From the NCBI GenBank assembly GCA_965219445.1, contig CBDCNQ010000004.1, forward strand, positions 233,023 to 297,022: DNA of 64,000 bases, written 5' to 3'. A program made the position numbers and the translations under genes. Positions within the stretch are counted from its first letter, which is position 1. Every line of letters begins with the position of its first letter. Positions 1-64,000 of the stretch are shown one piece after another. The notes under the pieces are model-generated. The model saw only the letters and a program-made list of their open reading frames with translations, searched no databases and was not told where the DNA came from. Origin of the DNA: Longimicrobiales bacterium. GTDB taxonomy: Bacteria > Gemmatimonadota > Gemmatimonadetes > Longimicrobiales > Gaopeijiaceae.

Positions 1-2256
1 ATAGATCTCGCGCTTGGGGATCAGGCCACGGACCTGGGCCAGCTCCGACTCGCTCAGCCGGAACAGCGCCCCGACCGCGTCGGGCAGCTCCGGGTTCGCG
101 AGGAACAGCTTGGTCGGGATCGACTCGAGGAGCGCCGCAGCACCCGGCGTCGCCGTCACGTCCACGGCGGACTGCGTGGCCATGATCAGCGCGGCGTTCT
201 TCTTGCGCCACGTCTTCGCCGCTTCGGCCAGGTAGCTCAGCACGACGGGGTCCTGCAGGTAGCGCCACGCCTCGTCCACGACCATCAACTTCAGGCGCGC
301 CGCCTCGGCCGGGTCCTCAACCTCCAGGCGCATCCGCTCGAGCAGGTAGGAGAGCGCCGCGTCGCAGAGATCCGGATGCTCGACCGCACCCGCCAGATCG
401 ATCACCTGCCAGTCGGCGAACTCGAGATCCGGCGCTCCGACGGCCGGGTTATCGAAGTACGCGCCCCACGCGCCGCCTTCGATCCAACGGCTCCAGGCCG
501 GCCACGTCGCCGAGGGGAGGGAGCTGGCCAAGACACTCAGCGTGCGCCGCTCCGGCTCGAACGCGTAGAGGTCCTCGATCCGTGCCCGGATCTCGCTCGT
601 ATCCGCTCCGCTCGCTTCCCAACCGCCGAGCTTCAGCAACCGCAGCACCCAGCCCGTCAGGAACTGGAACGTCCGCGTGCCCGCCGGGAGCGCGAACGGC
701 TGCAGCCGGAGCGTCGGCTCCGCCTCGCCGGGCGACAGCTCGAGGTAGCGGCCCCCGAGGAACCGGGTCAGCCAGCGGTAGGAGCCGCCCAGGTCCAGGA
801 TCAGGACGCGCGGGTCGTACCTGAGCGCCTCGACCAGCAGGAAGTTCAGCGTGAAGCTCTTCCCCGAGCCGGTCGCGCCGAGCATCAGCGTGTGGCCCAC
901 GTCGCCGGCGAACAGATCGTAGTGGTACGCCGTACGCCACGGCGTCTCCAAGACCGCGAGCGACTCGCGACCCAAGTGCTTGCTCTTCGCCGTGCCCCGT
1001 GGCGGCCCGAACAGCGGCGCGAGGCTCGCCGCCACGCCGGCCGACACGAAGACCTTCCGCACCTGCCGCCCCCGGGGCTGGGCCGGCAGCCGGGAGAACC
1101 AGGCCGGCAGCTGGCCGTAGCCCTCCCGGATCACCTTCGCGTCGTGCGCGGCGAACAGCCGACGCAGGTCCCCGTCCAGCCGCTCGATGCTTCCCAGCTC
1201 GCCGTGGAGCGCCACGGTGAGCGTGGCCTCGCCGTAGCTCACCCCGTCCGCTTCGAGCTCGACCAGCGCCTCGCCCAGCCGGTCCGACTCGGTCGCCGCG
1301 GCCGAGTCGACCATCGCGGCGGCCGTGCCCTCGGTCTCCTGCACGTGCGCCATCATCGAGTAGCGCCTGGCGAAGTAGTGCCGCTGCGCACCACGGATCC
1401 GGCGCCGGGCCGCCTCCATCGCCCAGGGCCGCCACTCGAGCGACACGGTCATCACGGCATCGAGGCAGTAGAGATCCCGGAGCAGGTTCGCGTAGGCTTG
1501 GCCCGGTGGGGACAGGAGCGAGTACAGGATCACCGGCTCGCCGTCGAGCCGCAGGTGTCCTCGCTCCGCCTCGAGCTCCGAAAGCGCGAGCCGCCAGTTC
1601 ATACCGCTCCCCGTCGCGCCGTCCCACACCGTGCCCGGACGGTTGATGAGCTCGGAGAGAAACCGCGAGGCTTCGGCGGGCTCGAGCATCTCGATCGGCG
1701 TGTGCTCCCCTACGAGCGCACGGCCCGCGTCCACCGTCGCGCGGAAGCGGGCGGCGGCCGCCTCGATCTCGGACCGCAGGTAGGTGGGCGCGCCCCCTCG
1801 GCGGCGCTTCCACCACTGCATGAGCCGGGAGGCGCTTCCTGTTCTGGGCCCGTCTGCCACCGTGCGGAGACGGGGATCGTGCGACCATACCAGGTAGGCC
1901 TCGAGCTGCTGCACGCGGCCCGAGAGAAACGCACTCCGCTTCCGCTGGGAGACCGCTACGATGCCGGAACCGTCGGCGTCCTCCGCCTCGGGCACACTCG
2001 GCCGGCGCAGCAGATAGAAGTAGAGGCGTGTGTCGGAGTCCAACCCCGAGAGGAGCCGCTGCCAGCGGCCCAGCACGCGGTCGATCTGTTCGGGCGAACG
2101 CCCATCCACCACTGCGGGCGCCAGCTGGCCGGCCGCGATCAGCTCGCCCGTGCGGGTCAGGCAGGTGCGGCCGTCCTCGAGCCAACCCCAGTAGGGCAGC
2201 TCCTCGGCCAGCGAGCCGGCTGCCTCGTGGTCCCGGAGCTCCGCGGCGATCCTCAT
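1..2256 (-). CDS. trbE: Conjugal-transfer/type IV secretion ATPase TrbE/VirB4, partial (3' end beyond left edge)
   Basis: Own translation of the minus frame that runs to nt 1. It is absent from the ORF track because there is no stop in the window. Starts MRIAAELRDHEAAGSLAEELPYWGWLEDG. Has Walker A LGATGSGKSF, a KLMVVDEAWRYL box, and VirB4-like sequence throughout. ATGA start/stop overlap with trbD at 2253-2256. Confidence 0.9.
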   Translation of the reverse strand, partial: MRIAAELRDHEAAGSLAEELPYWGWLEDGRTCLTRTGELIAAGQLAPAVVDGRSPEQIDRVLGRWQRLLSGLDSDTRLYFYLLRRPSVPEAEDADGSGIVAVSQRKRSAFLSGRVQQLEAYLVWSHDPRLRTVADGPRTGSASRLMQWWKRRRGGAPTYLRSEIEAAAARFRATVDAGRALVGEHTPIEMLEPAEASRFLSELINRPGTVWDGATGSGMNWRLALSELEAERGHLRLDGEPVILYSLLSPPGQAYANLLRDLYCLDAVMTVSLEWRPWAMEAARRRIRGAQRHYFARRYSMMAHVQETEGTAAAMVDSAAATESDRLGEALVELEADGVSYGEATLTVALHGELGSIERLDGDLRRLFAAHDAKVIREGYGQLPAWFSRLPAQPRGRQVRKVFVSAGVAASLAPLFGPPRGTAKSKHLGRESLAVLETPWRTAYHYDLFAGDVGHTLMLGATGSGKSFTLNFLLVEALRYDPRVLILDLGGSYRWLTRFLGGRYLELSPGEAEPTLRLQPFALPAGTRTFQFLTGWVLRLLKLGGWEASGADTSEIRARIEDLYAFEPERRTLSVLASSLPSATWPAWSRWIEGGAWGAYFDNPAVGAPDLEFADWQVIDLAGAVEHPDLCDAALSYLLERMRLEVEDPAEAARLKLMVVDEAWRYLQDPVVLSYLAEAAKTWRKKNAALIMATQSAVDVTATPGAAALLESIPTKLFLANPELPDAVGALFRLSESELAQVRGLIPKREIY

Positions 2257-2555
2257 CGCCCGCTCCGGATCACGAGATGCCACGGCTCTTCGGCCCACTT
2301 GCCCGGGTCGAAGCGCGCCGGGTAGCGCGTCCCGGCCCGTAGCACGCCGAGCATGTCGGGGTCCTTGCGGCCGGCCAGCCATCCGGCCCCAAAGCCGACC
2401 GCGAACACCACGCCGCCCGTCACCAGCGAAGCCGTCGCGTTCCACATTGCGAGCCCGAGCGTCGCGACGAGGAGAAACCCCCTACGCTCCACACCCAGGA
2501 TCGTGAGCGGACGGTTCAGCGCCGCATAGCCGGCCCAGCGCCTCAGACCCCTCAT
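2253..2555 (-). CDS. trbD: Conjugal transfer protein TrbD/VirB3
   Basis: Last 100 aa of ORF 2253..2750, with the start moved to MRGLRRWAGYAALNRPLTILGVERRGFLLVATLGL. Small two-TM protein lying between the pilin and the VirB4 ATPase. TGATG overlap with the trbC stop and ATGA overlap with the trbE start. Confidence 0.8.
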   Translation of the reverse strand: MRGLRRWAGYAALNRPLTILGVERRGFLLVATLGLAMWNATASLVTGGVVFAVGFGAGWLAGRKDPDMLGVLRAGTRYPARFDPGKWAEEPWHLVIRSGR

Positions 2556-2842
2556 CAGAATAGCCACGCCAGGAAGTTCGCCGCGCCCATCGCCATCCCC
2601 AGCCCGAAGATGATCCCGGCCAGCGTCCGCTTGCTCCCGCCCTCGCCGAACGCGAACATCAGCCCGCCCACCACGATCGCGATCAGCGACAGCCCCCTCG
2701 CGATCGGACCCGTGAACTGCGCCTGCAGCTCGTTCACCGCCTCCACCCACGGGCTCGTCCCCTGCGCCAGCAGCACACTCGGCGTCAGCGCCAGCAGTGC
2801 GGCCCAGGCGGCCGCTTGCAGCGTTCTCGACAACGTTCTCAT
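2555..2842 (-). CDS. trbC: Conjugative pilin TrbC/VirB2
   Basis: ORF 2555..2917 trimmed to MRTLSRTLQAAAWAALLALTPSVLLAQ (signal peptide), followed by GPIARGLSLIAIVVGGLMFAFGEGG and a second hydrophobic helix. GGAGGAGAGAG Shine-Dalgarno just upstream of the ATG at 2842. Confidence 0.8.
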   Translation of the reverse strand: MRTLSRTLQAAAWAALLALTPSVLLAQGTSPWVEAVNELQAQFTGPIARGLSLIAIVVGGLMFAFGEGGSKRTLAGIIFGLGMAMGAANFLAWLF

Positions 2843-2861
2843 TCTCTCTCCTCCTTGGGGT

Positions 2862-3386
2862 TCAGTTGTGTTTTGCCGCCGAGGCGTCCCCGCCCCGGCC
2901 CTGCTCGATCCGCTCATCCATCCATTCCTCGACCTCCGACTCGATCCAGCGCACCGCGCGCTCGCTCAGCCGGACCGCCCGGGGGAAGCGCCCCTGTGCC
3001 GACCAGTCGTAGATCGTGGTCCGCGACAGGCCCGTCAGCGCCTCGACAGCCGAGATCCGCAGGAAACGGATCGGCGCATTCGTTCTCTGTTCGATCGGTT
3101 GTTCACTCATCGCTCTGCTGCTCCTCGTTCTCCTCGCCCCCGGCGAAGGCTTCCGGCGCCGGTGGCCTCGGGGCGGAGTCCGAGGGCCGCCCGAGTCCAG
3201 GTCGGAGTCCGCCACGAACGCCAGAACCCGGTCCGCCGTCCTCAGCGACAGCGAGCGTCCGCCGTCGATCTGGCGCATCAGGTTCGGGTCGCCCAGCGCC
3301 TTCAAGCCGAACGTCGTCGGACTCACGCCCGTGCTGCCCAGAAACGCGTTCAGCCGTGTGTTGAATTGCTCCTCCAGGGTCTGCAT
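2862..3386 (-). CDS. alpA: AlpA-family HTH regulator, apparently fused to a second small HTH-like module
   Basis: The C-terminal 82 aa (from MSEQP, nt 3110) read IRFLRISAVEALTGLSRTTIYDWSAQGRFPRAVRLSERAVRWIESEVEEWM, an AlpA/excisionase-type HTH. The N-terminal 60 aa read MQTLEEQFNTRLNAFLGSTGVSPTTFGLKALGDPNLMRQIDGGRSLSLRTADRVLAFV. The two are joined by an Arg/Pro-rich linker with no stop between them. Confidence 0.75.
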   Translation of the reverse strand: MQTLEEQFNTRLNAFLGSTGVSPTTFGLKALGDPNLMRQIDGGRSLSLRTADRVLAFVADSDLDSGGPRTPPRGHRRRKPSPGARRTRSSRAMSEQPIEQRTNAPIRFLRISAVEALTGLSRTTIYDWSAQGRFPRAVRLSERAVRWIESEVEEWMDERIEQGRGGDASAAKHN

Positions 3387-3449
3387 GAGAGCCGTTCCAA
3401 CCGTGTCATGGCCCGTAACGTTGAAGGGGCCTTTGCCAGGAAGTCAACT

Positions 3450-3467
3450 CTTAGGAAATCTCCTAAG
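3450..3467. promoter_or_regulatory. Inverted repeat CTTAGGA-AATC-TCCTAAG in a divergent promoter region
   Basis: Perfect 7-bp arms read directly in the intergenic space between the alpA-like gene (start 3386, minus) and abiEi (start 3788, plus). Candidate operator. Confidence 0.3.
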
Positions 3468-3787
3468 TGTCCGTGGTGCACGTAGTTATCCGACGTTGTC
3501 CGGGAGGCTCTGGAGGCCGCCGCCAGTGGCATGGCAGACACAGCCTCCGCAGCGCTCGCCAGAGGTTCCCGTCAAGGGTCTTAGGGCTCGACCGGAAGGT
3601 CGGCCCGGGCACGGCCGACTTGGCGTCGCCCACACGGAAGTGACAGGTTTCACATGCCGGGGCGCGCGGCGGTCGCCGAGCGGCGTGCCGTGCCTGCCGC
3701 GGCAACGGATCAAGGGCTTCGAGAGTCGCTCCGAACAGGACGACTGTTATATTTGTGGTTCGATTTGTGACGCGGAGAGAGAAAGCC

Positions 3788-4363
3788 ATGAAGAGCCTGC
3801 CCGAGCGCATCATGGAGCACGCCGAGGCCACGCCGATCTGCCCGGCGGCCCTGCTTCACCTCGGCCAAAGGGCCGCGGTGGGTCAGGCGCTCTCTCGCCT
3901 GGCCCGTTCAGGCCGGCTCATGCGGATCCGCCAAGGGGTCTACATGCGCCCGATCGAGACCCGCTTGGGGCGGTGTGCGCCGGGCACCGAGAAGTCACTC
4001 CTGGCGCTCTCGGAGCTCTGGGGCGAGACGATCGTCCCGAACGGAGGCGGCGCGGCCAACTGGCTTGGTTTGACGACGCAGAATCCCGTCCGCTCGGTCT
4101 ATCTCACCTCCGGCCGCAGTCGGCGATTGCGCTTCGGCAAGCATCCCGTCGAGCTGCGCCACGCTCCGCGCTGGCAACTGGCGGCTCCGCACAGGATGGC
4201 GGGAGTGGTGATCCGTGCCCTGGCATGGTCGGCCCCGAAGAGGTCGAAGACAGCCTCGACGCGATCCTGCCCAAGCTCTCGGAGGAAGACCTCGAGGAGC
4301 TTGCGGTCGCGCGGGGCGTCATGCCGGTGTGGATGGCGGAGCCGCTGACCACGCGTCTGGCGC
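3788..4363 (+). pseudogene. abiEi: AbiEi-type (DUF6088-like) type IV antitoxin, frameshifted
   Basis: MKSLPERIMEHAEATPICPAALLHLGQRAAVGQALSRLARSGRLMRIRQGVYMRP...VIRALAW, then a frame change near 4228 to GPEEVEDSLDAILPKLSEEDLEELAVARGVMPVWMAEPLTTRLAHG. No stop in the second frame before the abiEii start. RBS GGAGAGAG lies before the ATG at 3788. Confidence 0.7.
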
Positions 4364-4711
4364 ATGGCTGGAGCACTGTTTCAGCGCCTGGCGGCCGAAG
4401 AGCGCCGTCATGCCTTGCGTGCCGCTCAAGCCGAATGCCCGCACCTGGCGTTCGTGCTCGAGAAAGACATCTGGGTGGTCGCAACCCTCGGCGTCCTGTT
4501 CGACGCCCCGTTCGGCCATCAGTTGGTGTTCAAGGGCGGCACCTCCTTGTCCAAGGTGTGGCGCGCGATCCGGCGGTTCTCGGACGTCATCGACATCACC
4601 TACGACATCCGCGGCTTCGCACCGGATCTGGTTGCCGGTGCCGGCGACGAGGCGCTGCCGCTCACGCGCAGTCAGGAGAGGCGCTGGACAAAGGCGGGCG
4701 GCCGCGACTAG
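4364..4711 (+). pseudogene. abiEii: AbiEii/AbiGii nucleotidyltransferase toxin, 3'-truncated (115 aa)
   Basis: ORF 4364..4711 contains EKDIWVVATLGVLFDAPFGHQLVFKGGTSLSKVWRAIRRFSDVIDITYD, the AbiEii N-terminal NTase motif. The ORF ends after about one third of the length I recall for this family. Confidence 0.75.
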
Positions 4712-4885
4712 AAGCTGACACCACAGAGGAGCCATGAGATGTGTCGACCGCAGGATCGAACCGGGCCTGCGGCCGGCCGCGCGACAAAGCCGCGCTGGGC
4801 CACCGCATGCGGGACGGCCATCGCCCGGAGTACGACGCTCGCAAGGACACCCGGCGCGCCGGGGACACTACTCGTCCGCCGGCGC

Positions 4886-7699
4886 CTACCAGCCCACCGT
4901 GAGTCGGCCCACCAGGCTGTGGTCCGGCTTGTCCTGAAGCAGACTTTCGCGGCGCTGGGCGTCGAGGCCGAACTGGAAGCTCATGGCGCCACCCTGCACG
5001 ACAGCCAGGCTGTAGCCCAGCCGGTAGCCGCGCCCGTACTCGGAAGTCGTGACGCCGAACCTCGGGGTCCCCACCAGCCGACTCCCGACCGGCAGCGCAT
5101 AGCCGAGCTCGGCGTCGATGCGGTCACCCGATCCCGGGCCTCCTGCCCCGAGCCCCTCCATCGTATCGCGGCCCCAGAGCGCGTCGGTACCGCTCATCGC
5201 CTGGCCGCCCCACGAGGGCGCGACCCGCGCTGTAAAGCCCAGCGGCGTCTGTGGCGTCGGATCGTAGCTGAACGACACCGACACGCCCCGTTCCCTGAAC
5301 CCTTCGTCCTGGTGTACGAGCAGCGTCCGCACCCGCACGTCGACCGACAGTCCGGTCAGCGGGTCCGATGCGATCAGGCTTGCGGCGACGTCCGCGCCCG
5401 CGCCCGTCTCGGCGTCCCCGCCGTCCTGCCTGAGCCCGAGCTCGAGGCTCGGCCGGAGCGCGATGCCGTGCCCGAACACGTAGCCTCTCGAGGCCTCGAG
5501 CGCTGTCCGCACACGCGTCACCACCGCCTCGGTGCCAGCCAGTCGGCCTGCCGGACCCTCCACTGCCTCGCTACCCGTGCCCACCCACAGCGCGTCCGCC
5601 TTGAACGCCAGCCCGAACCCGCCGATACCGGCATCCACCAGATCGCCCCTCACGCCTCCGGCCAGCATCGACATCGAGAGCCCGCCCTCGAGAGCGACGG
5701 GAGCCGCGAGAGACGTTGGTAGAGACACTGCCTCGCCCGGCGTCAAGCTCAGCGAGCCCCTCCCGTAGCCGGTCACGCCCCAGAGCGTGACCCGCTCCGT
5801 CAGCTTGTATCCCACCCAGGGGTGGAGCCCCGTGACCGACGACGCCACCTGGCCGATATCGGCTCCCTGGTAGCCGCCCAGGCCTCGGCGGTGCGAGAGC
5901 ATCAGCCCGGCCATCAGCGGCCCCTTCGCGTAGTCGGCGCCGAACATCGTCGTGCGGACCCCGCCATCGAGCGACAGCTCGCCGTCCTGGCCGCTGAACC
6001 GCGACTCCATCCCGCGGCTCCAGAGCGACACGCTCGCGCCCCCGCCCGTCTCGCGGTTCAGCACGAACCCCGAGCCCATCAGCAGGTCGCCGCCTCCGAG
6101 ACCCGTCCGCAAGAGCTCGGAGCCGCTCAGATCGGACTGGACGCCCATCGTATCCCGAGCGCCCGCGCCCGCCGTGGACTGAAGCCGGCTCAGGAAGTTC
6201 CGGCCCATATCGCGCTCCATCCCACGCCTGAGCTCACGGCCCGCGACCCGGCCCCGGAAGCCCGAGGCTCTGGACGCCTCCAGCCGCTCCTCGACCTGCT
6301 CCATCACGTGAAGCGCCGTCGCCCGCCCGAACCGCGCCAGGAGAGCGCGCGGGAGCGGATCGGTGTTCTCGATCGTCCCCGTCGCTTCCGCGTCGGCCAG
6401 CCGGCCCTCCGACGGATTCGAGAGCCGGAGCGTCATCGTCTCCTCGCCCTCGTCGTGCGAATCGTCGAGCACCGCGACCTCGACCGTCTTCGACGACTCG
6501 CCCGTCTGGAACGTGAGCGTCCCGTCCGCCGCCGTGTAGTCCGTCCCCGCCGATGCCGTACCGTTCACCGTCTGGTAGTCCACCGTCACCTGCCCGGCAG
6601 CCGCCCGGCTCAAGGTGACCGCGAAGGCCAGCGGCGCCCCGCCGTTTTCGTCCACCCGCGCGTCGGCGACCGATATCCCCACCGGACTGGCGATGGTCTC
6701 CGACAGCGAATGCGACAGGGGCCTGCCGTCCTCGGTGCAGATCGCGTCGACCGCGTCGCAGTCGGTCGTAGCCGGCAGGTCGATGCGGATCTCGCCGGTG
6801 GTCTCTGGCTGCACATGGATCTCCCGCAGGTCGTTGCGGCCGTCCACCCGGCGTGCCTTCTTCACGTCACCGCCCGTCACCGTGAACGCGCGATCCCGGA
6901 GCACCTCGTAGCTCACCGCCGGATCCTCGCTGAAACGCAGCCGGAAGGTGAACACTGTCGACCCGTCGTGCTCCGACGGCACGTCCTCGAAGCTCGCCGT
7001 CAGCGGCGTCTCGGTGTTCTGGATCGTGCCGGTCGCCTCGGCATCGTCGAGATCGGCGCCGGAGGCGCCGCTGAGGGTGAGCGTGAGGATCTCGCCGCCG
7101 TCTTCCACCGCGTCGTCCGTGATCGGCACCGAGACCGTCTTCGACGTCTCGCCCGGCTGGAAGGTCAGCGTGCCGCTCGTGGCGGTGTAGTCCGAGCCCG
7201 CCGTCGCGGTGCCGTCCGCTGTGGCATAGTCCACCGTCACGGCCGCGGTCGCGGCCGGGTCGAGCGTCACGACGAAGTCGAGCGCAGCGTCCTCTTCCTC
7301 GGTCGCCTCCGCGTCGGCCACCGACAGGCCGCTCGGCGGGTCCGGCGCCGTGTCGTCGGCGTCGTCCGTGTCGTCGGCGGCGGCCTCGGGACCCGGCGGC
7401 CCGGCGACCGTCGCAGACGGGCTGTTGCTCAGCGGCCTCGGGTCGTCCCCGCGCGTGCACACGGCCCCGGCCGTGCCGCAGGCACTGCCGCCGGGAAGCG
7501 AGATCGTCACCGCCTCGCGCGAATCGGGCTCGACCGTGATCTCCCACAGATCGTGGCGGCCATCGACCCGCCGCGCCCCCGTGACGTCACCGTCCGTCAC
7601 CGAGAAGGACTCGTCGCGGAGGGCCTTGTAGCTGATCCCAACGTCCTCGCTGAACTCGACCCGGACGTTGAAGGCGCTCTGGCCGTCGTGCTCCGCCGG
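4886..7699 (-). CDS. Giant Calx-beta autotransporter, exon 2 (C-terminal passenger modules plus autotransporter beta-barrel)
   Basis: ORF 4886..7816. From PAEHDGQSAF onward it has repeated modules, Calx-beta-like segments (VTVDYATADGTATAGSDYTATSGTLTFQPGETSKTVSVPITDD) and a C-terminal beta-barrel ending RLTVGW. The first 39 codons of the ORF are intron sequence. Confidence 0.85.
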   Translation of the reverse strand, partial: PAEHDGQSAFNVRVEFSEDVGISYKALRDESFSVTDGDVTGARRVDGRHDLWEITVEPDSREAVTISLPGGSACGTAGAVCTRGDDPRPLSNSPSATVAGPPGPEAAADDTDDADDTAPDPPSGLSVADAEATEEEDAALDFVVTLDPAATAAVTVDYATADGTATAGSDYTATSGTLTFQPGETSKTVSVPITDDAVEDGGEILTLTLSGASGADLDDAEATGTIQNTETPLTASFEDVPSEHDGSTVFTFRLRFSEDPAVSYEVLRDRAFTVTGGDVKKARRVDGRNDLREIHVQPETTGEIRIDLPATTDCDAVDAICTEDGRPLSHSLSETIASPVGISVADARVDENGGAPLAFAVTLSRAAAGQVTVDYQTVNGTASAGTDYTAADGTLTFQTGESSKTVEVAVLDDSHDEGEETMTLRLSNPSEGRLADAEATGTIENTDPLPRALLARFGRATALHVMEQVEERLEASRASGFRGRVAGRELRRGMERDMGRNFLSRLQSTAGAGARDTMGVQSDLSGSELLRTGLGGGDLLMGSGFVLNRETGGGASVSLWSRGMESRFSGQDGELSLDGGVRTTMFGADYAKGPLMAGLMLSHRRGLGGYQGADIGQVASSVTGLHPWVGYKLTERVTLWGVTGYGRGSLSLTPGEAVSLPTSLAAPVALEGGLSMSMLAGGVRGDLVDAGIGGFGLAFKADALWVGTGSEAVEGPAGRLAGTEAVVTRVRTALEASRGYVFGHGIALRPSLELGLRQDGGDAETGAGADVAASLIASDPLTGLSVDVRVRTLLVHQDEGFRERGVSVSFSYDPTPQTPLGFTARVAPSWGGQAMSGTDALWGRDTMEGLGAGGPGSGDRIDAELGYALPVGSRLVGTPRFGVTTSEYGRGYRLGYSLAVVQGGAMSFQFGLDAQRRESLLQDKPDHSLVGRLTVGW

Positions 7700-9599
7700 A
7701 TCGGGATAGGGGAGGACCGGCGTTCCCGGTCCTTCCCCTCCCACACCACCAGGCATGCGGGTCCGCACCTGGCGGTTCGGTGAGTTGAGGTCAGTACGGC
7801 GTGAGCCGGGGCACACCCAGCTCGTCGAAGTACGCCCCTGGCAAGGCCGTGTGCAGGGCGTGGTGCGCGGCCACGTGCCACCAGCTTCGCGCGAACCGAG
7901 CAGCTCGCCAGGCGAGGTTCTCGCTCACACCGCGAGCCCTCAACTCCCGGTACGCTGTCCTTCCCCGTTTCCACTGGCGTAATTGCAACGTACGCAGCCG
8001 GCGGTGGATCCATTGGTCCAGGTCTCGGAAAACCCCCGGTGTATCCGCTAAGCCGAAGTATGCCTTCCACCCCAGCACGTAGCGCCGTAGCTCTTCTGCC
8101 ACCTGTTGCAGGCTCCGCCCGCCACTCCGGCTTGTAATCTGCCGGACTCGCTCCTTGAACTTCGTCAGGGCCTTCTTGCTGACCCGGCGCTTCACGACCT
8201 TCCCTGCCGCTACCCAGAAGCTGTAGCCCAGGAACTGTCGATCCCACACTCGCGCCACCGCGCTCTTTTCCTCGTTGACCTGAAGCCGAAGTTTCCCGTA
8301 CAAGTGCCTCAGCGCCTGCATCACACGTTGTCCTGCCCGCCTCGACCGCACGTATACATTGCAGTCATCGGCGTACCGGACAAACGCGTGTCCGCGTAGC
8401 TCCAACTCCTTGTCCACTTCGTCCAGGAGCACGTTCGCCAGCAACGGCGACAACGGTCCGCCCTGAGGCGTCCCCATGTGCCGCTCCATCACCACCCCGT
8501 TCGCCATGACTCCGGCTTCCAGGTAGCGACGGAGGATCCGCAGCATCGCCTTATCCTCGATCCGCTTTGCCAGCCGCCCCATCAGCACGTCGTGGTTCAC
8601 CCGGTCGAAAAACTTCTCCAGGTCCACATCCACCACCCATCGTCTCCCTTCCTGGATGTATTGCTGCGCTTCGCGCACCGCATCGTGTGCTCGGCGCCCA
8701 GGCCGGAAGCCGTGGCTGTGCCGACTGAACGTCGGGTCGAACCTCGGTTGCAGCACCTGCAGGATGGCTTGTTGGATGAACCGGTCCAGCACGGTCGGAA
8801 TCCCCAACTCCCGGACCCCTCCCCCACTCTTCGGTATCTCCTGCCTTCGTACCGGCTTCGGTTGGTAGGTCCCCGCCAGCAACCGCTGTCGGATCTCCCC
8901 CCAGTGCCTGCGCAAGTACTCTGGCAGCTCCTCCACGTTCATCCCGTCGATGCCCGGACTGCCCTTATTCTGCCGCACGCGTTTCAACGCTCCTACGAGG
9001 TTGGCACGCCCGACCACCTCCTGCATCAGGAGATGCTCGCTTCCTGAGCGCTCGTCTCCATGGGCCACCGTTCCGGCTTCGCCACTCCCCTCTACCTTCG
9101 GGGCTTCACCCCTATCCTCCAGTGGGAGCCCCAGTTGCCTGGACTCCTGGCGCATGGCCTTGCCGAGGTCCACGGTCGTCACGCTCTCCTCTCCGTTCGG
9201 CCCTTCGTCCGACAAAGCTGGGTCCAAGCGCATCATGCACTTCGTCGGCCTACTATGGCCTCTGCTGACTTCTCGCTCCGCCGGCAGGCCCAACAGCGCA
9301 GTGCCGGCGTCACCCTTTCAGGCGTCAGGCGAGACCTCCCCGGGTAAGAACGATGACCTTCCCCGCACAATCGCCGGATCTACGCCGCTTCCCCTTGGTC
9401 GCAGGAGCTTCGCGGTCAGTGGTCCGCTCGCCCCGGTCCGCAGCGCCTCGTATCCGGTTCCTGTTCGTCGACTCACGGGTTCGTTTCACGCTTCGTTCAG
9501 CGTACGCCTCACGACGAACGCCTTGCGCTTCCCTTCGGTCCCTGCGACCAGGTTCCGGGAGGACTTTCACCTCCAAGTCATCGCCCATGCCGGGCCCAC
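7700..9599 (-). mobile_element. Group II intron (1900 nt) with RT/maturase ORF, sense-oriented inside the autotransporter gene
   Basis: The 5' end reads GTGGGCCCGGCATGGGCGATGACTTGGAGGTGAAAGTCC at 9599. A domain V-like hairpin with a 2-nt 3' bulge spans 7745-7776. A domain VI-like hairpin spans 7700-7742, has an unpaired A at 7707, and ends in ...GAT. The RT ORF lies in between. Confidence 0.85.
7791..9293 (-). CDS. Group II intron reverse transcriptase/maturase (no endonuclease domain seen)
   Basis: ORF 7791..9293 contains RVRQNKGSPGIDG, RRQEIPKSGGGVRELGIPTVLDRFIQQA, MGTPQGGPLSPLLANVLLDE, FVRYADDCNVYV (YADD) and a maturase X region (RYVLGWKAYFGLAD). The likely true start is M47 (nt 9155) or M20/M21. 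Confidence 0.9.
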   Translation of the reverse strand: MGLPAEREVSRGHSRPTKCMMRLDPALSDEGPNGEESVTTVDLGKAMRQESRQLGLPLEDRGEAPKVEGSGEAGTVAHGDERSGSEHLLMQEVVGRANLVGALKRVRQNKGSPGIDGMNVEELPEYLRRHWGEIRQRLLAGTYQPKPVRRQEIPKSGGGVRELGIPTVLDRFIQQAILQVLQPRFDPTFSRHSHGFRPGRRAHDAVREAQQYIQEGRRWVVDVDLEKFFDRVNHDVLMGRLAKRIEDKAMLRILRRYLEAGVMANGVVMERHMGTPQGGPLSPLLANVLLDEVDKELELRGHAFVRYADDCNVYVRSRRAGQRVMQALRHLYGKLRLQVNEEKSAVARVWDRQFLGYSFWVAAGKVVKRRVSKKALTKFKERVRQITSRSGGRSLQQVAEELRRYVLGWKAYFGLADTPGVFRDLDQWIHRRLRTLQLRQWKRGRTAYRELRARGVSENLAWRAARFARSWWHVAAHHALHTALPGAYFDELGVPRLTPY

Positions 9600-12506
9600 C
9601 ACCTCACCGAACGCCGCCGTCAGTGCCGCCGGCGCCGTGTCGTCCGTGTCGTCGTCGGCGTCGGCGGCGGCCTCGGGACCCGGGATCGTCAGCGTCGCCG
9701 GCACCTGCGTCAGCACCGTCCCGCCCGCGGTGCAGATGCCGCCCGAGGCGCAGGCCGCGTCCGCCACCAACGTGAACGTCACGTCACCGTCGCCTTCGGG
9801 GGTCAGGAAGAACAGCCAGGCGTGTGCGAGTCCGTCTTCCGTATGGGCCTGCACCGCGCTGATGGTTCCGCCCGTGACCTGCACCGACGGCGTGTTCGCT
9901 GCGAATGCCGCCACCGCCTCGCTGAAGGTCACCACTACCTGCGGCCGGTCGTCCGATCCCGTGTGCCGCGTCGAGGCGAACCGGCTCGCCGGGAAGCTCG
10001 CCGACAGCGCGGCTCCGTCATCCTCGTCTGCCGTCGCCGCGGCGACCGTGAACGACACCGAGCGCGTCTGCAGCGCGGTGCCCCCGCCATCGGGGTCGGC
10101 GTAGGCCGTCGCCTGCAGCGTGTAGGCGCCCGGCGGCAACCCCTCGCCGCCGTCGGCGTACAGCGTGTAGGGCGCCGCGTTGTCCGTGCGGGTCACCGTC
10201 TTCGCCCCCGACAGCGCCAGCCGCAGGCTCCCGATCGCCGCCTCCGGTATCGTCTCCACCCGGACCCCGTACTGTCCGGTCGCCGGCGCGTCCAGCGTGA
10301 CCTCGGTCCCGTCCGTGAGCGACCCGACATCCGTCCCAGCCGCCGCGTCCACCAGGGTGAAGCCCACGAGCACGTCCTCATGGTTGTAGATCAAGCCGGC
10401 GGCGCGCTCGACTCCGAGACGCGCGCCCGAGACGTTGCTCAGCAGCAGCGCGAACGACTCGCCGCTGTCCTCCACCGTGTCGTCGACGATCGGCACCGAC
10501 ACGGTCTTCTCCGTCTCGCCCCGCGCGAAGGTCAGCGTCCCGGCCGTCGCCTGATAGTCCTCGGGCGCCGTCGCGCTGCGGTCCTCGGTGTGGTAGTCCA
10601 CCGTCACCGTCGAGCTCGCGGCCGGGTGGAGTTCCACCGTGAAGTCGACGGCCGCGTTCCGGCTTTCCCGCGCCAATGCGATCCAGACCCGGATCGTCGG
10701 GGCACCGGACACCGCCGTCCTGCCGTCGACGCGCCGCGCGCGGCCGTGGCCCACCGCGTTCACCGCGCGCACCTCGAAGCTGTATTTCCTCCCCTCCGAG
10801 AGCCCGTCGCTGTGTGTGTAGCCCGTCGTGCTCGCACTGCTGCCCGGGATGGTGGCCCAAAGGGTGAAACCGGGGCTGACCCTCGTGCGCCGGTACTGGT
10901 ATTTCGTGATCGCCCGGCCGCCGTCGTACCGCCTCGTCCACGTCAGCGTGATCGACCGCCGGTCGCCGGGCCTCGCCCTGAGCTCCGGCGCGGACGGCAC
11001 GTCCGGCGTCGTCGCGCTCTGGCTCGCCGCCGCGGAGCGCACCGTACCGGCTCGGATCCGCAGCGCGACCGTGTAGGCGGTCCCATTGGCGAGGCGGCTC
11101 ACGGTGTGGCGGGTGGTCGTCGCGTCGCTGCCGGAGATGTCGGTCCAGGAGTTCCAGGTGTCGCCGCCGTCGGTGCTCAGCCGGTACTGGTACGCCTCCA
11201 CGGCCACGGTCGAGGCCGCCGCCGTCCACGCCAGATCCACCTTGCGGATGCCCGCCGTCACCCCAAAGCCACTCGGGGCGTCCACGGGCAGGGCCTGCGT
11301 TGTCGCCCCCCGCTGGGCAGACGCGCCGCCACCTTCGGAATTCACGGCCCGGATCTGTATGACGTAGGTCGTCTCGTCGGCCAGACCGGTCACGGTGTGG
11401 CGGGTGGTCTGGTAGTTGCTGTTTGGAATCCTCGTCCAGGCGGTGTACGGGTGCGCACCCGATTGGTAGCGCACCTGGTAGTAATCGATACGGTTGAAGG
11501 TGGCCGGCGGCGTCTCCCAAGACAGCGCCACGCGCTGGAAGCCGCCCGCGGCGGCGAGATCCCTCGGCGCGAACGGCGACTCGCTCCGGCGCGGCGTGAA
11601 GGTGATTTCGGCGTGCAGTCCAGGCCCGTCCGCGGTCACCGCCCGGAACTGGTAGGTATAGGAAACCCCACATGTGAAGGAACCACTGAGCTCCGTCGTA
11701 AGCGGATTACCAAGGTCCTGCTGCCAGTCATGGAAGGGTCGATTCCCAACCCTGTGCCGATTCTCGTACCTCGTGATCGCGGTGCCGCCGTTCGATGCGG
11801 GCGCCGACCAGTCCATCGTCACATAACATCCATCCGACAGCGTCACCGTGAGGTTGGTGGGGGGTGCACTGAGGCGTGAGCCCCCGAGTTGGATGCGGAG
11901 CGCCTCGTTGGACCCGGACTTAACCGTCCAGGTGCCGCTGTTGTTCCAGTAGAACTTGTCTTTGATGCTCCAGCCCGGGAAGGCAAAAACATCTTCTCCG
12001 CCGTCGGTGGTGGAGTCGAGTGTCACGCTCCCGGTGCCGTGCTGCTTGATCACCACCACGTAGTTGGTGTTCGCCGAGAGGGCGATGCCGGCGTGCGTGA
12101 ACCTCACGAGCCCGGCCGTGAAGCTGCTCGGCGCCGTCAGGGCCGTGCAGGTGCTGGATGGAAACTCGTCCGCGCTGCCATCCTCCTCGCAGATCTCGAC
12201 GTCGAAGTCGTCGCCCTCGGCGTCCTCGGAGTCGACGATCACGCTGGTGAGCGTGTAGCCGCGCGCGTGGGTACCCGTGTGGAACAGCTGCGCATGGTCG
12301 TTGCCATTGGTTTCGGCGCTGTCATCGGACCCTTTCGTGATGTTGCCCACGAAGGTGATCGTCTGCGCCTCCGCCGCGGCCGCCCCGAGGAGCAGCAGGC
12401 CCACGACGAGGACGGCGGCGGCGGCGCGGCCGGGACGGGCGTGCCGACGGGACCGGTCTCGATCCCGCGCCCCGGCGGGCGCGGCGGAGAGTCGCCGAGT
12501 CAACAC
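9600..12506 (-). CDS. Giant Calx-beta/FN3 autotransporter, exon 1 (signal peptide and N-terminal passenger)
   Basis: ORF 9567..12506. Signal peptide AAAAVLVVGLLLLGAAAAEAQ, several fibronectin-III-like repeats and one Calx-beta segment (VTVDYHTEDRSATAPEDYQATAGTLTFARGETEKTVSVPIVDD). The last genuine codon is GTG (V) at 9602-9600; the remaining 11 codons of the ORF are intron. Confidence 0.85.
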
Positions 12507-12550
12507 GCGAGTCCGGAACGCGACGTCCGGTAGCCCGCCTCGCGGCCGCC

Positions 12551-12761
12551 CGGACAGCTCCTCGTTCGCAGCACTCGCGGGCCCAATCAGGCGGGAACTT
12601 CCAGGCGGGAACTTCGGGAACTTGCTGAACGCATTTACACCATCCTGAACGGATGGCGTGAGGATTACCAGATGGGTTTTTTTCTGGCTCTAGGGGCAGT
12701 TTAATTGCGGGTACGGCGCGATCGTTATTCCGGGCGCGTTCCATGCCCACATCGCGGCGCT
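12551..12761. repeat. Copy A of a ~190-210 bp duplicated upstream element (contains GGGAACTT x3)
   Basis: Aligns by eye with 13807-13992. Shared blocks: cggacagctc, ttcgcagcactcg, gggaacttgct-aacgcat, agatgggttt, ttctggctctag, tttaatt-cgggtacggcgcgatcg, ttccgggcg, catcgcg. Lies 45 nt upstream of the autotransporter start. Confidence 0.8.
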
Positions 12762-12787
12762 ATTTCCTGCCGAAAGGGACACGTCAA

Positions 12788-12830
12788 GGGCGCCTTCAGG
12801 GGGCGACAGGTCGGGGTGCCGAAGGCGCCC
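12788..12830 (-). terminator. Stem-loop downstream of the lysR-type gene
   Basis: GGGCGCCTTC (12788-12797) and GAAGGCGCCC (12821-12830) form a perfect 10-bp stem with a 23-nt loop, 34 nt past the LysR stop. No strong U-tract follows. Confidence 0.4.
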
Positions 12831-12863
12831 GCCTGCAGCGGCCGTCGCTGCGGCCCGACGCCC

Positions 12864-13784
12864 TCAGCCGCAGCTTTCGCCTCCCGCGGCGGGCTTCCCG
12901 GCCTCGGCCCGGAGCCAGTCCAGGAACACCCGCGCCTCGGGCTTCTCCCCGGAGCCTGGAGCGACCGCAAGGAAGTAGCGCGCCGGGGCCGCGACCGGCG
13001 GCTCGAACAGCGTCACCAGCGTTCCGCGCTCGAGATAGGGCACGATCAGCAGGGAGTGACCGAGCGCGACGCCCATGCCCTCGAGCGCCGCCTGGACCAT
13101 CATCGAGTACAGACGGTACCCCGACGCCTGGGACATGTCCGGCGCGCCGGCCTCCCTGCAGGCAAACCAGTGCGCCCAGTATTCCTCCCAGGCCAGATCG
13201 TAGAGCAGCGGCCATCCATGCAGATCGGCCGGGTGCACGGGCCGCCCCCTCGATGCAAGAAAGGCCGGGCTGCACACCGGGACGAGCGTTTCCTCGAATA
13301 GCACCTCGCTCTGCACGGTGCGCGGGACCCCGGCGACGAATGCGATCCAGACGTCGAACGCGCGCCGTGCGGGATCGACCTCGTAGTGATCGGTCTCGAA
13401 CTCGATGACGATCTCGGGGTGCGCGCGCCGGAACCCGGCGAGCCGCGGCATCAGCCACAGCTCGGCGAAGGCCTCCACGGTGACGAGCTTCAGCGTCCCG
13501 GCATTCGCGCCGGCACGAAAGCGCTCGGTAGCCTTGTCGAGAACGGAGAGGGTGTGCTGGACCTCCACGAGGAACGCCTGTCCACGCGTGCTCAGGGCGA
13601 GACCCTGCGGTTGGCGTTCGAACAGCTGCTCCCCGAGGTAATGCTCGAGCGTCCTGACACGATGGGCGACGGCGCCGGACGTCACGCCGAGCTCGCGTGC
13701 CGCCTCGGCGAAACTCTCGTGCCGCCCGGCCACGTCGAAGAAACGAAACACCTCCAGCGGCGGCCAGCCTACCGCCTTATCCAT
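12864..13784 (-). CDS. LysR-family transcriptional regulator (GcvA-like)
   Basis: ORF 12864..13784. N-terminal HTH FRFFDVAGRHESFAEAARELGVTSGAVAHRVRTLEHYLGEQLFER, followed by a LysR substrate-binding domain. Confidence 0.9.
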   Translation of the reverse strand: MDKAVGWPPLEVFRFFDVAGRHESFAEAARELGVTSGAVAHRVRTLEHYLGEQLFERQPQGLALSTRGQAFLVEVQHTLSVLDKATERFRAGANAGTLKLVTVEAFAELWLMPRLAGFRRAHPEIVIEFETDHYEVDPARRAFDVWIAFVAGVPRTVQSEVLFEETLVPVCSPAFLASRGRPVHPADLHGWPLLYDLAWEEYWAHWFACREAGAPDMSQASGYRLYSMMVQAALEGMGVALGHSLLIVPYLERGTLVTLFEPPVAAPARYFLAVAPGSGEKPEARVFLDWLRAEAGKPAAGGESCG

Positions 13785-13806
13785 GTTTCCGACCCCGGCT
13801 CCCGCT

Positions 13807-13992
13807 CGGACAGCTCTTCATTCGCAGCACTCGGTGACGCAACCACGAGGGAACTTGCTCAACGCATCTGTAACATTCTTAATCGGTAGTTTGAAGACTT
13901 CAAGATGGGTTTTATTCTGGCTCTAGCCGCAATTTAATTTCGGGTACGGCGCGATCGATTCCGGGCGGGTCCCATACTCGCATCGCGCCGCT
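13807..13992. repeat. Copy B of the duplicated upstream element
   Basis: Direct repeat of 12551-12761 with a single GGGAACTT unit. Lies 23 nt upstream of the LysR start codon. Confidence 0.8.
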
Positions 13993-14022
13993 GTGACCTG
14001 CCCCCAAGAGCGGTACCACATT

Positions 14023-14300
14023 CTATGTTAGTCCCAGCACCTGTGGAGGGCCGTGAAGGACGGGCATCCTCAGGAACCAGGGCGACGGCTTAATCGCCTC
14101 AGGGGCCGGGGGAAAGCCGCCGCAGGCGCTGTGGGGTCGGACGGTATTGTACTCGCGCCTCCATTGCTCGACCAGCACGGCCGCCTGCGCCAACGAGCAG
14201 AAGATCTCCCCGTTCAACAGCTCGTCCCTGAGCTTGCCGTTGAAGCTCTCGTTGTAGCCGTTCTCCCACGGGCTGCCCGGCTCGATAAAGAGCATCTCGA
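14023..14300 (-). pseudogene. DDE (rve) transposase C-terminal fragment, IS3-like family
   Basis: ORF 14023..14397 contains LFIEPGSPWENGYNESFNGKLRDELLNGEIFCSLAQAAVLVEQWRREYNTVRPHSA. Only the last ~90 aa of a transposase are present, with no upstream catalytic region. Confidence 0.7.
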
Positions 14301-14715
14301 CGCCCACGCGGGTCCGAGGCACGCCCGCAAGGGAGAAGGAGAAGTGATCTACAGGCATGGGAGCAACCCGGGCTCGCCGAAGCGGCGGAGACCGCAAGGC
14401 ATGAGGAGCGAGGCCATGGGCGAACCTACCGGATAGAGGACCGTTCCACGTGGCAATGGCAAGCCCGTGGTGGCCTTGAACGCCTTCGGTCTACGCGTCC
14501 CTCGGATGCGATCTGAGACAACGGCAAGGATTCCCGCCAATCGACTCCGGCTTTCCGGCTATTGTGACACGATGGAGTCAGATATCGTCCGACGGCAAGT
14601 GCGGCAGATCGTGCAGTCCTAGTTGAACTTAGACGATTTCTTGCCGGGGTTCACGCTCACTGGGATGTGCCTGATGTGCACTCGCCGATCAGCACCGACG
14701 CTCGCCGATCCGCGT

Positions 14716-15033
14716 TCAAAATCCGCCTCCAGGGAGCCGCCTCGAGCGCCATGTCGCGAAGCCGTGGATCATCGTTCCGGGAGTCGAGGATCGGTGGAGG
14801 TCCTTCAGCTCGACGATCCGCTTGAGGCAGGCCTGCAAGCCGCCGTACTCCATGAGGACCCGGACATCACCCTTGATGATGGCCCGGTCGATCCGGTCGA
14901 TCTCGCGGCCGATTTCGTGGTCGAATTCGGAGGGGTGGGGATCTCGCGCCCAGTTGGCGAGCACCGTCTCCGCCCGGCTCCGCTCCTGCCAGGTCCGGGC
15001 CACAGCGACGACTTCGATCCTTGCGCCTGGCAT
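14716..15033 (-). CDS. Hypothetical protein, divergent from xis
   Basis: ORF 14716..15033 has strong GC third-position bias consistent with coding. No family recognised. Confidence 0.4.
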   Translation of the reverse strand: MPGARIEVVAVARTWQERSRAETVLANWARDPHPSEFDHEIGREIDRIDRAIIKGDVRVLMEYGGLQACLKRIVELKDLHRSSTPGTMIHGFATWRSRRLPGGGF

Positions 15034-15200
15034 TGGCGCTGGCCGCCGTCTTGGCCGCCCTCTACGCCGTCGCGCGCGCCGCAGGGCTCGCCGATCTGGG
15101 ACGCCGCGTCGATCTCGCCGAGCGCTCCGTTCGGCGCGGCGAGGGCGACCCGGCCCTCACCGACGCGCTCCGCAGAGACGCCGAGGGCGACTGGGAATGA
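15033..15200 (+). CDS. Possible 55-aa small protein upstream of xis (TTG start)
   Basis: Own reading: TTG then ALAAVLAALYAVARAAGLADLGRRVDLAERSVRRGEGDPALTDALRRDAEGDWE-stop. The stop overlaps the xis-like ATG (ATGA). Too short for the ORF track. Confidence 0.25.
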   Translation: MALAAVLAALYAVARAAGLADLGRRVDLAERSVRRGEGDPALTDALRRDAEGDWE

Positions 15201-15643
15201 ACGCGGAGACCGGGCGCGCGGCGGGCCGACGAGATCGACCCAAACGTGCGCGCACACCTCGCGGCGCGTCCGTCGAGACCCTGCCAGTCACCTGGCGGAC
15301 GCAGGCCAAGGCGCTCCGCCGGTACGGGGGCGAGACGCCGGCCGTCGCGCTCGAAAGCTGCGCGGCCGAGCTCGAGGCCACGCTCAGGGAGAGGGACGAG
15401 ACCACCCTCTCGCTGACGGAGGCAGCCAGGGAGAGCGGCTACTCCGCTGACCATCTCGGCCGCCTCGTGCGCGACGGCAGGATCCCCAACGCCGGAAGAC
15501 CCGGCGCGCCCAGGATCGCCCGCTCGATCCTGCCACGGAAGACCCAGGCGCCAGCCACACCGCGACTGGTGGAAAAGCATCGCCGAGGCGAAGTTTCCAA
15601 CGCGCAGATCGTGCAGTCCATCATCGAGAGAGGAATCGAATGA
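15197..15643 (+). CDS. xis: Excisionase-type HTH DNA-binding protein
   Basis: C-terminal part of ORF 14822..15643, starting at MNAETGR. Contains LSLTEAARESGYSADHLGRLVRDGRIPNAGRPGAPRIARSILP, an excisionase-family HTH. Its stop overlaps the integrase start. Confidence 0.65.
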   Translation: MNAETGRAAGRRDRPKRARTPRGASVETLPVTWRTQAKALRRYGGETPAVALESCAAELEATLRERDETTLSLTEAARESGYSADHLGRLVRDGRIPNAGRPGAPRIARSILPRKTQAPATPRLVEKHRRGEVSNAQIVQSIIERGIE

Positions 15644-16803
15644 TGGCACGCACGAAACCTATCCGGCGCTCCTACGGCGCCGGCGAATGGGGCCGGAACC
15701 GGGTACGGGTCTTTCCCGATCCCAAGACCGGCCTGTTCCAGATCGAGTGGCGCGAGAACGGGCGCAGACTCACAAGGTCGCTGAAGCACCACGACTGGAG
15801 ACGGGCCAAGACGCAGGCGGACGAGTTCGCCGCTGGCTACCTCGGGCCGGAGCTCCACCGCAAGGCGGAAGCCGAGTCCGAGCCGCTCACCCTGGAGACG
15901 CTTTTTGACATCTACGGTGAAGAGGTGACGCCGACCAAGCGTGGACAGTCGCGGCTGCACGACAGGGCCGCGATGAGGACGTTCCTCGGGTGCTTCGGAC
16001 GGAACCGCGACCCCGCCACGCTGTCCCAGCGGGACTGGGACCGGTTCATCCGGGAGCGGCGCGCGGGCAGAGCCGGCCGCAGCGGCAAGCCGGTGGCCGA
16101 CCGGACGATCGAACGGGACCTCAAGTTCCTGCTCGCGGTCCTCAACTGGGCCGCGAGGTCGAGGGACGAGAGGGGAAGGCTCTTGCTCGAGTCCAACCCC
16201 CTCAGGGGCCTCAAGACGCCGAAGGAGAAGAATCCTACCCGGGTGCTGCTCACTGAGGCGGAATACGAGGCCATGCTTCGGGTGTCCGTGGAGGTGGACT
16301 GGCGCTTTCACGTCGCTCTCGTGCTCGCGCACGAGACGGGACACCGCATCGGCGCCATCCGTCAGTTGCGATGGTCCGACATCGACATGGAAGCTCGTGT
16401 CATCCGGTGGCGAGGCGAGCATGAGAAGACCGGCTACGAGCACCGGACCCCGGTGAGTGCCGAAGCGCTCGGCGTCCTCGAAGAGGCGCGGTGGCGGAAC
16501 CCCGGGATCGGGGACCTTCCGGTGTTGCCCGCGCCCAAGCATGCCTCGATGTGCGTGGGCCAGTGGCCGATCCGTGACTGGTGGGAGAAGGCCGAGGTGC
16601 TCGCAGGGCTGGAACCCAAGCGTGGGCGCGGCTGGCACTCACTGAGGCGGAAGTTCGCCTCCGACCTCATGGACCAGCCGCTCAAGGTCCTCTGCCAACT
16701 CGGCGGCTGGAAGACGGCCCAGACAGTGCTCCAGTGCTACCAGCGGGCCGACGAGGACCAGCTCAGGAAGGCTCTGGAGAGCCGACGCAGAGTTCGCGCC
16801 TGA
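15640..16803 (+). CDS. int: Tyrosine recombinase/integrase
   Basis: ORF 15640..16803. Contains LAHETGHRIGAIRQLRWSDI (Arg I), GWHSLRRKFASDL (H-x-x-R) and GGWKTAQTVLQCYQR (catalytic Tyr). Confidence 0.9.
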   Translation: MMARTKPIRRSYGAGEWGRNRVRVFPDPKTGLFQIEWRENGRRLTRSLKHHDWRRAKTQADEFAAGYLGPELHRKAEAESEPLTLETLFDIYGEEVTPTKRGQSRLHDRAAMRTFLGCFGRNRDPATLSQRDWDRFIRERRAGRAGRSGKPVADRTIERDLKFLLAVLNWAARSRDERGRLLLESNPLRGLKTPKEKNPTRVLLTEAEYEAMLRVSVEVDWRFHVALVLAHETGHRIGAIRQLRWSDIDMEARVIRWRGEHEKTGYEHRTPVSAEALGVLEEARWRNPGIGDLPVLPAPKHASMCVGQWPIRDWWEKAEVLAGLEPKRGRGWHSLRRKFASDLMDQPLKVLCQLGGWKTAQTVLQCYQRADEDQLRKALESRRRVRA

Positions 16804-16811
16804 GGCCAATC

Positions 16812-16835
16812 GGCGGGAATCAGATGGCGGGAATC
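16812..16835 (+). promoter_or_regulatory. Two direct copies of GGCGGGAATC next to an AT-rich tract (candidate Int/Xis arm sites or att region)
   Basis: GGCGGGAATC occurs at 16812-16821 and 16826-16835, directly after the int stop. It is followed by the AT-rich gtaagttcaataatcacataaacatccaaaac and then the point where dctM similarity resumes. Confidence 0.35.
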
Positions 16836-17521
16836 CGGCCAGCGAAGCCCGTAAGTTCAATAATCACATAAACATCCAAAACTGTGGGCGTTTGCCTTCC
16901 CGTCAGGATCAGCCCCGGGATCAAACCCGCGCGGAAAAGCGCGCCGACCGACACTCCCATTTGATCTCCGAGCACGATCAACACGATGCTGGGTGGGATG
17001 ATCTGCCCCAAGGTGCCGGCGGCGGCGATGACCCCGACCGTCAGCTCGTCCTTGTAGCCGTTTCGCATCATGACCGGGAGCGAGATCAGCCCCATCGCGG
17101 TGACCGACGCCCCAACCACACCGGTCGCCGCGGCGAGCAGCGCTCCCACGCCGATCACGCCGATGGCCAACCCGCCTCGAAAACGGCCGAACAGAATGCC
17201 GATCGTCTCCAGAAGGTCCTCGGCCAGGTCGGACTTTTCTAGGACCGTACCCATGAATATGAAGAAGGGGACGGCCAGGAGCGTGTAGTTCGCCATGATC
17301 CCGAACGTCCGGTCCGGAAGCGCCCGCAGGAGGACGAGATCGAAATGCCCTGCCAGTGACCCTAGGAGAGAAAAAATCAAGGCGGCGCCGGCGAGCGCAA
17401 ACGCGACCGGGTACCCCGTGAAGATGAGGACGAGTGTCCCCAGGAACATGGCCGGGCCCCAAATCTCTCCCACTATTCGTGCTCGTCCACTAGGTGCGCT
17501 CGCGTGGCGATCCGACGTCAT
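16820..17521 (-). pseudogene. dctM: TRAP transporter large permease DctM, 3'-truncated
   Basis: ORF 16820..17521 contains [21 protein letters not shown]...[22 protein letters not shown]...[17 protein letters not shown]...AGLIPGLIL, then a non-membrane-like tail ([27 protein letters not shown]) from about 16903 downward. Roughly half of a DctM is present. Confidence 0.8.
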
Positions 17522-18071
17522 TCCCGAGGACCTCCGCCCCGGGGGGCCCTCCGTCGGGCTGGGCCAGGATCGCGGCGTTCTTCACGATTTGGCTGAGCGC
17601 TTGAAGGAGGAGCAGGAAAAACGACACGAGGATGACGGTCTTGATGGGATAGCGCGCCAGACCACCGGGGTCGGGCGACGTCTCGAGGATGGCCCAGCTA
17701 TTCGCGACCGGTCCCCACGAAACCCAGAGCATCACCAATGCGAAGGGGGCGAGGAAGAGAGCGGACCCGATCAGGTCGATCCACGCGCGTGCCCGGCGCC
17801 CCAAGCGCGCGTACAGCACGTCCACACGAACGTGGTAGTCATGGTTCAGTCCGTACGCCGCGCCCATCAGAAAGATGAGGCTGAAGAGGTACCATTGGAG
17901 CTCGAGATACGCATTCGAACTCAGCGACACGCCGGTGAAGCGAGTCGCGTAACGGGCGATGGCGTTGAACGCTCCGATGATCACCATGACCAGCGTGAGC
18001 CACTGGATGGCCGAGCCGATCCGGTCATTGAGCCGGTCAATCGCGGCGGAGATTCGCCGGAGCGACGTCAC
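17490..18071 (-). CDS. dctQ: TRAP transporter small permease DctQ
   Basis: ORF 17490..18071. Four hydrophobic helices and [17 protein letters not shown]...[10 protein letters not shown], typical of DctQ. Overlaps the dctM start. Confidence 0.85.
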
Positions 18072-18074
18072 CCG

Positions 18075-19103
18075 CTAGGGAGCCCCAGCAGCCCCGGAGT
18101 CGACACCCAGCTGCCGCATTATGGCCTGGCCGATCTCACGCAGCGTTTCTACCCCGTGCACGTCGTGCGGCAGAAGGTCTAGGTGGACTCGTCGGAGGCT
18201 CGAAAACGTCTGGTCGATCTCGTCCCTGTACTCGTGTTCCTGAACCCGTCGCTCCCGGAGAAAGTCACCCTCCGCATCGGGCGGCAACAGACGGTTCACG
18301 ATCATTCCCGCCACTGGCACGTCGAACTTGCCGAGCAAGTCGAGCGTCTTCTTGCTCTCGAGAATAGGGAGCCGCTCCGCGGTGAGCACGAGCAAGAAGG
18401 CCGTAACCGTCGGGTCGGTCAGGAGAGAGCGCGCCCGATGGAACTTCCGGCGCCGGGTCAGAAGAATGTCTTGGATTCGGCCGTCGCGGCTGTCGTTGGG
18501 CTCCTCCTTCGACCCCCCGATCATCCCGAACTCGTCCTCCCTCGAGTGATCACGACCGAAGACCTTGAGCAGCTCCCCCAATCGTCGCGACCGGTCCTGA
18601 TGGCCGAGCATACCGTCGGTCCAGGCGGACAGCACCTCGGGCAAGGAGAGAAGGCGGATCGTGTGCCCGGTCGGGGCCGTGTCGAAGATCAGCAGATCGA
18701 AGCGGCTCCTCGCGTCCGTCATGAGATCGGCCACACGCTCGAGCAGCGCGGCCTCCATCGTGCCGGGGGAATGACGGGCGAGCTCGAGCTGACGGTCAAT
18801 CTCCCCGTACATCTTGGGAGCGACCAACGACTTCATGCTCATCTTGACGGTCGCGATATGGCGCTCGGCTTCGGCCTCGGGATCGATCTCCAAGCCCGCG
18901 AGATTCGGGGCAAGAGGGGTCTCTACGTTTCCGACCCGTATGTCGAAAACGTCGCCGAGCGAATGCGCGGGGTCGGTCGAGACGAGCAGCGTCGAGCGCC
19001 CTGCTTCGCCCGCCATCAGCGCGAGCGCACCGGCAGTCGTGGTCTTGCCGACCCCACCCTTGCCGCCCACGAAGATGATGCGCCGGTCGAAAAGCTGATC
19101 CAC
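18075..19103 (-). CDS. ArsA/GET3-family P-loop ATPase
   Basis: ORF 18075..19103. Contains IIFVGGKGGVGKTTTAGALA (deviant Walker A), LVSTDPAHSLGDVF and LLIFDTAPTGHTIRLL. Confidence 0.85.
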   Translation of the reverse strand: MDQLFDRRIIFVGGKGGVGKTTTAGALALMAGEAGRSTLLVSTDPAHSLGDVFDIRVGNVETPLAPNLAGLEIDPEAEAERHIATVKMSMKSLVAPKMYGEIDRQLELARHSPGTMEAALLERVADLMTDARSRFDLLIFDTAPTGHTIRLLSLPEVLSAWTDGMLGHQDRSRRLGELLKVFGRDHSREDEFGMIGGSKEEPNDSRDGRIQDILLTRRRKFHRARSLLTDPTVTAFLLVLTAERLPILESKKTLDLLGKFDVPVAGMIVNRLLPPDAEGDFLRERRVQEHEYRDEIDQTFSSLRRVHLDLLPHDVHGVETLREIGQAIMRQLGVDSGAAGAP

Positions 19104-19174
19104 GGTCTGCTACGACTCCTGCGAAGTCTCCCTTAGAAGGGTGATCGGAACGGGGGGCGGATTCCGATCACCCC

Positions 19175-19447
19175 TCAGCAACATCTGAAGTCGTCGAGAG
19201 GCGAATGATCCATGCCCATGCGGGTATGCCACTCGTGAAACCGTTCCAGCAAGACCGGCTGCAACTCCAGCGTGTAATACGAAGCCGGGTTCGGAACCCC
19301 CATCATCTCCGAGAAGATGAGCAGCATGAAGAGATCGTCCTGGTCCCGCTTCGCTCGAGCCACCGCGCCCCTGTACGGCACGTGGTAGACTTCGGAAGCC
19401 AGATATGCCCACCAGCGGAGCTTCTTCTTGATGTCAGCCCACTTCAT
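19175..19447 (-). CDS. Small CstA-associated protein ending in Cys-Cys
   Basis: ORF 19175..19447 (90 aa) ends ...SPLDDFRCC-stop. It sits 7 nt after the cstA stop. The C-terminal RCC tail recalls YbdD/YjiX (DUF466) and the family I recall being named cory-CC-star. Confidence 0.7.
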   Translation of the reverse strand: MKWADIKKKLRWWAYLASEVYHVPYRGAVARAKRDQDDLFMLLIFSEMMGVPNPASYYTLELQPVLLERFHEWHTRMGMDHSPLDDFRCC

Positions 19448-19453
19448 TCTTGT

Positions 19454-21154
19454 TTAGACGGGTACTCCCGGCCGGCCAGCGCGATCCGCCGCCCGCTTCT
19501 CCCGCGTAAAGGCGGACTGCGACTCGAGGAGCACGAAGATGGCCATGATGATGATCACGACGTCCACCGCCCCCAGCAGGTAGTTGGGGTTCCTCCAAAA
19601 CAGATCCCACAGCTGGTAGACCGCCGCCGCCAGAGACATCAGGGTGACGAAGACCATGGGCACGAGCGTGAAGATGTACCGCCGCCCGAGCTTGACCAAC
19701 ATGACGCTCAGCACGAGCAGCGTCAGGCCGGCCAGCAACTGGTTCGTGGTGCCGAAGAGAGGCCAGATGAGCATGCCACCCTGACCGTCCCTACCGCCCG
19801 CCCCGAACGCAAGCGCGAGGCACGCCGCCACGGCCGCGAAGGTCGCGATGTATCCGTTCTGCAACACACGAATGTTGTAGATGGTGCCCCATTCCTGGAC
19901 GATGTAACGCTGGAGGCGCACCCCGGCGTCCATCGTGGTTCCGGCGAACAGAACCGCCATGACCGCAAGCAGCGTCTGTGCGAATTCCCTGGACAGTGGC
20001 GTTCCGTCCGAAACGATCTGCGACCCGCCGGCGACGAACGTGGGGATGCCGATCGTGCCGCCGAACTCAGCGTACGTCGTCTGCCACTCGCCGAGCGAAG
20101 CGAAGCCCGCGCTGACGGCGATGATCGTGACGAGGGCGAGCATCCCCTCACCCGACGACCCCAGATAACCCACGAAGCGGGCGTCCGTCTCCTTGTTCAA
20201 CTGCTTGGACGTTGTACCGGAGGCCACAAGGCCGTGGAACCCTGAGAGAGCCCCGCATGCGATCGTGACGAAGAGCAGAGGCACCAATGGGGGGGTCCCT
20301 GCGGGAACGCTCGTGTTGTACATCGGTGCGACGACCGTGGGGTTCGCAATGAACACCGCGCCGAACAACAGGGCCAGCCCGATGATGAGCTGAATTCCGT
20401 TGATGTAGTCTCTCGGCTGAAGCAGTAACCAGACTGGAAGCAGCGACGCAATCGTGGCGTAGATGAAGAGAATTATGATCCACTGCGGAGCCGCTCCGAG
20501 ACCCATGAATGTCTCTGGGAGCGAGACCGGAACCTGGTCCCCCACATAGATCACCGCATAGAGGATGATGGTGCCGATGACCGTGGGCCACAGGATCGGG
20601 ACCTTCACCTTATAGATCAGCACGCCGATCGCCACAGCCACGGCGATCGCGCTCCAGGCCGGAATCACGCTACTGGGCGTCGCCACGAAGGCGTTGGAGA
20701 TCGCGACGGCGAACACGGCGTTGACCATCATCAACAGAAAGAAGATGACGATCATGAAGAGCGTGCGTGCACGGAGACTGACGACATCGGCGGTGAGTGA
20801 TCCGACGGACCTTCCCTGGTTACGGACGCTCGCCCAGATCGCGCCGAAGTCGTGCACGCCGGCAAAGAATATCGTGCCGCCGATGACCCATATGAACGCA
20901 GGCAGCCACCCCCAGATGACCGCGATGGCAGGTCCGATGATGGGCGCCGCACCCGCAACGGCCGTGAAGTGGTGACCCCACAGCACGACCCTGTTCGTTG
21001 GAATGAAGTCGATGTCGTCCCGCAAGGCGTGGGCCGGCGTCTCGAAATTCGGATCGAGCTGATAGATCTTCTCGGCGATGAACTTCGAGTAGAAGAAATA
21101 GCCGGAAGCCACGAGTACGATGCCGATTACCGCAGGGACGATTGCGCTCATCAT
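19454..21154 (-). CDS. cstA: Carbon starvation protein A (peptide/pyruvate transporter)
   Basis: ORF 19454..21154. Contains LWGHHFTAVAGAAPIIGPAIAVIWGWLPAFIWVIGGTIFFAGVHDF and multiple TM helices along the full length. Confidence 0.95.
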   Translation of the reverse strand: MMSAIVPAVIGIVLVASGYFFYSKFIAEKIYQLDPNFETPAHALRDDIDFIPTNRVVLWGHHFTAVAGAAPIIGPAIAVIWGWLPAFIWVIGGTIFFAGVHDFGAIWASVRNQGRSVGSLTADVVSLRARTLFMIVIFFLLMMVNAVFAVAISNAFVATPSSVIPAWSAIAVAVAIGVLIYKVKVPILWPTVIGTIILYAVIYVGDQVPVSLPETFMGLGAAPQWIIILFIYATIASLLPVWLLLQPRDYINGIQLIIGLALLFGAVFIANPTVVAPMYNTSVPAGTPPLVPLLFVTIACGALSGFHGLVASGTTSKQLNKETDARFVGYLGSSGEGMLALVTIIAVSAGFASLGEWQTTYAEFGGTIGIPTFVAGGSQIVSDGTPLSREFAQTLLAVMAVLFAGTTMDAGVRLQRYIVQEWGTIYNIRVLQNGYIATFAAVAACLALAFGAGGRDGQGGMLIWPLFGTTNQLLAGLTLLVLSVMLVKLGRRYIFTLVPMVFVTLMSLAAAVYQLWDLFWRNPNYLLGAVDVVIIIMAIFVLLESQSAFTREKRAADRAGRPGVPV

Positions 21155-21220
21155 TCAACCAGGGCTTTAGGTGGACTCGGGGCAACTGCGGCGGCAATGT
21201 AAGGAGAAAAGTCGCTCCCG

Positions 21221-22117
21221 TCAGCCCTGGGAGTGAATGAAGTCGGTAAAACCGCTGTCGTAATCGGACAGACCTTTTTGCCCGGTCATCCTCATACGCT
21301 CCTCCATGATCGGCTTCATGACGGTCCATACGGCCCGTTCATAGGCCGAGGGCTCCGGCCGAAGGGCGTGGAAGTCCTTCGCCAGTTCCTCGCGTAACCC
21401 CGACTCCTCCACCAGGCGGTGATAGTGTCCGATGTCCCCATCCGCCAGCACGCGCAGGTTGCGATGTGTGCGTTCGGCTAGTGCGGCTTGCACAAGGACC
21501 GGGTCGTCCGAGGTGCTGAGCGCGAGATAGGCGATAGCCTGCGCTTGAAGCTCCTTGTAGTAGCCTTTTCTGTGGCAAAACTCGTGTGCGATGATGTGCG
21601 GCTCGAAGACGCCAGAATCCCGGAAGATCGTGACGTCACCGGAAAGGATGTCGCATGCACCCAGGGCGAAAGGAAACAAGAGCTTGGAGAGGGCCACGCT
21701 ACGAAGTTCGGCGCTCGTCTCGACTCGCTGGCCGGTGATCGAGGCGATGTAGGCGGTCAGATGCTCGTTCACGACCCGGGCCAACTGTCCTCGTGAAAGC
21801 GCCGGCGGCTGGTAGTCCCGGTTGAGAACAGCGACGAGATCGGCAACGGTTTCGCGCCGCGCCTCCTCGCTCATGGCCTCGAGGTCGGATGGGTCCTGAC
21901 CGAAAGTCTCCTCGAAGTCGATAGGGCGGGCGTCCTGGCGGGCAAGCCAATCGCTCAGCGCGCTTCCCGCGTAGGCGCCCAGGGCGACCGCTTGGACGAT
22001 GCGGCCTGGCATGCTCGCTCGGAACAGCAAACGGGACGCCAAGGGAGCCAGCATGAAGACGTCGGCGAGGGCAAACGGCGCATAAGTCGCCTGGTTTGGG
22101 ATTTCTACACGGTCCAT
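21221..22117 (-). CDS. Putative zinc metalloprotease (HExxH; DUF3810-like)
   Basis: ORF 21221..22276 trimmed to MDRVEIPNQ so that it does not overlap the divergent gene. Has an IIAHEFCHRKGY motif and N-terminal hydrophobic segments. Confidence 0.6.
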   Translation of the reverse strand: MDRVEIPNQATYAPFALADVFMLAPLASRLLFRASMPGRIVQAVALGAYAGSALSDWLARQDARPIDFEETFGQDPSDLEAMSEEARRETVADLVAVLNRDYQPPALSRGQLARVVNEHLTAYIASITGQRVETSAELRSVALSKLLFPFALGACDILSGDVTIFRDSGVFEPHIIAHEFCHRKGYYKELQAQAIAYLALSTSDDPVLVQAALAERTHRNLRVLADGDIGHYHRLVEESGLREELAKDFHALRPEPSAYERAVWTVMKPIMEERMRMTGQKGLSDYDSGFTDFIHSQG

Positions 22118-22244
22118 TGCCACAGTACCCACGCTCGACGGTCGTGGGTCCCGTACTGCGGGAGGGTGGAAGAGGGGCTCACGGTCCCGCTCCGGTGGCC
22201 CACCCCTCTTTCCGATCACCCTTCCAACGGTACAATGCTTCGAA

Positions 22245-23159
22245 ATGCCATCGACCGAACCAGCTTGGTTTCTCACGATCCCTTGGGCCCTGCTCCTCTT
22301 CCCGGGTGCCGGTCTGGCTCAGAATGGTGGCCGCGACGCATGGTTTCCAGATGCGGAATACTTCTCCCGGCCCACGGCCTCGGTGCGAGAACCGACCTTC
22401 GCGATCGGGGCCGTGTGGAGCACGGTGTTCAGAGACCGATCCGACCCCGCCGAACGCTCACCCTTCGACCTCCAGGGTGGAACCGGGCTGGGAACCGACC
22501 TCCAGGGTGAGGCGGCACTCGGGGGCAACATCCGGATCTGGCAGCCGCTGCAGTGGGCCGATGGCGGACTCACGCTGGGCATCCAAGCCGGAGTCTTCGG
22601 CCGTTTTCGCTTCGAGGTCTCGAACAACGACCTCGTGGCCTCCGACTGGATCGTGGGCCTCCCAGCAGAGATCGCGCACGGACCTTGGTCTGGACGTCTA
22701 CGCGTTCTGCACTGGAGCGCTCATGTGGGCGACGAGCTGATCGAGGCGGGTGTCGAACGCGTCGACTTTACCACGGAGACGCTGGAGGCGCTGGCCGCCT
22801 ATGGGTCCGGCGATTTTCGGTTCTACGGAGGCGGAAGCCTGGTGGTCCGCTCGAGCCTCGAGAACGAGCCTCAGTTGGGCCCGGCCTTCTCCGATGACGT
22901 GCTGATGCGCTTGGGCGCCGACGCGCGCGTGCGCCCATGGGCCCGAGACGACGTAACCGTGGACGGAGGAGTGGACTGGCAAAGCAGCGACCGCACGGGG
23001 TGGGCGGGCCAGCTTTCCGTCCGGCTCGGCCTCAGCGTGCGTGACGGTGCCCGCTCAGCACAGTTGAGTGGCATCTACCACCGTGGGCCATCGCCCATGG
23101 GTCAATTCTTCCTCACGGACGAGCGATACTGGGGCATCGAGTTGATCCTAGCGCCTTGA
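22245..23159 (+). CDS. DUF1207-like outer-membrane protein
   Basis: ORF 22245..23159. Signal peptide WFLTIPWALLLFPGAGLAQ and an RLRVLHWSAHVGDE motif, with beta-rich alternating sequence. Confidence 0.7.
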   Translation: MPSTEPAWFLTIPWALLLFPGAGLAQNGGRDAWFPDAEYFSRPTASVREPTFAIGAVWSTVFRDRSDPAERSPFDLQGGTGLGTDLQGEAALGGNIRIWQPLQWADGGLTLGIQAGVFGRFRFEVSNNDLVASDWIVGLPAEIAHGPWSGRLRVLHWSAHVGDELIEAGVERVDFTTETLEALAAYGSGDFRFYGGGSLVVRSSLENEPQLGPAFSDDVLMRLGADARVRPWARDDVTVDGGVDWQSSDRTGWAGQLSVRLGLSVRDGARSAQLSGIYHRGPSPMGQFFLTDERYWGIELILAP

Positions 23160-23321
23160 GCGGCGAACGTTCCGGCGTCTCCGAACCGATGCACTCCCTG
23201 ATTTCGGAGTCCAACACGATCAACCGTATTCGTGTGAGTCATAGCGAAGACGTCCATCTGTGCTCTGGAGGCCGCCCATGACCTACCCGCTCATGGAGCT
23301 GCGAGCCACGGGTTCCTTCCG

Positions 23322-24683
23322 ATGACGATTTCCGGAAACGGCACGTCCTCAGACGGCGCATCTTCACGCTTTCCCGTCGGCATGTCCTCGACAAGCAGGA
23401 AGACGATCTGGGGGTGGGCGCTCTACGACTTCGGCAATTCGGCGTTCTTTACGGTAATCGTGACGTTCACATACGGGGTCTTCTTCGCTGAGGAGATCGT
23501 CCCGGACGGGACCATCGGTTCGGTCGTTTGGGCGAACGCGATCACGGTAGCGGCGGTGATCATCGCGTTGACTTCGCCCTTCTTGGGCGCCCTTGCGGAC
23601 CGTGGCGGCCATCGTCGGCGGTACCTGTTCATCGCGACGACGATTGCGATCATCGGAACGGCCTTGCTCTACTTTCCGACTCCGGGAGAGGTGCGCCTGG
23701 CGCTGGTAATCTTCGTGATCGCCAACGTCGCGGCCGAGTTGGCGATGGTGTTTTACAACTCGTACCTGCCCGACATCTCCACGCCGGACAACATCGGTAA
23801 GATCTCGGGCTATGGATGGTCGCTGGGTTACCTGGGCGGGCTGCTCGTCATGGGGATCGCGCTGGTCGGCTTTGTCCAGACGGACCAGCCCTGGTTCGGT
23901 ATTCCGGCGGGCGAGCTCGCACAGTTTCAAAATGTGCGAGCCACTACGCTGGTGGTCGCGTTGTGGTTCGCGGTCTTTGCCATCCCGATATTCCGGTGGG
24001 TTCCCGAGCCCGAACGCGCCGGTGCCCCCCCGCTCCGTGAACTCTTGCGGGGGACCGTTAGCCAGCTCAGGAACACCTTCGAGGACGTCCGGCGTTACGC
24101 TCAGGTCGCTCGGCTGCTGGTCGCTCGTCTCATCTACAACGATGGCCTCGGCATGATCTTCGGTATCGGGGCGATCTATACCACCGAGGCCTTTGGCTTT
24201 ACGCTCACTCAGGCGATGACGTTCGGTTTGGCGATCCAGGTGGCGGCCGGTCTGGGCGCGTTGGCGATGGGCTTTCTCGACGACCGAGTCGGTGGCAAGA
24301 AGACGATCCTCATCTCTCTGGTCGGGTTGACGCTTGCGGTCCTGTGGGCCACGCTCGCTCCGGCAGAGAGCACGAACTCCATATACGCGGCGGGGTTGGC
24401 CATCGGCATATTCATGGGTCCGAATCAATCCGCGAGCCGCTCACTGCTTGGCCGTTTTGCGCCCCCTGAAAAAGAGACTGAGTTTTACGGCTTCTTCGCG
24501 TTCTCCGGGAAAGCCACCGCCTTTGTGGGGACCATCGTCTACGCGAGCATGACCACGGCCTTCGGGAACCCTCGATACGGCGCGGGCGCCATCGTCGTCT
24601 TTTTCCTCATCGGCGGGCTGATCCTCCTCACCGTGGATGAGCGAGCGGGCGTGGCCGCGAGCGGGCGGACTGCTGCTTCATAG
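23322..24683 (+). CDS. MFS transporter, UMF1/Atg22-like
   Basis: ORF 23322..24683. Contains WGWALYDFGNSAFFTVIVTFTYGVFF and about 12 TM segments. Confidence 0.8.
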   Translation: MTISGNGTSSDGASSRFPVGMSSTSRKTIWGWALYDFGNSAFFTVIVTFTYGVFFAEEIVPDGTIGSVVWANAITVAAVIIALTSPFLGALADRGGHRRRYLFIATTIAIIGTALLYFPTPGEVRLALVIFVIANVAAELAMVFYNSYLPDISTPDNIGKISGYGWSLGYLGGLLVMGIALVGFVQTDQPWFGIPAGELAQFQNVRATTLVVALWFAVFAIPIFRWVPEPERAGAPPLRELLRGTVSQLRNTFEDVRRYAQVARLLVARLIYNDGLGMIFGIGAIYTTEAFGFTLTQAMTFGLAIQVAAGLGALAMGFLDDRVGGKKTILISLVGLTLAVLWATLAPAESTNSIYAAGLAIGIFMGPNQSASRSLLGRFAPPEKETEFYGFFAFSGKATAFVGTIVYASMTTAFGNPRYGAGAIVVFFLIGGLILLTVDERAGVAASGRTAAS

Positions 24684-24718
24684 CCATGCGTATCGTCTAG
24701 CATGTGTATCGTCTAGCC

Positions 24719-25294
24719 ATGCGCATCGTCGCTGGAAAGCACGCGGGCCGGCACCTGACCTCCCCTGCCAAGCGGATTCGGCCCACCGCAGAGACGGTTC
24801 GGGACCGCTGGCTCATCCGTCTCAAGGACGACCTCGAGGGCGCGCGGGTGTTGGATCTCTTCGCGGGCTCCGGAGCGCTGGGGCTCGAAGCGCTTTCTCG
24901 AGGCGCCACATCGGTGGATTTCGTGGAAAACGGTGCGGAGGCGCTCCACTCGCTCAAAGCCAACGTGACGGCGCTCCGAGAGAAAAAGCGTACACGCATC
25001 TTCAAGCGGGACGCCATCGTCTTCGCCGAGGCGCTGGAGGAACACAGCTACGACATCGTGTTTGTCGATGCGCCCTACGGATCGAAGAAATTGGACCGCA
25101 TCGTAGGCATCTGGGCCGCTTGTCACTTCGCCCGGATTCTCGGGGCGGAGCACGCACGGGACCACCTGCTTTCCAGCGAGCGACTTCGAGGACGCACGCG
25201 GTTCAGCGGCGAGACGGGTGTGACGATCTTCCGTGCCTCGATCGTCGAGGGGCTGCAAAAGAAAGTGTTATCACCTCGCCGAACCGACATGTAA
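24719..25294 (+). CDS. rsmD: 16S rRNA (guanine966-N2)-methyltransferase RsmD
   Basis: ORF 24704..25294 starting at MRIVAGKHAGRHL. Contains RPTAETVRDRW, VLDLFAGSGALGLEALSRGA and FVDAPY motifs. Confidence 0.85.
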   Translation: MRIVAGKHAGRHLTSPAKRIRPTAETVRDRWLIRLKDDLEGARVLDLFAGSGALGLEALSRGATSVDFVENGAEALHSLKANVTALREKKRTRIFKRDAIVFAEALEEHSYDIVFVDAPYGSKKLDRIVGIWAACHFARILGAEHARDHLLSSERLRGRTRFSGETGVTIFRASIVEGLQKKVLSPRRTDM

Positions 25295-25392
25295 CTTTTA
25301 TTTATACGAGAAGATCTATTCGAGAACGTCGAGCAGCACAGCGGGCATGACCCTCGCGGGAGTCTATTCTGATTAACAGACGTTGGCGGCAG

Positions 25393-25869
25393 TTGCGCCA
25401 ATTGATCGAGCGATACCGTTCGCGCTTCGAGGTGCCGCCGGCAGGATTCACCCTTCTGGAGCTGCTGATGGTGACCGTGATTGTCGGAACGCTTTCGACC
25501 ATGGTCGCGCCGTCACTCCAGAGGGCTCGCGAGCAGGCGCAGGTCGGGGCCGCCATTTCCGAGATCAGAATCATCGAAGCGGAGCTGGCGATCTACATCG
25601 AGATCAACTTCGGGCCACCGGTGAGCTTGGCCGCGATCGACCGGGCGGGCCTGGTCGATCCGTGGGGATATCCCTACGTCTACAACTTAGTGACGGGCCC
25701 CGGGGGCGCGCGCAAGGACAAGTTCATGGTCCCGCTCAATACCGACTACGACCTGTACAGTGTCGGAGCGGACGGCGAGAGCGTCGGTCCCCTTTCTGCA
25801 AAGAAGAGCAAGGACGATGTCATCCGTGCCCTGAACGGAGGCTATGTCGGCCTCGCTTCGAATTTCTGA
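25393..25869 (+). CDS. Prepilin-type N-terminal cleavage/methylation protein (GspG-like pseudopilin)
   Basis: ORF 25393..25869. Has the PAG-FTLLELLMVTVIVGTLSTMVAP prepilin signature. Confidence 0.75.
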   Translation: MRQLIERYRSRFEVPPAGFTLLELLMVTVIVGTLSTMVAPSLQRAREQAQVGAAISEIRIIEAELAIYIEINFGPPVSLAAIDRAGLVDPWGYPYVYNLVTGPGGARKDKFMVPLNTDYDLYSVGADGESVGPLSAKKSKDDVIRALNGGYVGLASNF

Positions 25870-25896
25870 TGGCATGGACAGGATGAATCGGATTCA

Positions 25897-27654
25897 ATGA
25901 GATTCGACTTCGAGCACTTCAGAACCAAGATCGGTCGGAAAATCGTGGGCCTGTTCGTCCTTTGTGCCATCCTTCCGATGGCGACTCTGTCGTTGGTTTC
26001 CTATTTGAGGGTCGAGTCGGAGCTCCGTAATCGGAACACCGAAGTGATGAATTCGGGCGCGTCCAACACTCAGATGGGGGTTCTGGAAAGGCTCCAAGCC
26101 GTCGAGAGTGAGCTGATCCTCCTGGCCGCCTCTCCCGGCGTAGACCGTGCACTCGAAGGAACGGGCGATGCTCCGAGCGGGTCGGAGTCCCTGCGGCGGC
26201 TCAGCGCCCTGACGTTGGCTATGTCGGATGCGACCATTTCGATCCATGGCGACCTGACCGATACACCAGAGCTTCCTTCCGAGACGCTCGCCAATCTGGA
26301 CGGCGGCCAGAGCGCGTTGGCCGTGATCCTGGGTGCGGGTGGCAGGCCGGAGATCCTGATCGCACGTGCTCCTGCCGGAACGAGCACGGACGCCGGCATA
26401 CTCTGGGGGCGAATCATAGCCGACAGCCTCTGGGCCACGGCACAGGTATACGCCGTCGGCGTCGCCGCCAGCGAGATCGACCTTCAGGACGACAGCGGCT
26501 ACTGCGTGCTGGACGGGGCCCGGCGGCCCCTGGACTGTGCCGGGGCACTGGTGGCGTGGCTCTCCGGGGGGGTTCCCGAGGACATCGATATCCCGGAGAA
26601 CACCGTTCACGGAGCCCTCTCATGGGCCACCGACCAGACGCCGTATGCCGGCCACTACCGCCATCTGTTCTTGAGTGGCTTCAACAGCGACGACTGGACG
26701 ATCGTGCTCGCAAGAGACGAGCGAAGCGTACTGCAAGAGTTGGCGGAGTTCCGGAGAATACTGATCGGTTTCTTCGTGCTCACGGGTGCTTTGGTCCTAT
26801 TGTTCAGCGCCGGCGGCATTCGCCAAAGCATGGAGCCGCTGGCCAAGCTCCGGGAGGGTACCCGCCGGGTCGCCGCACAGGACTTCAGCACCCGCGTGCA
26901 CATTTCGAGTGGAGACGAGTTCGAGGAGCTGGCCGGATCCTTCAACGACATGGCGACCAAGGTCGGGACCCTGGTCGAGGAGTTGAAGGATCTCAACTGG
27001 AGCACGATCACGACGCTCGCCCGTACCATCGACGCGAAATCTCCCTGGACCGCGGGCCATTCAGAGCGCGTGTCCCAGATGTCTGTGGCGATCGCACGGG
27101 TTATGGGGTTGGGCGAGGCCGAGATTGAGCGGCTATATCGCGGCGGACTCCTCCACGACATCGGTAAGATCGGCGTACCCATCACGATCATCGACAAGAA
27201 GGGGCGGCTCACCGACGAGGAGATGGCCGTGATGCGGAGTCACGTAACCGTCGGCGCGAAGATTCTCGAGCCGCTCACTGCCCTCGAGGACGTGATACCG
27301 ATCGTTCTCTACCACCATGAACGCTTCGACGGCAAAGGGTATGAGGCCGGATTGGCCGGCACGGACATTCCTCGGTTGGCGCGGATCCTGTGCGTTGCGG
27401 ACAGCTACGACGCGATGCGCTCCGACCGGCCGTACCGTGCCGGAAGAAGCCCGGACGAGACGCTCGAGGAGATCGCTCTGTGCTCGGGAAGCCAGTTCGA
27501 TCCGGACGCCGTCCAGGCCTTCGTCGAGTATATGTCGTCGGAGGAAGGAGAGCTCGCGTCCACGGGGAAATTCTCGCAGCCCTTCGGCGTGCCTGCTGAA
27601 AAGCGTGTGAGGTCGTCGCGCACACTCGCTGGTGGCGAGAGGGTACCCGCGTGA
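25897..27654 (+). CDS. HD-GYP phosphodiesterase with TM sensor and HAMP domains
   Basis: ORF 25897..27654. Contains a HAMP-like region (VAAQDFSTRVHISSGDEFEELAGSFNDM), HSERVSQMSVAIA, LLHDIGKIGVP and HHERFDGKGY. Confidence 0.9.
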   Translation: MRFDFEHFRTKIGRKIVGLFVLCAILPMATLSLVSYLRVESELRNRNTEVMNSGASNTQMGVLERLQAVESELILLAASPGVDRALEGTGDAPSGSESLRRLSALTLAMSDATISIHGDLTDTPELPSETLANLDGGQSALAVILGAGGRPEILIARAPAGTSTDAGILWGRIIADSLWATAQVYAVGVAASEIDLQDDSGYCVLDGARRPLDCAGALVAWLSGGVPEDIDIPENTVHGALSWATDQTPYAGHYRHLFLSGFNSDDWTIVLARDERSVLQELAEFRRILIGFFVLTGALVLLFSAGGIRQSMEPLAKLREGTRRVAAQDFSTRVHISSGDEFEELAGSFNDMATKVGTLVEELKDLNWSTITTLARTIDAKSPWTAGHSERVSQMSVAIARVMGLGEAEIERLYRGGLLHDIGKIGVPITIIDKKGRLTDEEMAVMRSHVTVGAKILEPLTALEDVIPIVLYHHERFDGKGYEAGLAGTDIPRLARILCVADSYDAMRSDRPYRAGRSPDETLEEIALCSGSQFDPDAVQAFVEYMSSEEGELASTGKFSQPFGVPAEKRVRSSRTLAGGERVPA

Positions 27655-28100
27655 AACGCGACGCAGGGTACGCATCGTGCAAATGGTACGCATTGGGTGC
27701 CTTCCTCCTGATCGGCGCGTGTGGACGCCCAACCTTCGACGCACCTCCGGCGAGCATCGAGGGGAGGTGGACCACCGCCGACGACCCACGGTATGCGGAT
27801 CGCGCGTTCGAGATCACAGAAGATTTTCTCTATTTGCTACAAGGAGGAGACACGTTCGCGGTGCACAAGATTCGCGATGTGGAGGTGATCGATGACGACC
27901 TTCCCCGCTACACTATCGAGTATCGAGGAGACGAGGGTGACTTGTTCACCCTCCGTGTCTACCTGTCGCAGGAGGAGGGAGGCACCCTCTTCTTGGCAAA
28001 CCAGATGAATATGAAGTGGCGCAGAGACCCTGATGCCTCCGTGCCGTGGGGCGTACTCTTGGATTTAGAGAGAAACGAGGCGCCCCGATCCGGGTCGTAG
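27651..28100 (+). CDS. Hypothetical lipoprotein
   Basis: ORF 27651..28100. Has the lipobox LLIGAC. No family recognised. Confidence 0.5.
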   Translation: MKRDAGYASCKWYALGAFLLIGACGRPTFDAPPASIEGRWTTADDPRYADRAFEITEDFLYLLQGGDTFAVHKIRDVEVIDDDLPRYTIEYRGDEGDLFTLRVYLSQEEGGTLFLANQMNMKWRRDPDASVPWGVLLDLERNEAPRSGS

Positions 28101-28253
28101 CGGCTTAGGGGCTCAGGGCCTAGGTAGAGGCCGCTCCGGCCAGTTCCACACCGAGGCACACCGGGCCTCACACCCACACTTGTTTGACAGAGCCGCCTCA
28201 CCTCTGGCACTTTCCTTGGACACCGCCGGAACCTTTGCTCAAGGAAGCTGGCA

Positions 28254-29213
28254 ATGGAGCAGCGCGAGCCGGATCGTCTCGTCCACGGGGCCCTCGCAGG
28301 TGCGGTGGCGGGCATCGTGGTGGTTATCTGGTTCCTTGTGATGGATATGGTCGCAGGCCATCCGTTCGACACTCCCGCACGCCTCTCGAGCGCCGTGTTA
28401 CGGACCGAGTTCAGCGGACCGTTGCCACGCCTGATGATGCTCTATACGGTCCTTCATTTCGGAGTATTTATCGCGCTCGGGGTGGCGGCGACGTGGACCC
28501 TCGAAGTGCTCCGGATCCAGCCGGGGCTTGTGGTAGGCGGCGTGTTCGCGGTCGGCGTTCTCAACACGGTTCATTATGTGGGCCTACTCGTGACCGGAAC
28601 CAACCTTCTCACCATCGTCCCGATTCAGCAGGTGGCCGCGGCCAACCTCCTCGGCGGCACGCTGATGATGGCGTACCTACACCGGGCTCTCGGCTCCGAG
28701 GAGCCCTTCGGATGGAATGTGCTCCGGCGATACCCAGTCCTCTTCGAGGGCTTCGGAACGGGCCTAGTGGGGGCGGCCGCAGTCGCCGTCTGGTTCCTGA
28801 TCGTTGATCTATTGGCCGGCTCTCCACTCCATACACCTGCCGCGCTGGGGTCGGCCGTGCTTCTCGGCGCTGAGAACGCCACCGAAATCGAGCTCAATGT
28901 GGCCGTCGTGGCCGTGTACTCGCTCCTCCACCTATCCGTGTTCATCACCGTCGGGATGGGCTTTTCTTGGATGGTCCAGGAGCTACACGGGGCATTGGCA
29001 TTCGGGGTACGCGCCCTCATCGTACTGCTCGTCATGGAGGGCCTGTTCATCGGGTCGGTCGGCATGGTAAACAGCTGGATCGTCCAGGAAATCGGATGGG
29101 TGAGCATCTTGGTGGCCAACGTCCTGGCCGTAGCCGGCATGAGCGGTTGGATTTGGCAGCACCACCCCGACATCCGACGCCGAAAGGCATCCAGCGCACC
29201 GGTCGGAGTTTGA
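28254..29213 (+). CDS. Hypothetical polytopic membrane protein with internal duplication
   Basis: ORF 28254..29213. The two halves align: AGAVAGIVVVIWFLVMDMVAGHPFDTPARLSSAVL with VGAAAVAVWFLIVDLLAGSPLHTPAALGSAVL, and YTVLHFGVFIALG with YSLLHLSVFITVG. Confidence 0.6.
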   Translation: MEQREPDRLVHGALAGAVAGIVVVIWFLVMDMVAGHPFDTPARLSSAVLRTEFSGPLPRLMMLYTVLHFGVFIALGVAATWTLEVLRIQPGLVVGGVFAVGVLNTVHYVGLLVTGTNLLTIVPIQQVAAANLLGGTLMMAYLHRALGSEEPFGWNVLRRYPVLFEGFGTGLVGAAAVAVWFLIVDLLAGSPLHTPAALGSAVLLGAENATEIELNVAVVAVYSLLHLSVFITVGMGFSWMVQELHGALAFGVRALIVLLVMEGLFIGSVGMVNSWIVQEIGWVSILVANVLAVAGMSGWIWQHHPDIRRRKASSAPVGV

Positions 29214-29282
29214 GCTACGGCACTTCACGCAGCCTCACGTTCCCGCTGGGGCCTCCGCCCCGGCACAAACCACGGAGGATCA

Positions 29283-30071
29283 ATGACCGCACCCAGTGTA
29301 CCCACCGTACCGAATGTGGACCGGGATGTCCTTCGAGAAGCGATCCAAGAGGAGTACGAGGTGGTCGCCTGCGAGCCCCGGCGTGGGTTCCACTTTCACA
29401 CGGGCCGGCCGCTCGCCGAGATCCTGGGCTATCAGGAGGAGTGGCTCGACGGATTACCCGATGGCTCCATCGAGTCGTTCGCGGGCACGGGTAACCCGTT
29501 CAGTCTGGGAGCGTTGGCCCCCGAAGAGCAGGTCGTGGACATCGGCTGTGGCGCCGGCATCGACTCCCTCATCGCCGCAAGGATGGTCGGCCCGGAGGGG
29601 GCAGTGATCGGCGTCGACATGACGCCCTCCATGCTCGAAAAAGCGAAAGCCGGGGCAAAGGATCTGGACCACGTGGAATTCCGGCTCGGGTTCGGCGAGG
29701 AGCTTCCCCTACCGGACGGATGGGCGGATGTCGTGATCTCCAACGGCGTCGTGAACCTGATGCCGGACAAGCATGAGGCCTTCACCGAGATGGCGCGGGT
29801 GCTCAAGCCCGGGGGGCGCATTCAGATCGGTGATATCCTCGTTGACCGACCCGTGCCCGAAAACTCCAAGGAGGATATCGAACTCTGGACCGGCTGAATC
29901 GCGGGTGCTCTGCTGGAAGCAGAGCTCAAAGCCACGGTCGTGGCTGCGGGATTCACGGACTTCGAGATCACCTGGCGGGCTGACGTATTCAAGGGAGCTC
30001 CCCAGCAGTCGAGCGCGGCGAAGTTCGGAACGAGCGGAATCAACTACCGAGCAACGAAGGCGGCCAGCTGA
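29283..30071 (+). CDS. ArsM-like class I SAM methyltransferase with in-frame TGA (candidate Sec) at 29895-29897
   Basis: ORF 29283..29897 contains VVDIGCGAGIDSLIAARMVGPEGAVIGVDMTPSML and LKPGGRIQIGD, and ends ELWTG-TGA. The same frame continues IAGALLEAELKATVVAAGFTDFEITWRADVF to a TGA at 30069-30071. The TGA sits where homologues I recall have the GC(I/V)xGA cysteine. Confidence 0.7.
29907..29925 (+). promoter_or_regulatory. Hairpin 9 nt downstream of the in-frame TGA (SECIS-like candidate)
   Basis: GCTCTGC-TGGAA-GCAGAGC: a perfect 7-bp stem (8 bp with the T-A pair) and a G-containing apical loop. The loop begins 16-17 nt after the TGA. Confidence 0.4.
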
Positions 30072-30254
30072 ATGGACAGACGGACCCTGCTCAAAACCGG
30101 TACCCTGGGCGTCCTGGGACTGGGACTCGGCGGGTGCGCGACGGGATCGGGTCGGAGCGGCTCGCTGGTCTTCGCCTCTATCCATGCGGCCCTCCTTCAG
30201 GACTTCCCCCACCGGCCTATAATCGATCCTGGAACGGTGATCCGTAGGCCCTGA
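30072..30254 (+). CDS. Possible 60-aa Tat-signal lipoprotein, or an N-terminal gene remnant
   Basis: ORF 30072..30254 starts MDRRTLLKTGTLGVLGLGLGGCATG (twin-Arg plus lipobox). Its ATG abuts the methyltransferase stop. It is short and is followed by a convergent gene. Confidence 0.3.
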   Translation: MDRRTLLKTGTLGVLGLGLGGCATGSGRSGSLVFASIHAALLQDFPHRPIIDPGTVIRRP

Positions 30255-30262
30255 CCGGCCAG

Positions 30263-32137
30263 TTACGGCAGCCGGTACGTCACCACCGCGTCGGTAGCGG
30301 CCAGTGCCACGTACTGGTTGCCGTCGGACCCCAGATAGGTCATGGGATTTGCGTTTCCTCTCCGATCCAGCGTGCTCACCCAGAGCTCCCGGCCGGTCGT
30401 GGCATCCAGGGCACGAAATCGGCTGTCATCGGTCGCCGCGATGAACAAGAGGCCGCTAGCGGTGACGATGGCAGCCGCACGCCCGGGCCGACCGGTGTTC
30501 TGTCGGCCTGCGGGAAGTCCCTCGGTGATGCCGAGGGGCTGTTGCCACACGACTTCGCCCGTCGAGCCGTCGACCGCGCTCAGCCGACCCCACGGCGGCT
30601 TCTGGCACGGCCAGCGCGCATCCCCGATCGGGACGTCGAAACTCGACGGACGTGGGCCGCCCCGCTGATATGGAAAGAGCGAACCCTCCTCAGCCTCCTC
30701 CACCCAGCCCAGCGAGCCGAGATCCTGGCTGAATACGAAGACGAATCCGGAGTTCGGATCGAATGAGGCGCCGCCCCAGTTGGGGCCGCCGACCAATCCC
30801 GGGAACAAGAGCGTGGTCCTGCGGGACGTGCCGTCCGCGCGATACACCCACGGAGTGAAGGCGCCGGCGTTGTAGAGCTCTCCCATGCTTTCGACCAGGT
30901 CCCTACAGGCCGCAGCGTGTTCGGGGGAGGTGTCTTCGGCAGTAACCAGATCCATCGGCTCGTAGCTGACACGGGCCAGGGCCGGCGGGCTCACGGGAAT
31001 CGGCTGGGTCGGAAACGTTTCTTCGCCGGGAACATCGCTCTGCGCAACCGGCCGCTCCTCCACCCCGAAGATGGGTTCGCCGGTGTCCCGATCGAGGATG
31101 TACAAGTAGCCGGACTTGGTGGTCACGCCGAGCGCTGCGACCGTGCCTCCATCACGCGGAACATCGAACAACACGGGCCCTGCGGGTGGGTCGTGATCCC
31201 ACAGGTCGTGATGGATGGTCTGGAAGTGCCATACGTACTCCCCGGTCCGGATGTCCACCGCGACCAACGAATTGGCGAAAAGATTCGCGCCCGCCCGGTC
31301 TCCCCCGTAGGCGAAGGGGATGGGTGAGGCTAGGGGCAGATACACGTGTCCGCGCTGCTCGTCCATGGTGAAGTAGAACGGCCAAGCGTTGGCGCCGAGG
31401 CGGCCCTGCCAGCTATCGCCCTCCCACGTGTCGTGTCCGACGCTCCCAGGCTGGGGAACGGAGCCGAATTCCCACACTTTCTCGCCCGTGCGGGCGTCGA
31501 AGGCGCGCGCGTTGCCGATGCCCCCGATGGTGCCGCGCGGCGTGTTCGCGCCGACCACGATGATGTTCTCGTAGACCAACGGCACCGAGATGTACGGCAC
31601 CATCATGTCGATCTCGCCCGACTGTCCGAAGCCCGCCGCCGGTGTGCCGGTCGCCGCGTCGAGTGCGACCAGGCGCCGCCTGGCAGTGAAAAAGATGCGC
31701 GGTGGTGTGCCCTCCTCACCCGCCCAGTAGGAGACACCGCGCCGTGAGGGCGCGCCGTCGACGACGGAATGCCACCAGATCGGCTCACCAGTCGCCGCGT
31801 CGAGCGCGACTACGCGGTCCACGGTCGGAAAGTACATGACGTCACCGACCACGATCGGTGTCGCCTGCGAGTTCGGATCCCGGCTTTCCCCCGGCCCCGG
31901 AGTGCCGGGGAATGGGGGAGTGCGTAGCGAGTAGCTCCAACCCCGAGTCAGGCTTGTGACGTTGCTGGGCGTTATCTGTGTCAGCGGCGAATAGCCGGTC
32001 CCACCCAGGTCGCCGCGATACATCGGCCAATCGACGTGAGTCGGCGTATCGAGCCCTTGCGGGGCACATCCAGTGCCGACAAGAACGACCGCAAGCAACG
32101 CACCGGTGCTCGTGAACGTGAGGCGCGTTGCTGGCAT
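30263..32137 (-). CDS. PQQ-dependent dehydrogenase (quinoprotein beta-propeller), lipoprotein
   Basis: ORF 30263..32203 trimmed to MPATRLTFTSTGALLAVVLVGTGC. Contains WPMYRGDLGGTGYSPLTQI, repeated W-motif propeller blades and HHDLWDHD. Confidence 0.85.
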   Translation of the reverse strand: MPATRLTFTSTGALLAVVLVGTGCAPQGLDTPTHVDWPMYRGDLGGTGYSPLTQITPSNVTSLTRGWSYSLRTPPFPGTPGPGESRDPNSQATPIVVGDVMYFPTVDRVVALDAATGEPIWWHSVVDGAPSRRGVSYWAGEEGTPPRIFFTARRRLVALDAATGTPAAGFGQSGEIDMMVPYISVPLVYENIIVVGANTPRGTIGGIGNARAFDARTGEKVWEFGSVPQPGSVGHDTWEGDSWQGRLGANAWPFYFTMDEQRGHVYLPLASPIPFAYGGDRAGANLFANSLVAVDIRTGEYVWHFQTIHHDLWDHDPPAGPVLFDVPRDGGTVAALGVTTKSGYLYILDRDTGEPIFGVEERPVAQSDVPGEETFPTQPIPVSPPALARVSYEPMDLVTAEDTSPEHAAACRDLVESMGELYNAGAFTPWVYRADGTSRRTTLLFPGLVGGPNWGGASFDPNSGFVFVFSQDLGSLGWVEEAEEGSLFPYQRGGPRPSSFDVPIGDARWPCQKPPWGRLSAVDGSTGEVVWQQPLGITEGLPAGRQNTGRPGRAAAIVTASGLLFIAATDDSRFRALDATTGRELWVSTLDRRGNANPMTYLGSDGNQYVALAATDAVVTYRLP

Positions 32138-32373
32138 GAGGTTCCCCCTTCTTATCGGGCCCGATTCATCGACGTCGTAGTCGCCTCGATATCGCTCCGA
32201 CACCAGGACGTTGCCTATCTTAACTCACGAGGCGGGCCCGTGCATGGGTCGCGATACCCACTTTGCACGGCCGGCTCAGGGGTCGGCCGAAGTCGCAATG
32301 AGGGTGTGTATTCACGGCGTCAATCGCGACGTCGGGCCACTGGTTCTCGCTGGATTCGATCCCGGATCCTGGT

Positions 32374-33073
32374 TTGCCTATGCTCAACTGGACAGCCAGT
32401 ATGGTGCAGTCCCATTCGCATCAACTGAGAGCGTCCTCTATTAAACTCTCTGCCTTGGCCGCGTCACCTATTATTGGCTTGCTAGCCCTATTCTTGATTA
32501 CTCCGGACGTATACGCGCAGTGTGACTTGCTGGCCGAAGGCTCCGAGATGGTTTCGGGTATCGTTTATGATGACCTCAATCAGGACGGACGGCACGGTTC
32601 CGGGGAGCCCGGCGTTGCGCGTGTGAGCGTCAGCAATGGCTGTGACGTGGTTCTGACGAACTTGGATGGCCTTTACGAAATAACTCTGGCGCCGGGACAG
32701 ATACTCTTCTTATCTCAACCAACTGGATACGTGGTACCTGTTGACGACAACAACCAGCCCCTCTTCTTCTATACTCACTATCCTGACGGCACCCCCACAA
32801 CGATTGGCGGCACTCCAGTGCAATGGCTGTGGCCGGTTATAGGACCCACCGGCCCGCTTCCCGACAACATCGATTTCCCCCTGCATAGACTCAGTTCGCA
32901 GGAAATCCGGTTTACCACTCATGCTTTTGCGGATCCACAGGCTCGCAGTGATCTCGGCGAGGACATGTTGCGAGAGGAGCTGGTGAATACCCTGCTGGGC
33001 AATCCGTATCAGGCAGAGTTTTCGCTCACCGTAGGTGACGTGGTCTTTGATAATCTCGGCCTTTACCGGAACC
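32374..33073 (+). pseudogene. Metallophosphoesterase, 5' part (interrupted by an IS fragment)
   Basis: ORF 32374..33132 has a signal peptide, an N-terminal beta domain and FADPQARSD...TVGDVVFDNLGLYRN. After 33073 the reading becomes IS sequence. Confidence 0.75.
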
Positions 33074-33876
33074 TGTCAACGCCAGTGAGACACTCTTGGA
33101 AATCAATTAGAGAGCAATCTCCTGTGTCGTGAGGGATGGGGTGGGAGGATTGATCCAGACGGCCTCCGGGAGTGGTTTAGGCTTCGGCTCACCGGAGACG
33201 AAGCGCTCGGGATGAGCGGCCCATGCCTCACGGAGCACGGCCTTCCTGCAGGCGATGATCCGATCGGCGTGACCGAAGTGGACCTGTTCGGGGGTCAGCA
33301 TCGAGATGCCGCCATGGCGGTGCTCGGCATTATACCAACGGAAGAACGAGCGACAGAAGGTCTTGGCTTGCCCCTGATCCCCGAACCGGCCGGGAAACGA
33401 GGGATGGTACTTCAAGGTCTTGAACTGAGCCTCGGAGAACGGATTGTCATCCGAGACCTGGGGTCGGCCCAACGAGCGGGTCACGCCGAGATCGGCGAGT
33501 AGTTGAGCCGTGCATTGGCTCGTCATCGGAGCCCCTCGATCGGAATGCAGGGTCAGGAGGTGGGGCTGGACGCCATGCTTCAAGCAACTCTGCTGGATCA
33601 GCCGGCTGGCCAGGGCAGAGTTCTCCCGATCCGCCACCATCCATCCCACGACGTAGCGGCTGAAGATGTCCAGGATCACGTAGAGGTAGAAGTAACTCCA
33701 CTTCTTCGGCCCCAGCAGCCGGGTGATATCCCAGGACCAGACCTGGTTCGGGCCCCTCGCCATCAACTCGGGCTTCTGGTATTTGGGATGACTCCGCTGC
33801 GCTCGACGCTCCTGAACCGGCACCTGGGAAGCCAGAACGCGATACATCGTACGCTCGCTGCACAGGTAGACGTCCC
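33074..33876 (-). mobile_element. 5'-truncated IS3-family element (orfB remnant only)
   Basis: ORF 33107..33952 contains PNQVWSWDITRL, LTLHSDRGAPMTS, VSDDNPFSEAQFKTLKY and YNAEHRHGGI (DDE/rve). The terminal TGTCAACGCCAGTGAGACAC at 33074 looks like an IS end. There is no orfA and no N-terminus of orfB. Confidence 0.8.
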
Positions 33877-34902
33877 CTCTTTGGGATTGACTCTTACGAG
33901 TCTCCCAATGCCCACTATGCCACCGAAACCTACAAGAAGCACTTTGGCCCAACCTATTATTCGTTCAATTATGGGAATGTACATGTCGTTGCTCTAAACA
34001 ACGTTGAGTACGCTGGAGCAGGACGACGCATCTCCGGCAACTTGGTTTATCGTGGGTTTATTCCAGACGATCAGATGCTTTGGCTCGAGCGAGATCTCGC
34101 TCATGTCGATGAAGACAAGCTCATCGTGATTGCCACTCACATTTCACTGATCAGTGAAGCCTCCGACGGCGATCCATCTCATGACGTAACTGGCCCCCAT
34201 ACCGATAACTTCGACCAACTGCTGGAACTCCTGCGTCCATTCGACAACGTCTTTGGCCTTGCCGGACACGATACCAGCAACAGCTGGAAGGTGGAGATTA
34301 ACCATGAGCACGGCTGGACTGGTCGGCCATGGATAGCCCATACCCTGGCCGAAGTCCGCGGCAGTGGCTGGACCAGAGGCCCGAGAGATCTACGCGGCGT
34401 GGCGGAGGCCATGATGGAGGACGGAAACCCGAACGGTTTCTATCTGTTGAAATTCGACGACGTGACATTGGTCCCGGAGTTCATTCCATTTCCTTTCGGG
34501 AGAGACGCGGCACAGCGTTTGCGTATTGTCCTGGATCCAGAGCTCGAAGACACCGCTGATAGCAGCATCAACCGGGGTATATTACAAAGGGATACCAAGG
34601 TGGTAGTCAATCTCTTCGACGGGGGCGAACGCGACAGAGTGAGCTTATCCCTGGACGGCGGCCGACTGATGCCGATGCGCTATGTGGTTCGAACCGACCC
34701 CTTCATGGAAAAAGCCTACAGGCGGCTTGCTGACACTCAGGACGCCTTTCCGAGGCCAGCAGCCTCATCACACATCTGGGAATTCGACTTGCCAGAAAAC
34801 CTCGAACCGGGAATACACACCGTCGTGGTCGAAACCGAAGATGAGTTTGAGCAGCACCAACGCGGGGTTCTGTCGTTTGAGGTCACTGGGGCGGCGCGGT
34901 GA
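33874..34902 (+). pseudogene. Metallophosphoesterase, 3' part
   Basis: Own reading from 33874: PLFGIDSYESPNAHYATETYKKHFGPTYYSFNYGNVHVVALNN. This continues into ORF 34042..34902 (LIVIATHISL...GLAGHDTSNSW). The expected GNHD-containing segment between the two parts is missing. Confidence 0.75.
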
Positions 34903-34930
34903 GTGAGGGTGTGAAGGGGTTGGGGGCTGC

Positions 34931-37743
34931 ATGTTAGCGCCTCTACTGCGCAGGTGCTCGGTGGGCCTGGCGATCGCTCTCCCGTTGGCCTGGTTGGGTG
35001 CCGGAGAGGGCCTCGCCCAGGTGGGAGAGCCGCTCACGGAGGGCTCGACCCCGGAGAGCCGGGAGCCCGTGGTCTATTCCCACGACGACATGGCCCCCGT
35101 TGCTCGTGCGGTGAGAACGGAGGTGCCGATCGCAATCGACGGAGTCTTGGACGAGGCCGTATGGATGACGGCGCCGGAGATCACGGAGTTTCTCCAAACC
35201 GTTCCGGACGAGGCACAGCCAGTCACGGAGGAGACTGAGGTCCGCATTTTGTATGACGATGACAACATCTACGTGGGCGCCTGGCTCTGGGATGAGGGCG
35301 AGGTGCCGGCTCGCCTGAGACGGAGGGACCAGGGGACGCCCGATGCGGACTACTTCGTCGTCATCTTTGACAGCTACCATGATCACCGCACCGCTTACCG
35401 GTTCGCGGTGAGCGCCGCCGGCAACCACTCGGACGAGATCCTGACGATCGGCCGCGGAGGCGGAGGCAGGGGCGGGCGCGGGCGCGGGGGCGGGGGGTTC
35501 AGCGACCGCTCCTGGGATCCCGTTATCGACGTTCGCACGTCGATCACGGACGACGGCTGGTTCGTGGAGTGGCGGATCCCCTTCAGCCAGCTTCGCTACC
35601 GAGCCGATGAGATCCAGACCTGGGGCCTTCAAGTCGAGCGCAAACTGCGACGCAAAGCGGAGGACACGGTGTGGGCGTTCAGGCCGAGGAACGAGCCCCA
35701 GGTCGTGGCGCGATACGGGCACCTGCACGGGATCGAAGGCATCGCGCAGGGTAAGCGAACTGGAACTCCTCCCCTACAGCACGGCCCGTGCCGAATACCG
35801 AGAGATTCCGAGGAGCGAGGCTGCGGGGTTCGACAACCCTTTCCGGAGTGGTTCGGAGTACTTCACCAACATGGGGTTGGATCTCAAGTATCGGCTCGGA
35901 ACGAACCTCACCCTGGATGCGGCGGTGAACCCCGACTTCGGGCAGGTGGAGCTCGACCCGGCGGTGATCAACCTGACAGCGTTCGAGACCCGCTTCGACG
36001 AGAAGCGGCCGTTCTTCGTGGAGGGAGCGGAGATGTTCCGGTTCGGGGAGGGTGGGGCGCGTTGGGGAGGGTCCGACGCTCAGTTGCTTTACTCACGACG
36101 GATCGGCCGCACGCCGCAGGGCTTCGTCCCGGACGCGGCGGCATACTCTGACGTACCGGGGCAGACGACGATCCCGGGAGCGGTGAAGCTCACTGGAAAA
36201 ACGGCGAGCGGCTGGTCATTAGGACTTCTCGAAGCCGTGACGGACCGGGTCACAGCGCCGTGGATCGATCCGGACGGAACGCGTGGAAAGAAGGAGGTCG
36301 AACCTCGCTCCAAACTACCTCGCTGCGCGTGTGCGGCGCGACATCCGCCAGGGGACGGGCTCCTTAGGTGTGATAGCTACGAGTGTTCACCGGGACCTGA
36401 GGTCCGAGACCCTCCGATCGCGGTTGCGGTCCGCCGCGTACTCGGTCGGGGTGGACGGCCGGATCGAAACAAGATCGCTAAAGTGGAGGCTTGCCGGAAA
36501 ATTGTCAGGGAGCGCAGTGAACGGAGGCGTGGACGCGATCGCCCGCACCCAACAGAGTTCCGCGCGCTACATGGATCGGCCCGACGCGACTCACATGGAA
36601 TTCGATCCGGACGCGCGCTCGCTCCGTGGCCTCTATGGGCGGCTGGACCTGACCAAGCAGACAGGGACGTGGCAGGGCAACCTCGGGGTGACCGCTATCA
36701 CGCCAGGCTACGAGGTGAACGACCTCGGATTTCAAAGCTTTGCCGACCGGGTCGAGGTCACGTCCAGCTTCGGATACCGACAGCCGACAGTCGGCGAGCA
36801 CTTTCGGACGTTGAACGTCACCGCAAATGGGACCAACACGTTCAACTTCGGGGGCGAGGCGGTGATGTCCAACGTCGGGCTTTGGGTCAACGCAGAGCAC
36901 TCCAGCTTCAACCGGCTCCATATCGGCATCGCCCGCCGATTCGAGGTGTGGAACGACAGGCTGACCCGGGGCGGCCCCCTGACACTCGAGCCGGCGGGGT
37001 ACTTTGGAAACATCGGTTTTAACACCGACCGGCGCGCGACCTTGCAGTTTCGTGCAGGGTTCCGCTTCAGCGAGGACGAAGGGGCCGGATGGAGTCGAGG
37101 AGGAAATCTCGGTCTCTTCTTCCGGTTCTGGGAGAATTACGAGCTCGACATGGGGGTCCAGGTGACCCGTGACCGCATCGCCGCCCAATATGTGGCGACT
37201 GTCCCCGATCCGGCGGCAACGCACACCTTCGGAAGTCGTTACCTGTTCGCGCCGCTTGACCAGACAACGGTCGGGATCGAGACGCGCTTCAACGTAACGT
37301 TCTCGCCGGACCTAACCTTCGAGCTCTATGCTCAGCCCTTCATGTCGAGTGGCGACTATCGGGGGCTGATGGAACTCTCCGCTCCACGAAGCTTCCAGTT
37401 CCTGCGGTATGGGAAGGATGTGGGTACGGTGACCCGCAGCGAGAACGCCGGGTACGTGGTTGATCCGGAGGGCGGCGGTGCAGAACCGTTCGAGGTATCG
37501 GATCGCGACTTCAACTTGCGCTCGCTTCTGGGCAGCGCCGTCCTGCGCTGGGAGTGGCGCCCGGGGAGCACGCTCTTTCTCGTCTGGCAGCAGACGCGGT
37601 CAGAGAGGCTAGTGCGAACAGCAGGGGGAGTGTTCGACGATGGAGTCGGAGAGTTCAGGCTAGGCCGCGACGGGCGCGCTCTGTTCGGCCTAAAGCCCGA
37701 TAACGTCTTCGCAGTCAAGGTCACTTACTGGCTCAACCCCTGA
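34931..37743 (+). pseudogene. DUF5916/CBM9-like outer-membrane protein with two +1 frameshifts
   Basis: Three successive frames carry one continuous protein: 34931.. (to GIAQGKR), the 35607.. frame (LELLPYSTARAEY...GTRGKKEVE) and the 36283.. frame (LAPNYLAARVRRD...KVTYWLNP). The frame breaks are near 35759 and 36303. Removing one nucleotide at each restores a single ORF. Confidence 0.8.
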
Positions 37744-37839
37744 AGACGCCGAACCCCGGGTGCCGATTCGGGGCAGCGGCCGGGACCCCTCCCTTCCTAC
37801 GGTTGTAATAACCGGGGTTGCACAGCGGGGAGGCGGGTC

Positions 37840-38316
37840 ATGTACGTACGTATCAGAGTGTTCAGGCTGACGACGCTCTTAATCGCAATCGCGATGGGTT
37901 GCGAGTCTGATGCAGAAAAGCTCCAAAGGTTGCGATCGGACGAAGTGATCGCGAGCCTCGGCGTATCGAGGCGGGATCGGAATATCGGGCAGAGCGCGAT
38001 TAGCCTCAAGGTCTTCGCAAACGCACCTGGTCGTGACAACCACAACGTCAACGGTGAGTACGTCACCCTGTTCAACTCCGGTGCGGTAGCGATCGAGATT
38101 GGGGGCTGGTCCCTGTGCGACTCCCCCTCGCACTGTTTCACGTTCCCGCTTGGGGCATCGATTCCAGCGGACGGAAGTGTCCGGCTCTACAGCGGGTCGG
38201 GGCTTACCACTACCACGTCCTTCTACATGGGGAGCGGACGGGCTGTGTGGAACAACGAGCATGATACCGCGACATTGCGAAACGGGGGAACCGTAATCGC
38301 ACAAGACATCTACTGA
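37840..38316 (+). CDS. Lamin-tail-domain (LTD) lipoprotein
   Basis: ORF 37840..38316. Lipobox IAMGC. Contains NGEYVTLFNSGAVAIEIGGWSLCD...FTFPLGASIPADGSVRLYSG...WNNEHDTATLRNGGTV, the LTD pattern. Confidence 0.7.
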   Translation: MYVRIRVFRLTTLLIAIAMGCESDAEKLQRLRSDEVIASLGVSRRDRNIGQSAISLKVFANAPGRDNHNVNGEYVTLFNSGAVAIEIGGWSLCDSPSHCFTFPLGASIPADGSVRLYSGSGLTTTTSFYMGSGRAVWNNEHDTATLRNGGTVIAQDIY

Positions 38317-38352
38317 CCCCCGTACCACTCACGGGGACGAAGCGAGCAGATC

Positions 38353-39027
38353 TCAGTTGTTGAGGAGCACGCTGTCGCCGTATGGCCGCTGATAGACAAC
38401 AAACCACCTGTTGTCGAACACCCCGAATCTCTCGGCTGGATAGAAGCTGATGGCCGCCAGCCAGGTATCTACGTCCGAGCGCCTCAGCCACATCCAGTTC
38501 CTCGCATCTTCCGGCCCGGCCTCGATGATCGCGATACGCCCATCCGGTTTGAGATACTTCGCAGCTGCGTTCAGATAGGCTTGCCGGTGCTCGATCATGT
38601 GCAGCGTCCGGTGAAGAAACACGACGTCCACGTTGTTCACCGGCAGCTTCGGATCGTCGTATTCGCCCAACACGGTGCGGACGTTTCGGAGACCGGCCGT
38701 CTCGGCCCGCTGGGCTACGAAATCGAGCATCTCTTGGTCGATGTCGACCGCATACAGGACCCCGGTCGGGCCAATCGCGCGAGCCATCGGAACTGAAAAC
38801 GCCCCACTTCCGGAACCGATGTCGGCGACGATATCTCCCGGCCCAAGCCGCAACCGCTCTATGACCTCGTCGATGTGCAGGCGGGCGACACGTTCCGGCC
38901 TGTCCATCCGCTCGACATACTCGTCAGCCGGTCGCTGGCCAAGCTGTGCGGAAGCTTCCGAGAAGCCGACTCCCAAAAGACACAGGACCGAAACACACGT
39001 GATCCAGAACTGTTCTTGCTTCACCAT
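38353..39027 (-). CDS. Class I SAM-dependent methyltransferase with N-terminal signal sequence
   Basis: ORF 38353..39027. Contains VADIGSGSGAFSVPMA, AVDIDQEML and LKPDGRIAIIE. Confidence 0.8.
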   Translation of the reverse strand: MVKQEQFWITCVSVLCLLGVGFSEASAQLGQRPADEYVERMDRPERVARLHIDEVIERLRLGPGDIVADIGSGSGAFSVPMARAIGPTGVLYAVDIDQEMLDFVAQRAETAGLRNVRTVLGEYDDPKLPVNNVDVVFLHRTLHMIEHRQAYLNAAAKYLKPDGRIAIIEAGPEDARNWMWLRRSDVDTWLAAISFYPAERFGVFDNRWFVVYQRPYGDSVLLNN

Positions 39028-39151
39028 ACCACCTCTCTTCAGACGTTGATGTTCGACTTCAGCTTCCCCTCGGGCCCGAATCTTATGTCGGCCGCATCAT
39101 TCTGAAAAGCAAGCTGTAAGACGAGAATACCTGGGTCTCTCACCGAGACTG

Positions 39152-39568
39152 TCACTGGGGATGCGTCTCTTGGGGGTCTAGCCGAACAAAATATCTCGGC
39201 GGAAAGCCGGTCAAGAGTCGAAACGCTATACCAAGGCCGTGTTGGCTATTAACGCGATCGTGCTCTTCATCGGTTACAGGTATTGCCAGGTAGGAGCCTT
39301 TCTCACCATCTACAGTGACTTGCACACTGGGATTTTCCAAGGCCTGTTTGTACCAGGCTCGCGGCCAGTGGTTAGCTGCCACGAAGAGCTGGCCATTACT
39401 TTCCAGGCGAGTCACGACTCGGTCGTTTGTGGTTCCATCCTCATCCGTCGTGGTGATAACCAGCGTACTTTGACCTGCGGGTTGGAAATACCCGAGCAAG
39501 GACTCAAACGCCACGATGATCCCTACGTAAGCGAGGAACAAGATCGGGATTAGCCTTAGGGCTTTCAC
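39152..39568 (-). CDS. Deazaflavin-dependent nitroreductase-like (DUF385) protein with N-terminal TM anchor
   Basis: ORF 39152..39568 (GTG start). Contains VVTRLESNGQLFVAANHWPRAWYKQALENPSVQVTVDGEKGSYLAIPV. Confidence 0.65.
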   Translation of the reverse strand: MKALRLIPILFLAYVGIIVAFESLLGYFQPAGQSTLVITTTDEDGTTNDRVVTRLESNGQLFVAANHWPRAWYKQALENPSVQVTVDGEKGSYLAIPVTDEEHDRVNSQHGLGIAFRLLTGFPPRYFVRLDPQETHPQ

Positions 39569-39593
39569 TCTAGGACTCCTAGGGCATGTACAG

Positions 39594-39645
39594 GATCAGA
39601 CCGAGGTCAACATCCGATGCGCGCCCCGATAGGCGCAAGGAGAAC
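39594..39645 (-). promoter_or_regulatory. Conserved upstream motif, copy 1 (TTGCGC-N18-GATGTT)
   Basis: On the plus strand, gcgcaa is at 39633-39638 and aacatc at 39609-39614. The motif lies 40 nt upstream of the GTG start at 39568. See copies at 47600, 48773 and 52211. Confidence 0.35.
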
Positions 39646-39754
39646 CCCGTCAGACGTCCCTTCATCTTCGAGTCTAGAGCAGCGGCGTTATACGAAACGA
39701 CAGATGCCCTGGTAGGCCTGGCTGGGCCAGGAGCCAAGTGAACAGGCGCCGGGC

Positions 39755-40813
39755 TCAGCGTGCCGTGTAGGTTCGGCTGAACCCGTTGCGGCTGTTCGTG
39801 ACGGTGAACGTGCCGTCCTGGCTGACCGACGCCCGAATCCAATGGCCGTTGCCCTCCGCGGTATCATTCAGGTTTGCGATCATGTCTTCCGCCGTGTTGT
39901 GGGCCGGATTCGGATCGAGCAGCGAACGGTGACCCTGCCAAATCCCTTCGATGCCCGGACTCTTCGCCATCCGGTCGTAGTGCGCCGTTGAGACCTCGCC
40001 GAAACCGGGTGACGTGCCTCCCAGCCCCTTGCGCGGACCGTTGTTCACGACGATGACCTGCGGCTTGATCGCATAGAGGTGCGTTGGCGAGCCCGCGTCG
40101 TCCCAGGCTCCGTGGCGGCTCGTCTGATAGAGCGTGACCTCGCCCACCTTGTTCATGGGACACGACAGCTCGACCTCCATCTCCCAGTTGAGATCCCCGA
40201 GGTCGAGAAAGGTGAACCGGCCGTAGGTGAAGAGCGCCCCGACGCTGCGCTGATTCTCCGGACTGGCCTGCGGTTTGTGCTCGGCCGTCGCGCACAGCGT
40301 GTTGAATCCGCCGTCGTTGACGGGCGTCGTAAGGAGTCGACCGTCCGAGGCGATGACATCGACCTCGACGGCCCCGAACGGGATCTTCTCGCCAGCCTCG
40401 ACGGCCGCTCTCTTGTCTCCGCATACGCTGAGGTACGCGTCGAGCCATTGCCGATTGCTCTCTTCGGTGGTGGTCCCATGGTCGAAGCATTTCTCGATCG
40501 GGATCATCTCGGCGAGCGCTTGAAGCCCGCCCACGTGATCCCGATGGAAGTGCGTGATGACCAGGTGGTCAATCCTGGTCAGGCCAGCCTCTTGGGCTGC
40601 CGCGAAAACGCGTCTCGCGTCGCGGTTATCTTCCGTCGGGTATCCGGTGTCGACGAGCAGAGATTCCCCGCTGGGAGACACAACGAGGGTAGCGGCGCCG
40701 CCTTCGACGTCCACCCAGTAGATGTCGAAGGTCCGTGACTGCGCCGTGGCGGTTACGACGGGGATGCATAACAGCCCAATGAGCCACATCCAACGTACGC
40801 CTGGTTTCGACAT
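39755..40813 (-). CDS. MBL-fold metallo-hydrolase, secreted
   Basis: ORF 39755..40879 trimmed to MSKPGVRWMWLIGLLCIPVVTATAQ. Contains LVITHFHRDHVGG (HxHxDH). Confidence 0.8.
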   Translation of the reverse strand: MSKPGVRWMWLIGLLCIPVVTATAQSRTFDIYWVDVEGGAATLVVSPSGESLLVDTGYPTEDNRDARRVFAAAQEAGLTRIDHLVITHFHRDHVGGLQALAEMIPIEKCFDHGTTTEESNRQWLDAYLSVCGDKRAAVEAGEKIPFGAVEVDVIASDGRLLTTPVNDGGFNTLCATAEHKPQASPENQRSVGALFTYGRFTFLDLGDLNWEMEVELSCPMNKVGEVTLYQTSRHGAWDDAGSPTHLYAIKPQVIVVNNGPRKGLGGTSPGFGEVSTAHYDRMAKSPGIEGIWQGHRSLLDPNPAHNTAEDMIANLNDTAEGNGHWIRASVSQDGTFTVTNSRNGFSRTYTAR

Positions 40814-41142
40814 GCTCAACTCCTTGCGTCGAGGCACCGATTCTACGGAAGGCGGCCGAGAGGGGAGGTCCAGCCTCATCTGGACATCCGGACGGCCACG
40901 GATAGGAAAAAGAAAGGCCCAGTGCCGGATCGGGATAACGTAAGGGGCGGTCCAGACGCGTCAAGCGGGATTCTCTGCCGGCGCCCGATGAAGAACCACT
41001 GACGTCGTGGATACCGTCTTGAGCACCACCGCGAAGCACTGGGCGACAGGCTCTGGGGATTCTCCTTCAGTGAGAGCCTTGCAGCCCAACACGCCTGAGA
41101 CGCATCTTGAGCGCCTGGCACTTTTCTTGAAGGAGATTTCCG

Positions 41143-43245
41143 ATGCAGCAAGTTACAGGTGATCACCGCTACTTAGGATTCCGGTGGCCTCGGTTGGCCT
41201 TGTATCTCGTCGCCACGCTGAGCCTTCTGGTCGCCACACCGCTGACCGGTAAGGCGCAGCAGCCCGGTGGAGCGACGCTTCAGGGCCAGTGGCATTACCT
41301 GGGAGGGGATGCCTACCACCAGAGGTACTCGCCGCTGGACCAGATCCACGCCGGTAATTTCGAGGATCTGGAGGTCGCGTGGATCTGGAGGGGCAACAAC
41401 TTCGATCCCACCGTCGCCCGTGGCAAACCCTTATTCGTGGACGGGGTGCTCTACACCGTGGTGGGCAACCGCCGGACGGTGGTCGCGATCGATGGGGGGA
41501 CGGGGGAGACCCTTTGGGCCTACCGAGAACCGCCCACAACCCGCTGGGAGCGCTCCACGAGGAGGGGCCACGGCAAGGGAGTTTCCTACGGCGAGGTAGA
41601 CGGCCGGGGCGTGATCTTCGTCTCGACGCCCGCCTTCTTCTTGCACGCTCTGGATGCGAAGACAGGCCGGCACCTCGAGAACTGGGGGACACGTGTGCCG
41701 TTGCCCGGCTTTCCCGCCACTGGAGTGATCGACCTCCTGCCCGATATCCTGGACGACTGGGGGCCGTGGGAAGACTATGTGGCCGCCGGCGGGACCTATG
41801 ACGCGGACTGGGGCGCGCCGGCTGAGCTCGGACACATCACGAGCTCCGCACCCCCCATCGTGGTGAATGGGGTAATCGTGGTCGGTAACTCCGCGGAGTC
41901 GGGCAATGAGCAGCTTCGGGTGGAGAACATTCCGGGCGATATTCTGGCGTACGACGCAGGCACGGGCGAGCACCTCTGGAAGTTCCACGTCATCCCGCGG
42001 CCGGGCGAGGTCGGCCACGAGTCGTGGGAGAGCGACGCGTGGGCCTGGACGGGCGACGTCTCCTCCTGGGCCCCCATGTCGGCGGATCCGGACCTGGGCA
42101 TGGTCTACATCGGCACGAACCCTCCCACAATAGACTTCTATGGCGGGTTCCGGCCGGGGGACGGCCTCTTCGGAAACAGCATACTCGCGCTGGACGTGCA
42201 GACGGGTGAGCGGGTGTGGCACTTCCAGATGGTTCGGCACGACATCTGGGACTACGATACTTCCGTTCCGCCCCTGTTGATCGATGTAACGGTGGACGGG
42301 GAGGAGGTTCCCGCGTTGGTGGCCAATGGGAAACACGGAATCACGTTCGTCTTCAACCGGGCCACGGGCGAGCCGGTCTGGCCCATCGAGTACCGCCCGG
42401 TGCCGGCGTCGCGCGTGCCCGGGGACCAGGTCTCGCGGGTCCAGCCCTTCCCCACGAAGCCCGAGCCGATCGGGTTTCTCGGGCTTCCCGAAGAGGAGCT
42501 CATCGATTTCACACCCGAGCTCCGCCGACAGGCGCTCGAGATCCTGGAGGACTTCGACTGGGGCAAGGAACCCTACACACCGTATATCCACGAAGGAAAC
42601 GAGCTGGGAAAGATCGCGACGATCACCTGCCCATCGGGGAGCCCGAACACCGGCGCCGAGCCGTCAGCCGACCCCGAGACGGGATTGGTCTACATCTCCA
42701 TGACCAGGAACTGCCGGTGTCCACAGCTCGCGCGCGGGTTCGAGCTGGATGATCCCGACGACCCGGTCTTTACGGGCACGAACACGACGGCGGAGTTCAT
42801 CACGGGCGAGACGACCACGGAGTGGGCGCCCGGCACGCCGAATATGGGCTGCAGGGGTCCCCAGGGACTTCCTCTCTGGAGGCCTCCCTACAGCAGGATC
42901 GTGGCCATCGACATGAACACTGGCGAGGAGGCATGGTGGGTGCCCAACGGGGATACGCGTGACGTCATTCGGAACCACCCAGCACTTCAAGGACTGGACA
43001 TATCCAACACGGGATCGGGGAGTTTGGCTCCGACCCTGGTCACGAGGACGCTGCTCTTCCACACCGGTGAGCCGTATCTCAACGCTCTCGACAAGCAGAC
43101 CGGAGAGCGCTTGGGCAGGGTCGAGCTTCCAGCTCCTGGTTCGTACGGCTTGATTACCTACGAGCACGAGGGACGGCAGCACATCGTGGTTCAGGTGAAC
43201 AGTGCGGACCTGCGGAACTCGCTCGTAGCGCTCCGGCTGCCGTGA
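41143..43245 (+). CDS. PQQ-dependent dehydrogenase (quinoprotein), paralogue of 30263..32137
   Basis: ORF 41143..43245. Contains WHYLGGDAYHQRYSPLDQI, propeller W-motifs and VRHDIWDYD. Confidence 0.85.
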   Translation: MQQVTGDHRYLGFRWPRLALYLVATLSLLVATPLTGKAQQPGGATLQGQWHYLGGDAYHQRYSPLDQIHAGNFEDLEVAWIWRGNNFDPTVARGKPLFVDGVLYTVVGNRRTVVAIDGGTGETLWAYREPPTTRWERSTRRGHGKGVSYGEVDGRGVIFVSTPAFFLHALDAKTGRHLENWGTRVPLPGFPATGVIDLLPDILDDWGPWEDYVAAGGTYDADWGAPAELGHITSSAPPIVVNGVIVVGNSAESGNEQLRVENIPGDILAYDAGTGEHLWKFHVIPRPGEVGHESWESDAWAWTGDVSSWAPMSADPDLGMVYIGTNPPTIDFYGGFRPGDGLFGNSILALDVQTGERVWHFQMVRHDIWDYDTSVPPLLIDVTVDGEEVPALVANGKHGITFVFNRATGEPVWPIEYRPVPASRVPGDQVSRVQPFPTKPEPIGFLGLPEEELIDFTPELRRQALEILEDFDWGKEPYTPYIHEGNELGKIATITCPSGSPNTGAEPSADPETGLVYISMTRNCRCPQLARGFELDDPDDPVFTGTNTTAEFITGETTTEWAPGTPNMGCRGPQGLPLWRPPYSRIVAIDMNTGEEAWWVPNGDTRDVIRNHPALQGLDISNTGSGSLAPTLVTRTLLFHTGEPYLNALDKQTGERLGRVELPAPGSYGLITYEHEGRQHIVVQVNSADLRNSLVALRLP

Positions 43246-43269
43246 CCAGGGAAAAGTGACGGGGAGCTG

Positions 43270-45009
43270 CTATCGCCGACCCGATCCACGATAACGCCGG
43301 ATCCTCACCTCCAGTGAGTCGGCGAGGGCGGTGTCGCCGCCTCGCTGTGCGAGCCGTAGAGCATCCTGTGCCGCCCCGACGGCTTCGTCGATTTGTCCGA
43401 GCGTCGCGAGCGCGCCGGCGAGCACGTCCAATGCGTAGGGATCCTGTCGGTTCGACATCATGACACCTTGGCGGGCGACTAGCATCGAGGATTGCGCGTC
43501 GCCCTTGGCCGCGAAGATCCGGCTGAGCCCGACCAACGCCCCCACATGGTCCGCCCGGTACTGCAGCGCCTCCTGAAAGTGCCCTGTGGCCGCATCCAGA
43601 TCTCCGGCCTCGACCAGGGATTGGCCTTGGATGAACTCGTTGTACGCCATGTAGGCCATATCCTCGGATACGTGCTTCCATGCCTGCTCTTCGAGCAGCT
43701 GTCGTCGGTCCGCGGAGCTCCGGGGCAGAACCTGAAGCATCAGATCCGCCATCTCGTCCGTGGAGTTCGAGCCATTCACCACGCGCGTCGGAGGACTAGA
43801 CGGATTGCGCGGGTTCGCGGCCGAGTTGTCGAAGGTGTACTCCATTAGAATGGTCGTGCCGGCCGGCAAAGAAATCGGCTCGATGAATCGGTAGTCGTCC
43901 TGCCAATTGAAGTCCCAGTTCGGAATATGGATGAGCGACACCTCGCGGCCCCCGGGAAGGACGGCGGTGGCACGGAGGTCCTTCCCGAGGTAGTGCGCGT
44001 GCGGATACGCACTCAGGACGGCCACCTCGACCGGGAGCGTGAAGCTGTTAGTCACCGAGTAGTCCGACGCCCCGGCCGGAATGTCGATCATCAGGGAACT
44101 GATGACGAGGATCGCCGGCTCCCGGGTCGGTGGCTCGTCAGCGAAGTGGAAATCGACCTCGGCCGTGACCTCCTCCTCCACGCCGGACGTGCGGAAATGC
44201 AACTGCACGACCAGATCGGTCCCGGGTTCGAGGCGCCAAGGCATGCCGTCGAGCGGAGGAAGCCGTGTTATGCCCGGCGTCCATCCGATGAAGTGACCGC
44301 TGGGACGCGCCGCGTTGCTCCGGAGCTGCATGCCGTCGAACCCTGAACCGCCTTTCGCCCGCGCCAGCTCGCGCGACGACGAGGTCGTGTCCACCATCAT
44401 GCGCGCGTGGTGCACCACGTTTCGGCTTCCGGGCCTCAACTCGACGTACTCGATCCAACGCGTCTCGGCGACCGGAATAGGCACGACCAGGTTCCGATAC
44501 ACGTCGAGGCCGCGGGCCGGTACCGTATACGTCGGCAACTGTACAGTCAGATCCGCGGGGCCGGGGTTCCACCCCGTCTCGGCCACTTGGTCGGTGGCAC
44601 GCGAGAGATCGCCGGCGGGCGCTCCTTCTTCAGCCCACTGGCCAAAGAGTCTGATCTCGTCGGACGTCAGTCGGCGCTCACCGTAGAACGTTCCGGGCTC
44701 TGATTCCGGGAGCCAGGGCGGCATGACACGGCGCTCCGTCACATGGGCGATAAGCCCGGCGCGGGAGCGCGCGTCCTCGTACGCCAGGAGGCTGAACGGC
44801 GCAGAACCACCCGGGCGGTGACAACCGACGCACTCGCGTGCGAGAATCGGGGCGATATCCGCGGCGTAGGTCACCGCAGACTGTGCCCCGGCGTTCGGCG
44901 CGCCGACCATCGAGGAGCCCAGCATCGCGGGGACCGCCAGGACAGCGAGTGTTCCAGTCAACCCGGACACGACAAAGGAAGCGTTCAAGGATTCGGTCAT
45001 GGCGGGCAA
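43270..45009 (-). CDS. Secreted CxxCH heme-motif protein with a Cu-monooxygenase-like middle domain and C-terminal TPR repeats
   Basis: ORF 43270..45009. Contains DIAPILARECVGCHRPGGSAPFSLL (CxxCH), His-rich segments (NVVHHARM, SAYPHAHYLG) and a TPR-like C-terminus. The domain names are inferred from memory of the families. Confidence 0.6.
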   Translation of the reverse strand: MPAMTESLNASFVVSGLTGTLAVLAVPAMLGSSMVGAPNAGAQSAVTYAADIAPILARECVGCHRPGGSAPFSLLAYEDARSRAGLIAHVTERRVMPPWLPESEPGTFYGERRLTSDEIRLFGQWAEEGAPAGDLSRATDQVAETGWNPGPADLTVQLPTYTVPARGLDVYRNLVVPIPVAETRWIEYVELRPGSRNVVHHARMMVDTTSSSRELARAKGGSGFDGMQLRSNAARPSGHFIGWTPGITRLPPLDGMPWRLEPGTDLVVQLHFRTSGVEEEVTAEVDFHFADEPPTREPAILVISSLMIDIPAGASDYSVTNSFTLPVEVAVLSAYPHAHYLGKDLRATAVLPGGREVSLIHIPNWDFNWQDDYRFIEPISLPAGTTILMEYTFDNSAANPRNPSSPPTRVVNGSNSTDEMADLMLQVLPRSSADRRQLLEEQAWKHVSEDMAYMAYNEFIQGQSLVEAGDLDAATGHFQEALQYRADHVGALVGLSRIFAAKGDAQSSMLVARQGVMMSNRQDPYALDVLAGALATLGQIDEAVGAAQDALRLAQRGGDTALADSLEVRIRRYRGSGRR

Positions 45010-45088
45010 GATGCGTCAAACGTGTATGGGGCGGCAAGCGCCCACTTCAAGAAGAACCGCTCAGACTATTACGACGCGCCGCTATCGG

Positions 45089-45475
45089 TTAGGCCGATTC
45101 GAGATCCGTCTGCGGGAAATCCTCGCCCACAAACAGCAAGGGCTCACCCGACAGGCGGGCCACAGCGTAGGTCAGACAATCCCCGAAGTTCAGGCCCGCC
45201 GGATCCTGCCCTTTCCCGAACCTTCTGTACGCCTCCACCGCTTCCCGCCAGTGCACACTCCCGAACGAGATCTCTTCGATAGCGAGCTCGTCTAGCAATC
45301 TCTCTAGCAGACCAGGCGCACCGGCGCCGAGGCGGGCGTGGAGCACGATTCCCGCCTCCGCCAGCGTTGGACTCCCGGCCGCTACGACAGGTGCCGAGAG
45401 GATCCGATCAAGAACGTCTTCATAACCGGACTCCTGAAATACGATGGCCAGCAATGCGGATGCATCGACGATCAT
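45089..45475 (-). CDS. vapC: PIN-domain toxin VapC
   Basis: ORF 45089..45475. Starts MIVDASALLAIVFQE, contains NFGDCLTYAVA, and is 128 aa long. Overlaps the vapB stop. Confidence 0.85.
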   Translation of the reverse strand: MIVDASALLAIVFQESGYEDVLDRILSAPVVAAGSPTLAEAGIVLHARLGAGAPGLLERLLDELAIEEISFGSVHWREAVEAYRRFGKGQDPAGLNFGDCLTYAVARLSGEPLLFVGEDFPQTDLESA

Positions 45476-45744
45476 ACGCCGTCGGGACCCAAGCCAAGGA
45501 TGCGCTCTCGCTCCTCGCGGCTGGGGGGGCAGCCGAGTTGATCCGGGGGGACCTGTGACCAGACCTCCCGTGAGAGAAACCTCTGAATTCGGTCAGCCCG
45601 AGCACTGTCGGACATGCGGACCCTGAGTCGTTGATGTCGCTCGCTCAAAGCCTGTCGAACGGCCTCCGTCTTGGACTCACCAGTCAGCGCTGCAACCTCA
45701 GCCGCCAGTCGTTCGACCTCAGGATTCTTGATGTTGAGGGCCAT
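45472..45744 (-). CDS. vapB: VapB-type antitoxin
   Basis: ORF 45472..45744. Starts MALNIKNPEVERLAAEVAALTGESKTEAVRQAL. It is a small protein directly upstream of, and overlapping, vapC. Confidence 0.75.
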   Translation of the reverse strand: MALNIKNPEVERLAAEVAALTGESKTEAVRQALSERHQRLRVRMSDSARADRIQRFLSREVWSQVPPDQLGCPPSREERERILGLGPDGV

Positions 45745-45758
45745 GGTGTGGACCCAAA

Positions 45759-45791
45759 GGTGTAATTATACCGTTATGGTGTAATTATACC
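45759..45791. promoter_or_regulatory. Two direct copies of the near-palindrome GGTGTAATTATACC (candidate VapBC operator)
   Basis: Identical 14-mers at 45759-45772 and 45778-45791, 15-47 nt upstream of the vapB start (45744). Confidence 0.5.
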
Positions 45792-46009
45792 CAACTGAGA
45801 CCGTCTTGACCAGTATTTATAGCTCCACGAAGCAGGCCATCAAGGGTCCTGCTGTGGTGACCTGGGTTTCCGGCTCTTTGGTGTCGGTGGGTTAGGGGGT
45901 AAAAAGGGGGCTATGGGACCTCAAGCGGGACCCCAAAAAACTCGGGTTGCCTGGCGGGAACTCAGTGGAGGGGGGAGGAGCTCTGGCCTCCGGACGCTCA
46001 GGAACGCAG

Positions 46010-46207
46010 CTAAGGGCGGCCGAAGTTCGCCTCGAACCGATCAAAGCGTCCTTCCAGGCGGTCGATTCGCGCGGCGTTCCCTGTGACGCCTTCGGCCACA
46101 GCACGCAGGTCGTGGCTTAGCTGTTCTTGGCCCACCTCGACACGGATCACGCGCCCTTCGAGACGATCCAGCCGACCACCGTGCTCCTCGTAGATCCGGC
46201 CGACCAT
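46010..46207 (-). CDS. Possible small coiled-coil protein
   Basis: ORF 46010..46207 has repeated RLDRLEGR / RIDRLEGRF heptad-like segments. No family recognised. Confidence 0.25.
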   Translation of the reverse strand: MVGRIYEEHGGRLDRLEGRVIRVEVGQEQLSHDLRAVAEGVTGNAARIDRLEGRFDRFEANFGRP

Positions 46208-46318
46208 CTCGTATTTCCGCGTCCTGGAATTGCTGTTGGGTCATCGGTCCCTGAGTGCTCGGAAGGCTCGAGAGCGCAATCTACGCATCGGGGCTGAGCT
46301 GGAACATGTCGAAGGGGA

Positions 46319-47593
46319 TTACCTGGGTCGCAATCCGGCCAGTTCTGCGAGTGCGCCGAGCGTCGTCTGCGCCGCATTGAGGCCGAGCAGGAAATCCTCA
46401 TCGGAGTAGGTAGCGACGAGATCGGTCGGCTGATGCCAATTGGGATTCCATCCCCCTCCGATGTGCATGCCTCGCTCGTTCTCGCGGAGGCTGATCGCGG
46501 GCACGATGTCCATGAACCACCTGGAGTCAGTGTTGGTCATGTGCGGGCCCACGGCGGCCGGGTAGTCCGTGGCGTACCGTTCGTTGGCGTCGCGGAAGAA
46601 GAAGGCGAGCCTCATGGCCTCGTCAGCCAACTCGGCGCTCGACTGGAACTCTATGTTGACGTCGGCCTCGGGCCGCTGGGTCGGGCTGAGGGAGCCGTCT
46701 GCACGAGGCATTCCGTGGTCGAACAACATCATGTCGTGCTGGATCATGCCCAGCCAGGTCGGCTCGGGATAGAACCCTGACCCGGCCGGTTCCTCCCGAC
46801 CTTGAAGGCCCCTGCGCTGCTCGACGTACGCAAGAGCACCGAGCGATCCGCCTTCTTCGTGGTTCCAGAGGACGAAACGGATGGATCGTTCGGTCTCCAC
46901 GTCCGGTCCACTGAAGACCCGCGCGAGCTCCATCACGAGCGCCGTGCCGGACGCGTCGTCGTCGGCCCCTTGGCCGAAGCCACGCCCATCCATGTGGGCA
47001 CCGACGATGTACATCTCATCCGGTCGGGTTGTCCCGACCTTCGTACAGTACACCTGCTCGCGTTGGCCAGGACTGGCGGGTTGAGCGTTGAGCGTGCGGA
47101 GAACTTCGTCCGGTTGCGCTGCAGGATCGTTGTTCGCTGCGGTCGGCCTCGTGACGCCACGCAGTCGGGAGCCGCCCGCGGACATCCTGACTTCGCCACT
47201 CGCGATCACCGGAACGGGCGGAGCCTCCGGACCTGGTTGCGACGGCTGGGCCGGCCTGGGCGGTGGTGGATCGAAGACGAACTGCATGCGCTCGGTCGCA
47301 CAGCCGTAACTGCGCAGCTGCACGTCGATCCAATCGACGGCGGCCTGGTTGCGATCAGTCCCTGCCAGGCGATCGCCGAACTGCGCCAAGCCCTCAATCG
47401 TCGCCTTATAACGCTCCAAATCGAGGCGCCCGACGAGCTCCGCCACTTCAGCCACGGGGGGAGTGAGCCGCGCCGGGGCGGCGGTGCTTGGCAGCCGTTC
47501 CTCGACAGCGGAGCCGGCGCACGCCGTCAGCAGGGTGGCGAATACGACGAGGAAAGTGTTCCTGGACATATGAACGCGGTGAGGGTCAGGCAA
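46319..47593 (-). CDS. M28-family aminopeptidase, lipoprotein
   Basis: ORF 46319..47593. Contains FATLLTACAG, YIVGAHMDGRG, ADDDASGTALVMELARVF and FVLWNHEEGGSLGA. Confidence 0.85.
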   Translation of the reverse strand: MPDPHRVHMSRNTFLVVFATLLTACAGSAVEERLPSTAAPARLTPPVAEVAELVGRLDLERYKATIEGLAQFGDRLAGTDRNQAAVDWIDVQLRSYGCATERMQFVFDPPPPRPAQPSQPGPEAPPVPVIASGEVRMSAGGSRLRGVTRPTAANNDPAAQPDEVLRTLNAQPASPGQREQVYCTKVGTTRPDEMYIVGAHMDGRGFGQGADDDASGTALVMELARVFSGPDVETERSIRFVLWNHEEGGSLGALAYVEQRRGLQGREEPAGSGFYPEPTWLGMIQHDMMLFDHGMPRADGSLSPTQRPEADVNIEFQSSAELADEAMRLAFFFRDANERYATDYPAAVGPHMTNTDSRWFMDIVPAISLRENERGMHIGGGWNPNWHQPTDLVATYSDEDFLLGLNAAQTTLGALAELAGLRPR

Positions 47594-47599
47594 ACCAAA

Positions 47600-47671
47600 A
47601 TGGGCGCACTCCGAGATCAGGCTGCGCTCAACATCCCAGAGCGGGCCGGTGGGCGCAAGCAGAAGGGTTTG
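47600..47671 (-). promoter_or_regulatory. Conserved upstream motif, copy 2 (TTGCGC-N17-GATGTT)
   Basis: On the plus strand, gcgcaa is at 47653-47658 and aacatc at 47630-47635. It lies 36 nt upstream of the peptidase ORF start. Shares the extra block atgggcgcactcc with copy 4. Confidence 0.35.
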
Positions 47672-47723
47672 ATCGGGGGGCTCCCTAGGGTTTCCTTAGT
47701 GCGTCAGGCGACCTTCTTCGGGG

Positions 47724-48758
47724 CTAGTTCTGGACGGCCTCACGTTCAGCCGACCTCGAAGCGCGGAGCCTGGCCTCGAGGGCGCTGCGCTCGGATGCGG
47801 TCAGATCGGCGAGGAAGCGGTCTGCGGCCGCGACCCAGGCATCGCGGTCGACGGCACGCGCGGCTGCGTCCAATGCGGCGAGCATCTCGCCTCGGACCGC
47901 CTGCCGCTCCGCGAACAGTTCCCTGGCAGCTTGCCCCCACCGCGGCGGCACGAGCGCGAACGAGACGTTCCGAATCCGATCGGCGTCCGCCTCATCGGCC
48001 ATCCAGCACGAGCTAGGCGGCTCGATGCCCGCAGTACGGTAAGGTAGCCAGAAGTTGAGGCCGGCAAACGGGCCGTTCGAAGATGGAACGAACCAGACGT
48101 GCAGCATGTGTAGGGTCCGACTTTCGTCGCCGAACTCTGGATGGTCGTGCCATCGGGCGAGGTCGCTTTCGAACGGTATGGGCACTTTGGTTTCCGGCAC
48201 GTCGATGAACACGTACGCCGCGCCGACGAGTTGCTCCCGGCCATCGATGCTGGCGAACATCAAGTGGTCCGGCGCATCGATCCACACACCGTCCAGGCTG
48301 CGTCCCTTGTGCACGTAATGCACGCCCATGCCGGGGATATCGCCCAATGCAGGATTGAACCCGGCGGCACGGGCGGCTTCCGGTGTATCGAGCTCGGACA
48401 TCGCCTGTCGCAGTGCAGCGACTTGCAGGCGATCCGTCTCGGACAATCCGCTCCACGGCGGCGACGAAAGCGTCGTGCAGCTCACGGGCTCACCCGCATG
48501 GATGTGGGCCTGGTCTGGTGTCTGCGAGAGTGCTGAGCGTGGGGCCATGATGTCGGCCACCGGCTGCGGCTCGTCAACGACTGCAGACGTCTTTCCGTCT
48601 GGGGTAGGCCCTGATGCCTCCGGCGGGGTGCAGCCAATGAGAGGAATCATCATCATCATCAGCGCGAACGTTCCGACATCACCGAGGATCGCGTTTCGCC
48701 AGATGAAGAGACGCGAAGGCACTTTGGCCTCGGCCATGCGGGTGACGGGGTCGTACAC
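47724..48758 (-). CDS. Hypothetical secreted protein or lipoprotein
   Basis: ORF 47724..48758 (GTG start). Has a hydrophobic N-terminus with IPLIGC. No family recognised. Confidence 0.5.
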   Translation of the reverse strand: MYDPVTRMAEAKVPSRLFIWRNAILGDVGTFALMMMMIPLIGCTPPEASGPTPDGKTSAVVDEPQPVADIMAPRSALSQTPDQAHIHAGEPVSCTTLSSPPWSGLSETDRLQVAALRQAMSELDTPEAARAAGFNPALGDIPGMGVHYVHKGRSLDGVWIDAPDHLMFASIDGREQLVGAAYVFIDVPETKVPIPFESDLARWHDHPEFGDESRTLHMLHVWFVPSSNGPFAGLNFWLPYRTAGIEPPSSCWMADEADADRIRNVSFALVPPRWGQAARELFAERQAVRGEMLAALDAAARAVDRDAWVAAADRFLADLTASERSALEARLRASRSAEREAVQN

Positions 48759-48772
48759 AGTGATGTCCTCGG

Positions 48773-48840
48773 CATGGGAAGATCAGACCGAGGTCAACAT
48801 CCGAGAGTGGGCCGATAGGCGCAAGCAGAACTTGCTGATC
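48773..48840 (-). promoter_or_regulatory. Conserved upstream motif, copy 3 (TTGCGC-N17-GATGTT)
   Basis: On the plus strand, gcgcaa is at 48819-48824 and aacatc at 48796-48801. It lies 37 nt upstream of the GTG start at 48758. Confidence 0.35.
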
Positions 48841-48912
48841 TAACAAGCCGTGAGGCTCCGTGGTTCACGGGTCCGCGTTTGTGGAGGGCGCACCGTTAAT
48901 GGCCCGGCGGGG

Positions 48913-49311
48913 CTACGACCAGAACTCGTCCCAAGCGTAGAGGTCGAAAAAGTGCTCCCTACCGTCAATAATCCGGCCGTCCTTGAACTCGAAGACGATG
49001 CAGCAGCCAACATCCAGGTGCTTGCCGGCCCTCTCCGCGCGGTTGTGATGAACGCCGATCACGCGGCCGTCATCACTCTTAGACAAGTGCTGCAATGCGG
49101 CCTTGAAGGTCCCTCCCGTCTCCCCCACATACCGGCCGAATTGGGCAAAGGTCGCGTCGCGGCCCTGGTGGTCGCCAGCGAGGGGGCCTCGCCCTGGCGT
49201 GTGCCACGAGGCGCTCTCGTCGAAGATCTCGGTGAGCGTCTTCATGTCGGCCGAGTTGAAGGCCTCGTAACCGCGTCGCACGGTCTCGGCGTTTCTTTCT
49301 GTGTCGTTCAC
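48913..49311 (-). CDS. SnoaL/NTF2-like protein
   Basis: ORF 48913..49311. Contains ETVRRGYEAFNSADMKTLTEIFDESASWHTPG and FEFKDGRIIDGREHF. Confidence 0.75.
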   Translation of the reverse strand: MNDTERNAETVRRGYEAFNSADMKTLTEIFDESASWHTPGRGPLAGDHQGRDATFAQFGRYVGETGGTFKAALQHLSKSDDGRVIGVHHNRAERAGKHLDVGCCIVFEFKDGRIIDGREHFFDLYAWDEFWS

Positions 49312-49366
49312 GATGTAGTTCTCCTTGATCGTGATAGGTGTCTGTGCCTCCTAACGTACCACCGAG

Positions 49367-49404
49367 AAGACGGCCACCTCCGAACGATAGGGCTTGGCCG
49401 TCTT
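49367..49404. terminator. Hairpin AAGACGGCCA...TGGCCGTCTT (repeated sequence; putative terminator)
   Basis: A 10-bp stem between the convergently ending TonB-plug gene and the SnoaL upstream region. Shares cgagaagacggccacctccgaacgat with 52281-52307. Confidence 0.3.
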
Positions 49405-49430
49405 TCTAAGCTCGGCCGGTTCAGCGGCCC

Positions 49431-50456
49431 TCATCGAGTCCAGAGAAGGACGACGCCGCAGGAATTAAGCATGCCGTACTCGAAGGGTATGCCGGCAATT
49501 CCGTGGTAGACCTCCATCGCACTGATCCACTCCGGGGGGTATTGGTCGAGGTCCGGATCAAACATTCGAATCCCATCCACGTACACCGGCAGAACACAGC
49601 CGCCCCCGCGAAAACCGAGGCCCCGCCCGCTCACGGCTACCGTGCCGCCGCGGTTACTTCGCCTCACCCTCACGCCTGGAACACGCCAAATAACGTCGGA
49701 TACGTACATGGGATGAATGGCTTCGAGGTCTTTCTTAGCGAATTGCTTACCCCAGCCACCCTCCATTCTCCTGTAGAATCCGTTCCGTTCGAGAAAGCGC
49801 GAGCGGACCGTCACTTCGATCGCCTCGAGTTCGATCGCCCGGGCAGACATCGAGGCGTTGATTTCGACCGTTCTTCCAGCTTGCACGATCAGTGTGGTCG
49901 TGCGGGAGGCGTAACCCAGGTGCGTGAACCGGACCTCCATCAACCCCGGCTCCAGGTCCCTCAAATCGAAACGGCCACGTCCATCCGTCACTGTGCCAGC
50001 GCGTGTCGGGCTCAGTACCGTGACCTCCACGTCGGAAACCCCACGGTTTCTGCCCTCCTCGGTGACCCGACCGACGATGCGCCCCGGAGCCAGCGGGTCG
50101 TAGGTCGGGTCACGGTCTAGCAGAATCAGTAAATCTTCGTGCCAGGGAACCGGCAATTCGCCCAGAATGATGGCGTCGTAGCCGACCCGCTCTGCCGTTA
50201 GGCGATGTCGCCCAGCCGGGAGACGACCGAGGTCGACCCGACCCAACTCGTCCGAGATCACACGAATGCCGAGTTCGGGCAACTCCACGATCGCCCCACT
50301 GAGCGGAGCTCGGGTCTCCGCATCCGCGACCTGGCCGGACCTCGCGAATCCGTCGTCCGCCAGGCCGACCGACTGATCCATGGCTCGGAGGTTGTCTGCA
50401 AGTGGACACGCCAGAAGGCCCGAAAAGACAATCACGAGAAGGGACGTTCGGTTCAT
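49431..50456 (-). CDS. CarboxypepD_reg-like plus TonB-dependent-receptor plug domain protein (no barrel)
   Basis: ORF 49431..50456. Signal peptide, two beta-sandwich-like repeats ([26 protein letters not shown] and [26 protein letters not shown]), then plug-like VYVDGIRM...EVYHG. Confidence 0.7.
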
Positions 50457-50560
50457 GTTGCCTCCTTCATCGCGACCTTGCGCCCGTGCTTGAGATCATC
50501 GGCCAAGTAGACCGTTGCCATGCCGCCCTCGCCGAGCTCACGCTCGATGGCGTAGCGGAA
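50453..50560 (-). pseudogene. Ser/Thr protein kinase N-terminal remnant (35 codons)
   Basis: Own reading: [35 protein letters not shown]-stop. This is a Gly-rich loop plus a VAxK lysine box, bounded by the upstream gene stop and overlapping the downstream ATG. Confidence 0.6.
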
Positions 50561-52123
50561 TTAATTGCCTATCGACTCGGTCCCTATCAGAGTGCCCTCC
50601 CTGGCTGTTGGCGGGAAGTTCTCCCCGCGCAATTGATTCATCGTCATCCCGTTTGCCCGATCGAGTGCTGCAGCGAATGCGCGGGTGCTGCGCTCCAGAC
50701 CGCTGGCGGGGACAAGCTCTGGCACATCAAGCGACGTGTGGTAGATCACGTGATCGATGATGTGGAAGGACGGTGCGTAATTGCCATTCTTAGGCCCATC
50801 TTCCAGGGCATATACTGACACACCGAACTCGCGCAACGTATTGAAGACCATCTGCTCGAATTCGGGGCTACCGAGCGCGTTCCAACGGAAGGCACCCACG
50901 GCGTTGGTTGGCGTGAGAGCATCGTTATACATGTAGAGCAGGGTCTGCGAAGCATGCTCCATGGTCAACTTCACGGCGACTTTGTCCCAGGGGTACGAAT
51001 CATTGATGCCGACACCCTCACGGCCGCGGGCGACTTCGCCGTGATGATGATCTGAGAATTGAATGAACTTCATCGTGCGTGGGCGTTCCTCAAGAGGCTT
51101 TTGCGCATAGAACCGTGCAATTTCCAGCGCGCTCGCCATTCCCGCCGCGTTGTCCATTGCCGCCTGAAAGTATCCATCGGTGTGCGTCATGACGACGATT
51201 TCCTCGTCAGACATGCCTGGGAGGGTTGCGATTGTGTACTCGGTCGCAAGATCGCGCAGTTCCTCCACTTCAAGCCGGAAGGTGAGTTCGACCCTTTCGC
51301 CTCTATCGAGCCGGTCCCTCAACGCGAAGCCTTCGTCCATGCTCAATGTGAATTGCGGAACCTCCGGCGTGCCGCCCTCGGGTTGAAACTGGCCATTGCC
51401 GGGTACCCCCATCACATTCACCACCATCGCAGCACCCATTTCGACGGCCCTGGTATTAGCATTGAAGAGGCCTGCGCGTCCACTCGCCGAATGGCTACGC
51501 CCTCCAGGGACGAACACGCTATAGACGACGACCGCCTTCCCCTCGACATCTCTACCGATGAAATCGGCCCCCGCGCCGACGCCCACCCAAACCGCCTCCG
51601 CCGTGATGCTTTGAGGCCCAGTGGCCTTTGTGCGAGCAACGGGGAATGCGGTCGCCAGGTGTATCGTGGATCCGTCAGCCGTCTCGTAGCTCGCGGCCCA
51701 ATCCGTCGGTCTCCAATCACGGGGCAGCACATAGGGGAAGTGCTCGACGGTGAGCCCGAGGTCCTCGAACCCGCTCGTCATGTATAGCATGCCTTCGCGG
51801 TCGGCGGTTGTGCCAGGCAAGCGACCCCACCATTTGTGTCCAGCATCACGATAGCGGACGGCGATCTGCGCGAGGTCGACTACGTGCCGTTTCATCCGAG
51901 CACCATCGATGCTGGCGTACTGACTCTGCTCCGAAGTCAGCGGCCAGACCGGGTATTGATCGTCAGCGAAGAGCAGCAGATCGCGGTCTCTTGGCAGCCC
52001 TTCACCGTACGTTTTTTCCACCTTGGGGCCAAGATCGATTTGAGCATGAGAAACAGCAGGACTCGCAAACACCACCCCGAGTGTGGCCAACGAAACGAAA
52101 CCGTAGCTTCGCAATCTCCTCAT
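50561..52123 (-). CDS. M28-family peptidase with PA domain
   Basis: ORF 50561..52165 trimmed to MRRLRSYGFVSLATLGVVFASPAVSHAQ (AGGAGAAG RBS). Contains VVMTHTDGYFQAAMDNAAGMASALEIARFY. Confidence 0.85.
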   Translation of the reverse strand: MRRLRSYGFVSLATLGVVFASPAVSHAQIDLGPKVEKTYGEGLPRDRDLLLFADDQYPVWPLTSEQSQYASIDGARMKRHVVDLAQIAVRYRDAGHKWWGRLPGTTADREGMLYMTSGFEDLGLTVEHFPYVLPRDWRPTDWAASYETADGSTIHLATAFPVARTKATGPQSITAEAVWVGVGAGADFIGRDVEGKAVVVYSVFVPGGRSHSASGRAGLFNANTRAVEMGAAMVVNVMGVPGNGQFQPEGGTPEVPQFTLSMDEGFALRDRLDRGERVELTFRLEVEELRDLATEYTIATLPGMSDEEIVVMTHTDGYFQAAMDNAAGMASALEIARFYAQKPLEERPRTMKFIQFSDHHHGEVARGREGVGINDSYPWDKVAVKLTMEHASQTLLYMYNDALTPTNAVGAFRWNALGSPEFEQMVFNTLREFGVSVYALEDGPKNGNYAPSFHIIDHVIYHTSLDVPELVPASGLERSTRAFAAALDRANGMTMNQLRGENFPPTAREGTLIGTESIGN

Positions 52124-52210
52124 CTTGCTTCTCCTGGTGACGTTTAGGTCTATTCTCCAAGACAATGTGCCAAACTACCCAGCCTACCCACACCGGAGAC
52201 GGCATCGGAC

Positions 52211-52270
52211 ATGGGCGCACTCCTGCCGCTCAACATCCGAGAGTGGGGCGGTAGGCGCAAGCAGAGACTT
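52211..52270 (-). promoter_or_regulatory. Conserved upstream motif, copy 4 (TTGCGC-N17-GATGTT)
   Basis: On the plus strand, gcgcaa is at 52255-52260 and aacatc at 52232-52237. It is upstream of the M28/PA peptidase gene. Confidence 0.35.
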
Positions 52271-52285
52271 GTCCCGAACGAGAAG

Positions 52286-52316
52286 ACGGCCACCTCCGAA
52301 CGATGGGGGTGGCCGT
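52286..52316. terminator. Hairpin ACGGCCAC...GTGGCCGT (repeat of the 49367 hairpin family)
   Basis: An 8-bp stem followed by TTTGTG on the plus strand. It lies between the OMP pseudogene end (52354) and motif copy 4. Confidence 0.3.
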
Positions 52317-52353
52317 TTGTGCGTGGGATGGCTGGATGATGATCCCGATCACG

Positions 52354-53084
52354 CTAGATCCCGACCGACACCCCCACCCGGAAGCTCCACAGGTTCGCAT
52401 CGGTCCTGCGTGGATAGATGACGACGCTGCCATCCGGCTGATCGACGATGTCTCCCTCGCGGAGATATGTGGCCGTGCCGTTGCGATGATAGTCGGCGCC
52501 GAGATCCAACCAGGTCGGGTGCCGTCCGTTCGACAGGCGAACACCCAAACCCGCGCCCATCCGCTTCTGAAAGACGACGTCCTCCCAGTTGTTGGTATTG
52601 GCGTACGTGTAGCCGGCCCAGTCATCGCTTCCGCTGAGTCCGGAAGTCGTTACGAAATAGCTGACAGGTTCCGGGAGGCCCTGGCATAGGGTCGCAATCG
52701 ATCCACCTGCATGGCCAATTCAGGGCCGACGCCCAGAAATAGAATGTTGTTCTGCGTGTCAAGGTCCACACCCACCCGACAGCTGTAGACGCTGCAAAAC
52801 TGGAGCGTTTCGTTACCGTAGTTGATGAATCCTATGCTGCCCCTCAGGCTGAACAGCCCGACCGGATCCAGCTCATAGCGTCCTCCGAGTTCAAAACCCC
52901 ACCCTCGTTCGACAATCAGCCCGAAATCCCCGGTGGGCTGCGCCCCAACAAACGTGACGTCGAAATATCCGCGAGGCGCGCGGACCTCTTCAGACTGGGC
53001 TTGGGCTTCTGTGGGAAGCAAGAACCCTCCCAACCAGACCGCCCCTGCCGTTATTAGAAAAGCTCTCACGAGGAGCAATGTCAT
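52354..53084 (-). pseudogene. Outer-membrane beta-barrel protein, frameshifted
   Basis: ORF 52650..53147 starts at MTLLLVRAFLITAGAVWLGG (signal peptide) with beta-strand repeats. It continues in another frame as VSYFVTTSGLSGSDDWAGYTYANTNNWEDVVFQKRMGAGLGVRL...NLWSFRVGVSVGI (ORF 52354..52560 plus upstream). The frame break is near 52685. Confidence 0.7.
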
Positions 53085-53379
53085 CCCTCCTTCAGCGTCT
53101 TGGCCGTCCCCTACCTCCACGCAACACTGATTCAGGGCTCGTTGCAACGGTTTTGGACCCCACGCAAGCCGGAGTCTACTCCACCACCACCGAACCGGCT
53201 CTTATGGCGAGCTCCCCTCGTGGTGGTTGCGTATAGCCTGACAGGACGCGTATGTTGCCGTCTCGCCAGAATCGGGGACGCGAGTACCCCCCTCGGGATG
53301 CAGCTTAGCGACGGGTAGAAGCCCACATATTTTTTTCACAAGTCCGCGCATTAGGCCGTCCAACAGAGAAGAACAAGTC

Positions 53380-53787
53380 ATGGCCAAGCCCCCCCTAGCG
53401 TTGATCGTGAAGTGGAGAGACCTCGCTCAAGAGGGTCGGTTTTATACCGACATCGCCAAGAATTTTCCTGAGTACACGTCCAGTCAGATCCGGCATTATT
53501 GCCTCGGACACTCCGGCGCCAAGGCTCCCGGTCCCATACAAGAGACGAGGCGTTGGTTGGACAACCCCTGGCTTCAGGGGGAAAAGTCGCCCCACGCGCT
53601 CCTCGACGAGAAACAGGTCCGGGACGTCTTGGGCGACTGGGATGATGACAAGGGATACTGGCGTAACTCCGCCGGACACTGGGCCAAGCTTCTAAGAGTC
53701 TCACCGAGTACGATTCTAGCCGTCCGGCGCGGCGACACGTGGAAGCACCTCAACCACCCCAACGCCGGACGCAAGAAGGAAGAGTAG
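53380..53787 (+). CDS. Hypothetical protein with two HTH-like repeats
   Basis: ORF 53380..53787 in a lower-GC patch. It contains two segments of the form short acidic run + HTH + W-H (FYTDIAKNFPEYTSSQIRHY and HWAKLLRVSPSTILAVRRGDTWKH). Confidence 0.5.
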   Translation: MAKPPLALIVKWRDLAQEGRFYTDIAKNFPEYTSSQIRHYCLGHSGAKAPGPIQETRRWLDNPWLQGEKSPHALLDEKQVRDVLGDWDDDKGYWRNSAGHWAKLLRVSPSTILAVRRGDTWKHLNHPNAGRKKEE

Positions 53788-53877
53788 GCGACCTCGATGG
53801 ATGGTATTGGCCAAGGGAGAAGAACCGCCGGCCCGTAGCGAGCCACGAGAGGTCCACCAGAGTCTCCGACTTCTTAC

Positions 53878-53943
53878 GGGATCTCGATCATGTCCGCTCG
53901 CGACCCGGACGGCAACCTCCTGGAGTTCATGATCTATTCTTGA
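53878..53943 (+). pseudogene. VOC/glyoxalase-family C-terminal remnant
   Basis: Own reading: GISIMSARDPDGNLLEFMIYS-stop. Only the last beta-strands of a VOC fold are present, and an in-frame stop lies 14 codons upstream. Confidence 0.45.
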
Positions 53944-53972
53944 GGGCGGGCCGCACGCTCACTTCGGTGGGT

Positions 53973-54300
53973 ACCCGGGGCTAGCACCCCGTGATAGCGG
54001 TGCCGGTGAATGCGTGGTGAGGCGATGAGCAGAGCGAGCCGCTCGAGGGCGAGCGGCGGACGGGCGCAGTAGCGCAGAAGGCGTTCGAGCCCCGCAGGGT
54101 CACAGGCCGTGATGTGAACGGAGGCATCGACGCTGAACCCGCCGGAGGCGTGCCAGGTGAGCTTGTCGTCAGTGACGTGGCGTTCGAACAGACCGCGGCG
54201 GTGGAAGTAGAACGGAGCACGCGGTGGTGCACGGGGGACGCCAACCTTAAACTTCCAGGTGACCGCTTCCCGTCCGGAGACGGGGGTCCCTGCGAGGGGG
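53973..54300 (-). pseudogene. IS91-family transposase C-terminal remnant with internal deletion
   Basis: Own minus-strand reading: FERHVTDDKLTWHASGGFSVDASVHITACDPAGLERLLRYCARPPLALERLALLIASPRIHRHRYHGVLAPG. The segment normally present between ERL and PR-H--RYHGVLAP is missing. Confidence 0.6.
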
Positions 54301-54335
54301 GGGGCGCTCGTGCACCTAGAGGAGGAGCAAACACC

Positions 54336-56360
54336 ATGGACCGACGCATACTCCGCACCCTGATCGTCACAGCGCTCGCGCTCGCCGCGGTCGGTGCTGC
54401 CTCACGGGCGGCCCGGGCCGACGTCACCGGCGTCGTGCTCACGCACTGCGTGGACGTCCTGGGGGGCAAGTCGTTCGGGCGCACCGGCGCCTACGAGAAA
54501 TGCTTTGGCAAGATCTTCTTCTCGCTCGACCCGGACGGCCCCCGCAACCGGGGCATCGTGGATCTCGACAAGGCGCCGCGTAACGCGAACGGCGAGGTGG
54601 AGTTCTCGTCCGACGTGTTCGTCCTTCGGCCCAAGGACCCGAGCCGCGGGAACGGGGTCTTGTTCTTCGACGTGGTCAACCGTGGTAACAAGGGGCTCCT
54701 GGGGAATTTCAACTTCGCTGAAAGGTCGGTCGATCCAACGACCGAAGCGGATTTCGGTGACGGGTACCTGATGCGCGAGGGGTACACCCTCATCGCCGTG
54801 GGGTGGGAGCACACCCCGAACACGCCCGCGGTCGCCCTGTATCCGCCGATCGCCACCGAGAACGGCACGCCGATCACCGGGGAGATCGGCAACTGGTTCA
54901 TCCCCCTGTACGCCGGCCAGACCTTCGATCTCACCACTTCATTCTCGAGTGGATTCGACGTCTACCCGCCCCTGGATCCACGCGACCCCGACTACACCCT
55001 CACCGTGCGCGAAGGCTTCCACGGCGAACCCACCGCTGTCCCACGCGATAGCTGGGAGTTCGGGCGGCTGGAGAACGGCGAGGCCGTGTATGACCCGCAC
55101 TCGCTTCTCGTGTGGACAGGGTTCAAGCCGGGGTACACCTACGAGCTAACGTACGAGACAAAGGACCCTCGCGTCATTGGGGTCGGCTTCGCAGCCATCC
55201 GTGACGCGGCCTCGTACTTCAAATTCGACCCGAGCTCACCAATCCGCGGCGAGTACGCTTACACGTACGGCAGCTCGCAGACGGGGCGCTACGAGCGGCA
55301 GCTGATATACGAAGGCTTTACGGTGGACGAGCAGGGGGAGCGCAAGGCGCTCGACGGGATCTTCGTCAACACGGGCGGGGCGTCCCTCGGGCCCTTTAAC
55401 AAACGGTTCGGGCAGCCCAACGATGGCGGGTTCCACACCCAGACCCGGTTCCCGATCCTCTACCAGTCGACGCGCGATCCGGTCACCGGTCGCGTGGACG
55501 GCCTAGGCGCACGGATCCCGGTGGGATTGGAGCCGAAGGTCATGCTCGTCGAAACCTCCTCGGAGTACTGGGATCGCGGGCGCGTGGCGGCGCTCAACCA
55601 CACCTCGATCGACGGCCGCGAGGACGTGCAGCCCGCTGAGAACGTGCGCTTTTACGTGATGGGCTCCTTCCCCCATGGCGGCGGCGGCTTCCCACCGACC
55701 TTGACCTGGGACCAGCAACTGCCGGGGAACCCCATCGAGGTGCGCATCGCCAAGCGCGCCATCCTGTCTGGGCTGGACCGCTGGGTCCGCGAGGGCGTCG
55801 AGCCCGCGCCCAGCAGCCACCCGACCCTCGCTGCTGGCACTCTGGTGCCTCAGAGGGAGATCGAGTTCCCCGGGATTCCGGGCATACAGTGGCCGTATGA
55901 CGTGCCCGGCGCCTACCGCGGCGAGTGTCTCTCAGGGTATCGTGGACATCAAGCAGGCGCCCCCAACGCGGTTGCGGACTGTGACCCCATGCCCTTCCTT
56001 GTTGCCAACGTGGACGCGGATGGCAACGAGACCAGTGGGATCCTCCCCCCGGACGTGACCGTTCCCCTGGCCACGTACACCGGGTGGGCGTTTCGCAGCC
56101 TACGTGCTGGGCTCCCCGAGCAGATCCGGATGATGAGGGGCTCCTACATTCCCTTCCCGCGTACCCGGGCGGAGCGCCAGCAGCTGGGCGACCCAAGGCT
56201 GTCCATCGAGGAGCGGTATTCCGGTAAGGCCGACTACCTCCGTCGGTTCGAGGCGGCGGCGCGCCACATGGTCGAGGAGAGGTACATGTTGGAGGAGGAC
56301 CTCGACCGATCGCTCGCCCAGGCGGCCGCGCACTGGGACCTGCTGATGGGACCGAGCTAG
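54336..56360 (+). CDS. Secreted alpha/beta-hydrolase-domain protein (Abhydrolase_10-like, putative)
   Basis: ORF 54114..56360 trimmed to MDRRILRTLIVTALALAAVGAASRAARA (GGAGGAG RBS). Contains VFVLRPKDPSRGNGVLFFDVVNRGNKGLL. The family name is from memory. Confidence 0.65.
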   Translation: MDRRILRTLIVTALALAAVGAASRAARADVTGVVLTHCVDVLGGKSFGRTGAYEKCFGKIFFSLDPDGPRNRGIVDLDKAPRNANGEVEFSSDVFVLRPKDPSRGNGVLFFDVVNRGNKGLLGNFNFAERSVDPTTEADFGDGYLMREGYTLIAVGWEHTPNTPAVALYPPIATENGTPITGEIGNWFIPLYAGQTFDLTTSFSSGFDVYPPLDPRDPDYTLTVREGFHGEPTAVPRDSWEFGRLENGEAVYDPHSLLVWTGFKPGYTYELTYETKDPRVIGVGFAAIRDAASYFKFDPSSPIRGEYAYTYGSSQTGRYERQLIYEGFTVDEQGERKALDGIFVNTGGASLGPFNKRFGQPNDGGFHTQTRFPILYQSTRDPVTGRVDGLGARIPVGLEPKVMLVETSSEYWDRGRVAALNHTSIDGREDVQPAENVRFYVMGSFPHGGGGFPPTLTWDQQLPGNPIEVRIAKRAILSGLDRWVREGVEPAPSSHPTLAAGTLVPQREIEFPGIPGIQWPYDVPGAYRGECLSGYRGHQAGAPNAVADCDPMPFLVANVDADGNETSGILPPDVTVPLATYTGWAFRSLRAGLPEQIRMMRGSYIPFPRTRAERQQLGDPRLSIEERYSGKADYLRRFEAAARHMVEERYMLEEDLDRSLAQAAAHWDLLMGPS

Positions 56361-56390
56361 ACGCCGACGAACCTCGAGCTCTGGACCGAG

Positions 56391-56579
56391 GTGCTCCCGC
56401 CGGACGCCTTTGCGATTCAACCGGGCGCTGGGGTTGACATCCGACTAACCGACCGATTGGCCGCGCGGGTGCAAGGCGACTGGCGCAGAATCTCTTCCGG
56501 CGATGAAGCTCTGGGTACTGTGGACGGTAACCAGATTCGGATCGCGGCAGGCATCGTGGTCGGCTTCGGTAGCCGATAG
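56391..56579 (+). pseudogene. Outer-membrane beta-barrel C-terminal remnant
   Basis: ORF 56391..56579 reads AIQPGAGVDIRLTDRLAARVQGDWRRI...IRIAAGIVVGFGSR. Only the terminal strands are present. Confidence 0.45.
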
Positions 56580-56772
56580 CTGGTCTCCCTGACGCGGCGT
56601 GAGTCTTTCACGGGCGACCTCTCGGGGTCGCCTTTGCCGTGTCCGGGGAAGGGCACGAGTCCGATGCCTACCGCGACAGTAGCAATCGCTTGACGGAAGT
56701 ATATACTTGACGTAACATGAAGGGATTATTATATTTATGATACGTTAAAGAGACCTTAGAGAGATTGAGAAA

Positions 56773-57704
56773 ATGGCGAAAGTTGGCAGCGACAAGACCC
56801 GGATGATTGCCGAGATCCCGATGGCATGTGCCGATGAGGATGTGGCGGTCGCCTTCCTTGAAGACTTACGATGGGGCGACAACCCATGCTGCCCCCGTTG
56901 TGGTGATTGCGATGTTTACCAAATGCGGTCCCGTGGCGGCGGGCGTGAGAAGGGCTACCGCTGGCGGTGCCGGGGATGCAAGCAACAACACACGGTGAGG
57001 ACGGGAACGGTCATGGAGGACAGTCGGATTCCGTTACGTGTGTGGTGTCATGCCTACTGGCGCGCGGCCAGCTCGAAGAAGGGCGTCTCGGCCCTACAGA
57101 TCAAGCGCGAGACGGGCATTAGCTACAAGTCCGCGCTATTCCTGATGCACCGCATCCGCTGGGCGATGGCTGACAACGGATCTGGACTGCTTGACGGTCA
57201 AGTTGAAGCCGATGAAACCTACGTCGGCCCACGCGGTCGCCGGGGATCAAAGCCCGGACGCTCCACGGAACTCAAAACGCCTGTATTCGCGGCGATACAG
57301 CGAGACGGTGAGGTTCGTGCCCGCGTCGGTCCCGAACGTGACCGGGGCGACCCTCAAGGCTGCGCTTGCGCGAGACGGTGTTACCGTTAGCGACGATCTA
57401 CACCGATGAGTTCGGCGCGTACAGTGGACTCGACAAGGAATTCGCTGGGCACGAGACGGTGAGCCACAAGCGGAAAGAGTATGTGCGCGGTGACGCGACG
57501 ACGAACACCGCCGAGTCCTTCTTCGCGATCCTCAAACGCGGCGTGATCGGCACGTTCCACAGCGTCAGCAAGAAGCATCTACACCGTTACGTGAGCGAAT
57601 TCGAATTCAGGTGGAATACCCGTGGGATGGACGACGGCGCAAGGATGCGGAGTCTGGTCCAGGCCGGGGACGGAAAGCGCCTTTTGTACCGCTGGCTAGG
57701 GTAA
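56773..57704 (+). pseudogene. IS1595-family transposase with two frameshifts
   Basis: ORF 56773..57390 has a zinc ribbon (CCPRCGDCDVYQM...WRCRGCKQQHTV) and VEADETYVG. The reading passes through the 57191..57409 frame (VPNVTGATLKAAL) to ORF 57366..57704 (IYTDEFGAYSGL...NTAESFFAILKRGVIGTFHSVSKKHLHRYVSEFEFRWN). An AT-rich promoter-like leader lies at 56690-56772. Confidence 0.75.
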
Positions 57705-57825
57705 CAACAACGGAGAAGCGAATGTTAACATCACCAGCAAACGCCGCCTCCAGACCGCAAACATTGGCCTTGTGTGCCGCGAATGCGTCTTGCGCTAGGT
57801 GCAAACATTCACCTTCGTGTAAGAA

Positions 57826-57909
57826 CGGGGCAGGTGGGATTCGAACCCACGAGGACGGAGTCCTGACCGTTTTTAAGGCGGTTGCGATAAGCCACTCTGC
57901 CACTGCCCG
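57826..57909 (-). tRNA. tRNA-Leu (anticodon UAA), class II with long variable arm
   Basis: Minus strand: CGGGCAG-UG-...-ACCGC CUUAAAA ACGGU - variable stem GGAC/GUCC - GUGGG UUCGAAU CCCAC - CUGCCCC-G. The T arm, variable arm and anticodon loop are canonical. There is a C1:C72 mismatch and a weak D stem. No CCA is encoded. Confidence 0.6.
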
Positions 57910-57960
57910 CAAGGCCCTCATGTCCGGCTTAGACCCGGATGTGAGGGCTGTTTTCGTTTC

Positions 57961-58608
57961 CTATAGGATGAGTCCGTACGAGACCCGCCCATTTTCCTTC
58001 TGCTTGTCGAAGATTCTGGCGTCCACGCCGTTCTTGAGCACCCATCGTACCGAGTTCCTATTCAGGGTCCTTCCGCCGATGGTCGGCCCCAGTTCGACTA
58101 TTCGCGATGCCCCGAGATACTGTGGGTGCACCGATCCAAGAATCCGTTTCACGGCGTTTTCGTTGGTGGGCTCGTCGTACGCCTTAACGTTCGCAAAGTC
58201 TGGGTTGAAGGACAGCCTCGTGCCGTTGGGCTTATGGGTGTCCTCCTGGCTGCGCCGTCGGAGCACCTGCAAGGCCGCAGTGAGGGCCGTGATTTCTTCT
58301 TCAAGCGCCGTAATGGCGCTGTCATATGGAGTCGCCACATGCACCTCCTGAACGTTGAATCTGACGTAAGTATCGCCAGGCGAATCCTTGTGGGCAATAC
58401 CCTGAGCCACAACGGACACACCATCCACAAACTTTCGAGTGTGGCATCCGATGGTTCCGGTGTTTCTGACGATGATGACGAGAGGCGTGGTCAACCCGGT
58501 CCTGAGCCGGATCGGCTCAAGATCGACGTGCCTTTTGCGGAAGGGTTGAGGCGGGCGCTGAAGAAGAAAAAGCCAAAGGAGGGCTGGCCGGAACCCGATG
58601 AACCACAA
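57961..58608 (-). CDS. Hypothetical protein (lower-GC; start uncertain)
   Basis: ORF 57961..58608. The C-terminal two thirds look protein-like (ITALEEEITALTAALQVLRRR...RTLNRNSVRWVLKNGVDARIFDKQKENGRVSYGLIL). The first ~45 codons look like antisense noise. See the competing plus-strand ORF 58339..58626. Confidence 0.4.
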   Translation of the reverse strand: MWFIGFRPALLWLFLLQRPPQPFRKRHVDLEPIRLRTGLTTPLVIIVRNTGTIGCHTRKFVDGVSVVAQGIAHKDSPGDTYVRFNVQEVHVATPYDSAITALEEEITALTAALQVLRRRSQEDTHKPNGTRLSFNPDFANVKAYDEPTNENAVKRILGSVHPQYLGASRIVELGPTIGGRTLNRNSVRWVLKNGVDARIFDKQKENGRVSYGLIL

Positions 58609-58693
58609 CCAGATAACGGGTCGTGAGGCCCTATGACGCCGTTTGCACTAAGTACATACTTCGCTCGCTTGATAGGGTGCAGCCCCGGGCATC

Positions 58694-59541
58694 TCAGGTT
58701 AGCAGGAGACGTATTGCTCCACGCTTGAGCCGCACCTCAACGGGCAGTTTTCCAACCGGCTCTCCATCCAGTTGGAAGGGCACCTCGCCCTCTGAACGTA
58801 GCCTTATCCGGCTACCCAGAGTGTGCCTGACCCCACGGGCACGGTGAAGGCTCGAGGTGAGCATGCTCAGCCCCAGCCGAGCTAACCTCAGTTTCGAAAT
58901 CACTGGAGCGGCCACGACATCGAGCTGGGCGTCGAAGGGATCCGCCGTTTCCGCGACAACGACTCCAAACGCGAGCTCGGCGACGTTTGGCAGGACTACG
59001 CTTGAGGCGACCCCAAACTCAGATCCATCGACCTCGAGTTCAATGTCCGGCCCCGGGTAGCGTCGCAGAGCGCCCAAGACCTGAGGTGTGTTTCGCACCA
59101 AGCCCGCCATGCCCATGAGCCCGGTACGGGAAGCGTTCAGCGCGTCGATCACCACTGCGTCGAACCCAGCCCCGAACCAAAGAAGGAATGGACGTGCGCC
59201 ACCGGAGTAGCTGACGACCCCGACATCCGCCGAGCGAACGGCTACATCGGATAGGGACCTGGCGACGAGACTGGGATCTGAGCCAAACCCAAACGCCCGG
59301 ACCGCGGCGTTAGCAGTTCCGGAGGGCAAGAAGCCGAGATCAGGAAGCGCTTCTGCGGTCCGTCCCAATGCCATCAAGCCGCTGAGGACTTCATTCAGTG
59401 TCCCGTCCCCGCCCACAGCGATGATCCGCTCCACATCCGTGGCTCGCGCTGCCGCGATTTCAGAAGCGGAGCCTCGGTGCTGCGTCTCGACGACCTCTAC
59501 CTGGCAATAGTCGGACAGGCCGCTTGCAAGAAGCCGCGCTC
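58694..59541 (-). pseudogene. Diacylglycerol-kinase-family lipid kinase (YegS/BmrU-like), 3' portion, split by IS
   Basis: The C-terminal 282 aa of ORF 58694..59890 contain IIAVGGDGTLNEVLSGL and LGFLPSGTANA. ORF residues upstream of nt 59541 are antisense IS sequence. Confidence 0.85.
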
Positions 59542-59582
59542 TGGAGTTGGCCCCGCACGGTGGACGGTTTTGGACTAGAGAT

Positions 59583-60431
59583 TCACGCGGCGGGGGCGTG
59601 TTCCTTTTCGTAGTTAAGAGGAGACAATTGGCCGAGGGCAGAGTGCCGTCGGTGGGGATTGTACCAGGCTTCGATGAAGTCGAACACGGCCATCCTGGCC
59701 TCGGCCTGATTGCGGAAGCTCTTTCGTTCGATGAGTTCGGTCTCGAGCGTGGCGAAGAAGCTCTCGCACATCGCGTTATCGTACGCGTCGCCGACCGAGC
59801 CCATCGAGGGTCGGACGCTGGCCTCTTTGCAGCGTAGGCCGAAGGCGATCGAGGTGTACTGGGTACCCTGATCGCTATGATGGATGACACCGTTCGGTCG
59901 TCGTTGCTGCAGCGCCATGTTCAGCGCGTCGAGCACGAGATCGGTCTTGAGATGCGTCTTCATCGACCATCCGACCACATGGCGGCTCCACGCATCGACG
60001 ACGACTGACAGGTACAAGAAGCCGCTCCAGGTCGGCACGTAGGTGATGTCGGCAACCCAGAGCTGGTCCGGGCCGTGCACACTGAAGTCGCGCGCGACGA
60101 GATCGGGGGCAGGTCGAGCATCTCTGTTTCGCTTCGTCGTGCGCCACTTCCTTCGCCGCGTAGCGCCTTGTAGTCCTGCCAGCCTCATCAGACGACGCAC
60201 CCGCTTGTGGTTGACCTGCCAGCCGTCGTCCCTGAGCTCGGCGTACATCCGTGGCTGGCCATACGTCTCACGGCTGAACGTGTGGATCTCACGCATCCGA
60301 CCTAGCAGTCGCTCGTTCTCGACCGCGCGATGCGATGGAGGACGCTTTCTCCATGCGTAGTACCCGCTGGGCGAGACGCTCAGGACTTCGCACATCATCT
60401 GCACGCTGAACTCGGCCTGGTTGGCCCTCAC
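59583..60431 (-). CDS. IS3-family transposase OrfB (DDE/rve)
   Basis: ORF 59583..60431. Contains PDQLWVADITYVPT, VIHHSDQGTQYTS, GDAYDNAMCESFFATLE and YNPHRRHSALG. Confidence 0.9.
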   Translation of the reverse strand: MRANQAEFSVQMMCEVLSVSPSGYYAWRKRPPSHRAVENERLLGRMREIHTFSRETYGQPRMYAELRDDGWQVNHKRVRRLMRLAGLQGATRRRKWRTTKRNRDARPAPDLVARDFSVHGPDQLWVADITYVPTWSGFLYLSVVVDAWSRHVVGWSMKTHLKTDLVLDALNMALQQRRPNGVIHHSDQGTQYTSIAFGLRCKEASVRPSMGSVGDAYDNAMCESFFATLETELIERKSFRNQAEARMAVFDFIEAWYNPHRRHSALGQLSPLNYEKEHAPAA

Positions 60432-60742
60432 GAACTCGAACGCTTCGGGGGCACCGAGTCGGACTCCTGAGCGAACCAGGCCGCGGCTTTTTTTAGGATC
60501 TCCCGCTCGACACGAAGCCGCTTGTTCTCACGCCGAAGCTCGCGGAGCTCCTCGCGCTCTGACGACGTCAGGCCGTCGCTTCTGACTCCCGTGTCGAGGT
60601 CCGTCTGCTTCACCCAATTGTGGATCGTCTGCGCTGTGGGCTCAAACTCCCGACTCAGCTCCTCAGGCGTGCGACCTGCTTTGACCAGCTCCACCATCTG
60701 CTGGCGGAACTCCAACGAATACGGCGGTCTCGTTCTTGGCAT
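60428..60742 (-). CDS. IS3-family transposase OrfA (HTH plus leucine zipper)
   Basis: ORF 60428..60742. Starts MPRTRPPYSLEFRQQMVELVKAGRTPEELSREFEPTAQTIHNWVKQ and contains ELRRENKRLRVEREILKKAAAWFA. Overlaps orfB by 4 nt. Confidence 0.9.
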   Translation of the reverse strand: MPRTRPPYSLEFRQQMVELVKAGRTPEELSREFEPTAQTIHNWVKQTDLDTGVRSDGLTSSEREELRELRRENKRLRVEREILKKAAAWFAQESDSVPPKRSSS

Positions 60743-60796
60743 CGTGGACTCCTCTCTCTAAAGAGAATAGGTGTCCACCGTCAGGGGCTAACTCCA

Positions 60797-60857
60797 CTCT
60801 GTGCCGGGCGCGACCGCTCCCTGAAGCCGGATTGACGATCACCAGATACGACGGCAC
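60797..60857 (-). pseudogene. Lipid kinase 5' portion (first 20 codons, GTG start)
   Basis: GTG-PSYLVIVNPASGSGRARHR. Removing the IS and one CTC copy joins this in frame to ARLLASGLSDY at 59538, giving a 301-aa ORF. Confidence 0.85.
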
Positions 60858-61245
60858 AGGACTCCCAAGGTGGAGACTCTCACCGCACTCTAACGTTGTG
60901 CGATTCTACTGCGCGTCAATCTGCCGACCGCAAGCGAAGCGCGCGACCCTGACGTCTACCGCGACTGCAGCAATCGATCTACCTCGCTCTGCCCTGAATT
61001 CCCCAATTACACGCCAAATCCGCGTAGCACCGACTGAATGACCGCTGCCGGAAGTGTCATGAGTGCTACCGCACAGCCTCTAGCTGGACCTTCTTGCTGA
61101 CTATCACGAATGAGGATGGGATTGCCACGCATGAAGTCTTCGATATCGATGGTAGGGCTGTGAATAACTTCGATGCCTCGCCGAAGCTGATCGTCCATGG
61201 ACCGGAGTCTCAAGAAAGTGCACTAAGAGAGGATGCTCGCACACT

Positions 61246-61353
61246 ATCCGCGACAACTCAGGAGGGCAAGCCGCCGCTATGAAACGATTGTCTGTTCGAC
61301 CCAGGAAGCGTCTAGGCTATCGCACTCCCGAGGAATGCTATGTCCAGAACTAG
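61246..61353 (+). pseudogene. IS30-family transposase C-terminal remnant
   Basis: Own reading: ...GQAAAMKRLSVRPRKRLGYRTPEECYVQN-stop. This matches the LN-RPRK-LG--TP-E tail typical of IS30 transposases. Nothing upstream matches. Confidence 0.5.
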
Positions 61354-61366
61354 CCCGTGTTGCACT

Positions 61367-61828
61367 TCAAAGTTGATCCTGAGCAGCGCTCGATCGCATA
61401 TCCGAGACCCGAGCATTTAGGTCCGCACCGAACTCGCGGAATCGTGCCATCGCCAGACGTAGTAGCGGCCAAAGCACTGGTACCAGGAGGCCGGTGGCCA
61501 CCCATCGCTGGCGCAACGAGAGCCCGGAGGTCCCGCCACCAACGAGCGTGAAATAATGCACCAGGTGGACGAGCAAGTGATGGCCCAGAGAGGCTTCGAA
61601 AGCAAGCTCCCGGGACGGGTCAACCGAAACCACGGTTGGACGGAATGGACGCAGGCGTTGCCCGGGGCCGCGAATGCGGAACAGGACGCGTGCTCCCGGC
61701 ACGGTGGCGCCGCTGGCGAATGGTACCAGATGGCTCCACTGTGGATAAGCGTCGCAATCTGTGAGCACCGCCCACGCCACGTCACGTGTGCCGTCGATTG
61801 GTGTAAAGAACTCGAATTCTCGTGACAT
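61367..61828 (-). CDS. SRPBCC (polyketide cyclase/START-like) family protein
   Basis: ORF 61367..61828. Contains EFFTPIDGTRDVAWAVLTDCDAYPQWSHLV...RPTVVSVDPSRELAFEASLG. Confidence 0.7.
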   Translation of the reverse strand: MSREFEFFTPIDGTRDVAWAVLTDCDAYPQWSHLVPFASGATVPGARVLFRIRGPGQRLRPFRPTVVSVDPSRELAFEASLGHHLLVHLVHYFTLVGGGTSGLSLRQRWVATGLLVPVLWPLLRLAMARFREFGADLNARVSDMRSSAAQDQL

Positions 61829-62037
61829 GCTTAGCGCCGTCTAACGATTAAGGATTGTTTCCATACTCTACGCGCGGAAGCTCCTGCTCGGGCTACGATG
61901 CCCATGAGCAGCTTGAGATGCAACCTCAGCCCCTGTGACGCCCAGGTATGAACTGCGGGTTTCTAACCAGCTCATGAGGCAACTCCTATGACTCGGCAGT
62001 CCCGGCGCCCGCTGTCCCGCCGCGGTGTCGGGGGGAG

Positions 62038-62637
62038 GTGTCGAAAGGTTTGCGCGTGAACCCGTCAGCGTTTCGCGCGCTTGACCTTCGCGCGCATCAG
62101 CTCCTGTCCGACGCGCCGCTCCACGACGTGTGGTGCTTCCGGCTACGCGGCGGTGGTCCGGGCATCACCGTGCGCGACGTGATCGACCTCTTCGTCGACC
62201 TTGATGGCTCGAGGGTCGACCCAGCGGCCCGTGTCCTGTTTGCTTTGCGCGCGATGATGGGGCGGGTATTCGGCTGGGATCGTGAGGTCCCGACCGCATC
62301 CGCCCGTTCCTACGTCAATCGGCTATCCGCGGAGGACCGTGCGCGATCACTCGACGCGCCCGGCTCGAAACGCGGCTTCTGGACCACCGTGTATACGTTC
62401 GACCGCGAGGCGTTGGGTGAGGTCATCAACCACACAGTGCATGCGTTTCTGCTCTTCGCCCTAGAACCGGCTCCCAGCGGGTACACCTTGTACTGGGGGA
62501 TTTATGTCAAGCCGGTAAGTCGATTCACTGCGTTCTACATGGGGCTGATCGACCCCTTTCGGCGGCACCTGATCTATCCTCGGCTCATTCACCGATTTGA
62601 GGAGGTCTGGTCCAGAAGGTGGGAGGGCACAGCATAA
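62038..62637 (+). CDS. DUF2867-like protein
   Basis: ORF 62038..62637. Contains LHDVWCFRL, WTTVYTFDREALGEVINHTVHAFL and WGIYVKPVSRFTAFYMGLIDPFRRHLIYP. The family name is from memory. Confidence 0.6.
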   Translation: MSKGLRVNPSAFRALDLRAHQLLSDAPLHDVWCFRLRGGGPGITVRDVIDLFVDLDGSRVDPAARVLFALRAMMGRVFGWDREVPTASARSYVNRLSAEDRARSLDAPGSKRGFWTTVYTFDREALGEVINHTVHAFLLFALEPAPSGYTLYWGIYVKPVSRFTAFYMGLIDPFRRHLIYPRLIHRFEEVWSRRWEGTA

Positions 62638-63059
62638 GGAGACCGTGACGACCGCCGTCGCGCCGCATGACGACGGGGCGGTGCACAGGAGGAGGACTCG
62701 TGAAAGCATTCTATCTAGTAGCGGCCCATCGGGTGGAGGTGGCGGCGCTCGAGAGCTCTTGCGCTCCCGTTGGCGAGCACCCGCCGTTCTGCACGGCCTT
62801 CGATCTCATAGCTGGGCATTCATTCTCTTCAAGCACGTGGGAGGAGTGAGGGTCTTTCACCGCTCTGACGTTGTGGAATACCGTCTTGAGCACCACCGCG
62901 AGGAATTGGGCGAGAGACTCACGACGCTGGAGAAGATGACGAACTGACTCTTTTTTTGGCCCGGTCTGTCACCGCCATTGTCACCACGGGCCAATCTGGC
63001 ACCACATGACAGAAGCCCCACAGGGCCGTTAAGCCTTGCGGGGCTTGCTTTTACCGCAG

Positions 63060-63198
63060 TGGAGCCAGCCGGGATCGAACCGGCGAAGCGGGATCGTACG
63101 AGGACAGCTCGATGTTCACGAGTCCACTCGTCCCCAAGAGCGACTCCTTGCCCGGTTAACCCCGGACGCGTACGGTAGCGGTGACCAGAGGTAGCCCC
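63060..63198 (-). ncRNA. tRNA-like element: canonical T arm plus 3' acceptor (63060-63090); possible 139-nt RNA with an Ala-type acceptor stem
   Basis: Minus strand: ...GCCGG UUCGAUC CCGGC UGGCUCC A. No D or anticodon arm could be folded upstream. GGGGCUA at 63198-63192 could pair with UGGCUCC (including G3:U70), but a 7-nt match allowing wobble pairs is not rare by chance. Confidence 0.35.
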
Positions 63199-63223
63199 TT
63201 TCCGAGTTCGCCGAGGTGACCCC

Positions 63224-64000
63224 ATGTCGGTTCGCAAGCCAATTGTGTCCATAGCCGCGCTTCTCGTTGTGTCCTCGTTGTTGGCACCGCAGCACACAGC
63301 TGCGCAGAACTCCTCGAACCCATATTCGATCATCGAAGGGTGGGCAAAGCTTCCGAGCGGAAGGGAGATGGGAGCAGTCGGCAAGGCGACGGTCGACCCC
63401 GACGGACGCCATATCTGGGCCGTCATCCGCTGCGATGCCGGGCCTGAGCGGTTCGGAACAGAGTGCCTTGATTCAGACCTGCCTCCCGTCTCGAAGTTCG
63501 ACCCCGACGGGAACCTGGTCGAGGCCTTCGGCAGCGGAATGTTCATCTGGCCGCATGGAATTGACGTTGACTCCGATGGCAACGTCTGGGTGACTGACGC
63601 CGTGAGTGAAAACAACATTCCCGCGGGCGACAATCGGGGCCATCAGGTCATCAAGTTCAGTCCGACGGGCGAAGTGCTCATGACACTTGGCACGCCCGGA
63701 GAAGAGGGGGGCGGTCCGAACCACTTCACCTCTCCCAGCGATGTGGCGGTCGCGCCCAACGGCGACGTGTTCATCGCGGACGGCCACAACGAGAGCGGTA
63801 ACAACCGCGTGATGAAGTACAACAGCCGCGGCGAGTTCCTCATGTCTTGGGGAGAGACCGGGTACGCCCCAGGGCAGTTCCGTGCCCTACACGCCATCGA
63901 CATCGACATGGACGGCCGGGTCTTCGTGGGAGATCGAGGCAACAGCCGAATCCAGATTTTCGACCAACAGGGCAATCATGCCGCCACTTGGACCCAATTC
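63224..64000 (+). CDS. NHL-repeat beta-propeller protein (PAL-like), partial (runs off right edge)
   Basis: Own translation, not in the ORF track: MSVRKPIVSIAALLVVSSLLAPQHTAAQ (signal peptide), then PHGIDVDSDGNVWVTD, PSDVAVAPNGDVFIADG and LHAIDIDMDGRVFVGDRGNSRIQIF. Confidence 0.8.
   Translation, partial: MSVRKPIVSIAALLVVSSLLAPQHTAAQNSSNPYSIIEGWAKLPSGREMGAVGKATVDPDGRHIWAVIRCDAGPERFGTECLDSDLPPVSKFDPDGNLVEAFGSGMFIWPHGIDVDSDGNVWVTDAVSENNIPAGDNRGHQVIKFSPTGEVLMTLGTPGEEGGGPNHFTSPSDVAVAPNGDVFIADGHNESGNNRVMKYNSRGEFLMSWGETGYAPGQFRALHAIDIDMDGRVFVGDRGNSRIQIFDQQGNHAATWTQF

What the first reader, a model, noticed from the sequence alone, without database searches (positions are those of the whole stretch)
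4886..12506. Sense-oriented group II intron splits a 1906-aa Calx-beta/FN3 autotransporter gene, with junctions readable to the nucleotide
The two ~975-aa minus-strand ORFs are halves of one gene.
- Exon 1 ends ...GCG TTC GGT GAG GTG (LTAAFGEV, last nt 9600).
- The next bases, GTGGGCCCGGCATGGGCGATGACTTGGAGGTGAAAGTCC, look like a GUGNG-type intron 5' end.
- After the RT/maturase stop (7791) there is a domain V-like hairpin, ACCGCCAGG-UGCG-GACC-CGCA-(UG bulge)-CCUGGUGGU (7745-7776).
- A domain VI-like hairpin follows (7700-7742). It has an unpaired A at 7707, 8 nt from the ...GAU 3' end.
- Exon 2 begins CCG GCG GAG CAC GAC GGC (PAEHDG) at 7699, in frame.
- The ligated peptide LTAAFGEV|PAEHDGQSAF mirrors the uninterrupted paralogous module junction LTASFEDVPSEHDGSTVF inside exon 2. 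This independently supports the junction.
- The spliced ORF is 2907 + 2814 nt.

Bacterial group II introns are usually found in mobile DNA or intergenic sites. One sitting inside a very large surface-protein gene, in the orientation that allows splicing, would make expression of the adhesin depend on intron splicing. The IEP shows no endonuclease domain.
Basis: partly seen in the sequence, partly recalled or inferred. Interest (0 to 1): 0.8.

Follow-up and report, generated by a model that had tools for sequence, protein, structure and literature searches.

The report
Terminator-seeking intron landed inside a gene
A mobile class C (IIC) group II intron, which normally parks harmlessly behind transcription terminators, has here inserted into the coding sequence of a 1906-aa surface-protein gene, so an intact protein can be made only if the intron splices out.

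Summary
A 1900-nt group II intron (window 9599..7700, minus strand) splits one 1906-aa gene (12506..9600 + 7699..4886). Rfam models, covariation in domains V/VI, about 30 near-identical copies elsewhere and intron-free homologues all agree on the boundaries.

The interpretation needs revision. This is a bacterial class C (IIC) intron, not a site-specific homing intron.
- The IEP is closest to GsI-IIC RT and has no endonuclease domain.
- Domain V carries a CGC triad.
- There is a 3-4 bp EBS1 and no EBS2.
- The family is highly proliferative in Longimicrobiales MAGs, with up to 13 copies per genome at about 99% identity.
- 28 of 32 distinct sites lie just after strong hairpin + T-run terminators.

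The window copy is a rare off-target insertion. Its 5' exon has only a weak hairpin plus GGUG. It is the only copy sampled that splits a long host ORF.

Splicing, and therefore adhesin expression, is inferred and not shown. The missing 5'-exon hairpin may impair exon ligation.

The "autotransporter" label is only partly supported. The C-terminus is a predicted outer-membrane β-barrel of about 20 strands with no autotransporter HMM match.

The intron is a new member of a known kind in an atypical location.

The parts
9600..12506 (-). Exon 1 of the host surface-protein gene (969 codons). It encodes a signal-peptide-like N-terminus, FN3 repeats, a Calx-beta domain and the start of a repeated ~110-130 aa module. 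It ends ...TTCGGTGAGGTG. The GTG start at 12506 is the mechanical first start codon and has not been verified.
7700..9599 (-). Class C (IIC) group II intron, 1900 nt: 5' GUGGGCCCGG ... CCCGAU 3'.
9348..9518 (-). Domain I core (Rfam RF02001 match). It contains the EBS1 hairpin.
9418..9421 (-). EBS1, 5'-CACU-3' (intron nt 179-182), in the loop ACCACUGA. It pairs with the last 4 nt of exon 1 (GGUG; GUG in nearly all sister copies).
   Evidence: loop versus own 5' exon among relatives: score 90 against 62.6 +/- 6.6 when permuted, p~5e-5
9601..9636 (-). Weak 5'-exon hairpin (CGCCG.GC...GC.CGGCG) followed by UUCGGUGAG and IBS1. This is the terminator-mimicking part of the target.
   Evidence: z = -0.5, against -4 to -8 at typical sites
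9200..9288 (-). Domain II/III region (Rfam RF01998 match).
7791..9026 (-). Intron-encoded RT/maturase, 411 aa from ATG 9026 (stop 7793-7791). It has RT and X/maturase domains, an intact YADD motif and no endonuclease domain. It lies in domain IV.
7745..7776 (-). Domain V: 9-bp + 4-bp helix, 2-nt bulge, and a CGC catalytic triad (7774-7772) with a G.U wobble.
7702..7743 (-). Domain VI, with the unpaired branch-point A at 7707 (8th nt from the 3' end).
4886..7699 (-). Exon 2 (937 codons + stop). It begins CCGGCGGAG (IBS3 = C). It encodes two repeated modules, two Calx-beta domains and a C-terminal helix + ~20-strand predicted outer-membrane beta-barrel (about 4889-6358).

Best explanation
A full-length, apparently functional bacterial class C (IIC) group II intron lies inside the coding sequence of a 1906-aa outer-membrane-anchored Calx-beta/FN3 surface-protein gene, in the sense orientation.

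The intron belongs to a highly proliferative family of Longimicrobiales (Gemmatimonadota) genomes. That family retrotransposes to sites defined by a DNA/RNA hairpin (intrinsic terminator), a 3-4 nt IBS1 (GUG) and a pyrimidine IBS3.

The window copy is a rare ectopic insertion. The site offers a 4-bp IBS1 (GGUG with EBS1 CACU), IBS3 = C and only a weak GC hairpin 12 nt upstream.

What is shown:
- intron identity and class
- exact boundaries
- an intact ribozyme core and IEP
- intron-free homologous sites that match the join

What is inferred:
- The pre-mRNA can be spliced, assisted by the IEP, to restore the ORF exactly.
- Unspliced mRNA would give a 979-aa protein truncated 10 codons into the intron and lacking the membrane barrel.
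- Because the 5'-exon hairpin that IIC ribozymes use for exon ligation is weak, splicing may be inefficient. The insertion is then at best a throttle on expression of this paralogue and at worst a knock-out.
For: - Rfam group II models match.
- IEP best matches are GsI-IIC RT (E 4.8e-145), the E. rectale IIC maturase (4e-95) and the R. intestinalis maturase (7e-80). LtrA (2e-41) and the TeI4h-type RT (2e-37) are far weaker.
- The IEP matches TIGR04416 at 424 bits and has RVT_1 + GIIM only.
- The CGC triad is invariant, and DV/DVI covary.
- About 30 copies at about 99% identity occur in 10 MAGs, up to 13 per genome.
- Their flanks are hairpin + T-run + GTG | intron | C/T.
- 28 of 32 distinct sites have hairpin z <= -2.5. 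The window has z = -0.56.
- Only the window copy splits a long high-GC3 ORF. L013 sits in an IS3-type transposase gene, also in the sense orientation.
- The EBS1 loop covaries with the 5' exon ends.
- Empty sites are present in L067 and L068.
- The window copy is 12 nt from the family consensus. Its IEP differs by 2 aa and keeps YADD.
- Literature: class C introns insert after terminators and avoid coding sequences (PMC8919778; PMC7306698; PMC4424553). In vivo and maturase-assisted IIC splicing is accurate (PMC1702495).
Against: - There are no expression data, so splicing of this copy is untested.
- In B.h.I1 self-splicing, deleting the 5'-exon stem abolished exon ligation (PMC1702495). Here the stem is weak and no better than shuffled sequence.
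- Both exons being intact ORFs is uninformative, because the insertion is recent (about 99.4% identical to consensus).
- The occupied allele was found only in the window. Two metagenome scans found nothing, so its frequency in the population is unknown.
- Class assignment of the IEP rests on best-hit similarity, not on a phylogeny.
Confidence: 0.85

Rival explanations
1. Dead-end disruption. The intron does not ligate these exons at a useful rate, because the terminator hairpin is missing. The gene is then a recently inactivated paralogue, tolerated because the family is large and redundant.
For: - The stem-loop is needed for exon ligation in IIC self-splicing (PMC1702495).
- The window hairpin has z = -0.56.
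- More than 847 homologues share the C-terminal barrel domain.
- A 95%-identical homologue (L067) is itself broken by an IS element.
- The insertion is young.
Against: - Maturase-assisted and in vivo IIC splicing was reported to be accurate.
- IBS1 is the dominant determinant, and here it is 4 bp, better than the 3 bp at most sister sites.
- The ribozyme core and IEP are intact.
Confidence: 0.4
2. This is a site-specific (IIA/IIB-like) homing intron whose natural home is this module boundary. It is recognised by EBS1 + EBS2, and the adhesin gene has evolved to depend on it.
For: - UUCGGU in exon 1 (-12..-7) is complementary to ACCGAA at intron nt 61-66.
- Similar UUCGG motifs precede two other hairpin-poor sites, L012 and L023.
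Against: - About 30 sister copies lie at unrelated terminator sites with U-runs that cannot pair with ACCGAA.
- The register of UUCGG differs between the sites.
- None of the 66 intron loci lies next to a homologue of this gene.
- Three equivalent module boundaries in L068 and two in L067 are empty.
- The IEP is class C.
Confidence: 0.03
3. Assembly artefact. A repeated intron was mis-joined into the gene during assembly.
For: The intron is a multi-copy, 99%-identical repeat, which is the kind of sequence that confuses assemblers.
Against: Both junctions fall at the exact element ends. The two flanks rejoin to a sequence that matches empty homologous sites base for base, apart from one synonymous change. 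A chimeric join would not do this.
Confidence: 0.02

Closest known systems
GsI-IIC (Geobacillus stearothermophilus), a proliferative class C intron whose RT structure is solved (PDB 6AR1)
   Same: - It is the closest solved IEP (E 4.8e-145, full-length alignment).
- It has no endonuclease domain.
- It is a multi-copy family within genomes.
- It uses terminator-type targets. That rests on established knowledge and citations in PMC8919778 and PMC7306698.
   Different: - The host phylum differs: Gemmatimonadota/Longimicrobiales, high GC.
- The 5' end is GUGGG rather than GUGYG.
- The copy studied here is inside a long ORF.
B.h.I1 (Bacillus halodurans), the IIC intron used to define 5'-exon recognition (PMC1702495)
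   Same: - IBS1 is 3-4 nt, with a 5'-exon stem-loop and no EBS2.
- Its copies sit behind terminators, like the sister copies here.
   Different: [quoted passage not shown] The window copy does, and it lacks a strong stem-loop.
C.te.I1, a group II intron in a Clostridium tetani surface-layer protein gene (PMC3919590, PMC4024640)
   Same: It is a bacterial group II intron interrupting a surface-protein coding region made of repeated modules. Splicing there fuses the reading frames.
   Different: C.te.I1 is not class C and is ORF-less. It has evolved alternative 5' splicing with demonstrated in vivo products. Nothing comparable is shown here.
Group II introns in conserved bacterial genes (for example G. 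kaustophilus recA, Azotobacter groEL, cyanobacterial CL/ML introns; cited in PMC4424553)
   Same: The intron is sense-oriented within a host coding or functional gene, so splicing is needed for expression.
   Different: Those introns belong to the IIA/IIB lineages and have long EBS/IBS homing specificity.

Membership tests
Bacterial class C (IIC) group II intron | The IEP belongs to the class C RT lineage. | tested here: met
   The best solved-structure matches are all IIC RTs: GsI-IIC 4.8e-145, E.r. 4e-95, R.i. 7e-80. The IIA and IIB RTs score about 1e-40. This is a similarity ranking, not a phylogeny.
Bacterial class C (IIC) group II intron | The IEP lacks the endonuclease (HNH) domain. | tested here: met
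   Pfam finds RVT_1 + GIIM only. The 411-aa protein is collinear with the 420-aa GsI-IIC RT.
Bacterial class C (IIC) group II intron | The family inserts just downstream of intrinsic terminators or other stem-loops. | tested here: met
   28 of 32 distinct sister sites have hairpins with z <= -2.5, followed by T-runs.
Bacterial class C (IIC) group II intron | This copy sits downstream of a terminator stem-loop. | tested here: not met
   It lies inside a 1906-aa ORF. The upstream hairpin is weak (centroid -13.8 kcal/mol, z about -0.5), and only 3 of the 10 bases at -13..-4 are T, so there is no T-run. This is a property of the site, not of the element.
Bacterial class C (IIC) group II intron | IBS1-EBS1 is short (3-4 bp), with IBS3-EBS3 and no EBS2-IBS2. 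| tested here: met
   Only GTG is conserved upstream, and C/T downstream. The EBS1 loop covaries with exon ends in relatives. EBS3 itself was not located.
Bacterial class C (IIC) group II intron | Domain V has a CGC triad in place of AGC, and the ribozyme is compact. | tested here: met
   The RF00029 alignment places CGC where the consensus has AGC. The triad is invariant in 12 relatives. Domains I-III fit in the first ~400 nt.
Bacterial class C (IIC) group II intron | Catalytic splicing and retromobility. | not testable with these tools
   Mobility is implied by about 30 near-identical copies. Splicing of this copy is untested.
Classical (type Va) autotransporter | Match to the autotransporter beta-domain HMM (PF03797 or NCBIfam equivalents). 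| tested here: not met
   The C-terminal 510 aa gives no hit at E <= 1 in Pfam or NCBIfam. Homologues carry only Calx-beta annotations.
Classical (type Va) autotransporter | A 12-stranded C-terminal barrel plugged by an alpha-helical linker. | tested here: inconclusive
   The AF2 model (pLDDT 70, pTM 0.68) has helix 4-27 and then about 20 strands. Foldseek hits TonB-dependent receptors, BamA and LptD as well as the BrkA (TMt 0.64) and EspP beta-domains.
Site-specific homing intron (IIA/IIB style) | Copies recur at one conserved about 20-35 bp homing site recognised by EBS1 + EBS2. | tested here: not met
   Sister copies have unrelated flanks. Equivalent module boundaries are empty in L067 and L068.

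The most novel reading that the evidence does not exclude
A class C intron is stably tolerated inside a large surface-protein ORF because it splices accurately in vivo without a terminator hairpin. It would then be transcribed at the full rate of the host gene instead of by about 1% terminator read-through. In that case this copy would couple adhesin expression to intron splicing. It would also act as a high-output source copy driving the intron's proliferation in these genomes. [quoted passage not shown]
Probability: 0.15. Interest if true: 0.65.

Novelty: new member of a known kind. Interest (0 to 1): 0.4.

Why it matters
Class C introns are thought to succeed by never interrupting genes. 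The literature states that they do not reside in ORFs, so the accuracy and efficiency of their exon ligation have been considered irrelevant to the host.

This locus is a natural case where a functional-looking IIC intron must ligate exons precisely, and must do so without its usual 5'-exon hairpin, for a host protein to be made. It gives a ready-made substrate for testing how much the stem-loop contributes to IIC splicing in vivo.

It also documents the off-target rate of a highly proliferative IIC family in a little-studied phylum. About 2 of 32 sites fall in coding sequence.

It is not evidence of a new mechanism or of an evolved dependence of the adhesin on the intron.

Tried and rejected
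1. EBS2 search. ACCGAA (intron nt 61-66) is complementary to UUCGGU in exon 1, and similar motifs precede L012 and L023. I rejected it as a general EBS2. The register differs between sites, about 28 terminator sites have U-runs there, and the segment is probably within a domain I stem.

2. Alternative 5' boundary at GUGGU (9602). The empty-site sequence and the sister copies exclude it.

3. Two metagenome scans, one for the 5' exon and one for the occupied junction. Both returned nothing.

4. Pfam and NCBIfam on the C-terminal 510 aa. Nothing matched.

5. Looking for the window's own proteins in the protein database. No 100% hits appeared among the or results, so the source assembly and sample could not be identified.

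6. Looking for another intron copy next to a homologue of this gene family. None was found among the 66 loci.

7. The GsI-IIC paper (Mohr et al. 2018) is not held in the library, so its data on hairpin-less sites could not be cited.

8. In-frame restoration as evidence of function. I rejected this because it follows automatically from precise insertion.
Full report
**1. Observation**

The two long minus-strand ORFs exist: 9567..12506 (979 aa) and 4886..7816 (976 aa). Joining 12506..9600 to 7699..4886 gives 2907 + 2814 nt with no internal stop. The product is 1906 aa and reads ...LTAAFGEV|PAEHDGQSAF... at the junction. The paralogous module boundary ...LTASFEDVPSEHDGSTVF... lies about 240 aa downstream.

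Three Rfam group II models hit the interval on the minus strand:
- RF02001: 114.7 bits, E 9e-23 (9518-9348).
- RF01998: 40.5 bits (9288-9200).
- RF00029 (domains V-VI): 38.1 bits, two bits under its gathering score. It aligns 7777-7700 and ends ...AU at 7700.

The internal ORF has RVT_1 and GIIM domains only. It matches TIGR04416, group II RT/maturase, at 424 bits.

**2. Boundaries**

A scan of one genome per species with the IEP returned 66 loci. BLAST of the 1900-nt interval against them gave about 28 full-length copies at 99.0-99.4% identity, covering nt 1-1900 exactly. The flanks of these copies are unrelated to each other and to the window. Similarity starts at GTGGGCCCGG and stops at CCCGAT in every case.

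Independent confirmation comes from two homologues without the intron.
- A 217-aa protein (P0002, 92% identical) reads straight through the junction.
- Its contig L067 is 94-95% identical in DNA to the host gene. It contains GACGGCGTCGTTCGGTGAGGTG|CCAGCGGAGCACGACGG twice, uninterrupted.
- A second homologue on a 1.5-Mb contig (L068) has three empty equivalents and no intron.

The alternative boundary 3 nt upstream (GUGGU...) is incompatible with the empty site.

**3. RNA anatomy**

I aligned the last 95 nt of 12 relatives that are 65-77% identical overall. The alignment supports:
- domain V (window 7776-7745): 13 pairs, 3 of them with compensatory changes;
- domain VI (7743-7702): several compensatory pairs;
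- a conserved unpaired UA whose A is 7707, the 8th nucleotide from the 3' end.

The catalytic triad is CGC (7774-7772) with a G.U wobble. It is invariant in all relatives. In the RF00029 alignment it sits where the consensus has AGC.

The 5' end is GUGGG, where the relatives have GUGUG or GUGCG.

A hairpin GCGG-ACCACUGA-CCGC (intron nt 173-188) carries CACU. This pairs with the exon's last four bases, GGUG. In 13 relatives, the sequence of this loop tracks the last bases of each intron's own 5' exon. Own-pair complementarity scores 90, against 62.6 +/- 6.6 for permuted pairs (p~5e-5). I take this loop as EBS1.

No general EBS2 exists. Upstream of GTG the sister sites share only T-richness.

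**4. Class**

Several features together define bacterial class C (IIC):
- The IEP's best matches among solved structures are GsI-IIC RT (E 4.8e-145, collinear from residue 89 of the mechanical ORF), the Eubacterium rectale IIC maturase (4e-95) and the Roseburia intestinalis maturase (7e-80). LtrA (IIA) scores 2e-41 and the TeI4h-type RT (IIB) scores 2e-37.
- There is no endonuclease domain.
- The triad is CGC.
- The ribozyme is compact, with domains I-III in the first ~400 nt.
- IBS1 is 3-4 bp.
- Above all, the insertion pattern of the sister copies fits.

On that last point, 28 of 32 distinct sites lie 7-12 nt after a strong GC hairpin followed by a T-run. Their hairpin z-scores run from -2.5 to -8.4 against shuffles.

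The literature describes exactly this behaviour. It adds that class C introns thereby avoid coding sequences (PMC8919778; PMC7306698; PMC4424553). [quoted passage not shown]

The likely IEP start is the ATG at 9026, giving 411 aa with YADD intact. The protein differs from the family consensus at two residues.

**5. What is unusual here**

The family is highly proliferative. There are at least 13, 8, 6 and 4 copies in four Longimicrobiales MAGs, all about 99% identical.

Among the distinct sites, the window copy is the only one that splits a long ORF with high third-position GC. That ORF is 1937 codons stop-to-stop with GC3 0.89. One other copy (L013) lies in the sense orientation inside an IS3-type transposase gene (...VL|CSVLGLSPSGYYAWLK...).

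Both of these sites are among the four with no significant hairpin. The window has z = -0.56 and L013 has z = -0.52.

The window target offers three things:
- a 4-bp IBS1 (GGUG);
- a C as the first base of the 3' exon, as in roughly half the sister sites;
- a weak stem CGCCG.GC/GC.CGGCG located 12 nt upstream. Its centroid energy is -13.8 kcal/mol, no better than shuffled GC-rich sequence.

No other intron locus lies next to a homologue of this gene. Equivalent module boundaries elsewhere are empty.

The simplest reading is a rare ectopic retrotransposition, not homing to a dedicated site.

**6. Consequences for the host gene (inferred)**

Precise insertion means that precise splicing restores the ORF. 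The in-frame join is therefore automatic and says nothing about selection.

Unspliced mRNA would be translated to a stop 10 codons into the intron (9569-9567). The product would carry the signal peptide, FN3 and one Calx-beta domain, but not the C-terminal membrane domain.

Whether splicing occurs is open.
- In favour: IBS1 is the dominant determinant and is good here. The ribozyme core and IEP are intact. Maturase-assisted and in vivo IIC splicing was reported to be accurate.
- Against: in B.h.I1 self-splicing, deleting the 5'-exon stem blocked exon ligation, and here the stem is weak.

The copy differs from the family consensus at 12 of 1900 positions, and 9 of those are shared with one other copy. 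The insertion is therefore young, and the intact exons carry no information about selection.

The gene family is very large, with more than 847 homologues of the C-terminal domain. A 95%-identical homologue is itself broken by an IS element. Loss of one paralogue would probably be tolerated.

**7. The host protein**

FN3 and Calx-beta domains are confirmed.

The C-terminal 490-510 aa match no Pfam or NCBIfam family, even at E <= 1. An AlphaFold2 model built from 59 homologues (pLDDT 70, pTM 0.68) has an N-terminal helix followed by about 20 long antiparallel strands.

Foldseek against the PDB finds outer-membrane barrels in general:
- TonB-dependent receptors, BamA and LptD;
- the autotransporter beta-domains of BrkA (TM 0.64 on the target) and EspP.

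'Outer-membrane beta-barrel anchor, autotransporter-like architecture' is justified. Membership of the classical 12-strand type Va family is not.

**8. Verdict**

It is a sense-oriented group II intron in a giant surface-protein gene with exact junctions. However, it is a class C terminator-seeking retroelement that has landed off-target. It is not an intron with EBS1/EBS2 specificity for this gene.

In kind, it is a new member of a known class in a new host lineage. Its location contradicts the usual statement about IIC introns. That makes it a useful natural test case, but nothing here shows function or a new mechanism.

Interest is 0.4.

Noticed in passing
L067:2848-4257 (ENA ERZ25068966 ctg284640): The 95%-identical, intron-free homologue of the host gene is itself interrupted by an IS element. 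The IS carries a DDE_Tnp_1 transposase on the opposite strand at 2958-4178. CTACAAG is present on both sides, which may be a target-site duplication. This surface-protein family seems to be hit repeatedly by mobile DNA.
   Followed up: partly
L001 vs L010; L003 vs L025; L004/L010/L023/L049 (3' flank CATCCAACCGAG...): Some intron copies in one MAG share an identical 5' flank but have different 3' flanks, and others show the reverse. The common 3' flank looks like the end of an IS481/rve-type transposase gene on the opposite strand (…GLEEIDHDVWAVYFGPVSLGWM). Two explanations fit: recombination between intron copies has rearranged the genome, or the introns target terminators at the ends of repeated IS elements.
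   Followed up: no
L021, L023, L025-L028, L030, L046, L050: Several copies are longer than 1900 nt (1916-4230 nt) or are split in BLAST alignments. This points to insertions inside introns (nested introns or IS elements) and to partial duplicated 5' ends, for example an extra 82-nt 5' fragment in L026.
   Followed up: no
L014 (CBDHCU010000002.1, labelled Dehalococcoidia): A 99%-identical intron copy has the same flanks as Longimicrobiales locus L046 (nearly the same in L002). It lies on a 47-kb contig binned as Dehalococcoidia. This is probably a mis-binned contig rather than cross-phylum transfer.
   Followed up: no
window 6800-7699 and ~6000-6300 (minus strand; protein aa ~960-1090 and ~1200-1300): A repeated module of about 110-130 aa (LTASF..VP.EHDG...F.F...FSE....SY..LRD..F.V.GG.V..ARRVDGR.DLWEI.V.P......I.LP....C...GA.CT) has no Pfam match. 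It is abundant, and tandemly variable in number, in related proteins (P0001, P0002, P0017).
   Followed up: partly
window 4889-6358 (minus strand): The C-terminal domain is a helix followed by a predicted outer-membrane barrel of about 20 strands. It has more than 847 homologues and no Pfam or NCBIfam model, so it is an undescribed anchor domain family.
   Followed up: partly
window 9534-9539 (intron nt 61-66, ACCGAA) and exon 1 9606-9611 (UUCGGU): A 6-nt perfect complementarity links the intron and the 5' exon. Similar UUCGG motifs precede two other hairpin-poor sites (L012, L023), but in a different register. It is probably chance, although it could help at sites that lack a terminator.
   Followed up: partly
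window 9595-9599: The intron starts GUGGG, whereas all relatives at 65-77% identity start GUGUG or GUGCG. Position 4 takes part in the epsilon-epsilon' contact in other group II introns. I did not look for a compensating change.
   Followed up: no
window 57826-57909 (minus strand): tRNA-Leu (anticodon TAA) is the only tRNA in the window.
   Followed up: no
window 5822-7783 (+), 9822-11879 (+), 8950-10104 (+): Long ORFs lie antisense to the host gene and intron. They are expected by-products of the high GC content, not genes.
   Followed up: partly

Follow-up and report, generated by a model that had tools for sequence, protein, structure and literature searches.

At 29283-30071 of the window (the whole 64-kb stretch of Longimicrobiales DNA analysed here), a methyltransferase reading frame is interrupted by a TGA, and the question is whether this codon ends the protein or is read as selenocysteine (Sec). 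The gene call, an ORF on the forward strand (29283-29897), comprises 204 residues and ends in ...ELWTG-TGA at 29895-29897. The frame then stays open for another 57 codons (IAGALLEAELKATVVAAGFTDFEITWRADVF...KAAS) up to the TGA at 30069-30071, which gives a predicted C-terminus of ...ATKAAS-stop. This ORF end and the open continuation had been pointed out in an earlier note made from the sequence alone, and both are borne out by the window sequence. The note left a choice between selenoprotein and very recent nonsense mutation. The first is supported by the conservation of the TGA, by Cys-containing homologues, by purifying selection downstream and by a SECIS-type hairpin that is itself under selection. 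We are confident that 29283-30071 is a single gene for a 262-residue ArsM/AS3MT-like class I SAM methyltransferase in which UGA 29895-29897 encodes Sec205. In the annotation of the window, as in almost every related public record, from dozens of distant genomes, the protein appears as a fragment of about 204 residues; reading the UGA as Sec restores the complete enzyme of 262 residues. The features of the locus are listed in Table 1. Position 29277, within the Shine-Dalgarno-like motif, is G in the window and C in L081, a near-identical contig.

Table 1. Features of the predicted selenoprotein locus, in positions of the window
Feature	Position	Strand	Basis or remark
Shine-Dalgarno-like GGAGGA	29274..29279	+	3 nt 5' of the ATG; read directly
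Complete gene of the predicted selenoprotein	29283..30071	+	262 residues, Sec205, true stop TGA 30069-30071
Invariant His37-Phe38-His39 in the subfamily signature GFHFHTGR	29391..29399	+	16- and 28-sequence alignments
Thr69 codon, position of CmArsM As(III)-binding Cys72	29487..29489	+	phmmer alignment to PDB 4kw7/4fr0
SAM-binding motif I (VVDIGCGAGIDS)	29532..29567	+	aligned to ArsM motif I
Gly155 codon, position of CmArsM As(III)-binding Cys174	29745..29747	+	alignment of ISNGVVNL with ISNCVxNL
UGA, predicted Sec205; motif U-I-A-G (UxxG), CmArsM Cys224 column	29895..29897	+	TGA conservation, Cys forms, PDB alignment
Hairpin 1, candidate SECIS element; stem GCUCUGC/GCAGAGC, loop UGGAA	29907..29925	+	energy, pairing conservation, bSECIS criteria
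Hairpin 2, clade-specific; (A)GCCAC-GGUC-GUGGC(U)	29930..29945 (core 29931-29944)	+	-8.5 kcal/mol
Neighbouring 60-aa ORF, outside the selenoprotein	30072..30254	+	remnant of a Tat-signal DAO-type FAD oxidoreductase gene

Conservation of the TGA and of the frame beyond it

The earlier note had proposed a search for other orthologues carrying the TGA, and had named strain variants with TGC or TGT as evidence that would count against its reading. Such orthologues were found in 51 species-level genomes and about 30 metagenome loci. TGA occupies the Sec column in 52 of 53 subfamily loci, the remaining one having Ser; these 52 comprise the 51 species-representative genomes obtained in a genome scan and the ENA contig L081. 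The latter, which belongs to another assembly and is 99.95% identical, carries TGA as well. The 51 genomes represent at least seven phyla, and the lineages with TGA include Longimicrobiales/Gemmatimonadota, Acidobacteriota, Actinomycetota, Beta- and Deltaproteobacteria, Chloroflexota and Marinimicrobiota, among others. When metagenome loci were included, all 79 distinct Sec-type sequences had the TGA, as did 63/63 aligned Sec-type genes. Approximately 96 of the 120 closest database proteins are gene calls that end at ...LWTG (201-245 aa). A single contaminating sequence shared by the related loci was considered as well, and was ruled out by their divergence of 45-92%.

It had also been claimed that the TGA replaces a conserved Cys codon. 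Indeed, LWTG-U-IAGA aligns with LWTG-C-IAGA in full-length homologues (P0044, P0070, P0075, P0096, P0110, P0118 and others), and the column corresponds to Cys224 of CmArsM. The Cys codon is TGC or TGT in L082, L088, L091, L099 and L141-146. Cys forms are rarer than Sec forms within the branch, and the full-length ones can be aligned with the window protein from end to end, including the C-terminal 57 residues. Both marks of a selenoprotein gene, a UGA conserved across orthologues and a Sec/Cys pair, were thus found.

Coding conservation continues in the same frame past the UGA. Among close relatives, pN/pS was 0.10-0.26 for codons +1 to +52 and 0.14-0.27 upstream of the TGA, a substitution pattern which indicates that the 57 downstream codons are under purifying selection. 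In the AlphaFold model of the Cys homologue P0044 (pLDDT 85), the chain beyond the Cys/Sec position supplies two core beta strands; a product of 204 aa is therefore predicted to be an incomplete fold.

Hairpins downstream of the UGA and decoding

The perfect hairpin GCTCTGC-TGGAA-GCAGAGC that had been described downstream of the TGA is present exactly as reported (hairpin 1). It starts 9 nt after the TGA, and the distance from the UGA to the apical loop is therefore 16 nt. Its fold has an energy of -11.7 kcal/mol (z = -3.6; 1 of 200 shuffled sequences was equally stable), and the 66-nt region starting at the UGA reaches -31.1 kcal/mol (z = -3.85; 0 of 200). We compared hairpin 1 with the bSECIS consensus model of Zhang & Gladyshev as summarised in PMC13188914, which asks for a loop of 3-9 nt, a stem of 4-16 bp, a loop of the type N1-G-[G/U]-N-N2 with a G within the first two positions, a spacing of 16-37 nt and an MFE of ≤ -7.5 kcal/mol. 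With a stem of 7-8 bp, the loop U-G-G-A-A, the energy given above and a spacing at the lower edge of the allowed range, hairpin 1 agrees with this model. The SECIS-compatible geometry suspected in the earlier note is thereby upheld, with compensatory changes and selection at synonymous sites as additional support.

In an alignment of 52 genomes (the window, L081 and 50 others), 97.8% of the hairpin 1 cells were paired, with compensatory changes from UA to GC and from GC to UA, CG or GU. Further types of compensation were seen in the set of 79 distinct Sec sequences, 72 of which keep 6-7 of the 7 pairs; the other seven have a different, stronger stem-loop in that position. Synonymous codon choice hardly varies here: Ala+4 is GCT in 59/60 sequences, Ala+8 is GCA in 47/51, Leu+5 is CTG in 57/63 and Glu+9 is GAG in 58/61, while GCT and GCA account for only 17% and 13% of the Ala codons gene-wide. 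Codon entropy in the hairpin was 0.12-0.59, as against a mean of 1.68 and a minimum of 0.70 at 71 other conserved sites. In Cys forms, the hairpin has decayed to 2-7 of 7 pairs (mean of the Sec forms, 6.67). An Rfam search around the site, at the gathering threshold and with E-values up to 10, returned no SECIS-type family and only a chance sRNA match; the consensus model and conservation are therefore the grounds for calling it a SECIS. From these sequence data, hairpin 1 appears to be a bacterial SECIS and a putative SelB site. As in bacterial SECIS elements, of which that of E. coli fdhF is the prototype, the stem-loop lies within the reading frame just 3' of the UGA, and its small apical loop carries G-G, preceded by an optional closing pair; unlike in fdhF, whose sequence is unrelated, two adjacent hairpins are found in the window clade. 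An outer stem, in which the UGA would pair with GAUUCA some 50 nt further on, was discarded, as its bases are mostly fixed by Gly-Phe-Thr codons and it is missing from the consensus fold.

The second hairpin had escaped the first reading of the sequence. Its loop, GGUC, is like that of the SECIS in E. coli fdhF, one of its pairs shows CG/GC covariation (18:18), and its Thr ACG and Val GUC codons are constrained. The conserved peptide ALLEAEL coincides with hairpin 1, and on these grounds hairpin 1 might be a mere by-product of that peptide, the real SelB element being the hairpin at 29931-29944 or another structure. We regard this as improbable. An intact hairpin 2 is found in no more than 38 of the 79 Sec sequences, its loop begins 38 nt after the UGA, 1 nt outside the range of the model, and in the near-identical L081 the loop is mutated to GCUC. 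By comparison, each of the 79 has either hairpin 1 or a stronger stem-loop in its place. In addition, the peptide leaves unexplained why two rare Ala codons (GCU and GCA) are almost invariant, why non-synonymous changes in hairpin 1 (GCA to GGA or GAA) are matched by compensating synonymous ones (CUG to CUC or CUU), and why most Cys forms with similar peptides have lost the hairpin. With hairpin 1 as the candidate SECIS, hairpin 2 probably helps decoding or serves as an alternative SelB site in this clade.

By analogy with the established bacterial mechanism, a ribosome arriving at UGA 29895-29897 would meet SelB-GTP-Sec-tRNA(Sec) recruited by hairpin 1 of the mRNA; selenocysteine would be inserted in place of termination, and translation would run on to the real stop at 30069-30071. 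ARAGORN found no tRNA-Sec in the 64-kb window, which is part of a 3.56-Mb contig, and 51 loci, and tblastn with E. coli sequences as queries found no selA, selB or selD in the window and the flanks of about 80 related loci, the sole match being EF-like (in L073). That no Sec machinery was seen in the window, together with the fact that gene callers stop the protein at 204 aa, could be taken to mean that the TGA arose by a recent nonsense mutation, or through faulty assembly, and that the gene is a pseudogene or encodes a truncated protein. The probability of this is close to nil: the identical TGA recurs across the 51 genomes and 79 distinct sequences described above and in a contig of another assembly, and the codons behind it are under purifying selection and would encode two core strands of the fold. 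The very recent nonsense mutation entertained in the earlier note is excluded, because TGA, downstream frame and hairpin are conserved under selection across phyla. Very improbable, too, is a UGA recoded without Sec, whether by a reassigned code (Trp or Gly) or by a near-cognate or suppressor tRNA (Trp/Cys) stimulated by the hairpin. Downstream RNA structures can stimulate read-through in general, the JGI gene calls P0073 and P0100 render the codon as W, and the lack of Sec-machinery genes in the window and the locus flanks would fit as well. However, more long ORFs of the window stop at TGA than at any other codon (13 of 23, the selenoprotein gene itself included), and the lineages involved are not known for alternative genetic codes. 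Homologues replace the residue by Cys, the Sec/Cys signature, and not by Trp or Gly; hairpin 1 fits the SelB-type consensus including the G-G loop; and ArsM-type Sec proteins are already established.

With the UGA read as Sec, the gene points to selenocysteine use in Longimicrobiales/Gemmatimonadota, in many Acidobacteriota and Chloroflexota, and elsewhere. A literature search on Sec use in Gemmatimonadota yielded nothing useful, and a coding-potential scan of the window revealed no other convincing in-frame TGA candidate.

Relation to ArsM and candidate substrates

The protein matches Pfam Methyltransf_31/11/25, with methyltransferase domains spanning residues 81-211. Its top PDB sequence matches are ArsM proteins, to which its class I SAM core is closest, and the top Foldseek matches of the model predicted for the Cys homologue P0044 are CrArsM, CmArsM and human AS3MT (TM-score 0.65-0.70). 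With canonical ArsM/AS3MT (CmArsM, PDB 4FS8/4FR0/4KW7; CrArsM, 5EVJ; human AS3MT, 8XT7) it shares the SAM-binding Rossmann-type core and the C224-equivalent at the same position in a GxxGA context (LYGECLGGAL in CmArsM, LWTG-U-IAGAL here). It differs from them in its low identity (approximately 27-32%), in the use of Sec, in an additional, invariant N-terminal GFHFHTGR, and in lacking the ArsM C-terminal domain (262 aa vs approximately 320-390 aa in the solved chains). The two other canonical ArsM cysteines, which had been reported as apparently absent, are indeed replaced in the alignment to solved ArsM structures: Cys72 by Thr69 (FYGCG vs FAGTG) and Cys174 by Gly155 (ISNCV vs ISNGV). FAGTG and ISNG are invariant in the subfamily, whose signature reads GFHFHTGR / FAGTG / ISNG / LWTG-U-IAGA; Cys30 is not conserved within it. 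An ArsM is expected to have at least three of four conserved cysteines (CmArsM C44, C72, C174 and C224; PMC5552862), and here the C224 column alone is kept, as Sec. That one of the three arsenic-binding chalcogens is retained, and as selenium in almost every sampled species, argues that Sec is functionally important and hard to replace.

Sec-containing ArsM-type methyltransferases with a UxxG motif have been known since 2007-2008 (Fomenko et al. 2007 Science; Zhang & Gladyshev 2008, PMC2398784; review PMC13188914). Sec in an ArsM-type methyltransferase is therefore not new as a kind, and the window gene adds another member. Like the Sec ArsM proteins of the PRK11873 type, it is a class I SAM methyltransferase with an in-frame UGA at the catalytic/As-binding Cys column followed by xxG (here U-I-A-G), a SECIS directly downstream, and Sec/Cys pairs. 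Unlike them, its branch lacks the Cys72 and Cys174 equivalents and stays below the PRK11873 cut-off (NF008823; 213.6 bits vs 263). In the GOS survey, 8 Sec and 245 Cys ArsM homologues were counted; in the window branch, Sec forms far outnumber Cys forms, the opposite proportion, and the published examples may or may not belong to the same branch.

The best NCBIfam matches are PRK11873 and models of ArsM-type selenoproteins, all below their cut-offs: NF041537 (ArsM/AhpD; 238 vs 510 bits), NF041536 (ArsM/DUF2284; 212 vs 575) and NF047649 (methyltransferase/UXPK-star double selenoprotein; 213.5 vs 460). These three have the UxxG Sec motif in common with the window protein and are the best models for its methyltransferase part. 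In contrast to the first two, it has no AhpD or DUF2284 domain, and in contrast to NF047649 neither it nor the products of about 100 related loci have a second Sec or a C-terminal UXPK-stop. The next ORF lies in frame behind TGA 30069-30071, which prompted the question of a second Sec of the UXPK-star type. This was rejected: there is no UXPK pattern, the protein has the same endpoint as its Cys homologues, and the next ORF is a separate Tat-signal oxidoreductase gene in relatives.

Could the protein nevertheless be a bona fide arsenite methyltransferase, with Sec simply replacing Cys224? ArsM/AS3MT are its closest relatives by sequence and fold, some sources label homologues 'arsenite methyltransferase', and in L017, an Actinomycetota MAG, a canonical arsM-arsR cluster is found at a distance of 2.5 kb from the selenoprotein gene. 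An arsenic-related role is possible in view of this proximity; the coexistence of a canonical ArsM in the same genome also argues for a non-redundant function. We consider true ArsM activity doubtful. The equivalents of Cys72 and Cys174 are invariantly Thr and Gly, the PRK11873 score is too low, the C-terminal domain is missing, and no ars genes were found beside the selenoprotein gene in the window. In other phyla, genes for DsrE, OsmC, ArsR-rhodanese and TusA are recurrent neighbours; taken together with the failure of the cysteine criterion, this suggests that arsenite may not be the substrate. Caution is advisable before genes of this type are counted as arsM in surveys of environmental arsenic methylation.

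Sec205 would be a substrate-binding or nucleophilic residue beside the methyl group of SAM. As Thr69 and Gly155 stand where ArsM has its two further As(III) ligands, the enzyme most likely binds a substrate for which one chalcogen ligand suffices. In place of As(OH)3, this could be selenide, the sulfur or selenium of a persulfide or perselenide, or an arsenical that already carries methyl groups. The earlier note had suggested that Sec would be the sole catalytic chalcogen and arsenite perhaps not the substrate, and both the alignment and the neighbourhoods fit this suggestion. Our tentative proposal, for which we would claim less than an even chance, is a widespread, mostly Sec-dependent sister family of ArsM that does not methylate arsenite. 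Relay proteins (the DsrE, TusA, rhodanese and OsmC-type neighbours and fusions) would pass sulfane sulfur, selenium or a mono-ligand methylated arsenical to its single selenol for methylation from SAM, which would make it a persulfide, perselenide or selenide methyltransferase. If a sulfur or selenium substrate is true, the family would tie selenoprotein biology to the production of methylated chalcogens.

Genes flanking the locus

As possible operon partners, the gene for a 319-aa membrane protein upstream, a 149-aa ORF and the gene for an HD-GYP protein were considered; they are syntenic only within close Longimicrobiales and offer no functional clue. Downstream, the ATG of the next ORF (30072) follows directly on the stop in the same frame (TGAATG), and this junction had been cited in favour of the longer reading frame. 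It is real and recurs in the relatives L001, L004 and L005; taken alone, it is weak evidence. The homologous ORF in L001 encodes 416 aa with a Pfam DAO domain, and the ORF of the window is recognisable only over the first 41-60 residues or so.

The in-frame TGA of the methyltransferase gene

The methyltransferase gene is interrupted by an in-frame TGA, and the same frame then continues for 57 further codons up to a second TGA (30069-30071), which the ATG (30072) of the next ORF directly abuts. All three features had been described in the earlier note and were borne out by the sequence. As also proposed there, the interruption falls on a Cys column. Among the 120 closest proteins in a collection of 5.8 billion, the full-length homologues (65-71% identity) mostly read LWTG-C-IAGA, while approximately 96 were gene calls of 201-245 residues, all ending in ...LWTG.

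Features of the methyltransferase gene, its surroundings and the rest of the window
Feature	Position	Strand	Remarks
Group II intron	7791-9518	-	Rfam D1-D4 domain matches at 9200-9288 and 9348-9518
Reverse-transcriptase/maturase ORF of the intron, 500 aa	7791-9293	-	
ORF, 149 aa	27651-28100	+	5' of the 319-aa membrane protein gene; without Pfam match
Multi-pass membrane protein, 319 aa	28254-29213	+	directly upstream of the methyltransferase; without Pfam match
Shine-Dalgarno sequence GGAGGA	3 nt 5' of ATG 29283	+	
Methyltransferase ORF up to the in-frame TGA	29283-29897	+	ends ...KEDIELWTG-TGA; TGA at 29895-29897
Hairpin 1	29907-29925	+	GCUCUGC-UGGAA-GCAGAGC; 9 nt 3' of TGA; 16 nt from UGA to apical loop
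Hairpin 2	29931-29944	+	GCCAC-GGUC-GUGGC; -8.5 kcal/mol
60-aa ORF	30072-30254	+	Tat motif DRRTLLK, lipobox LGGC
Insertion, ~830 nt	33067-33893		
IS3-like transposase (integrase-core) ORF	33107-33952	-	

A genome-collection scan at the DNA level found TGA in this column in 51 species-representative genomes; L081, a 3.56-Mb ENA contig with 99.95% identity to the window, has it as well. By name, the genomes belong to Longimicrobiales/Gemmatimonadota, Terriglobia/Acidobacteriota/Vicinamibacterales, Actinomycetota, Beta-/Deltaproteobacteria, Dehalococcoidales/Anaerolineales/Thermomicrobiaceae, and Neomarinimicrobiota. When metagenomes were scanned with a Cys-form seed, TGA forms were still the majority of matches, and 79 distinct selenocysteine (Sec)-type sequences were obtained from all sources. 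For codons +1 to +52 past the TGA, pN/pS was 0.10-0.26, compared to 0.14-0.27 upstream of it in close relatives. A very recent nonsense mutation, the alternative raised in the earlier note, is therefore excluded by the conservation of the codon and by purifying-range values downstream. A reassigned genetic code is ruled out as well, since TGA is the normal stop of 13 of the 23 long ORFs in the window, the methyltransferase gene included. Together with the conservation of the hairpin described below, these results support the selenoprotein reading, and we consider it very likely that the TGA is a genuine Sec codon served by a SECIS element. Neither the 64-kb window nor the sequences flanking the related loci yielded a selA, selB, selD or tRNA-Sec gene.

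JGI gene calls (proteins P0073 and P0100; locus L147) give Trp at the Sec column where the DNA has TGA. Translation of L147 under code 11 does not match the deposited protein, indicating that another genetic code was applied to the TGA, so that the selenoprotein goes unrecognised. Other residues also occur in this column: Ser (TCA) at one subfamily locus (L051:545, a Udaeobacter MAG), and Tyr and Arg in the proteins P0064 and P0119. These copies are possibly inactivated or functionally shifted.

RNA hairpins downstream of the UGA

The earlier note had pointed out hairpin 1 and its compatibility with bacterial SECIS geometry; both its sequence and its position were confirmed. The published bacterial model requires a loop of 3-9 nt with the pattern N1-G-[G/U]-N-N2, a stem of 4-16 bp, a spacing of 16-37 nt and an MFE of at most -7.5 kcal/mol (PMC13188914), and hairpin 1 agrees with it on every count. 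Its fold has -11.7 kcal/mol (z = -3.6), and the 66 nt from the UGA onward reach -31.1 kcal/mol (z = -3.85; none of 200 shuffles was as stable). Rfam contained no family matching the hairpin region.

In a gap-free alignment of 52 sequences (the window, L081 and 50 other genomes), pairing within the 7-bp helix reached 97.8%, with double-sided changes at two pairs (UA/GC; GC/UA/CG plus GU), and RNAalifold recovered hairpin 1 as the sole consensus structure. At least six of the seven pairs are present in 72 of the 79 distinct Sec sequences, which add the compensatory types CG/GC and CG/UA; the remaining seven carry stronger alternative stem-loops in the same place (-17.6 to -28.2 kcal/mol). Cys-form genes retain 2-7 (mostly 2-5) of the seven pairs, whereas 82 Sec loci average 6.67; the local folds of the Cys forms are weaker, too.

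The helix could in principle be a mere by-product of the encoded peptide ALLEAEL. Several stem changes in which Ala is replaced by Gly or Glu, coupled with a compensating silent Leu change, argue strongly against this. Codon choice is also strongly biased: 59 of 60 Ala+4 codons are GCU and 47 of 51 Ala+8 codons are GCA, although GCU and GCA account for only 17% and 13% of the Ala codons of these genes; CUG encodes Leu+5 in 57/63 and GAG encodes Glu+9 in 58/61 cases. Codon entropy ranges from 0.12 to 0.59 within hairpin 1; at 71 further conserved fourfold/sixfold sites, it averages 1.68 and never falls below 0.70. The UGA, the reading frame and hairpin 1 are under joint selection.

Hairpin 2 had not been mentioned in the earlier note. 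Its stem covaries (CG/GC, 18:18), and the ACG and GUC codons within it are under constraint. Only 38 of the 79 Sec sequences have it intact, and at 38 nt from the UGA it lies slightly beyond the spacing of the model. We take hairpin 1 to be the SECIS and hairpin 2 to be an accessory or alternative element. By analogy with the established bacterial pathway, SelB-GTP-Sec-tRNA(Sec) would bind the hairpin 16 nt past the UGA and decode the latter.

The window and L081 differ at seven single bases, two of them in signals of the methyltransferase gene. These are G/C differences at 29277, within the Shine-Dalgarno sequence, and at 29937, where the loop of hairpin 2 becomes GCUC in L081 and Val is changed to Leu.

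A branch of ArsM-like methyltransferases

Readthrough of the TGA gives a class I SAM methyltransferase of 262 residues (Pfam Methyltransf_31/11/25). An AlphaFold model of P0044, a Cys homologue with 68% identity (pLDDT 85, pTM 0.84), matched the arsenite methyltransferases CrArsM, CmArsM and human AS3MT best in the PDB (TM-score 0.65-0.70). In this model, the Cys/Sec position is followed by two helices and two core beta strands, so that a protein ending at residue 204 would have an incomplete fold.

Alignment to solved ArsM structures places Sec205, the residue encoded by the TGA, in the column of CmArsM Cys224 (G-U-IAGAL vs ECLGGAL). The two other cysteines, noted earlier as missing, are indeed replaced, Cys72 by Thr69 (YGCG vs AGTG) and Cys174 by Gly155 (SNCV vs SNGV). 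Judging from the ArsM structures, Sec205 would lie beside the SAM methyl group and bind the acceptor. With a single chalcogen ligand left, the enzyme is unlikely to act on As(OH)3; a persulfide or perselenide, selenide, or a methylated arsenical are plausible alternatives.

A listing of known prokaryotic selenoproteins citing Fomenko et al. 2007 includes Sec-containing ArsM-type methyltransferases with a UxxG motif, and the GOS selenoproteome contained eight Sec sequences versus 245 Cys homologues of ArsM (PMC2398784). NCBIfam holds three Sec-specific ArsM-type models. The selenoprotein of the window therefore belongs to a known kind, and the finding is of note chiefly because such genes are widely mis-annotated and because of the substrate question. 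However, the branch fails the definition of ArsM by at least three of four conserved cysteines (PMC5552862), and the window protein scores below the cut-off of all four best NCBIfam models: NF041537, ArsM/AhpD selenoprotein (238 of 510 bits); NF047649, methyltransferase/UXPK-star (213.5 of 460); NF041536, ArsM/DUF2284 selenoprotein (212 of 575); and NF008823 (PRK11873), generic ArsM (213.6 of 263).

The branch has the invariant signatures GFHFHTGR, SFAGTG-PF, ISNG and APQ--SA--FGT-G-N, and within it Sec forms outnumber Cys forms. Cys forms often gain a second Cys eight residues upstream (e.g., SAVCNIDLWTGC) or a TusA domain at the C-terminus; some Sec forms are fused to TusA as well. Many members are extended at the C-terminus by a stretch containing a conserved Cys ('CE[V/I]P') that the window protein lacks. 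These features were seen in P0044, P0070, P0075, P0079, P0085, P0096, P0107, P0108, P0112-P0114, P0118 and P0120, and at loci L093, L095 and L097-L101.

Gene neighbourhoods and other features of the window

Across approximately 54 loci whose flanks could be used, the genes recurring nearby were not ars genes but DsrE (immediately downstream in 15), OsmC (upstream in 13) and ArsR-rhodanese regulators (12). A five-gene cluster in an Actinomycetota MAG (JALZFP010000196.1; L017:2836-7003) encodes a 299-aa canonical ArsM in which all conserved Cys are present, an ArsR-like regulator, a flavin monooxygenase-like ORF (by eye), an ArsR-rhodanese fusion and the Sec-type methyltransferase. Canonical ArsM and the Sec-type enzyme therefore coexist, and this cluster may keep an arsenic link for the latter.

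In the window, the neighbours (an HD-GYP protein, two ORFs without Pfam matches and a truncated Tat-signal oxidoreductase) give no functional clue. The 319-aa membrane protein adjoins the methyltransferase gene elsewhere only in L081 and the Longimicrobiales relative L002. The 60-aa ORF is the remnant of a gene for a 416-aa Tat-signal DAO-type FAD oxidoreductase, mostly deleted in the window; this gene follows the methyltransferase in the Longimicrobiales loci L001-L005, and in L001, L004 and L005 it begins right at the stop.

The group II intron sits between two ORFs of ~977 aa resembling repeat-rich surface proteins. The ~830-nt insertion, which carries the IS3-like transposase ORF, is absent from L081, in which a 581-aa metallophosphoesterase gene, split in the window, is intact.

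Follow-up and report, generated by a model that had tools for sequence, protein, structure and literature searches.

The regulons of alternative sigma factors (group 2/3, ECF) are characterized by promoters with non-consensus, invariant boxes at a fixed spacing, placed before a defined set of genes. ECF promoters show AAC in the -35 and CGT(C) in the -10 region, and those dependent on sigma-54 carry the sequence GG-N10-GC at -24/-12. In Actinobacteria and Deinococcus, there are also promoters that give rise to leaderless mRNAs. Promoters can, in addition, be carried by miniature repeats, i.e. the Correia elements of Neisseria, ERIC and REPIN (PMC3575422). The putative mobile promoters (PMPs) of Matus-Garcia, Nijveen and van Passel (2012) are sequences with at least 80% identity over at least 50 nt that were searched between -150 and -50 and lie upstream of non-paralogous genes in one genome (PMC3575422). 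PMPs have several features in common with the class-1 module described below: highly similar sequences stand upstream of genes that are unrelated but belong to a single genome, some occur in more than one taxon, no machinery for their transposition is known, and they may reach into the coding region (PMC3575422). A limited literature search revealed nothing on promoters of the uncultured marine Gemmatimonadota from which the DNA analyzed in this work derives.

In the window, that is, the whole stretch of 64,000 nt that was analyzed, the pattern TTGCGC-N17/18-GATGTT has four matches, all on the minus strand (Table 1). In 100 dinucleotide shuffles of the window, the pattern occurs 0.06 times on average and never as often as four times; the original prediction of four same-strand copies, each upstream of a minus-strand gene, was therefore borne out, and the four spacer sequences that it listed were reproduced exactly. 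Copy 1 has a spacer of 18 nt and CTCC where the others have CTGC before TTGCGC; its core is followed by GA and the putative start-of-transcript block CCTCGGTCTGATCC. Spacers of 18 nt that end in ...CAT(A/C)G recur in several genomes of the genus, and copy 1 is a member of this sub-type. In copy 3, the sequence AGATCAGCAAG, which is the 5' tip of a long upstream block, abuts TTCTGC directly, and the leader is of a hairpin type (CCTCGG...CCGAGG). The GATGTT box had been placed 36-40 nt before the open reading frame in three copies. Counted from its last T, this holds for copies 1 and 3 (40 nt to GTG 39568 and 37 nt to GTG 48758); copy 2 has two possible start codons, TTG 47593 at 36 nt and, more plausibly, ATG 47569 at 60 nt. 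In copy 4, the ATG at 52123 is 108 nt away, with a 20-codon open reading frame in between. Many genes in the window are truncated.

Table 1. Positions of the class-1 modules, the class-2 boxes and the associated genes in the window.
Feature	Position	Strand	Basis or remark
Putative class-1 promoter module copy 1, 18-nt-spacer sub-type	39593..39682	-	upstream-block remnant 39641-39682
Core copy 1	39609-39638	-	TTGCGC...GATGTT match
Gene downstream of copy 1	39568-39152	-	F420H2_quin_red-like
Class-2 box, CTTGCAG-N17-GCATCTTGA	41078..41110	+	32-nt leader with GAAGGAG
PQQ dehydrogenase gene	41143-43245	+	behind class-2 box 41078..41110
Class-2 box, leaderless, CTTGCCG-N17-GCATCTTGC-CCGCC-ATG	44998..45038	-	start of TPR protein gene
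TPR protein gene	ATG 45000, end 43270	-	behind class-2 box 44998..45038
Putative class-1 promoter module copy 2	47597..47666	-	core, then GAGCGCAGCCTGATCTC, then kinase SD/start relic GGAGTGCGCCCAT (47612-47600)
Core copy 2	47630-47658	-	TTGCGC...GATGTT match
Gene downstream of copy 2	47593/47569-46319	-	M28 peptidase
Putative class-1 promoter module copy 3	48759..48842	-	core 48824-48796
Core copy 3	48796-48824	-	TTGCGC...GATGTT match
Gene downstream of copy 3	48758-47724	-	344-aa protein, no Pfam hit
Truncated TonB-receptor gene	50456-49431	-	downstream of kinase fragment
Promoterless kinase fragment, codons about 15-47	50464..50558	-	adjoins M28 and TonB-receptor genes
Putative class-1 promoter module copy 4	52150..52266	-	core 52260-52232, then kinase SD and ATG relic
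Core copy 4	52232-52260	-	TTGCGC...GATGTT match
Real gene downstream of copy 4	52123-50561	-	M28 peptidase (second in the window)

The source genome, a marine Gemmatimonadota MAG, contains 27 copies as detected with nhmmer; the exact pattern TTGCGC-N15-20-GATGTT has 22 matches in it, of which 21 are the element and one is a chance match. The order of the module, here named class 1, is cTTGCGCc, a 17-18-nt spacer, gGATGTTGa, 5 variable nt, and GTCTGATCC. The predicted spacing was confirmed, given that it is 17 nt in most copies and that sub-types with 18-19 nt keep both boxes. The spacers, which had been described as diverged, are not freely so: throughout the genome they follow the consensus CTACCGGCCCRCTCTCG with about 8% differences. 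Nor are the sites independent promoters; they are homologous copies of a single module of 40-190 nt. Not only the hexamers are conserved throughout but also the complete 31-nt core and GTCTGATCC. In about two thirds of the copies, the common core begins at about -10 and ends at +30/+44, counted relative to TTGCGC, which is a promoter-sized span. Further upstream, about one fourth of the copies have a conserved block of about 115 nt; it is missing from about two thirds, which retain the core. Many copies have a sharp 5' boundary at about -10, and the 3' boundaries are heterogeneous (+30, +44, 57-70, and 89-142, the last inside kinase codons). Before non-paralogous genes within the genome, a stretch of roughly 55-60 nt (from about -10 up to +44) is more than 85% identical; among these genes are the F420H2_quin_red-like gene, the two M28 peptidase genes, the gene of the 344-aa protein, ABM-like genes and lipoprotein genes.

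The module corresponds to the 5' region (putative promoter and leader) of paralogous PD40-propeller Ser/Thr kinases (MSDPVARLNAALEGRY...), whose domain make-up is Pkinase plus PD40. In a set of 118 copies, a full kinase domain follows 14 and an N-terminal fragment 25; another 19 are followed only by a relic of the start, and 53 have no relic. Kinase relics, which are carried by many copies and include the kinase SD, the ATG and 5-168 codons, were found in 44 of the 97 copies that are not followed by a full kinase domain. In the window, the original prediction had noted a further block common to copies 2 and 4; this block is GGAGTGCGCCCAT (47612-47600 and 52223-52211), and it is a relic of the ribosome-binding site and start codon of the kinase. 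In copy 2 the ATG of this relic has decayed to ATT, and in copy 4 the relic runs on as the 20-codon open reading frame MSDAVSGVGRLGSLAHCLGE-stop (52212-52150). The 344-aa protein behind copy 3 begins with VYDPVTRMAEAK, a fused relic of the kinase N-terminus. About 25 kinase fragments are present in the genome, including promoterless internal ones. A promoterless one in the window sits immediately between the stop codon of the M28 gene and the SD/ATG of the truncated TonB-receptor gene; in a sister species, a class-1 module and kinase codons 1-14 stand before this same junction.

When the copies were retrieved by means of the spacer alone, differences were found at 30 of 357 spacer positions (8.4%) and at 5 of 252 hexamer positions (2.0%), an approximately fourfold contrast (Fisher p = 6e-4), and four of the five hexamer changes fall in truncated or IS-disrupted loci. 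The boxes are thus less variable than the spacer, as anticipated for -35 and -10 hexamers. Part of this contrast could reflect the youth of the copies, and the spacer is still 92% conserved. The conservation of the spacer needs no special constraint, because identity within the genus is 95-99% for primary-sigma orthologs and 88% for one shared pseudogene region; for peptidases it is about 57%. Moreover, two genomes that are otherwise divergent share, at 99.8% identity, a 7-kb segment with one copy in it, so that some of the similarity across species stems from transfer and not from selection. At orthologous loci before non-kinase genes, the core has been kept and the flanks have decayed; three genomes show this before an ABM-like gene, and two before a gene for a small membrane protein.

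The next gene is co-oriented with the module in 88 cases and convergent in 10 (98 scorable of 117 unique copies), a bias with a binomial p = 1e-16 calculated on copies that are not independent. Most commonly, 26 nt separate the core from the start codon, in agreement with the expectation that the copies stand upstream of, and close to, a co-oriented gene, and truncated half-copies adjoin convergent genes. A REP/MITE-like repeat should occur in both orientations and inside genes; the orientation bias and the boundaries show that this is not the case.

A second class of sites shares the boxes of class 1. Its pattern, cTTGC[CA]G-N17-GCATnTTGt followed by 5 nt and ATG, recurs in each of the 11 genomes of the genus, with highly variable spacers, and in none of the controls. 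Among the full-length kinases listed that lack class 1, 10 of 12 have a class-2 box; in the other two, the ATG overlaps the stop codon of an upstream kinase gene. In these ten, the class-2 box ends 7 nt before the ATG, with no SD. In this genome, the canonical TANNNT peaks 6 nt and NATNTT 7 nt before start codons, which is a leaderless geometry; class 2, including the box at 44998-45038, agrees with it, whereas the four class-1 copies have leaders of at least 36 nt with GGAG. The likeness to the leaderless promoters of Actinobacteria and Deinococcus is therefore confined to class 2, where the -10-like box ends 7 nt before the ATG without SD. Class 1, in contrast, is leadered with GGAG 7 nt before the ATG, and both differ from those promoters in that the -10 box is [GC]ATnTT and not TAnnnT, and in the presence of a conserved -35 box (cTTGC).

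The original prediction that this could be a lineage-specific class was also supported, given that the motif is restricted to one genus: the element is present in 10 of its 11 genomes, and among genomes of other genera only 1 of the 29 searched gave a match, a single one with two mismatches; the reversed control gave none. Across 185,579 species, exact matches occur in 76 stretches, nearly all of them in Gemmatimonadota MAGs. The genus is marine and possibly host-associated. In the sister genus G014, kinase genes are preceded by TTGCCC-N17-GATGTTGA plus a leader, with an unrelated spacer, and also by TTGCCT-N17-GATGTTG-6 nt-ATG. A generalized box pattern is enriched across genera in this genus only, with a weak excess in G014 and G022, and in this genome it matched essentially only the two repeat families; independent, non-homologous promoters of this type are scarce in the genome.

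Compared with TTGACA/TATAAT, the boxes match at 6 of 12 positions and retain the TTG of the -35 element and A2, T3 and T6 of the -10 element; a generic sigma-70 scan did not call them. The housekeeping promoters of the genome are canonical (TTGACA-N17-TATTCT for rRNA, TAnnnT for tRNAs). Given that the boxes differ from this consensus, a non-primary sigma factor or an activator is probably needed. The boxes resemble those of alternative-sigma regulons in being non-consensus, highly invariant, fixed in their spacing, and placed before a defined set of genes, many of them for signalling and secreted proteins, but they are unlike the ECF, sigma-54, sigma-28 and sigma-32 consensus sequences, and no autoregulated sigma gene was found, the motif being absent upstream of all 15 sigma-70-family genes in the genome. 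Specifically, no AAC/CGT pair at 16-17 nt exists in the aligned copies, as an ECF promoter would have; GG-N10-GC is seen only in copies retaining the upstream ACGGGC and is absent from window copies 2-4; sigma-28 and sigma-32 consensus sequences gave no convincing match; and the resemblance to the Bacteroidetes-type -33/-7 promoter (TTTG-N19-21-TAnnTTTG) is partial. The three RpoD-like paralogs occur order-wide, so that the phylogenetic profile singles out none of them, and no sigma paralog has a genus-restricted distribution like that of the motif. One class-1 kinase has an ECF gene immediately upstream of it, and this gene appears to be frameshifted.

We consider it likely that the sites are promoter cassettes of the sigma-70-family type, native to the kinase family and left before other genes by rearrangement. 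The cassette would consist of the -35 element cTTGCGCc, a spacer of 17 nt (sometimes 18), the -10 element gGATGTTGa, a 5-nt discriminator, and the first-transcribed block GTCTGATCC. We infer that RNA polymerase would start about 7 nt past GATGTT, at the A/G just before GTCTGATCC, with predicted start positions at about 39602-39600, 47623-47621, 48789-48787 and 52225-52223, and that the resulting leader would be 20-25 nt long with a GGAG ribosome-binding site. Its native role would be that of promoter and leader of the large Ser/Thr kinase family (Pkinase + PD40) of one marine genus; insertions, deletions and fusions at the 5' ends of the kinase genes would have repeatedly put the cassette before other genes, mostly encoding secreted or repeat proteins, which presumably are now driven by it. 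Together with the leaderless class 2, it would define a genus-restricted promoter type.

Alternatively, the copies could be inert debris, i.e. young leftovers of decayed kinase genes without effect on the genes now downstream. The frequency of kinase relics, the low number of copies before a full kinase domain, the kinase fragments (promoterless ones included), the abundance of truncated genes in the window and the half-copies beside convergent genes are all consistent with this. So is the absence of the element from the nearest homologues that the other genomes of the genus have for both M28 peptidases of the window; these homologues are about 54-62% identical, with uncertain orthology, and within about 1.5 kb of flank the only shared neighbour is a PQQ dehydrogenase next to one M28PA homologue (L105). 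Nonetheless, we regard this explanation as improbable, since the hexamers vary four times less than the spacer and most of their changes are in dead loci, non-kinase copies persist at orthologous loci of two or three species amid decayed flanks, 53 copies keep just the promoter-sized core, and the orientation bias is strong; the element would, in any case, still be a promoter at its origin. It is quite unlikely that the core is instead the operator of a regulator or a 5'-UTR RNA signal, transcription coming from further upstream, e.g. from the 115-nt block. Conservation of the entire 31-nt core and GTCTGATCC, the poor sigma-70 match of the boxes and the block itself would suit such a role, as would a CCTC...GAGG hairpin in long-leader variants that could mask the SD. 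However, RNAalifold on 18 long copies gave -7.4 kcal/mol over 229 columns, with a compensatory change in 0 of 14 predicted pairs; Rfam had no hit at the gathering score across the window, and none at E <= 1 on three loci; the core, as read from the sequence, has no dyad or direct-repeat symmetry; about two thirds of the copies have the core without the upstream block; and the class-2 box abuts the ATG, leaving room for a promoter only. A hairpin in the upstream block, AGACGC...GCGTCT, is suggestive by eye and was not recovered in the consensus fold.

We consider it highly implausible that this is a selfish miniature element (MITE, REP or Correia-like) with an outward promoter that transposes by itself. 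Dozens of clustered copies per genome, the sharp 5' boundary, the horizontal movement of one copy-bearing segment, and the abundance of IS elements nearby would be expected from it; the sole inverted match, however, is 6 nt long (GATCAG/CTGATC), links the tip of the long form with the +5 block and is seen in long copies only, and no consistent terminal inverted repeats, target-site duplications or stable fold were found. Class 1 is, like Correia, ERIC and REPIN, a short dispersed intergenic repeat able to supply promoters to its neighbours; it differs from them in lacking terminal inverted repeats, palindromic structure and target duplications, and in having its orientation fixed to the next gene, a near-absolute bias unlike that of REP/MITE, and heterogeneous 3' ends. 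Relics of kinase coding sequence, variable in length, accompany nearly half of the non-kinase copies; this speaks for rearrangement at kinase genes and against transposition of a fixed unit. The original view that this is a promoter rather than a selfish repeat is therefore favoured, although the copies are a homologous module and not independent sites.

With respect to the known systems, the motif is a lineage-specific case in which a promoter has been reused; it does not represent a new kind of element and reveals no new mechanism. The class-1 module falls within the PMP identity limits (at least 80% over at least 50 nt, non-paralogs). It differs from PMPs in having an identifiable source family, the PD40 Ser/Thr kinases, whose relics travel along, and in its high copy number, with about 27 class-1 and 28 class-2 copies per genome. 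It is also nearer to the start codon than the PMP search range of -150 to -50, and its hosts are uncultured MAGs outside that survey.

A regulon-specific sigma factor for the motif is plausible. A stronger version, in which both box families (about 40-50 sites per genome) would be the read-out of a dedicated sigma factor or activator, seems to us rather doubtful; if true, this factor would co-regulate the entire expanded family of PD40 kinases as well as secreted peptidases, PQQ dehydrogenases and LRR/NHL/TPR repeat proteins, and the kinase 5' region would be a landing pad that plugs newly arrived genes into the regulon. For these uncultured marine Gemmatimonadota, the analysis yields a concrete putative promoter type, for which start sites are predicted, together with a sister type that is leaderless. 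The reuse of the promoter is unusually legible, given that the donor family is known and that relics of the ribosome-binding site, the start codon and the first codons mark the captures. These features can assist in the annotation of start codons, relic upstream open reading frames, kinase pseudogene fragments, and gene sets that are likely co-regulated.

The element formed by TTGCGC and GATGTT separated by 17 or 18 nt, hereafter class 1, is read here as a real, lineage-specific promoter cassette that has been reused before many genes, and we infer for it promoter activity, a start site and a dependence on a sigma factor. A search of the window for TTGCGC-N16-19-GATGTT gave four matches, every one on the minus strand; shuffled versions of the window contained 0.06 matches on average, and four were reached in 0 of 100 shuffles. 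The original prediction had described a promoter-like motif upstream of four genes, and its copy sequences, its spacers and the extra GGAGTGCGCCCAT block of copies 2 and 4 were all reproduced on re-reading. Two of the four genes located 3' of the copies, those after copies 2 and 4, encode M28 peptidases; the gene after copy 1 encodes an F420H2_quin_red-like protein, and the product of the one after copy 3 has 344 aa and no Pfam hit.

Judged from the genome-wide alignment, class 1 is a repeat family bigger than the motif first described. In the source genome (4.56 Mb, 63% G+C, five contigs, of which C4 holds the window) the pattern TTGCGC-N15-20-GATGTT has 22 matches, of which 21 are the true element and one is a chance match, and an HMM search recovered 27 copies at E < 0.01. 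The aligned copies have in common TTCTGC-TTGCGCC-TACCGGCCCRCTCTCG-GATGTTGA, five variable nucleotides, and then GTCTGATCC; many of them extend into CCGGAGTGCGCCC-ATG-TCC-GAT-CC..., the start of an ORF that encodes a Ser/Thr kinase carrying a PD40 beta-propeller as its tail. Because the aligned copies run on into this ORF, GGAGTGCGCCCAT is read as the Shine-Dalgarno sequence and start codon of the kinase. About one quarter of the copies are preceded by a conserved block of ~115 nt, which is non-coding (GATAACGGCCCTCTAAGCCACGAGGACGCTCCAGCC...CCGAATAAACCCCGAAGACGCTYAGAACGCGATTCTGGGCGTCTGACGGGC; e.g. positions 3870-3989 of locus L055) and for which RNA fold analysis gave no supported fold. In the window, copy 1 belongs to a sub-type with a longer spacer (18-19 nt); copy 2 keeps GGAGTGCGCCCAT with the ATG decayed to ATT; copy 4 also keeps it and is followed by a relic ORF of 20 codons; and copy 3 exemplifies the internal deletions that put the 5' tip of the upstream block straight onto the core.

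Class-1 and class-2 elements and associated remnants in the window
Feature	Position	Strand	Remark
Class-1 core, copy 1	39609-39638	-	Pattern match
Class-1 core, copy 2	47630-47658	-	Pattern match
Class-1 core, copy 3	48796-48824	-	Pattern match
Class-1 core, copy 4	52232-52260	-	Pattern match
Remnant of the ~115-nt upstream block	39641-39682	-	By copy 1
Kinase fragment (codons ~15-47) abutting the M28 stop codon, then TonB-receptor gene	49431-50558	-	Nested remnants
ACGGCCACCCCCATCGTTCGGAGGTGGCCGTCTTCTCGTT repeat copies	52288-52314; 49372-49399	-	One copy 14 nt 5' of class-1 copy 4
Class-2 site with leader, before PQQ dehydrogenase gene	41078-41110	+	cTTGC[CA]G-N17-GCATCTTG
Class-2 site, leaderless geometry, at ATG of TPR protein gene	44998-45038	-	cTTGC[CA]G-N17-GCATCTTG

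The constraint on the hexamers was evaluated by searching the genome with the spacer alone, to avoid circularity. Among the 21 true copies found in this way, TTGCGC is present in 20 and GATGTT in 18, and differences affect 5 of 252 hexamer positions versus 30 of 357 spacer positions (p = 6e-4); all but one of the five changes to a hexamer fall in a truncated copy or in either of two kinase genes disrupted by an IS. The GATCTT variant of the -10 box was observed only in the kinases at C2:619324 and C4:1219910 (contigs of the source genome), both cut short by the same 423-aa transposase ORF on the opposite strand. Both boxes are intact in the sub-types that have 18-19-nt spacers and an altered 3' half. 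In a sister genus, two arrangements occur before kinase genes: TTGCCC-N17-GATGTTGA, whose spacer is unrelated, and TTGCCT-N17-GATGTTG-6 nt-ATG.

The position of the element was scored for 117 unique copies, taken from this genome and from relatives in the genus. The next gene is co-oriented for 88 of them, with a commonest core-to-start gap of 26 nt (binomial p = 1e-16, the copies being related and not independent), and convergent for 10, mostly truncated copies; six copies fell outside the scoring, and the 13 called inside genes are largely artefactual, the start codons having been chosen crudely, which was verified at the full-length kinase C4:971338. Likeness to a long reference copy begins no more than 10 nt 5' of TTGCGC in ~75 of 115 copies and stops at +30 or +44 in ~40 copies; the stretch common to all copies, as aligned, is just promoter-sized. 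The two boxes would thus be promoter hexamers, with a predicted activity and start site.

It is possible that individual copies are inert debris, idle in a source genome that is rich in pseudogenes; this explanation accounts neither for the contrast between hexamers and spacer nor for the retention of the element at orthologous loci, where a class-1 copy before a non-kinase gene has outlasted its decaying flanks (three genomes for an ABM-like gene, two for the gene of a small membrane protein). No Rfam match was obtained at the element, neither a consensus RNA structure nor covariation was found across its copies, and no MITE features were detected. Among described concepts, the promoter cassette comes closest to the putative mobile promoter, or promoter reuse (PMC3575422).

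Downstream of 118 unique copies, a full kinase domain is present in 14 cases, N-terminal kinase fragments of 19-148 codons in 25, only a start relic in 19, and no relic in 53; seven copies were left unscored (five run off the contig end, and the flank is too short in two). The junctions between the cassette and the new gene vary from copy to copy, and some are in-frame fusions, such as MSDPIIRLNAALSGR joined to a lipoprotein signal peptide. A sister species has, one after the other, a terminator-like repeat, the class-1 module, kinase codons 1-47 and a TonB-receptor fragment; in the window, the M28 gene stands in place of kinase codons 9-14, downstream of copy 4 and kinase codons 1-8, and the downstream junction (50558-49431) is the same as in the sister species. 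Given that the junctions differ, that the relics vary, and that such an event is visible at copy 4, the cassette would have spread by promoter capture through rearrangement at the 5' ends of kinase genes. Transposition was rejected as the route, since neither terminal repeats nor target duplications were found and the 3' ends are heterogeneous. In the nested remnants, an ATGA coupling leads from the kinase fragment into the TonB-receptor gene, which is truncated after its Plug domain. The terminator-like repeat family ACGGCCACCCCCATCGTTCGGAGGTGGCCGTCTTCTCGTT, whose GC-rich stem of 7 bp leads into a T-rich tail, is separate from class 1; it has 17 copies genome-wide, and its matches in other genomes of the genus show 94-98% identity.

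Most of the non-kinase genes that follow the cassette encode predicted secreted proteins or lipoproteins, in agreement with the mostly secreted products originally noticed in the window; examples are M28 peptidases, PQQ dehydrogenases, a 3-keto-disaccharide hydrolase, SurE and proteins with LRR or NHL repeats, and the kinases served include cyclase-kinase-PD40 fusions. In relatives (loci L017, L024, L045 and L082) the cassette serves, among others, genes for a guanylate-cyclase-domain/Pkinase/PD40 fusion and for proteins with LRR or NHL repeats; these are eukaryote-like repeat proteins, of a kind for which there are frequent reports from host-associated marine bacteria.

Allowing up to two mismatches, the class-1 core was detected in 10 of 11 genomes of the genus (2-26 copies each), and a single match, with two mismatches, was obtained in 29 genomes of other genera; the reversed core gave 0 in all genomes searched. 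An exact scan of one genome per species (185,579 species) returned 76 stretches, nearly all from marine MAGs whose label is Gemmatimonadota, Gemmatimonadetes, Longimicrobiales or Gemmatimonadales; the exceptions are a few on short contigs binned to other taxa and one on a contig of 2.2 Mb with the label Acidobacteriota (CAXWPH010000015.1). On this last contig a perfect module stands together with a portion of the upstream block and a kinase fragment of 71 codons, which points either to transfer between phyla or to a contig that is mislabelled or chimeric. Within the genus, a 7.2-kb segment with a class-1 copy (C5:1199748-1206907) is 99.8% identical to a locus of another genome (L036, OZ250165.1), whose other sampled loci are at most 87% identical to the source genome or unalignable, except for a 1.46-kb repeat at 98%, probably an IS; this identity suggests a recent horizontal transfer.

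The rRNA promoter of the source genome is TTGACA-N17-TATTCT, and its tRNA promoters have TAnnnT. The class-1 boxes match the consensus at 6 of 12 positions and were not called by a generic promoter scan; such invariant non-consensus boxes suggest that another sigma factor or an activator may be involved. The motif is upstream of 0 of 15 sigma-70-family genes. Three RpoD-like paralogs, all of them short, show conservation throughout the order, in contrast with the genus-restricted motif. These paralogs (C2:788445-789296, C5:170774-171673 and C5:138058-138969; 283, 299 and 303 aa) are all under the NCBIfam equivalog cut-offs; the one of 303 aa, with 95-99% identity within the genus, is probably the primary sigma factor. 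At C5:1136255-1136785 an ECF-type sigma gene, which appears to be frameshifted in its region-4 part, lies directly 5' of a class-1 kinase with an 18-nt spacer, a layout reminiscent of ECF sigma/Ser-Thr-kinase pairs.

Most of the full-length kinases of the source genome lack class 1 and have instead a related box family, class 2, with the architecture cTTGC[CA]G-N17-GCAT[n]TTG[TA]-CCGCC-ATG and no Shine-Dalgarno sequence. The generalised pattern CTTGC-N18-20-[GC]ATNTTG[AT] matches the genome 48 times, and its reversed control 3 times; of the 48, class 1 accounts for 19, and class 2 with its variants for all or nearly all of the remainder. Class 2 was present in 11 of 11 genomes of the genus, with very variable spacers, and every control gave 0. 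Before the start codons of the source genome there is a modest signal of the leaderless type: TANNNT peaks at 6 nt and NATNTT at exactly 7 nt; from the latter peak, class 2 is placed at the position expected of a -10 box that serves a leaderless mRNA. Leaderless promoters are known from Actinobacteria and Deinococcus, and class 2 resembles them.
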